A stretch of DNA of 26,347 bases from Usitatibacteraceae bacterium (GTDB lineage: Bacteria; Pseudomonadota; Gammaproteobacteria; Burkholderiales; Usitatibacteraceae), in the NCBI GenBank assembly GCA_046589675.1, contig JBKJVA010000319.1, positions 1 through 26,347 of the forward strand. The letters are read 5' to 3'. The position numbers and the translations under genes are program-made. Every line of letters starts with the position of its first letter. Position 1 is the first letter of the stretch. Of this stretch, positions 1 to 26,347 are shown piece after piece. The notes under the pieces are model-generated. The model was not told where the DNA came from, ran no database searches, and saw nothing but the letters and a program-made list of their open reading frames with translations.

Positions 1-1437
1 AATGGCTTCAAGCGTTTTCTTCTCAATCGCCAATTCACAATCAACCAGTTCCTTGATCTGCGCAAGAAACCACGGATCTATTTTTGTGTAGCCGTGAATT
101 TCTTCGAGCGACATACCAATGCCGAACGCATCGGCCACATACCAAAGCCGCTCACCACGCGGGTACGCAAGCTCGTCGCCGATTTTTTCAGGGTCAACCG
201 TCTTCAGATTGAAACCATCGACGCCAGTTTCCAAACCGCGCAATGCCTTTTGCAGCGACTCCTGGAAATTGCGGCCGATGGCCATCACTTCGCCAACGCT
301 TTTCATTTGCGTTGTCAGCCGATCATCCGCCTGCGGGAACTTCTCAAAGGCAAAACGTGGCACCTTGGTAACCACGTAGTCTATCGACGGCTCAAAAGAT
401 GCGGGCGTCGAACCGCCGGTTATGTCGTTCTTCAGTTCATCGAGTGTGTAGCCCACAGCCAATTTTGCAGCAATCTTTGCAATCGGAAACCCGGTCGCTT
501 TGGAAGCCAGCGCCGAGGAGCGCGATACACGCGGGTTCATCTCGATTACCAACATCCGGCCATCGTGCGGATTCACCGCAAACTGCACATTGGATCCTCC
601 GGTTTCAACGCCGATCTCGCGCAATACCGCAATCGACGCATCGCGCATGATCTGGTATTCCTTGTCGGTCAGCGTCTGTGCCGGGGCAACGGTGATCGAG
701 TCACCGGTATGTACACCCATCGGGTCAAGATTTTCAATGGCGCAGACGATGATGCAGTTGTCGTTCTTGTCGCGCACGACCTCCATCTCGAACTCTTTCC
801 AACCCAACAACGATTCCTCGATCAGCAACTCTTTGGTTGGGGAGGCTTCCAGTCCGCGTTCACAGATTTCGACGAATTCATCGCGGTTGTAAGCAATGCC
901 GCCGCCGGACCCACCCATCGTAAAACTCGGCCGGATAATCGCGGGAAAGCCAATCGCAGCTTGCACCTGCAGGGCTTCCTCCATTGAGTGCGCAATCATC
1001 GAGCGCGCGGAACCGAGACCAATTTTGGTCATCGCGTGCTTGAATTTTTCGCGGTCCTCTGCTTTGTCGATTGCCTCTTTGGAAGCGCCGATCATTTCAA
1101 CGCCGTATTTTTCCAGCACACCGTGTTTGGCGAGATCGAGCGCGCAATTTAACGCCGTCTGGCCACCCATCGTCGGCAGGAGCGCGTCAGGCCGTTCTTT
1201 TTCGATAATTTTTTCGACGATCTTCCATGTGATCGGCTCGATGTAAGTCACGTCCGCCATATCCGGGTCAGTCATGATCGTCGCCGGATTGGAGTTGATC
1301 AGAATGACTTTGAAACCTTCGTCCCGCAACGCCTTGCAGGCTTGCGCACCGGAGTAGTCGAATTCGCATGCCTGGCCGATTACGATCGGGCCGGAGCCGA
1401 TGATGAGGATGGATTTGATGTCGGTGCGTTTTGGCAT
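1..1437 (-). CDS. carB: Carbamoyl-phosphate synthase large subunit, N-terminal 479 codons (runs off the window edge)
   Basis: Not in the ORF track; read manually. ATG at 1437 gives [37 protein letters not shown]...[11 protein letters not shown]...[16 protein letters not shown]...[24 protein letters not shown], and the frame is open to base 1. Starts 3 nt after the carA stop. Confidence 0.99.
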
Positions 1438-1440
1438 GGG

Positions 1441-2625
1441 TTAGACGAAGCCGATCTTGCGTTTGGGTTTTTTCTCGCGGTCATCCATCATGCGTACAAA
1501 CCGATCAAACAAATACCCCATCTCATGCGGCCCCGGACTTGCCTCCGGATGCCCCTGAAAACTGAACGCCTGCTTGTCGATGCGCTCAAGCCCTTGGCAG
1601 GTGCCATCAAACAACGACTTGTGCGTCACGCGCAAATTGGCGGGCAAGGTTTTTTCGTCGGCTGCAAAGCCGTGATTCTGGCTGGTGATATAAACTTTTT
1701 TAGTTGCAAGATCCTGCACCGGATGATTCGCGCCGTGATGACCGAATTTCATTTTCATGGTTCTGCCGCCGGACGCGAGTGCGAGCAATTGATGGCCGAG
1801 ACAAATGCCAAAAACGGGAATGTCGTTACTGATAATTTCGGCAATTGCGGCAATCGCGTAGTCGCATGGCTCCGGATCGCCCGGACCGTTGGTAAGAAAT
1901 ACGCCATCGGGCTTCAGCGCGATCGCCATCTGTGCGGTTGCTTCGGCCGGCAACACGGTAATGCGGCAACCGCGCTCAGCCAGCATGCGCAAAATATTGT
2001 GCTTCACGCCATAGTCGTAGGCGACCACATGAAATTTTAAATTTTCCTGTACGCGGTAGCCAGCACCCAGCGCCCACGTCGACGCGTTCCATGCGTAGGG
2101 TTTTTCGCAGCTAACGACTTTGGCCAAATCCAGCCCGGCCATATTCGGCGCAGCTTTTGCAAGGGTGTACGCTTTGGCAATCGCGGCATCATCGTGTGCA
2201 CCAACAAGGATGCAACCGTTCTGCGCGCCCTTTTCGCGGATGAGTCGCGTGAGTCGGCGCGTGTCTATGTTGGCAATCGCCACTATATTGTTGCGTTGCA
2301 AATAGGCAGGTAACGTTTCCTGCATGCGCCAATTGGAAGCCAGCGTCGGCAGGTCACGAATAATCAGCCCCGCCGCATAACATTTATCCGACTCGACATC
2401 TTCAGCGTTGGTGCCGGTATTGCCGATGTGCGGATACGTAAGCGTGACAATCTGCCCCATATAGGAGGGGTCTGTGAGGATTTCCTGGTATCCCGTCATC
2501 GCCGTGTTGAATACCACCTCGCCGACGCTGTGGCCTACTGCACCGATGGATGCGCCCTTGAACACCGAGCCATCGGCGAGCACAAGCAGAGCGGGTTGGG
2601 AATGAGGATGGGCGGGGAACTGCAC
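1441..2625 (-). CDS. carA: Carbamoyl-phosphate synthase small subunit (glutamine amidotransferase)
   Basis: [27 protein letters not shown], catalytic GICLGHQ and [11 protein letters not shown]. Start placed at GTG 2625 (GGAG 5 nt upstream) rather than the track's 2661. Confidence 0.98.
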
Positions 2626-2672
2626 GTGAACTCCGGAGAAAAACGGGGGGGAAACGCTCACGCGACGGGCAT

Positions 2673-2707
2673 AAAAAACGGGAAAGACCGGTGTCGGCGC
2701 TTTCCCG
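2673..2707 (-). terminator. Intrinsic terminator or attenuator hairpin upstream of carA
   Basis: Minus strand reads CGGGAAAG-C-GCCG-ACAC-CGGT-CTTTCCCG followed by TTTTTT; 8-bp perfect outer stem plus 4-bp inner stem. Confidence 0.85.
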
Positions 2708-2743
2708 CGTTCTTTGATTAAAAGCCTTCGCGATTAAGAGGGT

Positions 2744-2749
2744 ATTTTA
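2744..2749 (-). promoter_or_regulatory. Candidate sigma70 -10 element (TAAAAT) for the carAB leader
   Basis: TAAAAT on the minus strand, 37 nt upstream of the hairpin; no convincing -35. Confidence 0.45.
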
Positions 2750-2803
2750 CCCTATCTTTCGCCTTGCGGCACGCATTTGGGCAAGCCGAAAGTGCAGCTC
2801 TGC

Positions 2804-3619
2804 TTACTTCAGTCCCAGCACATCGGACATGTCGTAGAGACCATCTTTTCGGCCGGTGAGAAAGACGGCGGCCCGCATCGCCCCTTGAGCATAGTTGCTG
2901 CGTGACGATGACTTGTGGCTGATTTCGATGCGCTCCCCCGTCCCCGCAAACATGACCGTATGTTCACCGATGACGTCGCCACCGCGAATGGCGGTGAAGC
3001 CAATCGAGCCGGGCTGTCGTTCCCCGGTGGTGCCATGTCGGTCATACACGGCGATTTCGTCGAGCGATTTGCCCATGGCCTGTGCGGCAACCTGGCCTAT
3101 TTGCAGCGCCGTGCCGGACGGCGCATCGACTTTCATTTTGTGATGCGTTTCAATGATTTCGATGTCGTATTGTGCGTGTAATGCTTTGGTGGCGAGCGCA
3201 ACGAGCTTGAGCATTACATTGACGCCTACGCTCATGTTCGGCGCAAATACGATGGCGATGTCTTTTGATGCCGCTTCGATCTGCTTCTTCTCTTCCATAG
3301 AAAAACCGGTGGTACCAATCACCATATTCACGCGATGACGTCGGCAGAAGGCAATATGGCGCAATGTTCCTTCCGGTCGTGTGAAATCGATGAGCACGTC
3401 GGCGTCGGTCATTGTGCCGTCAAGTTCGCTGCTGATGACGGTGCCAGCCGCGTGGTTGGAAAATACCCCCGCATCGCGCCCTAACAATGGGCTCGCGGCG
3501 TGTTCCAGAGCAGCACAAATCCTGGCGTTTGGGATGGAGCCAACGGCGTCCAGTAATGCCTGGCCCATGCGCCCACCGGCACCGGCAATTGCCACCTGCA
3601 GTTGCGCCGACTTTGCCAT
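2804..3619 (-). CDS. dapB: 4-hydroxy-tetrahydrodipicolinate reductase
   Basis: IAGAGGRMG dinucleotide-binding motif, DVLIDFTRPE, VIGTTG, APNMSVGVN, IETHHKMKVDAPSGTAL, RGGDVIGEHTV. Confidence 0.98.
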   Translation of the reverse strand: MAKSAQLQVAIAGAGGRMGQALLDAVGSIPNARICAALEHAASPLLGRDAGVFSNHAAGTVISSELDGTMTDADVLIDFTRPEGTLRHIAFCRRHRVNMVIGTTGFSMEEKKQIEAASKDIAIVFAPNMSVGVNVMLKLVALATKALHAQYDIEIIETHHKMKVDAPSGTALQIGQVAAQAMGKSLDEIAVYDRHGTTGERQPGSIGFTAIRGGDVIGEHTVMFAGTGERIEISHKSSSRSNYAQGAMRAAVFLTGRKDGLYDMSDVLGLK

Positions 3620-3636
3620 ATACGCGATCCGTCGTT

Positions 3637-4062
3637 TTACTGTTTTGGCGGCGGTGCGCCTGGCGGCAAGGTATTGGGCAGCTGGCGTTTATCGCCACCA
3701 CCGGTGAGGATTTCAATAGCAGACGCTTTGCCATCGATCCTTGCAACCTTGTCGTTTTCAAACAGGATGGTTACTTTGTATTCCTGTTTGTCGCGACCGA
3801 ACGGCCCATATTTAGTGCCCTGATCGAGGCTGAAAAAATAATCCCAGCGATTGCCGTTAAACACGTCCTGCAAAAGCGGCGTGCCCAGTGCCGTGCGCAC
3901 ATCCAGCCTGCTCATGCCGGGTTTAACTTTGGCGAGTTGCTCCTGGGTGACGAGGTTCCCCTGTTGAATATCAATTCGATGCACCCCGAACCCGGCGCAG
4001 CCAGAAAGCAATATGGACAAAATTCCAGCGGCAATAGAGGCAGCAAAACGGGTAGCGCGCAT
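3637..4062 (-). CDS. bamE: Outer membrane protein assembly lipoprotein BamE (SmpA/OmlA)
   Basis: Lipobox LLSGC, YRIDIQQGN-like HRIDIQQGNLVTQEQL, GMSRLDVRTALGTPLL, RWDY; divergent from fur, a conserved arrangement. Confidence 0.95.
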   Translation of the reverse strand: MRATRFAASIAAGILSILLSGCAGFGVHRIDIQQGNLVTQEQLAKVKPGMSRLDVRTALGTPLLQDVFNGNRWDYFFSLDQGTKYGPFGRDKQEYKVTILFENDKVARIDGKASAIEILTGGGDKRQLPNTLPPGAPPPKQ

Positions 4063-4091
4063 GACAAACTTTCGAAACGATTTATCGCTAC

Positions 4092-4097
4092 ATTATA
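4092..4097 (-). promoter_or_regulatory. Candidate -10 element (TATAAT) for bamE-dapB
   Basis: Perfect TATAAT on the minus strand, 30 nt upstream of the bamE ATG. Confidence 0.55.
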
Positions 4098-4157
4098 GCT
4101 GACACGGCTCAGACAAATCCTGCGCGGCCCCCACTGCAGACAGTGCTCAAAACAGCT

Positions 4158-4163
4158 TATGAT
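4158..4163 (+). promoter_or_regulatory. Candidate -10 element (TATGAT) for fur
   Basis: TATGAT 24 nt before the fur ATG; -35 weak. Confidence 0.45.
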
Positions 4164-4187
4164 GCGCATATCTAACCCGGGATCGTC

Positions 4188-4619
4188 ATGTCAGAATCAA
4201 AAGAACTGCGAAACATGGGCCTTAAAGCCACCTTTCCGCGATTGAAGGTGCTGGACCTGTTTCAAAATTCCGCGCAGCGCCACATGTCTGCCGAAGACGT
4301 CTACAAACTTTTATTGAACGAAAACGCCGATATCGGCTTGGCGACTGTCTATCGAGTTCTGACACAATTTGAGCAAGCGGGCTTACTTGTCCGCCAGCAC
4401 TTCGAAAGCGGCAAGTCTGTCTTCGAATTGAACGAAGGCAGTCATCATGATCACCTGGTGTGCATGCAGTGCGGTCGTGTGGAAGAGTTTTACGATGCGG
4501 AGATTGAAAAACGCCAGCAAAAGGTCGCCAAGGACAGGGGCTTCAATATCCACGACCACTCGCTTTATCTTTACGCGGACTGCATCAAGCCGAATTGTCC
4601 GCACAAGAAATCCGTGTAA
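4188..4619 (+). CDS. fur: Ferric uptake regulator
   Basis: [63 protein letters not shown]. Confidence 0.98.
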
Positions 4620-4649
4620 GCCGACCTACCCCAAACCCAGGAGCGGCGT

Positions 4650-5057
4650 GTGAAAAATATCTGGCGATCTACATTGTTGTGCTGCTTGAGCGTCGGTGTG
4701 TTAGCCGCTCCAGGTGACGCGCTTGCACGAGATACTGCACCCCTGAAGATTAACTTGCCGGAAATCGGGGTACGCGATCTACCCAGGGAAGGTCGCGATA
4801 CACTCGTCCTGATCCGCAAAGGTGGCCCTTTCCCTTTTGCAAAAGATGGCAGCATATTCGCCAACCGTGAGCGCATCCTGCCTAAAGAGCCGCGCGGTTT
4901 TTATCGCGAGTTCACCGTAAAAACACCCCGTTCCCGCGACCGCGGGGTGCGTCGCATCGTCTGCGGTGGCACTGTGGTGAAACAGCAGGCGCAACGATTG
5001 GAGTCCTGCTACTACACCGACGACCACTACGCATCGTTCAAGAAAATCAAGGAGTAG
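4650..5057 (+). CDS. Secreted guanyl-specific ribonuclease (RNase Sa/barnase-like family)
   Basis: GTG start with AGGAG RBS; signal peptide ending DALA; GGPFPFAKDGSIFANRERILP, GFYREFTV (catalytic E), RGVRRIV, YYTDDHYASF (catalytic H). Confidence 0.93.
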   Translation: MKNIWRSTLLCCLSVGVLAAPGDALARDTAPLKINLPEIGVRDLPREGRDTLVLIRKGGPFPFAKDGSIFANRERILPKEPRGFYREFTVKTPRSRDRGVRRIVCGGTVVKQQAQRLESCYYTDDHYASFKKIKE

Positions 5058-5061
5058 CGCG

Positions 5062-5502
5062 ATGGCCTCCCCCGAATTGAAAAATATCCTGGCCAGCGAT
5101 CAGCCGCGCGGCGTCTATTGGGCTAAAACGCACGCAACCGTGGCGGAACTGCGTAAACTTGCGCGCGCAAAGGGAATGGCTTTCTTTCACCTTGAGGGTC
5201 AGAAAATCGAGAAGAAAGAACAGTTTCTGAACCACGCAGCGGTTGCAATGAAGTTTCCGTCACACTTTGGCAATAACTGGGACGCTTTCTACGATTGCCT
5301 GACGGATTTGGACTGGGTCGAGACTGAGGGCTATCTAATTTATTTCGACCATACCGATGCGTTTGCAAGCCACCACGAGAGCCAGCTAGAGACCGTCGTT
5401 GAGTTGTTTCAGGATGCAGTGGACTATTGGAAAGGCGAGGGCAAACCGATGCTGGTGGTGCTATCTGGCGCCAACGCACCGCCGGGAATGAAGAAGGTCT
5501 GA
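5062..5502 (+). CDS. Barstar-family ribonuclease inhibitor
   Basis: Starts 4 nt after the RNase stop with AAGGAG RBS; FPSHFGNNWDAFYDCLTDL barstar signature. Confidence 0.93.
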   Translation: MASPELKNILASDQPRGVYWAKTHATVAELRKLARAKGMAFFHLEGQKIEKKEQFLNHAAVAMKFPSHFGNNWDAFYDCLTDLDWVETEGYLIYFDHTDAFASHHESQLETVVELFQDAVDYWKGEGKPMLVVLSGANAPPGMKKV

Positions 5503-5655
5503 AACTTGCGGCTCGCGCTGCCCGCTGCATCGGACAACCGTTTCACGCGCATCCGGAATGCCTGATTAGTTCCTGGCAGACCCCCATATTTAGCGCCGGT
5601 TTTCAGCCATTTATGATCCAAAGGTCCCGCTAAATGGCGTTCTGCGCAAACTCGC

Positions 5656-6423
5656 TTAATTCTCCCCCAAAAACCGGATGTCGCCGTAGTACGCACTGGT
5701 GTGTGATCCGGTCGCATTCGAGTCGGTCATGATGCCGACGAAGATGATCGGACCGGGCGGTTCTCCAAACAGGCGCTCGTAATCCTGCTTCACATTGCGC
5801 TGAAAACTGAGCCATTGACCTAGCCGCTGCGGGCCTGATTCAACCACAAGCATCTTTGCGCGCGATGTTTTCGCATGGTCGATGACCGTCTCTTTTGGTA
5901 ACTTGTTTTCCCAAATGTACTGAATCGTTGCATAAGGCATCTCGCGCCCGCTAAACAACTTGACGGTCTGCGCGAGCGCGCTGTCTTCGAAATCAAATTT
6001 AGACTTGTCGCCATCAAAGGCCACGATGACACGCACCGGCGAATCGTCACCCGTGCGACTGGCGTTGTCAGCGTCGGCGATTAACTGCGGGACTTTCCAG
6101 CGCCAATGCAGATGCGGGTATTCCGCAGTTGGCAATGCGAGTGGTTGCAAAAGTCCGGAAGCCGACACGTTTGCATCGGCTTCCAGCACGCGCTCACCCT
6201 CATGTTCGACGATCCGATACTTGGTAGGTGCCAAAAAACGCGAGAGGACCCATGGTTCCCACGCCGGCGGCGCGGTTTCCCCGGTAGAAGTCAATGAGAA
6301 TGGCTGCACGGACGCGAATGGCATCGTGAATCCTTGCGTTGGCGGATGCGGCGTCACTAATTGAGCACAGCCAGCGATAGCGAGCAGAAAACCTGAACAG
6401 ACACCACGCGCCAACATTCGCAT
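5656..6423 (-). CDS. DUF3047-family lipoprotein
   Basis: Lipobox IAGC; LHWRWKV, GDDSPVRVIVAFDG, PYATIQYIWEN, WLSFQRNVKQDYERLFGE, VGIMTDSNAT, typical of DUF3047. Confidence 0.8.
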   Translation of the reverse strand: MRMLARGVCSGFLLAIAGCAQLVTPHPPTQGFTMPFASVQPFSLTSTGETAPPAWEPWVLSRFLAPTKYRIVEHEGERVLEADANVSASGLLQPLALPTAEYPHLHWRWKVPQLIADADNASRTGDDSPVRVIVAFDGDKSKFDFEDSALAQTVKLFSGREMPYATIQYIWENKLPKETVIDHAKTSRAKMLVVESGPQRLGQWLSFQRNVKQDYERLFGEPPGPIIFVGIMTDSNATGSHTSAYYGDIRFLGEN

Positions 6424-6507
6424 CCAATCCTCCGCGCTAACCGTTAAACCGATTCGACAATCTCATCACAGGCGCTTGACGTGATCACGCCTTTAATTTC
6501 CTCGAGC

Positions 6508-9500
6508 CTACTCCGAACTCGCAATCAGCGCTGCATTTCCGCCGACGGCAGCGGTGTTCACGGTAAAGGTACGCTCTGACGCAAACCGCAACAGATAATG
6601 CGGCCCACCTGCCTTGGGCCCAGTACCGCTCAGGCCTTCACCACCAAATGGCTGCACGCCGACCACCGCGCCGATCTGGTTGCGGTTGACGTACACGTTG
6701 CCCACGCGGGCGCGGGCGCGAATGGCACGAATGGTTTCTTCGATGCGGGAATGAATGCCAAGCGTCAGTCCATACCCGCTGGCGTTAATCGCATCGACAA
6801 CAGCCATTAGTTGATCACCCTCAAACGACAGCACATGCAATATCGGCCCGAATACTTCGCTCTTGATGGCATCAAACGATGGAATCTCGAACGCGCAAGG
6901 TGCAAAAAAATGTCCCGCAGGAATATCAGTTGGGAACTGTGACCGACCGATGCACTTGAAGTTCCCCGTCATGTGATCACGATGCGCCACCAACATCTCG
7001 AGAGCGTCGCGGTCGATCACCGGCCCGATGTCGGTATCCAGCCGTGCAGGATCGCCAAGCCTTAATTCCTTCATGGCCCCTTCGAGCAACATTGCCAATC
7101 GCGGAAAAATATCCTTCTGCACACACAGTATTCGTAATGCCGAACAACGCTGGCCTGCGCTATTGAAGGCAGACGCAATCACGTCGTTGACGACTTGTTC
7201 CGGCAACGCGGAAGAATCGGCAATCATCGCGTTGAGGCCACCCGTTTCCGCGATGAACGGGATGATGGGGCCGGCGCGATTGGCCAAGCTGCGGTTGATT
7301 GCCTGCGCGGTTGACGTGCCCCCGGTAAACACAACACCCGCGACACGCCTGTCTTCCACCAGCCTCGCGCCAACAACCTCGCCACGGCCAGGCAGCAATG
7401 CAATCGCTTCCTTTGGCATTCCCGCTTCGAGCAGCAGCTTTACTGTCTCAAAAGCGATGATGGATGTTTGTTCGGCCGGTTTTGCGGCCACAGCATTGCC
7501 GGCTGCAAATGCGGCGGCGACCTGACCCATAAAAATAGCCAGTGGAAAATTCCACGGCGAAATGGCAGCGAATACACCGCGACTGTGCATCGATAATTCG
7601 TTGCTCTCACCCGTCGGTCCCGGCAATAACTGTGGCACGGCGAATTGCTGGCGCACCTGTGCGGCGTAGTAGCGGCAAAAATCCACTGCTTCCCTGACTT
7701 CACCCAGCGCATCCGGCAGGGTTTTGCCCGCCTCACGCACGCATAGCGCCATAAAAAATGCGTGGCGCACTTCCAACAAATCTGCCGCACGCTCGAGCAC
7801 AGCGGCGCGCGCCGCGGCTGGCATGCCCGGCCACTTTGAAGTGATGTCCAATGCCAAATTCAGTAATTGCTCGTCGGCTTCCTCGTTGGTGCCTATTATC
7901 TCCAGCGACGTTGGGCTTCGTGCATCGACCGGCATGCCCCGCATCGCATCGCCTGCAATCAGCGGTTTCGCGACTAAATCCGTACGCTGCAGCGTAACCG
8001 CCATCGCCGCCTGAAGGGCATCGACGGCTGCAACATCGGCAAAGCTGAAACCGCTCGAATTCAAGCGGCTTACCTCGGATGCCAGGAACAAGTTTTTCGG
8101 CAGCGGCAGCTTGGTATTCGCTTTATGCGAATTGCCTTCGCACGCGGCTACCGGGTCGTTGATGACATCTTCAATCGACACATCGGGGTCAGCAATGCGA
8201 TTGACAAACGACGAATTAGCACCATTTTCGAGAAGGCGACGAACCAGGTAGGGCAACAAATCCTCATGGGTTCCCACCGGCGCGTAAACACGGCACGCCG
8301 CGTTGTGGCTGGCCAGCACTTCTTCGTAAAGTTCCATGCCCATGCCATGCAGGCGCTGAAATTCGAAGCGATTGTGCTTGTCCGCGCCAGTTGCCCTTTC
8401 GAGGATGGTCGCAACGGTATGTGCATTGTGGGTGGCGAACTGGCAGAAAAATACCTCTGGTCGCGCCAGCATTTTTGCAGCACAGGCGAGATAAGACACA
8501 TCGGTATTGGCTTTGCGCGTAAACACCGGATAACCACTAAAGCCCTGCATCTGTGCGCGCTTGATCTCGGTATCCCAGTAAGCACCCTTCACCAGCCGCG
8601 TCATCATGCGGCGACCATGCTTTGCCGACAAAGCAGTCAACCAGTCGATCACGTGGACGGCACGCTTCTGGTATGCCTGTACCGCGAGACCTATTCCCTC
8701 ATAGCCGGCGAATCGCGCATCGCCATAAACAGCGGCGAACAATTCCAGTGAAAGTTCCAGGCGCTCGGTTTCTTCTGCATCGAGCGTTAAACCGATACCA
8801 CCATCGCGGGCCATCTCCGCAAGCGCCATCACCTTCGGCAACAATTGCTGCATTACCCGTTCACGCTGCGCCAATTCATAGCGGGGATGGAGCGCAGAAA
8901 GCTTCACCGAAATGCCGGGCGCTTCAAACACGCTCTGGCCTGGCTTCACGGCCGATGAAATCGCCTGGATCGCATCTTTATATGCGACGAAATATCGTTC
9001 GGCGTCATGGGCGGTCATTGCTGCTTCACCCAGCACGTCGTAGGAATGGCGGTATTTCGCCTGGTCATCCGAGTCGGCACGCTTTAATGCATCGTCGATA
9101 TTGCGGCCCATGACGAATTGCTCGGCCATCAACCTCATGCCCTGACGCAATGACGCGCGCACAATGGGTTCGCCCGCCTTGGCCGCAAGCTTCGTCAACC
9201 AACCGCCAACATCGGTAAAACTTTCTGCTGTGGGCGATACCAGTTTGCCGGTGAGCATCATCCCCCAGGTGCCCGCATTCACCAAAAGAGAATCCGACGC
9301 ACCAAGGTGTTTTTTCCAGTTGCCCTGGGCAAATTTATCCTTGATCAGCTTGTCAGCCGTCGCCGCATCCGGAATGCGCAGCAAAGCCTCAGCCACACAC
9401 ATGAGCAGCACGCCTTCCTGCGACGACAGATCATATTGGGTCAAGAACGATTGCATGCCCGAATGTTTTTGCTGGCGAGCTCGCACTGATTCGACCAAGG

Positions 9501-9639
9501 CCCGTGCCGTCGCGGTCGCGCGCGCGTTTGCGTCGGGAGCAAGTTTTGCAACCGGAATCAGTGCATCGAGCGTGCGCGATTCATCGGCGAAAAATGCGTC
9601 GCGAAGGGGTGAAAACGAGGGGAGCATGGCGGCCGTCAT
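6508..9639 (-). CDS. putA: Bifunctional proline dehydrogenase / L-glutamate gamma-semialdehyde dehydrogenase PutA, without the DNA-binding RHH domain
   Basis: PRODH motifs RLVKGAYWDTEIK, QFATHNAHT, YLVRRLLENGANSSFVN; ALDH motifs ISPWNFPLAIF, IAETGG, SAGQRCSAL (catalytic C), QPFGGEGLSGTGPKAGG. An alternative start at 9627 is possible. Confidence 0.98.
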   Translation of the reverse strand: MTAAMLPSFSPLRDAFFADESRTLDALIPVAKLAPDANARATATARALVESVRARQQKHSGMQSFLTQYDLSSQEGVLLMCVAEALLRIPDAATADKLIKDKFAQGNWKKHLGASDSLLVNAGTWGMMLTGKLVSPTAESFTDVGGWLTKLAAKAGEPIVRASLRQGMRLMAEQFVMGRNIDDALKRADSDDQAKYRHSYDVLGEAAMTAHDAERYFVAYKDAIQAISSAVKPGQSVFEAPGISVKLSALHPRYELAQRERVMQQLLPKVMALAEMARDGGIGLTLDAEETERLELSLELFAAVYGDARFAGYEGIGLAVQAYQKRAVHVIDWLTALSAKHGRRMMTRLVKGAYWDTEIKRAQMQGFSGYPVFTRKANTDVSYLACAAKMLARPEVFFCQFATHNAHTVATILERATGADKHNRFEFQRLHGMGMELYEEVLASHNAACRVYAPVGTHEDLLPYLVRRLLENGANSSFVNRIADPDVSIEDVINDPVAACEGNSHKANTKLPLPKNLFLASEVSRLNSSGFSFADVAAVDALQAAMAVTLQRTDLVAKPLIAGDAMRGMPVDARSPTSLEIIGTNEEADEQLLNLALDITSKWPGMPAAARAAVLERAADLLEVRHAFFMALCVREAGKTLPDALGEVREAVDFCRYYAAQVRQQFAVPQLLPGPTGESNELSMHSRGVFAAISPWNFPLAIFMGQVAAAFAAGNAVAAKPAEQTSIIAFETVKLLLEAGMPKEAIALLPGRGEVVGARLVEDRRVAGVVFTGGTSTAQAINRSLANRAGPIIPFIAETGGLNAMIADSSALPEQVVNDVIASAFNSAGQRCSALRILCVQKDIFPRLAMLLEGAMKELRLGDPARLDTDIGPVIDRDALEMLVAHRDHMTGNFKCIGRSQFPTDIPAGHFFAPCAFEIPSFDAIKSEVFGPILHVLSFEGDQLMAVVDAINASGYGLTLGIHSRIEETIRAIRARARVGNVYVNRNQIGAVVGVQPFGGEGLSGTGPKAGGPHYLLRFASERTFTVNTAAVGGNAALIASSE

Positions 9640-9894
9640 CCAAGGGAAGTGCGCGCATTATCGCAAATGTCAGGCGGGTTCACCTGATGAGCACACAAGC
9701 CTTAAAAAGTCTCGATTGCACAAAATGAATCGGGCAATCTTCGCACAACCAAGATATGTGCCCGCAGCCAGATTTGCAGATCGCCATCGGGTGCGGATTT
9801 CGAGGTCTTTTTGCTCCGAAAGGCGCGTACCCTCTGGGGTTCGCCTCACAACAGGCCACCCATCGCCGCAGCTAACCCAAAAACAAACCCACGC

Positions 9895-10266
9895 TTACGC
9901 CGGCTGCGTCTCCTGCGCCGCAATTTCCGCATGTACTTTCACCATGTCGACTTCGAGCGACTTCTGCACCACCTGCTCGAAACCGGCCTTTGGCAACATA
10001 CCCGCCTGAGTAAATATAATTACCTTTTCGCGAAACACCATCAACGTGGGGATCGAGCGGATATTGAACGATGCTGCCAGCTCCTGCTGATCTTCGGTAT
10101 TGAGCTTGGCGAACACAACATTCGGATATTGCTCCGATACCGCTTCAAAGGTCGGTGCGAACATACGACAGGGGCCGCACCAGTGCGCCCAGAAGTCGAC
10201 AATGACCACATCGTTGTTTTCAATGGTCGCGTTGAAATTGTCTTTGGTAAGTTCCATAGTTGCCAT
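9895..10266 (-). CDS. trxA: Thioredoxin
   Basis: VDFWAHWCGPC active site and IRSIPTL. Start at ATG 10266 with GGAG upstream; the track extends it to 10287. Paralog identity uncertain. Confidence 0.92.
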   Translation of the reverse strand: MATMELTKDNFNATIENNDVVIVDFWAHWCGPCRMFAPTFEAVSEQYPNVVFAKLNTEDQQELAASFNIRSIPTLMVFREKVIIFTQAGMLPKAGFEQVVQKSLEVDMVKVHAEIAAQETQPA

Positions 10267-10328
10267 GTCGGTCTCCGTCCGAATCAATGATGAGTCAGCA
10301 AATGGGATCGAAGCTTATGATTTCAATA

Positions 10329-10823
10329 TCACTGCTCGAGCAACGAACGAAGCATCCAGGCCGTTTTCTCGTGCATCTGCATGCGTTGCGTCAGCAAATC
10401 TGCTGTGGGTTCATCGCTGGCCTTATCGACGACGGGGAATATTTTTCTCGCCGTGCGCGTCACCGCTTCCTGCCCTTCAACCAGCAGCCGTATCATTTGT
10501 GTCGCCTCAGGAACGCCGACCGTCTCCTTGATAGAGGAAAGTTTCGCGTACTCGGTGTAGGTGCCCGGTGCCGGGAATCCCAGCGCACGAATGCGTTCGG
10601 CGATCAGATCAACTGCCAACGCCAGTTCCGTATATTGTGTTTCGAACATGAGATGCAAAGTCTGGAACATCGGGCCTTTTACGTTCCAGTGAAAGTTGTG
10701 GGTTTTCAAATACAGCGTGTAGGTATCCGCCAGCAAATGTGAAAGTCCTTGCGCAATTTTTGCGCGATCCTTTTCGCTGATCCCCAGATCGATTGGCATG
10801 CTTGCCGCAGCTTTCTTGCCCAT
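10329..10823 (-). CDS. dps: Dps-family DNA starvation/stationary-phase ferritin-like protein
   Basis: [39 protein letters not shown] ferroxidase residues, [10 protein letters not shown]; GGGAG RBS. Confidence 0.96.
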
Positions 10824-10883
10824 GATGACTGTTACTCCCTAATAGTGAAATTGAAGTTTGCGCCGCCTTAAAGCAACGCACCA

Positions 10884-10920
10884 ATGAATATTATCTATGC
10901 AAGCCATAGTAATTAACAAT
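10884..10920. promoter_or_regulatory. Probable OxyR binding site upstream of dps
   Basis: Minus strand ATTG-N7-CTAT-N7-ATAG-N7-TCAT against the OxyR consensus ATAG-N7-CTAT-N7-ATAG-N7-CTAT: exact spacing, two tetramers perfect. Confidence 0.72.
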
Positions 10921-10931
10921 TGCGCACGGCA

Positions 10932-11504
10932 TCAGACGAGTTTTTCAATGGTCTGCGCAAGTTTTGCACCCAGGCCCGTGATCATGTTGCGAGTACGTTC
11001 GTTAGTCATATTGCCTGCCGCATCAAAAGCCTGACTGACACCAGGTACGGCCACAACGGGCAGCATGAATACGCCCAGATTCGACAGAATATAGGACACA
11101 TGCGGGAGCGCCCGGATTGTGCCGAAGGCACCATTGGACGCGCCGAGGAGCGCACCGATCTTGTTTGTGAAGGGTGCATTCCCGCTCGCGCCTTCCACCG
11201 ACTGCGACAGCCAATCGATGGTGTTCTTCAACAGCGGCGTGATCGACGCGTTGTATTCAGGACTGGCGATGAGCAATCCATTCGCCTGCATCATCAACGC
11301 ACGAAGCTTCAACATATTTTCCGGCACACCGTTGGCTTCATGCCAGTCCGCGTCATAGATTGGCATCGGGTAGTCGGCGAGATTCACCAACATCACCTTT
11401 GCGCCCGCATTGCTTGCGCCTTGTACGGCCACATTCAGCACTTTACGGTTCCACGATTGCTTGCGAGCACTACCTGCAAAAGCAAGAATATTTGCTACTG
11501 TCAT
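10932..11504 (-). CDS. NADPH-dependent FMN reductase (flavodoxin-like; ChrR/YieF/SsuE family)
   Basis: FAGSARKQSWN, ASPEYNASITPLLKNTIDWLS, GASNGAFGTIRA. Confidence 0.92.
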   Translation of the reverse strand: MTVANILAFAGSARKQSWNRKVLNVAVQGASNAGAKVMLVNLADYPMPIYDADWHEANGVPENMLKLRALMMQANGLLIASPEYNASITPLLKNTIDWLSQSVEGASGNAPFTNKIGALLGASNGAFGTIRALPHVSYILSNLGVFMLPVVAVPGVSQAFDAAGNMTNERTRNMITGLGAKLAQTIEKLV

Positions 11505-11539
11505 CCGAGTTCCATTTTCATGTTTGTTGAATTGCGGGC

Positions 11540-12472
11540 CTAAACTACTTCGGTAAGTGACCCCATTTGCCCGGTCATATAGGCTTTCTCGGCGTAGCGG
11601 ATTTGTTCGACCGAATTCATGACGAACGGTCCGTGAAATACCAGCGGCCCTTCTGCAGGCGCACCACCGAGCAGCATGATGTGGGCCAGCCGATTACCGT
11701 TATTGCCAAATGTGATCGAGTCTGACTGAGTACCGGCATTTTCGCCCGCATTATCTCTAAATATTCCTAGTTGCCCGACCCGCAGTTTCGAATCATCGCC
11801 GCCCACGGATATTTCGCCGACCATCACGTACACACCCGCTTCCATGCCAGCGGGCAACTGGCCCTGCCATTGGGCACCCGGTTGCAGCGCGACATGCCAC
11901 AAAAACAGCGGCATCAGCACCTCCGCCGGTCCGCGCAGGCCATTGCTTTCCCCTGCGATCACGCGAACAATCACACCATTTGTTTCAACCGAGGGCACAT
12001 CCTTTGCCTCGATACGCTGATAGCGGGGTGGCATCATTTTCAGCGCGCGCGGCAAACTCGTCCAGAGTTGCATGCCGTGCAGGGTGAATGCTGCTTCATT
12101 CTTGTTACCGACAGGGTCAAACGGACGCTCAGCGTGGACGATGCCGCGTCCCGACGTCATCCATTGCGCGCCACCGGCTTCCACACGGCCTTCGTGTCCG
12201 GCGGAATCGCGATGCGCCATGCCGCCTTCAAGCAGATACGTTACGGTTTCGATACCTGCATGGGGATGCGCGGGGACGCCCTGTCCACGCGGATCGGTGG
12301 GCATCGGGCCAAAATGGTCGAGAAATACCCAGGGACCAAGGGAATTCTGTTGGGGCGCGGGAAGTGCACGGCGGACTTTAAGATTGTCGCCTACGTTGGC
12401 CCATTGCGAATCGATAACGCGCGCAAATGGCTGGTTGGTTGGGGTCGTTTTCATTTTAATTTCAGTCTGCAT
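11540..12472 (-). CDS. Pirin-family bicupin protein
   Basis: LGPWVFLDHFGP, HPHAGIETVTYL, GGAQWMTSGRGIVHAE, GPFVMNS. Start is ATG 12472 or 12454; the track's 12532 overlaps the upstream pirin. Confidence 0.92.
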   Translation of the reverse strand: MQTEIKMKTTPTNQPFARVIDSQWANVGDNLKVRRALPAPQQNSLGPWVFLDHFGPMPTDPRGQGVPAHPHAGIETVTYLLEGGMAHRDSAGHEGRVEAGGAQWMTSGRGIVHAERPFDPVGNKNEAAFTLHGMQLWTSLPRALKMMPPRYQRIEAKDVPSVETNGVIVRVIAGESNGLRGPAEVLMPLFLWHVALQPGAQWQGQLPAGMEAGVYVMVGEISVGGDDSKLRVGQLGIFRDNAGENAGTQSDSITFGNNGNRLAHIMLLGGAPAEGPLVFHGPFVMNSVEQIRYAEKAYMTGQMGSLTEVV

Positions 12473-12479
12473 CAAGCAT

Positions 12480-13184
12480 TTAACCTTGCGGCAAATCGAA
12501 CACCAGCACTTCAGCGTTTTCGCCTTTCTCAATCTCGACGCGGCGCACGCCAGTCAGCTTTGCAGCGTCACCGGCAGCGAGCGATTGTCCGTTAACGCTA
12601 ACACTTCCCTGCGCAACGTGAACGTAGCACAAGCGATCATTTTCTATCGATAACGCCGCCTGCTCGGCACCGTCAAATAATCCGGCGTAGAGGCGGGCAT
12701 CCTGATGGATCACAACCGAACCATCGCGGCCATCAGGTGACCCAATCAGCCTTAATTTCCCGCGTTTGGACGCATCATTGAAATGCTTTTCTTCATACGA
12801 TGGCTCGATGCCGGTGACATTCGGCGTGATCCAAATCTGCAGAAAATGTGTTGCGCCATCCTTGGAGTGGTTGAATTCGCTGTGAGTAACCCCGGTTCCT
12901 GCGCTCATGCGCTGCACGTCACCTGGCTTGATCGCCGAGCCATTACCCATGCTGTCCTCATGCGCCAGCGCGCCATCGAGCACATAGCTGATGATCTCCA
13001 TGTCGCGATGGGCGTGCTTGCCAAAGCCCATGCCGGCGGCGACGCGATCTTCATTGATCACCCGCAGGGGCCCGAAAGACATGTGTTTGGGTTCGTAGTA
13101 GTCGGCGAATGAAAAGCTGTGATAGCTCTTGAGCCAGCCATGATCGGCGTAGCCACGCTGGTCACTCTTTCTAAGTTCAATCAT
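12480..13184 (-). CDS. yhhW: Pirin-family protein, YhhW-like (quercetin 2,3-dioxygenase-type)
   Basis: RGYADHGWLKSYHSFSFADYY, FGPLRVINEDRV, HAHRDMEIISYV, MSAGTGVTHSEFN, FLQIWI; GAGGAG RBS. Confidence 0.93.
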   Translation of the reverse strand: MIELRKSDQRGYADHGWLKSYHSFSFADYYEPKHMSFGPLRVINEDRVAAGMGFGKHAHRDMEIISYVLDGALAHEDSMGNGSAIKPGDVQRMSAGTGVTHSEFNHSKDGATHFLQIWITPNVTGIEPSYEEKHFNDASKRGKLRLIGSPDGRDGSVVIHQDARLYAGLFDGAEQAALSIENDRLCYVHVAQGSVSVNGQSLAAGDAAKLTGVRRVEIEKGENAEVLVFDLPQG

Positions 13185-13274
13185 CTTGATCTCCTCTAAT
13201 CGGCTTGATTACTAGTTGCATCGTATGTTGGACTGGACAGTGCCATTTTTCAAGCGGATAATTTTGTTCATCTT

Positions 13275-13291
13275 ATTCAAATAATTCGAAT
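13275..13291. promoter_or_regulatory. LysR-type T-N11-A recognition site (ATTC-N9-GAAT)
   Basis: ATTCAAATAATTCGAAT, an interrupted inverted repeat abutting the LysR start codon, in the usual autoregulatory position. Confidence 0.6.
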
Positions 13292-14257
13292 ATGCGACTT
13301 TCGCTCGACGCGCTGCAGGTTTTGGATGCCATTGCACGCGGCGGCTCGTTCGCGGCGGCGGCGACAGAACTTCACCGTGTGCCCTCGACCATCACCTATA
13401 CCGTTCAGCAACTGGAGCAGGATTTGGATGTGTTGCTGTTTGATCGTCGTGGACATCGCGCCAAACTCACCGCGGCCGGTTTCGAGCTGTTGACCGAAGG
13501 CCGTCAATTGCTGCGCGCCGCCACCGATCTGGAATGTCGGATCCAACAGGTGGCAAGAGGCTGGGAAACCGAACTTCGCATCGCGCTGGATACGATCATC
13601 GACCCGCAACGCTTGTTTCCTCTTCTTGCAGCGTTTGACCTGGAAGGGTCAGGCACCCGCGTCAAAATCATGACCGAGGTACTGGGCGGCAACTGGGACG
13701 CGCTGATTTCCGGGCGTGCGGATCTGGTCATCGGCGCATCCGGGGATGCACCTTCAGGCGGCGGCTTCGCGACGCTTCCACTGGGCAAACTTCAGTTTGC
13801 TTTCGTGGCGGCACCGTCCCATCCGATCTGCAAAGAGTCCCAGCCGCTTAGTGAAGCCACCATCCTCAAGTATCGCGCAGTTAGCGTGGCCGATACATCG
13901 CGCAATTTGCCGGCGCGCACCGTTGGCTTGCTGTCAGGCCAGGACGTTCTGACGATGCCGTCCATGTCCGCCAAAATCGCCGCGCATGCTGCTGGCCTTG
14001 GAGTCGGCTTTTTGCCTCTGTTGATCGCCGAACGCGAGGCGCACGCTGGCCGGGTCAAAATACTCAAGGTCGAAATCGGCAAGCCCAACGGCGAGACCGT
14101 TATTGCATGGCGACCAAATCGGACCGGCAAGGCGCTGCGCTGGTTCATCCGGCAATTTCAATTGCCCGAAACGAGCCGATCATTAATGCTGGACGACCAT
14201 CCCAACCCGGCGGGCAAGTTACAGCGTCCATCATCTGCAACGGTGAAATCGAAATGA
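13292..14257 (+). CDS. LysR-family transcriptional regulator, YhaJ-like
   Basis: HTH LDAIARGGSFAAAATELHRVPSTITYTVQQLE..L.VLLFDRRGHRAKLT; ARGWETELRIALD and EVLGGNWDAL; divergent from a pirin as in yhaJ/yhaK. Confidence 0.93.
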   Translation: MRLSLDALQVLDAIARGGSFAAAATELHRVPSTITYTVQQLEQDLDVLLFDRRGHRAKLTAAGFELLTEGRQLLRAATDLECRIQQVARGWETELRIALDTIIDPQRLFPLLAAFDLEGSGTRVKIMTEVLGGNWDALISGRADLVIGASGDAPSGGGFATLPLGKLQFAFVAAPSHPICKESQPLSEATILKYRAVSVADTSRNLPARTVGLLSGQDVLTMPSMSAKIAAHAAGLGVGFLPLLIAEREAHAGRVKILKVEIGKPNGETVIAWRPNRTGKALRWFIRQFQLPETSRSLMLDDHPNPAGKLQRPSSATVKSK

Positions 14258-14532
14258 CGCACAATCGCGCTGAGCGGGATCGGCTCATAGACGTGCGGAA
14301 AAACGCCCGATCCGGTCAGGTCCTCGCGCACCAGCGCCGCGCCAAGCACGATGTCATCAATTTCCAGCAACACCAGCGCCGTATTTCCCGCGTAGTATTT
14401 TCGTGCGGTTCGCGCTACTTGATGCTGCTCGGAGCAGTGGATAAACCCCTCGTCCGCCAAGTCGTCGCTTGCGAAGATCCCTTCACGTTGAGCACGGATC
14501 CAGTCGGCTGGTTCGGCAATACGATAAATCAT
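14158..14532 (-). CDS. DUF952-family protein
   Basis: IYRIA...W, DEGFIHCSEQHQV..TA.KYY, LVLLEID, FPHVYEPIPLSAIV. Confidence 0.88.
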   Translation of the reverse strand: MIYRIAEPADWIRAQREGIFASDDLADEGFIHCSEQHQVARTARKYYAGNTALVLLEIDDIVLGAALVREDLTGSGVFPHVYEPIPLSAIVRHFDFTVADDGRCNLPAGLGWSSSINDRLVSGN

Positions 14533-14564
14533 GGGGTAAGTTCCAATTGTCGGTCTGAAATATT

Positions 14565-15467
14565 ATGGGCTATGTAGGTCGCTTCGCGCCCTCACCTACC
14601 GGCGCGCTTCATTTCGGCTCGCTCGTCGCTGCGCTCGCCAGCTATCTCGACGCCAAGGCCCACGATGGCAAATGGGTAGTACGCATCGAAGATATCGACG
14701 AGACGCGTTGCAACCCGGCGTTCACTGCAGAAATCCTGCATGCATTGCAAGCTTTCGGATTGCACTGGGACGGCGAGGTTGAAATACAAAGCACACGCAA
14801 ATCTCTTTACGACGTGGCACTCCAAAAACTGCGTTCACGCGGACTCACCTATGCCTGCACCTGCTCTCGCAAGGAAATTGCCGACTCCGCGCTGGCCGGA
14901 CTGGAGGGCCCCGTGTATCCGGGCACCTGCCGCACGGCCGGGCATGCCGAGGACGGCACTGCGATCCGGGTACGCACTACCAACCGGATCATTGCGTTTT
15001 CGGACTTGGTGCAAGGCGACATTGCACAGCGCATCGAGCAGGAAATAGGCGACTTTGTGATCAAACGTCGCGATGGATTATTTGCTTACCAGCTTGCCGT
15101 GGTGGTCGACGACGCCGAGCAGGGTATCACTCACGTCGTCCGCGGTGCCGATCTGCTCGATTCAACGGCACGGCAAATACATTTACAACACCTGCTCGGT
15201 TATCCCAAGCCGCAGTACCTGCATGTTCCGATTGCGGTCAACGCGCTTGACCAAAAACTCTCCAAGCAAACACTCGCCATTGCCGTTTCGACCTCGAGCG
15301 ACTCCACGCACGGCATGCTGCTAGCCGCGCTGCGTTTCCTCGGACAATCGACTGCAAATGTGGAAAAATCCCTGCCCGCTGGAGAGTTTCTCGCATTGGC
15401 CACCCAAAACTGGCAGCGTGGCAGTATTCCGCGCCAACGGACTAGGCAGGTCAATCCCGCGCCATGA
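14565..15467 (+). CDS. gluQ: tRNA glutamyl-Q(34) synthetase GluQRS
   Basis: GRFAPSPTGALHFGSL (HIGH variant), RIEDID, Zn site CTCSRKE...YPGTC, VVRGADLLDST, KLSKQ (KMSKS variant); 300 aa with no anticodon-binding domain. Confidence 0.96.
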   Translation: MGYVGRFAPSPTGALHFGSLVAALASYLDAKAHDGKWVVRIEDIDETRCNPAFTAEILHALQAFGLHWDGEVEIQSTRKSLYDVALQKLRSRGLTYACTCSRKEIADSALAGLEGPVYPGTCRTAGHAEDGTAIRVRTTNRIIAFSDLVQGDIAQRIEQEIGDFVIKRRDGLFAYQLAVVVDDAEQGITHVVRGADLLDSTARQIHLQHLLGYPKPQYLHVPIAVNALDQKLSKQTLAIAVSTSSDSTHGMLLAALRFLGQSTANVEKSLPAGEFLALATQNWQRGSIPRQRTRQVNPAP

Positions 15468-15645
15468 ATGTCGGCAAGTCAAATAGTGACACCAACATCC
15501 CCCAATCAGGTGCTTTTAACTGCACTTCATCGGCGTAAACTCCGCTCGATAATTCTGATTTCGCGTTTCGTCGCATCCAATTGGTAATTCGTCCTGGATA
15601 AGCGCACATTGCGCAAGTCGAATGGAACTTTCACTAAAGGCTGCC

Positions 15646-16884
15646 ATGTTATTCCAACGCTCCTCATCCTCCAGTCACCCCGGCGGCTCGTTGCGCCGTC
15701 AGGGCTGGGTAAAGCTTACCGTCGCGGGACTATCCGCTGCGCTCATCATTGGCTCGCTGGTCGCGTGGCGAGTCAGTTCTGCCGTAAAAGACGAGAAAAA
15801 ACCTGTGGCAAATAAGGTATTTGAACTTTCTGCCAGCGACGTTGCGATACTGGCCCCGCAAAATCTTGGCCTGGTGATACCTGTTTCCGGCTCGGTGCGC
15901 CCGGTATTGCAGGCGATGGTGAAATCGAAAGTATCAGGGGAAGTCTCGAAAATGCACGTGCGCGAGGGGGAACAGGTGGCCGCAGGTCAGATTCTGGCAT
16001 CAATCGATGCGGCTGATTTAAGGGCCCGCCACGATACCCAACTGGCCATGGTTGCGGAGAGCCGTGCAAAACTCGATCTTGCGCGTAAGAATGAGCAAAA
16101 CAACCGCGCATTGTTGGCCAAGAACTTCATCTCGCAGACGGCGTTTGATAACGTCGCCAGCGGCCTCGAAGTGTCCGAGTCAAATCTCAAATTCACCACT
16201 GCACAAGCTGCCATTAGCCAAAGAGCCCTCGCGGATGCCCAGATTCGCGCACCGTTTGCAGGCATCGTTGCCAAGCGCGTGGTGAATATCGGCGAGAAGG
16301 TCAGCGCGGATGCACCGGTCATGCATATTGTCGACCTGTCGCGCATGGAGCTCGAAGCGCCAGTACCGGTATCCGACATTCCGAGTGTGAAAGTGGGACA
16401 GGAAATCGTGTTCAAGGTCGATGGATTCAGCGAGCGTGAGTTTAAGGGCAATGTCGAGCGCGTTAATCCTGCAACCGAAGCGGGCTCGCGGTCGATCTCA
16501 ATATTTGTCGCGATAGCGAACAAGGATGGCGCGCTCAAAGGAGGCATGTTCGCCAATGGCACCTTAGCTGCTGCCAGCCGTTCGACAGTCAACGCCATTC
16601 CGATTGCCGCCCTGATCTCCGAAGGTGGCCAGTCGTTCGTCTATACACTGAAAGACGGCAAAGTTGAAAGAAAACCTGTCACAGCCGGAAGTCGCAGCGT
16701 GGAATTGGGGCTCATTGAAGTACGCGATGGCCTGCCCCTTGGCGCACAAGTCATTACCGTGAAAGCCGATGGCCTGAAGCACGGCGCGAGTGTCGTGGTC
16801 AGGGCACCATCAACAGCGCCTGCGGTGAAGCCTGCGGCCAACCCGAGGACATCGTCCGACGGAACGTCAGTTGCCAAGTACTAG
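15646..16884 (+). CDS. RND efflux periplasmic adaptor (membrane fusion protein)
   Basis: N-terminal hydrophobic anchor, lipoyl halves VKSKVSGEVSKMHVREGEQV and IRAPFAGIVAKRVVNIGEKV flanking a coiled hairpin. Start at ATG 15646 (AAGG RBS) or 15622. Confidence 0.93.
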   Translation: MLFQRSSSSSHPGGSLRRQGWVKLTVAGLSAALIIGSLVAWRVSSAVKDEKKPVANKVFELSASDVAILAPQNLGLVIPVSGSVRPVLQAMVKSKVSGEVSKMHVREGEQVAAGQILASIDAADLRARHDTQLAMVAESRAKLDLARKNEQNNRALLAKNFISQTAFDNVASGLEVSESNLKFTTAQAAISQRALADAQIRAPFAGIVAKRVVNIGEKVSADAPVMHIVDLSRMELEAPVPVSDIPSVKVGQEIVFKVDGFSEREFKGNVERVNPATEAGSRSISIFVAIANKDGALKGGMFANGTLAAASRSTVNAIPIAALISEGGQSFVYTLKDGKVERKPVTAGSRSVELGLIEVRDGLPLGAQVITVKADGLKHGASVVVRAPSTAPAVKPAANPRTSSDGTSVAKY

Positions 16885-16956
16885 TACCGTTTCAGCGGCC
16901 CCCGCCGCGTCGGCTTCCATCCCAGCAAAAACCCGGCACTATCGCGAGGAGCGGTC

Positions 16957-19900
16957 ATGAGAATTACCCAGATCAGCGTCAACAATCCGGTCTTTGCCAC
17001 CATGATGATGGTGGGCATCGTCGTCATGGGCCTGTTCGCCTATCAGCGGCTGTCTGTCGACCAGATGCCAGACATCACCTTCCCGTTCGTCCAAGTGCAA
17101 ACCTCCTACCCGGGCGCGTCTTCGGAAGCGGTGATGCAGGATGTCACCCGGCCCATCGAGGAGGCGATCAATACCATCAGCGGGATCAAGAGTATTCGTT
17201 CATTCTCCCGCGAGGGGTTCTCACGCGTGATGGTCGAATTCGAACTTAAGATCGACGTGAAGACGGCCGTACAAGACGTGCGCGACAAAGTCGCTGGTGT
17301 ACGGCGCGGCTTTAATAAAGATGTGGGCGAACCTACCGTCACCCGTGCTGACAACGACAACGATCGGCCCATCATGTACTTGTCGATGAAAAGCCCCGCC
17401 CGTTCGCTACGAGAACTTTCTGACCTCGCCGATCAATTAGTCGTGAAACGTCTGCAAGGCTCCTACGGTGTCGGCACCATTGAAGTCTCCGGGTCCGTGC
17501 AACGCGAGATGGCGATCCGTCTTAATACCGACAAAATGGCAGCATACGGCGTGAGCGTCGACCAAGTCGTGGGTGCGATCCGCAGTCAGAACCAGAATCA
17601 GGCTGCTGGTTTCCTGGTCGGCGACCGCTCTGAGCGCCTGGTACGGGTGCAGGGGAAATTCAAGGATGCGAGCGATTTTGAGCGCGTCATCGTTGCCCGA
17701 CTCGGCAGCGCGGGAAACAATGCACCAGTAACGTTGGGCATGGTCGCCAGCGTGCGCGATACCGAACGTGAAGAGACCACACTATCAACCACAAACGGCA
17801 CGCGCGGCATTTCGATCGAAATTCGCAAAACCCGTGGCGCAAATACGCTGGAAGCTGCCGAATCGATTCGAAATAATATCGCCAACCTCAAGAAGACCCT
17901 GCCTCCCGATTTGGCTTTGGACATTACATTTGATCAGTCTAAATTTATCAAGCAAGGCGTCGACAACGTCAAAAATACCATTCTCGAAGGCGCAGGCCTG
18001 ACCGTACTGATTGTATTTCTATTCCTGCAGTCGTGGCGCTCCACCGTCATCACCGGCCTCACCATTCCCATTTCGGTGTTGGCGACATTCATCGCTTTAT
18101 ACGCTTTTGGCTTCTCAATAAATTTCCTCACGCTGATGGCGTTATCGCTGTCGATCGGAATCCTCATCGACGACGCGATTGTCGTCCGCGAAAACATCGT
18201 CCGTCACCTGGCAATGGGCAAGAGCCACTTTCAGGCTTCACTCGAGGCCACACAGGAAATCGGCCTCGCCGTGATGGCAACGACTTTCACCATCGTCGCG
18301 GTGTTCTTGCCGGTGGCATTCATGGGCGGCATCATCGGCTTATTCTTCTTTCAATTCGGTATAGCGGTCACGGTTGCGGTACTGGTCTCGCTGTTTGTTT
18401 CCTTTACCCTCGACCCGATGCTTTCTGCGGTTTGGCATGACGGGCCGTCATTCATCAATCGCGTGAAGCCTATCAAGTGGACCCTCGACAAGCAGGCGGC
18501 AATGATGGATTGGCTGCACGCAAAGTACGACAAGGTATTGCGCTGGACCTTCCGGCCGGAATATCGCCGCACGTGGATTCCCAAACCAAAGCCGATTGAA
18601 CTCGCGCTGTTCGTGGCTGGGTACGTGAGGCTCACAAAGCGTGTGCAGCCGAAATGGGAATTCTTCACGATTCGCAATCGAGGCATCGTGTTGTGGGTCG
18701 CCGCTTTCACATTTTTCGCCAGCTTCGCGCTAATACCGTTCCTCGGTTCTGAATTCATCCCGGAAGCCGATGAGAACTGGGCCAATGCCAGTATTCAAAC
18801 ACCGATCGGATCGTCGCTGAACTACACCATCGGCAAAGCGGAGCAGGTCGAAGCGGCGCTGCGTGAGTTTTCAGAGATTAAGCGCGTGTCGCGCAATGTA
18901 TGGAAAAACGGCGCCTGGTTTGGTCTGGAATTGACCGACAAAGAAGACCGCGCCCGCTCTAAAAAGCAACTTGATGACGCGATCCGCAAACGGCTATCGA
19001 CCATTGCAGGTCTCGAAGTGCGGGTGGGCTGGAATCGCCCTATTCAGATATTTGTGATGGGGCCGGAGATTCGTGAGCTCGATCGTATTTCCCAGGAGGT
19101 CGTCTCCAAGCTTAAAGCTATCAAAGGCACGGTCGATGTCGAGAGTTCTTACAAGCCAACCAGCCCGACGCTCGACATCACCATCAATCGTGAACTCGCA
19201 AGCGACCTGGGCGTCTCGATGTCTTCGGTCGTGTCCACCACCCGCGCCATGATCGCAGGTGAGGATGCCGGTCAATGGGAGGGCCCGGACGGCGAAAACC
19301 ATCAAGTGCTGGTGCGTCTGCCAAAAAACGAGCGTACCGGCGTTGCCGACCTCGACAAGATTTATCTCCCCAGTTCCCGCACCAATGCCGACGGCAGCCC
19401 GCGCATGGTGCCGCTGCGCCAGATTGCTGACTTCAAACCTGCCTTCGCCGAACGCCAGATCGAGCGACGCAATCTTCAGCGACTGGTGCAGGTATGGTCG
19501 GGTGTCGCGTCAACGCACACGGCAGGCGCGGTGTCTGGCGACGTGCAAAAGGCACTCAAGGAAATCGCCTTACCCCCGGGATATCAATTCCAGTTTGGCG
19601 GCTCATCTCAGGAAATGGCCGATTCGCTCGGCTATGCGATCGCCGCACTGAGCCTTGCGGTAATCTTTATTTATCTCATCCTTGCTTCTCAGTTTGGCAG
19701 CTTCCTGCAACCAATCGCCATCATGGCCTCCCTTCCGCTTTCGTTGATCGGGGTACTTCTGTCACTGCTACTTTTCAAATCGACACTCAACCTGTTTTCG
19801 GTCATCGGCTTCATCATGTTGATGGGCCTCGTAACCAAGAACGCCATCCTGCTGGTGGACTTCACAAACCACGGACGCCGCGAAGGCATGGAGCGTGACG

Positions 19901-20208
19901 ACGCGATCTTCGCGGCGGGTCAAGTGCGGCTGCGCCCAATCCTGATGACCACGACAGCGATGATTGGCGGCATGCTGCCTTTGGCTCTGGCGTTCGGTGC
20001 CGGTTCCGAGCAACAGTCGCCAATGGCGCATGCCGTCATCGGTGGCATCATCACCTCGACCGTCATGACCCTCGTGGTTGTTCCGGTGCTCTACACTTAC
20101 TTCGACACCTGGGGTGCAAAAGCGACAACCTGGTTTGCACGCAAACCGGTCATATCGATTGGTGGCGGTTCAGTTGAACCGGTACTGGCGGACAAGAAAC
20201 GCGACTGA
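16957..20208 (+). CDS. RND efflux transporter permease subunit (AcrB/MdtB-like)
   Basis: VDQMPDITFP, TSYPGASSEAV, TM4 GILIDDAIVVRENI and TM10 GLVTKNAILLVDF (proton-relay D, D, K intact), RLRPILMTT; GAGGAG RBS. Confidence 0.97.
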   Translation: MRITQISVNNPVFATMMMVGIVVMGLFAYQRLSVDQMPDITFPFVQVQTSYPGASSEAVMQDVTRPIEEAINTISGIKSIRSFSREGFSRVMVEFELKIDVKTAVQDVRDKVAGVRRGFNKDVGEPTVTRADNDNDRPIMYLSMKSPARSLRELSDLADQLVVKRLQGSYGVGTIEVSGSVQREMAIRLNTDKMAAYGVSVDQVVGAIRSQNQNQAAGFLVGDRSERLVRVQGKFKDASDFERVIVARLGSAGNNAPVTLGMVASVRDTEREETTLSTTNGTRGISIEIRKTRGANTLEAAESIRNNIANLKKTLPPDLALDITFDQSKFIKQGVDNVKNTILEGAGLTVLIVFLFLQSWRSTVITGLTIPISVLATFIALYAFGFSINFLTLMALSLSIGILIDDAIVVRENIVRHLAMGKSHFQASLEATQEIGLAVMATTFTIVAVFLPVAFMGGIIGLFFFQFGIAVTVAVLVSLFVSFTLDPMLSAVWHDGPSFINRVKPIKWTLDKQAAMMDWLHAKYDKVLRWTFRPEYRRTWIPKPKPIELALFVAGYVRLTKRVQPKWEFFTIRNRGIVLWVAAFTFFASFALIPFLGSEFIPEADENWANASIQTPIGSSLNYTIGKAEQVEAALREFSEIKRVSRNVWKNGAWFGLELTDKEDRARSKKQLDDAIRKRLSTIAGLEVRVGWNRPIQIFVMGPEIRELDRISQEVVSKLKAIKGTVDVESSYKPTSPTLDITINRELASDLGVSMSSVVSTTRAMIAGEDAGQWEGPDGENHQVLVRLPKNERTGVADLDKIYLPSSRTNADGSPRMVPLRQIADFKPAFAERQIERRNLQRLVQVWSGVASTHTAGAVSGDVQKALKEIALPPGYQFQFGGSSQEMADSLGYAIAALSLAVIFIYLILASQFGSFLQPIAIMASLPLSLIGVLLSLLLFKSTLNLFSVIGFIMLMGLVTKNAILLVDFTNHGRREGMERDDAIFAAGQVRLRPILMTTTAMIGGMLPLALAFGAGSEQQSPMAHAVIGGIITSTVMTLVVVPVLYTYFDTWGAKATTWFARKPVISIGGGSVEPVLADKKRD

Positions 20209-20352
20209 TCGGAAAATCGAAACCCTGCGCGCTGTGTACCATACGAAAAGTCCAACCTGCATAAGATAATGCGGGCCGCCGTCTGGTCCACCTTCCCCGG
20301 GGAAATTTACCCGGGACGACGCACTGATGCAGGATTTTTTATGCGCGCGCGA

Positions 20353-21540
20353 TTAACGCCGATTCATCATCAGCATGCCAAGCGTTGTATTTGTAGGGAA
20401 CGCAACGACGCGATTGCGACCGGCCCTCTTCGCACTGTAAAGCGCTTCATCGGCACGGCTGACGAGCGTCTCCACGCCTTCGCTACCTTCTGACGAGAGT
20501 GTTGCCACGCCGACACTGACGGTCACACGAAGTGTGCGTTCATTGAACATGAAATGCGCTTGTTCGATCGCGTCCCGCGTGCGCTCGGCCATAATCATGG
20601 CGCGGTCGATGGCTGTATTTGGCAGCAGAATGCAGAATTCCTCACCACCATAACGCGCCAGCATGTCTTCTTTCCGCAGCGCCATCATCACTACCGAGAC
20701 GACTCGCTTCAAAACTTCGTCCCCTGCAAGGTGTCCATTGCGATCATTGATCTGCTTGAAGTGATCGACATCTAACATCATCAGCGAAAGTGAGCCTATC
20801 GCGCGCCGGGTTCTGGCGATTTCCTTTTCGGCCAGCTCTAGAAATGTCCGGCGATTGAACGCCCCCGTAAGCGGATCGGTGAATGCCAACCTTTGGGCGT
20901 CTTCCTCACTTCGTTCCTTGTGCAGTAACAGAAAGCCCACCGAGGTGACGAGAATGACTGCAAACCAAAATACATAAGTGATCCCTTGCAACGGGCTTGA
21001 GATCATGAATCCTGGAATGGCGCCAGGCTCCGCGATGCCAACCACGGCCCGTGCGAACATGGTTGCGGCACCGATCAGATAGCCGGTCAGCAAGAGCCGG
21101 CGGGCCGAGCCGCGATCTCCGTGATTCTGCCGTTGTACCAGGACTGCCAGCGCCAGCATCCCGGCACCAAAGATGATGCCAGCCATGATGACGTGTATCG
21201 GAAATTTATCGATAAACAAGGCGAAAAGCGCAGCAACCACCAGCGCGGGAAACACATGCCACCAACGGTTCAATCGTTTGCCGTGAAACTCATGGATCGC
21301 TGCCGCCTGCATGGTCATGCAGATGATAAATAAGGTATTCGGAAAAATGATGGAGGCAAAATCCGGCCAAATACCCCGTGCGGCGTAAAGTCCGAACACG
21401 ATGGCTTGCAACAGCATGGCCCCGGTCCATTTGCCCAAGCCGTCGCGAAAACGCGGGCCGACCGCCACCATTAGCGACACCGCCAGCAAGAGCGAAGTCG
21501 CGATTATCATCACCATCTGTGTGCGCAGGTCGAGTATCAA
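20353..21540 (-). CDS. Membrane-bound diguanylate cyclase (about 7 TM helices plus GGDEF domain)
   Basis: Seven hydrophobic segments in residues ~9-208, then TDPLTGAFNRR, LDVDHFKQIND..GHLAGDEVL, I-site RKED and RYGGEEF. TTG start with AGG 6 nt upstream; start uncertain. Confidence 0.94.
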   Translation of the reverse strand: MILDLRTQMVMIIATSLLLAVSLMVAVGPRFRDGLGKWTGAMLLQAIVFGLYAARGIWPDFASIIFPNTLFIICMTMQAAAIHEFHGKRLNRWWHVFPALVVAALFALFIDKFPIHVIMAGIIFGAGMLALAVLVQRQNHGDRGSARRLLLTGYLIGAATMFARAVVGIAEPGAIPGFMISSPLQGITYVFWFAVILVTSVGFLLLHKERSEEDAQRLAFTDPLTGAFNRRTFLELAEKEIARTRRAIGSLSLMMLDVDHFKQINDRNGHLAGDEVLKRVVSVVMMALRKEDMLARYGGEEFCILLPNTAIDRAMIMAERTRDAIEQAHFMFNERTLRVTVSVGVATLSSEGSEGVETLVSRADEALYSAKRAGRNRVVAFPTNTTLGMLMMNRR

Positions 21541-21600
21541 AGTGTGCCTATGCGTTTATGCATCGAGCATTCGCGCATTGATATTGTTGTTTGAAATGAC

Positions 21601-21606
21601 AATATA
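21601..21606 (-). promoter_or_regulatory. Candidate -10 element (TATATT) for the diguanylate cyclase
   Basis: 5/6 match to TATAAT, 30.5 nt from the centre of the CRP-type box. Confidence 0.5.
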
Positions 21607-21608
21607 CT
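21603..21608 (+). promoter_or_regulatory. Candidate -10 element (TATACT) firing rightwards
   Basis: TATACT with TTGATA 19 nt upstream (long spacer); overlaps the opposite-strand -10. Confidence 0.4.
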
Positions 21609-21628
21609 GGATTGCTCTGGTGGGTCTT

Positions 21629-21644
21629 TGTGAACCAGTTCACA
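21629..21644. promoter_or_regulatory. CRP-family binding site
   Basis: TGTGA-ACCAGT-TCACA, a 10/10 match to the TGTGA-N6-TCACA core, in an intergenic region. Confidence 0.75.
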
Positions 21645-21780
21645 GTGTTCTGAGCGGACCGATGAACGGCAAGAAATCATGGCTGTGTGGTAGCTCGCTT
21701 CTCGTGGCACTTTCTGCAGTGCGCTATGGTCTGCGTGTTAATTTGGCGTTTGAGCAGGCGTATTGGTCAAAAAGGCCCGA

Positions 21781-21810
21781 AAACCTACCTGCACAGGTGG
21801 GTTTTTTGTT
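21781..21810 (+). terminator. Intrinsic terminator with no annotated gene directly upstream on this strand
   Basis: AAACCTACCT-GCAC-AGGTGGGTTT then TTTGTTTT. One G-U pair on +, which becomes a C-A mismatch on -, so it is directional. Confidence 0.75.
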
Positions 21811-21860
21811 TTCCGCATAGGGTAAATTGCCTTCACAGATAATTCTTGCATAGGTAGTGA

Positions 21861-22796
21861 ATGGCTTCCGCCGCCGCGCTTCGGACCGAGATCAACGTCA
21901 ACCTCGACGCCTGTTTGGCCGCAATCCGTTCCAACGAGCTTCAGACCGGCGTAGTGGGCGCTGTCGACTACATGGCAGCGCTGCACCAAGAAGTGGATGA
22001 ACACACCTGGGACGAGGTCGTGCGGCCCGGCGTACTCGCACATGAGTTGCATCAATTGATGCTTGCGGATCCGTATACAGGGCGCGCGTTTCACAAGCCG
22101 CGTGGCTATGCAGGCGATGCCGAGATCATGGATTATCTTTACTATCGCAATCCGCCCGCGAACACGTCGCCGTTGGGGCAACAATTGTTTGCGATCACGA
22201 CATCGCTGCCAAATTCACTCAGCATCGCAGACCGCCGCCATCGCGTTGCGCAACTCATCGATCACGCGGCGGACACCAGGCACCAGCCGGTTCGCGTGTT
22301 AGCCGTGGCGAGCGGTCATCTTCGGGAAGCCGAGCTCTCTACCGCAATGCGCCGGGGTGCCGTTCGTGAGATTGTGGCACTGGATCAGGATCTGCGCAGT
22401 CTGGAAGTCGTGCAAAGAGACTATGCGCGCCTTCCCATCAAGTGCGCACCGCAGTCGATCCAGCGATTGCTGACACCGCGCCCTGATTTGGGGAAATTCG
22501 ATGTGATTTATTCAGCCGGGATGTTCAACTATCTCCCAGATCCACTTGCCTGGCGGCTTACGTCATTTTTGTTCGATTTGCTTAGCCCCGGTGGCACCTT
22601 GATGGCTGCCAATTTCGTGCCTGGTAACGAGAACCGCGCGTACATGGAGTCCTTCATGGATTGGCGCGTCATCATGCGGGACGAAACACAAATGATGCAG
22701 CTTGTGAGCGAATTGCCATCCGCGCAGATCGCGGAACGCTCAATTTCTACCGACTTAGGGAAGAATATCGCCTATTTGGAGATCATGAAAGCTTGA
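21861..22796 (+). CDS. Class I SAM-dependent methyltransferase, PhcB-like (3-hydroxy fatty acid methyl ester synthase family)
   Basis: DPYTGRAFHKPRGYAGDAEIMDY, motif I VLAVASGH, ALDQD, FDVIYSAGMFNYL, LLSPGGTLMAANF, RAYMESFMDWRVIMR. The methyltransferase call is firm; the PhcB-family call is from recalled motifs. Confidence 0.85.
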   Translation: MASAAALRTEINVNLDACLAAIRSNELQTGVVGAVDYMAALHQEVDEHTWDEVVRPGVLAHELHQLMLADPYTGRAFHKPRGYAGDAEIMDYLYYRNPPANTSPLGQQLFAITTSLPNSLSIADRRHRVAQLIDHAADTRHQPVRVLAVASGHLREAELSTAMRRGAVREIVALDQDLRSLEVVQRDYARLPIKCAPQSIQRLLTPRPDLGKFDVIYSAGMFNYLPDPLAWRLTSFLFDLLSPGGTLMAANFVPGNENRAYMESFMDWRVIMRDETQMMQLVSELPSAQIAERSISTDLGKNIAYLEIMKA

Positions 22797-22837
22797 GCGT
22801 CGCACTAAGAATAGTGTCGCTATGACGACTTGTCTGC

Positions 22838-24445
22838 TTAATACCCAACCGCTCCGCCATCCTTGCGATGATCGCTCCCGGCCACATAGCCGCCGTCACC
22901 CAGCCGCCAAATGAGTTGTGCGCCGCCAAAGGCAAAATTAACCGCTTCCGCGGACGCAAGCCTGTGGCCCATGCCTTCAAGCGCCGCGCCAATGCAGGCC
23001 TTCATGGCATCTTCCAATCCGACGGTGCCGTCTGGATTCACAATCCAGCGCGGTGCGTCGGATGCGGTCTGCGGGTTCTGGCCGTAGTCGCACATGCGCG
23101 TCACCATCTGCACATGTCCTTGCGCCTGCATGTGGCCACCCATCACGCCGAAGCTCATCAGTGGTTTGTTGGCAAGGTCGGTGAGAAAACCCGGGATAAT
23201 CGTCTGAAACGGACGTTTGCCTGGTGCCACTTGATTGGGATGCCCGTCTTCCAGCACAAATCCGTGGCCGCGATTTTGCAGTGATATCCCGGTGCCCGGC
23301 ACCACCACACCTGAGCCAAAGCCCATGTAGTTCGATTGGATCAGGCTCACCATCATGCCGCTGGCATCCGCCGTGGTGAGATAGACCGTACCGCCGTGCT
23401 GCGGTATGCCGTGGGTGTGCACACTGGCGCGTTTACAGTTGATTAGTGCCGCGCGGGACTTCAAATAGCCTTTATCAAGCAAAGCGGCAATCGGCATGTC
23501 CATAAAACGCACATCGGCGAGGTAGCGGCTTGCATCCGCAAAGGCAAGTTTCATCGCTTCAATTTGCAGATGTACGCTGGTCAATGAATCCACCTTATGA
23601 GAAGACAGATCAAAATTTTCCAGTATCCCCAAACCGAGCAGGGCGGCCAGGCCCTGGCCATTGGGCGGAATCTCATGCAGCCGCACCTGACGGTAATCCA
23701 GATGGATGGTGCCGACCCAGTCGCAGACGTGCGTTGCGAGATCATCTCGAGAAAGCGATCCACCCAACTGCGCCGCGTGCCTGGCCATTTTCTCCGCCAG
23801 CGCACCGTGGTAAAAGCTCTTGCCGCGCGTCTCCGCGATCTCCTCAAGCGTCTCTGCCTGACCGTTCAAGATCCATTTCTCACCCGCGTGGGGTGCTCGG
23901 CCTGCTGGCGTGAAATCACGAATGAAATCGGCTTGATCTTTCAACATCTCGGCCTGGCGCGCCCAACTCACAGCAGTAATCGGCGAAACAAGATGGCCTT
24001 CGCGCGCGTAACGAATCGCAGGCCCGAACAAGCTTTCGAATGGCAGCTTGCCAAACTTTTCCGATAGCGCCACCCATTGCGAAACCGCACCCGGGATCGT
24101 GATCGAATCGATGCCGCGCACCGGCATTGACGTTGCACCGGGATACTTGCGCGCAAAATGTTCCGGCGTCCAATCGGCAGGCGAGCGACCTGATGCATTG
24201 AGGCCGTGCAATTGCTGACCATCCCAAAGAATCGCAAAGCCATCGGAGCCTATGCCGTTGCTGGTCGGTTCAACGACGGTGAGCGTGATCGCGGCGGCGA
24301 TGGCGGCGTCAACCGCGTTGCCGCCCTGTTGCAGCATGCTGAGTCCCGCCTGTGCGGCAAGCGGCTGTGACGTGGCCACTATATTTTTTGCCATCACCGG
24401 CATGCGTTGGGAAGAATAGGGGAAATCGTATGAAAAGTTTTTCAT
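22838..24445 (-). CDS. ggt: Gamma-glutamyltransferase-family Ntn hydrolase, cytoplasmic YwrD/HpxW-like type
   Basis: VATSQPLAAQAG, GGNAVDAAIAAA..L.VVEPTSNGIGSD, LNASGRSP, autocleavage site GG|TVYL, SNYMGFGSG, LQNRG, GVMGGHMQAQGH; no signal peptide. Confidence 0.93.
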   Translation of the reverse strand: MKNFSYDFPYSSQRMPVMAKNIVATSQPLAAQAGLSMLQQGGNAVDAAIAAAITLTVVEPTSNGIGSDGFAILWDGQQLHGLNASGRSPADWTPEHFARKYPGATSMPVRGIDSITIPGAVSQWVALSEKFGKLPFESLFGPAIRYAREGHLVSPITAVSWARQAEMLKDQADFIRDFTPAGRAPHAGEKWILNGQAETLEEIAETRGKSFYHGALAEKMARHAAQLGGSLSRDDLATHVCDWVGTIHLDYRQVRLHEIPPNGQGLAALLGLGILENFDLSSHKVDSLTSVHLQIEAMKLAFADASRYLADVRFMDMPIAALLDKGYLKSRAALINCKRASVHTHGIPQHGGTVYLTTADASGMMVSLIQSNYMGFGSGVVVPGTGISLQNRGHGFVLEDGHPNQVAPGKRPFQTIIPGFLTDLANKPLMSFGVMGGHMQAQGHVQMVTRMCDYGQNPQTASDAPRWIVNPDGTVGLEDAMKACIGAALEGMGHRLASAEAVNFAFGGAQLIWRLGDGGYVAGSDHRKDGGAVGY

Positions 24446-24446
24446 A
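24429..24446. repeat. Perfect 8-2-8 inverted repeat spanning the ggt start codon
   Basis: TATGAAAA-GT-TTTTCATA. Confidence 0.8.
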
Positions 24447-24451
24447 GTGAT

Positions 24452-24465
24452 CTTTGTTCACAAAG
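24452..24465. repeat. Perfect 6-2-6 inverted repeat, candidate operator
   Basis: CTTTGT-TC-ACAAAG between the divergent ggt and HAD genes. Confidence 0.7.
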
Positions 24466-24484
24466 TTTGCGGGTTGCGGCAGGC

Positions 24485-24493
24485 TGCTAAGAT
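24485..24493 (+). promoter_or_regulatory. Candidate extended -10 promoter for the HAD gene
   Basis: TG-C-TAAGAT, 32 nt upstream of the ATG. Confidence 0.5.
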
Positions 24494-24525
24494 GAGATTC
24501 TAACTCGACTACCTGAACAACAAAG

Positions 24526-25209
24526 ATGACTCAACCACTCCGGGCACTCGTATTCGACGCCTATGGCACCCTCTTCAACGTCCATTCGGTGATGACGACG
24601 TGCGAAGCCCTGTTCCCGGGCAAGGGTCGCGAACTCTCTCAATTGTGGCGCGCCAAGCAACTTGAGTATTCGTGGTTGCGGAGCCTCATGGGGCGCTATG
24701 TAGACTTTAACCAAGTCACCCGCGAGAGTTTGCAATTCGCATGCCAGGCTCTGACACTGACGTATTCGGATACGGTATTGGCGGAACTCAACCAGGCATA
24801 TCGAACGCTTGCGCTGTTCGACGATACCTTTCCAACGCTTCAACAACTTCGCCGTCAGCATCCGGCCGTCAAACTTGCCATCCTTTCCAACGGGGCGGCG
24901 GAAATGCTCAACGCAGTCGTTGCTTACAACAAGCTGGACGACATACTGGACGCGGTATTGAGTGTCGATGAAGTCGGCATTTTCAAACCCGATCCTCGCG
25001 TGTACCAGCTTGGCTGTGATCGATTGGGCGTTGACCGGGACCAGATCGGTTTTGTATCGAGTAATGGCTGGGACGCGGCTGGTGCAAAATCGTTTGGCTT
25101 CAAGACGTTCTGGATCAATCGTACGACTGCACCAGTTGACGCGTTGGGAGTCACACCGGATCGAGTGTTGAATTCGCTGGCTGAATTACCTCCGCTGCTG
25201 GTGGCGTAG
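24526..25209 (+). CDS. Haloacid dehalogenase type II, (S)-2-haloacid dehalogenase-like
   Basis: FDAYGTLF (nucleophile D), WRAKQLEYSW, ILSNG, FKPDPRVY, FVSSNGWDAAGAKSFG. Confidence 0.92.
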   Translation: MTQPLRALVFDAYGTLFNVHSVMTTCEALFPGKGRELSQLWRAKQLEYSWLRSLMGRYVDFNQVTRESLQFACQALTLTYSDTVLAELNQAYRTLALFDDTFPTLQQLRRQHPAVKLAILSNGAAEMLNAVVAYNKLDDILDAVLSVDEVGIFKPDPRVYQLGCDRLGVDRDQIGFVSSNGWDAAGAKSFGFKTFWINRTTAPVDALGVTPDRVLNSLAELPPLLVA

Positions 25210-25360
25210 CGGTCAATGCCGCAGTATCGTCTCCTATGCGTCTGAGCGATTTCTCGTACTCGTAGAGTTCTTCTTCATAAATGTCCATCACACAGGGAAT
25301 GCAACCGGTGCCGCAGCATTCGTGAGGTTCAGGCTTGCGTGGTGGAAGTAGCTTGTTCAT
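25151..25360 (-). CDS. Small oxidoreductase-like-domain protein (CCGxGCxPC)
   Basis: PPRKPEPHECCGTGCIPCVMDIYEEEL matches the P-x-P-x-CCG-x-GC-x-x-CV-x-D-x-Y pattern; ATG at 25360. Confidence 0.82.
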   Translation of the reverse strand: MNKLLPPRKPEPHECCGTGCIPCVMDIYEEELYEYEKSLRRIGDDTAALTATPPAAEVIQPANSTLDPV

Positions 25361-25423
25361 CAAAACATTTTACGTGAGTCGAATTCGACTGGATGTTAGT
25401 CCTAAATCATCCAGCAAAGAGAA

Positions 25424-25442
25424 ACCCCGCACTGTGCGGGGT
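25424..25442 (-). terminator. Intrinsic terminator after tctA
   Basis: Minus strand ACCCCGCA-CAG-TGCGGGGT then TTCTCTTT, about 27 nt after the tctA stop. Confidence 0.75.
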
Positions 25443-25468
25443 CTGGTGTTGCACTGCGCCGAAGACAA

Positions 25469-26347
25469 TCATTCTTCGACAAACGCCTCTTCGCGCTTCT
25501 TACGAATCGCCGGCAACATGATGATAATCAAAAGCAGCAACGAAATAGCCAGAAGCGTCGCCGACAAAGGCCGCGTGATAAATGTCATCGGATCGCCGCG
25601 CGAAAGTAGCATGGCGCGGCGCAGATTTTCTTCCATCATCGGGCCGAGAATAAAGCCCAGTAATAGCGGTGCAGGTTCACATTCAAGCTTCACGAACACA
25701 TAGCCGACAAATCCGAAAATGGCGGTCATGATGACGTCGAACGGGCTGTTTGAAAGCGAGTAAACGCCGATACAGCAGAACACCAGGATAGCCGGATAAA
25801 GCAGCCGATAGGGCACCTTCAATAGTTTTATCCATATGCCAATGAGGGGGAGGTTCAGGATCACCAGCATTAAATTGCCGATCCACATCGACACGATCAT
25901 TCCCCAAAACAAATTCGGACGCTCGGTCATCACCTGCGGGCCTGGCTGGATCCCCTGGATAATCATCGCACCGACCATTAGTGCCATTACCGGGTTTGGA
26001 GGGATGCCAAGAGTGAGCAGCGGGATAAAGGAAGTCTGTGCCGCAGCGTTATTTGCGGACTCCGGTGCAGCGACGCCACGGATGTCGCCTTTGCCGAACT
26101 TCGATGGATCCTTCGCAATTTTCTTCTCCAGCGTGTAGGCTGAAAACGCGCCTAGAATGGCACCGCCACCAGGCAAAATTCCCAATAACGATCCCAGCGC
26201 CGTACCACGCAACACCGCGGGGTAGGCTTCCTTAAAATCCTTCTTGGTCGGCCACAATGAAGATACCTTGCTGGTAAATACCTCACGCGCTTCGCCCTGT
26301 TCCAGGTTTTTGATAATCTCGGCGAACCCGAAAACGCCCATCGCAAT
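25469..26347 (-). CDS. tctA: Tripartite tricarboxylate transporter large permease, C-terminal part (starts outside the window)
   Basis: LRGTALGSLLGILPGGGA, GVAAPESANNAAAQTSFIPLLTLGIPPNPVMAL, GIQPGP, APLLLGFILGPMMEENLRRA. Confidence 0.96.
   Translation of the reverse strand: MAMGVFGFAEIIKNLEQGEAREVFTSKVSSLWPTKKDFKEAYPAVLRGTALGSLLGILPGGGAILGAFSAYTLEKKIAKDPSKFGKGDIRGVAAPESANNAAAQTSFIPLLTLGIPPNPVMALMVGAMIIQGIQPGPQVMTERPNLFWGMIVSMWIGNLMLVILNLPLIGIWIKLLKVPYRLLYPAILVFCCIGVYSLSNSPFDVIMTAIFGFVGYVFVKLECEPAPLLLGFILGPMMEENLRRAMLLSRGDPMTFITRPLSATLLAISLLLLIIIMLPAIRKKREEAFVEE

What the first reader, a model, noticed from the sequence alone, without database searches (positions are those of the whole stretch)
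20353..22796. Candidate signal-synthase/receptor module: PhcB-like methyltransferase head-to-head with a 7-TM diguanylate cyclase
Seen: a SAM methyltransferase with KPRGYAGD (nt 22095-22118), FDVIYSAG and MESFMDW motifs lies divergent from an intact GGEEF cyclase with a seven-helix membrane domain and an RxxD I-site; no histidine kinase or response regulator is present. Established: Ralstonia PhcB methylates 3-hydroxy fatty acids to give the 3-OH PAME/MAME quorum signals, read by the PhcS/PhcR two-component system. Inference: this may be a two-gene circuit in which a diffusible methyl ester is sensed in the membrane and converted directly into c-di-GMP. Product and ligand are unproven, and the adjacency could be chance.
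Basis: partly seen in the sequence, partly recalled or inferred. Interest (0 to 1): 0.8.

Follow-up and report, generated by a model that had tools for sequence, protein, structure and literature searches.

The report
PhcB-like methyltransferase beside membrane cyclase
A short relative of the Ralstonia quorum-signal enzyme PhcB sits head to head with an intact seven-helix c-di-GMP cyclase, but the two genes occur apart in most relatives, so a dedicated two-gene signal circuit is possible rather than likely here, although the enzyme family as a whole is often found next to c-di-GMP enzymes.

Summary
A 311-aa methyltransferase (21861-22796, +) with KPRGYAGD, FDVIYSAG and MESFMDW lies head to head with a 395-aa cyclase (20353-21540, -). 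The cyclase has seven helices, GGEEF and an RKED I-site. The window holds no kinase or receiver.

The enzyme is a true but distant PhcB homologue: 27% identity, profile E 2e-30. It matches only PhcB's C-terminal ~265 residues. It lacks PhcB's N-terminal domain, its GxGxG motif and the phcS/R/Q operon. It belongs to a large uncharacterised family (>=1,649 50%-identity clusters, many phyla).

Locally the pairing is not conserved:
- Eight congeners have RND-cyclase-GGT with no methyltransferase; only 2 of 63 genus genomes carry it.
- Three methyltransferase-bearing relatives have independently deleted the cyclase.
- A sister genus has a methyltransferase in the same slot with no cyclase.
- The seven-helix domain shows no detectable similarity to the PhcS sensor.

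Family-wide, GGDEF, EAL or HD-GYP proteins lie within three genes at 33 of 75 loci. FadL channels and acyl-activating enzymes also recur. Rhizobiaceae carry a co-diverging methyltransferase plus membrane GGDEF-EAL cassette.

Verdict: partly supported. A lipid methyl-ester product is plausible. Direct coupling to this cyclase is unproven (about 0.3).

The parts
21861..22796 (+). Short-form PhcB-family class I SAM-methyltransferase-like protein (311 aa, P0002)
   Evidence: Intact ORF. Weak Methyltransf_11/25 matches. 27% identity, E 3e-17, to a 464-aa protein encoded in a phcBSRQ-type operon. Profile-profile probability 99.8%, E 2e-30, covering PhcB residues 196-459. AlphaFold model pLDDT 92: helical N-terminal part plus Rossmann core.
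22095..22118 (+). KPRGYAGD motif (residues 79-86)
   Evidence: Invariant in 30 family members. Aligns with KPLGYAGD of PhcB-type proteins.
22296..22328 (+). VLAVASGHLRE (residues 146-156), the family's atypical equivalent of SAM motif I
   Evidence: A150, G152, H153, L154, R155 and E156 are invariant in the family. PhcB-type proteins have a canonical VLNVGCGPA here. The motif follows strand 144-149 of the model.
22497..22520 (+). FDVIYSAG motif (residues 213-220)
   Evidence: Y217 and G220 are invariant. Aligns with FDAVYCAG of PhcB-type proteins.
22644..22664 (+). MESFMDW motif (residues 262-268)
   Evidence: M266 and W268 are invariant. Aligns with MEHLLEW of PhcB-type proteins.
20353..21540 (-). 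Membrane-bound diguanylate cyclase (395 aa, P0001)
   Evidence: GGDEF domain at 155.7 bits, full length; TIGR00254 at 180 bits. Orthologues at 67-76% identity sit in the same RND-cyclase-GGT position in congeners.
20896..21540 (-). Seven-helix membrane domain (residues 1-215), unnamed family
   Evidence: Hydropathy. AlphaFold helices. No Pfam family. Atlas neighbours are unnamed membrane proteins. No profile similarity to the PhcS N-terminus or the Rhizobium GGDEF-EAL N-terminus.
20635..20676 (-). RKED I-site (residues 289-292) and GGEEF active site (residues 298-302)
   Evidence: Read from the translation. R289, D292 and G298-F302 are invariant in 29 homologues.
21629..21644 (.). TGTGA-N6-TCACA palindrome in the cyclase's upstream region
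   Evidence: Exact match. The surrounding ~190 bp are conserved upstream of the cyclase both in loci with and in loci without the methyltransferase, so this is the cyclase's own, older regulatory region.
21779..21806 (+). 12-bp-stem hairpin with a T run, 55 nt upstream of the methyltransferase start
   Evidence: Terminator-like scan. Conserved in methyltransferase-bearing loci, including those where the cyclase is deleted, and absent from loci without the methyltransferase. No Rfam family above threshold.
15622..20208 (+). RND efflux pair (adaptor 15622-16884, permease 16957-20208), convergent with the cyclase
   Evidence: Pfam and NCBIfam. Syntenic in all relatives. In a sister genus the order is adaptor-permease-methyltransferase on one strand.
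22838..24445 (-). Gamma-glutamyltranspeptidase, convergent with the methyltransferase
   Evidence: Pfam 483 bits. The convergent methyltransferase/GGT arrangement recurs in 13 genomes of a sister genus.

Best explanation
These are two intact genes that are each credible on their own. They are neighbours through locus history rather than as an obligate synthase-receptor module.

The cyclase is a genus-wide, syntenic gene with its own conserved upstream region carrying a CRP-type box. It most likely makes c-di-GMP in response to an unknown cue read by its seven-helix membrane domain, and is feedback-inhibited through its RxxD site. This step is inferred.

The methyltransferase is a short-form member of the PhcB superfamily. 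It most likely transfers a methyl group from SAM to the carboxyl group of an acyl (fatty-acid-like, possibly carrier-bound) substrate. That would give a hydrophobic ester able to cross or leave the envelope. This is inferred from homology to PhcB and from the family's neighbours: FadL channels, MMPL/RND transporters, fatty-acid desaturases, acyl-AMP ligases and an acyl-ligase-carrier-methyltransferase fusion.

The cyclase functions without the methyltransferase in most congeners. The methyltransferase persists where the cyclase has been deleted. Any coupling between them in this genome is therefore facultative at best.
For: **Homology to PhcB**
- BLASTP 27% identity, E 3e-17. hhalign 99.8%, E 2e-30.
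- The comparison proteins lie in MT-HK-(REC-HK)-REC operons. This holds for 11 of 11 PhcB-type hits.

**Lipid context of the family**
- FadL/TodX next to the gene in 19 of 75 loci; also a fatty-acid desaturase, MMPL and LuxR-type regulators.
- FadL near versus far: 5/106 against 0/165, p = 0.009.
- AMP-binding enzyme adjacent in L163.
- Fusion protein AMP-binding + PP-binding + this methyltransferase.
- Structural neighbours include BioC and the C-terminal domain of YnbC.

**Locus history**
- Eight congeners have RND-cyclase-GGT with a spacer of about 200 bp and no methyltransferase.
- The methyltransferase is in 2 of 63 genus genomes; the cyclase family is in 32 of 63.
- The cyclase is reduced to fragments or gone in L004/G066, L005 and L006, while the methyltransferase is intact there.
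- These three lineages are interspersed with pair-intact ones on the methyltransferase tree, so there were at least 3 independent losses.
- Sister genus g26 has a methyltransferase in the same slot next to the same GGT with no cyclase.
- The cyclase's upstream 190 bp are conserved with or without the methyltransferase.
Against: - The family-wide enrichment of c-di-GMP enzymes next to this methyltransferase makes a chance adjacency to a cyclase here less comfortable. They occur at 33 of 75 loci. Near versus far is 14/163 against 1/222 at 70% dereplication, p = 4e-5, and p = 0.016 at 60%.
- The head-to-head pair is kept intact in at least four diverged lineages: the window, L164, L165 and L166, with cyclase identity of 74-76%.
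- The family's motif I is atypical (AxGHLRE), so even SAM binding is not shown.
- No member of the short family has been characterised (no literature hits).
Confidence: 0.5

Rival explanations
1. The methyltransferase makes a diffusible lipid methyl ester. The neighbouring seven-helix cyclase senses it in the membrane and converts it directly into c-di-GMP. This would be a two-gene analogue of RpfF/RpfR.
For: - Family-wide association of the methyltransferase with GGDEF, EAL or HD-GYP proteins of several unrelated architectures.
- In Rhizobiaceae, a methyltransferase plus multi-TM GGDEF-EAL cassette whose two partners co-diverge in different genomic contexts: 97/92, 59/60, 50/53, 52/50 and 47/45 % identity.
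- Head-to-head pair intact in four diverged lineages of this clade.
- The cyclase has an uncharacterised membrane domain with no known ligand.
Against: - The cyclase orthologue keeps its place and its promoter region in 8 congeners that lack the methyltransferase.
- Three independent cyclase deletions occurred with the methyltransferase retained.
- Thirteen sister-genus genomes have the methyltransferase in this slot and no cyclase.
- The seven-helix domain is unrelated, at profile level, to the PhcS sensor (probability 0.1%) and to the Rhizobium membrane domain (0.3%).
Confidence: 0.3
2. The methyltransferase is not a signal synthase. It is a housekeeping or detoxifying enzyme that modifies a lipid or other small molecule, functionally tied to the RND pump or to GGT rather than to the cyclase.
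For: - Conserved position between the RND permease and GGT in two genera. In G110 it is co-directional with the pump, 178 bp downstream.
- Transporters (FadL, MMPL, MFS) are its commonest neighbours elsewhere.
- Deletion of the cyclase restores RND-methyltransferase adjacency in three relatives.
Against: - Signalling genes are enriched near the family: 12/106 against 5/165, p = 0.009.
- The only characterised relative, PhcB, is a signal synthase.
- The RND-cyclase-GGT synteny exists without the methyltransferase, so neither the pump nor GGT needs it.
Confidence: 0.15
3. The protein is a catalytically inactive methyltransferase-fold protein, a binding or regulatory protein. The conserved AxGHLRE loop that replaces GxGxG would reflect loss of SAM binding.
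For: - Motif I is non-canonical yet invariant across the family.
- Pfam methyltransferase scores are marginal.
Against: - The acidic residue at the end of strand 2 (D175) and the rest of the Rossmann core are conserved.
- The confident model superposes on SAM-bound methyltransferases.
- Strong purifying conservation of many residues around the predicted active site.
Confidence: 0.05

Closest known systems
[quoted passage not shown]
   Same: Homologous catalytic region of about 245 aligned residues, with shared KPxGYAGD, FDxxYxAGxFxYL and ME..W.LIYR motifs. The family tends to sit next to sensory proteins.
   Different: - 311 aa against about 464-511 aa: it lacks PhcB's N-terminal ~195 residues.
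- Motif I is AVASGHLRE, not GCGPA.
- No phcS/R/Q next to it or anywhere in the window. All 11 PhcB-type genes sampled have phcS immediately downstream.
- A long branch separates the two groups.
- The product is unknown.
RpfF/RpfR (BDSF) of Burkholderia cenocepacia and Cronobacter: a fatty-acid signal synthase next to a PAS-GGDEF-EAL receptor (PMC6361424, PMC4698668)
   Different: - The synthase there is a crotonase, not a methyltransferase.
- The receptor there is cytoplasmic, with a PAS fatty-acid pocket, and acts as a phosphodiesterase.
- That gene pair is reported as highly conserved, whereas the pair here is not.
RpfC/RpfG DSF system of Xanthomonas (hybrid kinase to REC-HD-GYP)
   Same: In Pirellulaceae the same methyltransferase family is clustered with a hybrid kinase, an Hpt protein, a REC-HD-GYP regulator and a FadL channel. 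That is an Rpf-like output architecture.
   Different: None of these partners is present in this window. The planctomycete kinase is a giant cytoplasmic Pkinase-AAA-TPR-HK-REC protein.
BioC (malonyl-ACP O-methyltransferase)
   Same: A class I methyltransferase that esterifies a free carboxyl group of a carrier-bound acyl chain. It is among the best structural matches, and NCBIfam gives a weak TIGR02072 match.
   Different: Sequence similarity is marginal (16.8 bits against a cut-off of 185). BioC lacks the KPRGYAGD helical N-terminal part.

Membership tests
PhcB (3-hydroxy fatty acid methyl ester synthase of Ralstonia) | Sequence homology to the PhcB catalytic region, including motifs outside the generic Rossmann core | tested here: met
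   27% identity over P0002 residues 63-284 = PhcB-type residues 203-441, E 3e-17. hhalign 99.8%, E 2e-30.
PhcB (3-hydroxy fatty acid methyl ester synthase of Ralstonia) | Full-length architecture of about 464-511 aa with the N-terminal ~195-residue region | tested here: not met
   P0002 is 311 aa. Only about 60 residues precede the aligned region and they do not align with PhcB. The length of Ralstonia PhcB, about 467 aa, was inferred from coordinates in PMC6989110.
PhcB (3-hydroxy fatty acid methyl ester synthase of Ralstonia) | Encoded in an operon with the sensor kinase phcS (and phcR, phcQ) | tested here: not met
   No HK or REC domain anywhere in the window. 11 of 11 PhcB-type genes in sampled Burkholderiales have phcS directly downstream.
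PhcB (3-hydroxy fatty acid methyl ester synthase of Ralstonia) | Falls inside the PhcB clade in a phylogeny | tested here: not met
   PhcB-type sequences form a 100/100 clade on a branch of length 2.5, apart from all 53 short-family rows.
PhcB (3-hydroxy fatty acid methyl ester synthase of Ralstonia) | Produces 3-OH MAME or 3-OH PAME | not testable with these tools
   Needs expression and GC-MS.
Short KPRGYAGD methyltransferase family (unnamed; labelled 'EF 3-hydroxypalmitic acid methyl ester biosynthesis protein' by JGI) | About 300-350 aa with invariant F-KPRGYAGDA, AxGHLRE, AxDxD, YxxG..DYL, NF and M.W...R | tested here: met
   All invariant columns are present in P0002. Profile hit E 2e-126. 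The family has 1,649 50%-identity clusters at E <= 1e-30.
Active, product-inhibited GGDEF diguanylate cyclase | Complete GGDEF domain with a GG(D/E)EF active site | tested here: met
   PF00990 at 155.7 bits, positions 1-161 of 161. GGEEF at residues 298-302, invariant in homologues.
Active, product-inhibited GGDEF diguanylate cyclase | RxxD I-site five residues upstream of GGDEF | tested here: met
   R289-K-E-D292. R289 and D292 are invariant.
Active, product-inhibited GGDEF diguanylate cyclase | Cyclase activity and c-di-GMP inhibition | not testable with these tools
   Needs an enzyme assay.
Dedicated lipid-signal synthase / c-di-GMP receptor gene pair (RpfF/RpfR-like logic) | The two genes co-occur across genomes that carry either one | tested here: not met
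   - Cyclase without methyltransferase in 8 congeners at the same locus.
- Methyltransferase in 2 of 63 genus genomes, cyclase family in 32 of 63.
- Methyltransferase without cyclase in L004, L005, L006 and in 13 sister-genus genomes.
Dedicated lipid-signal synthase / c-di-GMP receptor gene pair (RpfF/RpfR-like logic) | The receptor's sensor domain is related to a known sensor of the signal class (PhcS N-terminus) | tested here: not met
   hhalign probability 0.1% for the 7-TM profile against the PhcS N-terminal profile.
Dedicated lipid-signal synthase / c-di-GMP receptor gene pair (RpfF/RpfR-like logic) | The synthase family is non-randomly associated with c-di-GMP enzymes elsewhere | tested here: met
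   33 of 75 loci. Near versus far p = 0.016 to 1.5e-5, depending on dereplication. Co-diverging cassette in Rhizobiaceae.

The most novel reading that the evidence does not exclude
The short KPRGYAGD methyltransferases are a large, unrecognised family of lipid methyl-ester autoinducer synthases. Their signals are read by whichever sensor is encoded beside them, and are typically fed into c-di-GMP turnover. The sensors would be the seven-helix GGDEF cyclase in this lineage, a multi-TM GGDEF-EAL protein in Rhizobiaceae, and a hybrid kinase to REC-HD-GYP relay with a FadL channel in Pirellulaceae. On this reading the pair in this window is a young, still unstable instance of such a module.
Probability: 0.25. 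Interest if true: 0.8.

Novelty: new variant of a known kind. Interest (0 to 1): 0.5.

Why it matters
Phc-type signalling by fatty-acid methyl esters is known only from Ralstonia and close relatives, where it controls virulence. This window belongs to a much larger sister family of shorter enzymes. That family has at least 1,649 clusters at 50% identity, spread over Planctomycetota, Acidobacteriota, Rhizobiaceae, Bacillaceae and cyanobacteria. No member has been studied.

Its gene neighbourhoods point to a hydrophobic acyl-derived product and, repeatedly, to c-di-GMP enzymes. If that holds, methyl-ester signalling would be widespread and wired to biofilm and motility decisions.

For the specific locus the main lesson is a caution. 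A suggestive head-to-head pair turns out to be evolutionarily separable.

The Rhizobium johnstonii 3841 pRL12 pair (RL_RS35605 / RL_RS35610) is a genetically tractable place to test the idea.

Tried and rejected
- **Known family for the seven-helix domain.** Pfam at E up to 10 gave only noise. The Atlas gave unnamed membrane clusters, with 7TMR-DISM only at rank 72 and score 0.75. AlphaFold DB clusters gave unnamed multi-TM GGDEF proteins.
- **Seven-helix domain against other sensor domains.** hhalign against the PhcS sensor gave 0.1%. Against the Rhizobium/Methylobacterium GGDEF-EAL membrane domain it gave 0.2-0.3%. Pairwise BLASTP gave nothing significant.
- **Lead: is the alphaproteobacterial membrane domain PhcS-like?** hhalign gives 9.6% with collinear motifs. 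HMMER searches of whole genomes and records in both directions found nothing at E <= 10. Left as a weak lead.
- **PDB by sequence for the methyltransferase.** Only marginal hits.
- **Weak methyltransferase hits in relatives (L002, L003).** These proved to be generic 436-458-aa methyltransferases, not PhcB.
- **Literature on PhcB-like homologues outside Ralstonia.** None found.
- **Are the genus-g1 and genus-g26 methyltransferases one clade?** The AU test gave p = 0.042 for a group named after seeing the tree. This is too borderline to decide between an ancestral gene with many losses and two acquisitions in one slot. I therefore withdrew my first reading, that the methyltransferase was simply inserted into a cyclase-GGT junction, as unproven in direction.
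- **Rfam on the spacer.** Nothing above gathering score.
- **Not attempted.** Complex prediction was not used, because no physical binding is claimed.
Full report
**1. The observation**

The window is a whole 26,347-bp contig of a 67%-complete, 2.06-Mb metagenome-assembled genome of the order Burkholderiales. The nearest named record is a 'Burkholderiales bacterium' MAG.

- **Methyltransferase (21861-22796, +, 311 aa).** It carries KPRGYAGD at nt 22095-22118, FDVIYSAG and MESFMDW. Pfam sees only marginal class I methyltransferase matches.
- **Cyclase (20353-21540, -, 395 aa).** It has a complete GGDEF domain (155.7 bits), GGEEF, and an RKED I-site five residues upstream. Hydropathy and an AlphaFold model (pLDDT 84) both give seven membrane helices.
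- **Rest of the window.** No kinase, receiver, EAL, HD-GYP or FadL domain occurs in any ORF. The other genes are an RND pump, GGT, a HAD hydrolase, TctA, PutA, CarA, DapB and similar.

**2. Is the enzyme PhcB-like?**

I had no named PhcB sequence, so I located true phc operons by synteny. A profile of 30 homologues (A2) was searched in 400 Burkholderiales genomes. It found 11 longer proteins (464-511 aa), each followed directly by a PhcS-like kinase.

In G288 the order is an AraC regulator, a 464-aa methyltransferase, a 448-aa kinase, a 365-aa REC-kinase and a 337-aa REC protein. That matches phcBSRQ. The chromosome coordinates in PMC6989110 imply that Ralstonia PhcB is about 467 aa.

Against this protein the window's enzyme is 27% identical over residues 63-284, E 3e-17. 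KPRGYAGD aligns with KPLGYAGD, FDVIYSAGMFNYL with FDAVYCAGLFDYL, and MESFMDW with MEHLLEW. Profile against profile gives 99.8% probability and E 2e-30, covering PhcB residues 196-459.

So the homology is real and extends beyond the Rossmann core. It is not orthology, for four reasons:

- The N-terminal ~195 residues of PhcB are missing.
- Motif I reads AVASGHLRE (AxGHLRE is invariant in the family) instead of GCGPA.
- There is no phcS/R/Q.
- In a maximum-likelihood tree the PhcB group sits on a branch of length 2.5, apart from all short forms.

The short family is large. It has 1,649 representatives of 50%-identity clusters at E <= 1e-30. It matches in at least 575 species genomes of Planctomycetota, Acidobacteriota, Rhizobium, Bacillaceae, cyanobacteria, Myxococcota and others. 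JGI labels many members 'EF 3-hydroxypalmitic acid methyl ester biosynthesis protein'. I found no paper on such homologues.

The model of the enzyme is confident (pLDDT 92): a helical N-terminal part on a Rossmann core. The best solved match is an uncharacterised Bordetella protein (3ocj). The best Swiss-Prot matches are the C-terminal domain of E. coli YnbC and BioC.

**3. Is the pair conserved locally?**

It is not.

*Cyclase without methyltransferase.*
- The membrane domain of the cyclase finds relatives in 32 of 63 genomes of the genus, with 60-70% identical orthologues in eight.
- In those eight the order is RND adaptor, RND permease, cyclase (opposite strand), GGT, HAD, TctA. Only about 200 bp separate the cyclase start from the GGT stop, and there is no methyltransferase.
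- The methyltransferase is found in only 2 of 63 genus genomes.

*Methyltransferase without cyclase.* Among methyltransferase-bearing relatives (75-90% identical enzymes) the cyclase has decayed three times:
- In G066/L004 only residues 110-142 and 349-384 survive, fused in a 93-aa ORF.
- In L005 only residues 3-63 survive.
- In L006 nothing is left.

The methyltransferase is intact in all three.

*Pair intact.* Three other metagenomic contigs (L164, L165, L166) keep both genes head to head, with cyclase identity of 74-76% and methyltransferase identity of 68-79%.

*Independent losses.* On the methyltransferase tree the three cyclase-less lineages are interspersed with pair-intact ones, and the remnants differ. 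The losses were therefore independent.

*The cyclase has its own promoter region.* The ~190 bp upstream of the cyclase include a perfect TGTGA-N6-TCACA box at 21629-21644. This region is conserved in loci with and without the methyltransferase, so the cyclase has its own older regulatory region. The rest of the spacer, with a strong hairpin plus T run at 21779-21806, travels with the methyltransferase.

**4. A complication about direction**

In the same bacterial family, genus g26 carries a family member in 14 of 46 genomes. In 13 of these it is convergent with the orthologous GGT. In the complete genome G110 the order is adaptor, permease, methyltransferase, GGT, with no cyclase.

That enzyme is only 30% identical to the window's. 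It does not group with the window's enzyme in the tree. The window's clade is sister to other betaproteobacterial and myxococcal sequences. The AU test of a joint clade gives p = 0.042, which is borderline and post hoc.

I therefore cannot say whether the gene is ancestral to the slot and often lost, or entered it twice. Either way, the enzyme keeps its place next to the pump and GGT more faithfully than next to the cyclase.

**5. The sensor comparison**

- A profile of the seven-helix domain (about 45 homologues) shows no similarity to a profile of 11 PhcS N-termini (probability 0.1%).
- It shows none to the membrane domain of the Rhizobium-type GGDEF-EAL proteins either (0.2-0.3%).
- Pfam, the Atlas and AlphaFold DB clusters give no named family.

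**6. What the wider family says**

I called genes in 75 of the 80 loci returned by the genome scan.

*Lipid- and transport-related neighbours.*
- A FadL/TodX outer-membrane channel is adjacent in 19 loci.
- Fatty-acid desaturase, MMPL transporter and LuxR-type regulators recur.
- An AMP-binding enzyme is adjacent in L163.
- One family member is fused as AMP-binding + PP-binding + methyltransferase.

These point to an acyl substrate, possibly carrier-bound, and to a hydrophobic product.

*c-di-GMP enzymes.* GGDEF, EAL or HD-GYP proteins lie within three genes at 33 of 75 loci. Only one lies further out. The table compares genes within two positions of the methyltransferase with genes four or more positions away, after dereplication of the loci by methyltransferase identity.

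| Dereplication level | Near (within 2 genes) | Far (4 or more genes) | p |
|---|---|---|---|
| 60% | 6/106 | 1/165 | 0.016 |
| 70% | 14/163 | 1/222 | 4e-5 |
| 80% | 16/191 | 1/242 | 1.5e-5 |

Related genomes are not fully independent, so these p-values are rough.

*The architectures differ between lineages.*
- REC-HD-GYP together with a giant Pkinase-AAA-TPR-HK-REC kinase, an Hpt protein and FadL in Pirellulaceae.
- REC-GGDEF-REC-GAF-HD, REC-GGDEF-EAL and PAS-GGDEF-EAL in single lineages.
- A multi-TM GGDEF-EAL protein in Alphaproteobacteria.

*The alphaproteobacterial pair behaves as a cassette.* Partner identities to the Rhizobium pair track each other (GGDEF-EAL / methyltransferase): 97/92, 59/60, 50/53, 52/50 and 47/45 %. 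This holds across pRL12 of R. johnstonii 3841, Ensifer, a paralogous copy in R. etli Mim1, Neorhizobium and Methylobacterium. The flanking genes differ, and in Methylobacterium the orientation is convergent. The cassette is absent from Aureimonas and Pantoea.

**7. Weighing**

*For a functional link here:*
- The family-level enrichment makes adjacency to a cyclase unlikely to be pure chance.
- Four diverged lineages keep the pair.

*Against:*
- The cyclase is older than the pairing, or at least independent of it. It has its own promoter and is maintained without the enzyme.
- The enzyme is maintained without the cyclase in three close relatives and thirteen more distant ones.
- The sensor domain has no detectable link to any domain paired with this enzyme family elsewhere.

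I put the dedicated circuit at about 0.3. I put 'separable neighbours, with a lipid-type methyl-ester enzyme' at about 0.5. Non-signalling or inactive readings take the remainder.

**8. Comparison with known systems**

The enzyme works most like PhcB but fails four of five testable membership criteria for PhcB proper. The proposed logic, a lipid signal converted directly into c-di-GMP by the neighbouring gene's product, already has a precedent in RpfF/RpfR of Burkholderia (PMC6361424, PMC4698668). A confirmed circuit would therefore be a new variant, not a new kind.

What seems new is the size, spread and c-di-GMP/FadL association of the short PhcB-like family.

**9. Earlier notes of this scan**

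Two earlier notes on this window, the CRP-type box and the orphan terminator, match what I saw independently in the alignments. I add that the box region is conserved with or without the methyltransferase, and that the hairpin travels with the methyltransferase.

Noticed in passing
window 21629-21644: A perfect TGTGA-N6-TCACA (CRP/FNR-type) box upstream of the cyclase. The surrounding ~190 bp are conserved in relatives with and without the methyltransferase, so it belongs to the cyclase's own promoter.
   Followed up: partly
window 21779-21806: A 12-bp-stem hairpin with a T run, 55 nt upstream of the methyltransferase ATG. It is conserved in methyltransferase-bearing loci even where the cyclase is deleted, and absent from loci without the methyltransferase. 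No Rfam family scores above threshold.
   Followed up: partly
L004 4967-5248; L005 3021-3203; L006 342-460: Three different remnants (or none) of the cyclase gene in methyltransferase-bearing relatives. In L004, a 93-aa ORF fuses residues 110-142 to residues 349-384. These are independent deletions.
   Followed up: yes
L042 7621-8229 (genome G002): In one congener the same GGT-cyclase gap holds a 202-aa PEP-CTERM protein gene instead of the methyltransferase. This spacer seems to accept insertions.
   Followed up: partly
L161 3086-10100 (genome G110) and 13 loci of genus g26 (L127, L128, L171, L173-L179, L181, L182): A 30%-identical, non-sister member of the methyltransferase family occupies the same slot between the RND permease and the orthologous GGT in a sister genus, with no cyclase. 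The same slot is filled by two diverged lineages of one family.
   Followed up: partly
L183 2715-5930 (R. johnstonii 3841 pRL12, RL_RS35605 / RL_RS35610); L187 2628-5927; L186; L188; L119 7803-10969: A two-gene cassette of a short PhcB-like methyltransferase and a multi-TM GGDEF-EAL protein. The partners co-diverge (97/92 down to 47/45 % identity) in different genomic contexts across Rhizobiaceae and Methylobacterium.
   Followed up: partly
L075 1241-12044 and about 14 other Planctomycetota loci: A conserved cluster: giant Pkinase-AAA-TPR-HisKA-HATPase-REC kinase, the methyltransferase, a FadL channel, a REC-HD-GYP regulator and an Hpt protein. This is an Rpf-like relay next to a PhcB-like enzyme.
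   Followed up: partly
protein P0306 (1076 aa); L163 8380-10053: A natural fusion of AMP-binding + phosphopantetheine-binding + this methyltransferase domain. Elsewhere an AMP-binding enzyme is encoded next to a family member. Both hint at a carrier-bound acyl substrate.
   Followed up: no
alignments A5 and A6 (L183, L186-L188, L119 against L130-L140): The membrane domain of the alphaproteobacterial GGDEF-EAL partner and the PhcS sensor share collinear motifs: R.G.W/Y, D..P, WL, S.YY and Y.N..ER(Y/F)..F. hhalign gives only 9.6%, and HMMER genome searches in both directions found nothing.
   Followed up: partly
L162 7258-8778 (genome G239): Some sister-genus members are 506-532 aa, with a ~200-residue N-terminal extension. 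They are PhcB-like in length but have no adjacent kinase, and the neighbouring 662- and 797-aa proteins have no Pfam family.
   Followed up: no
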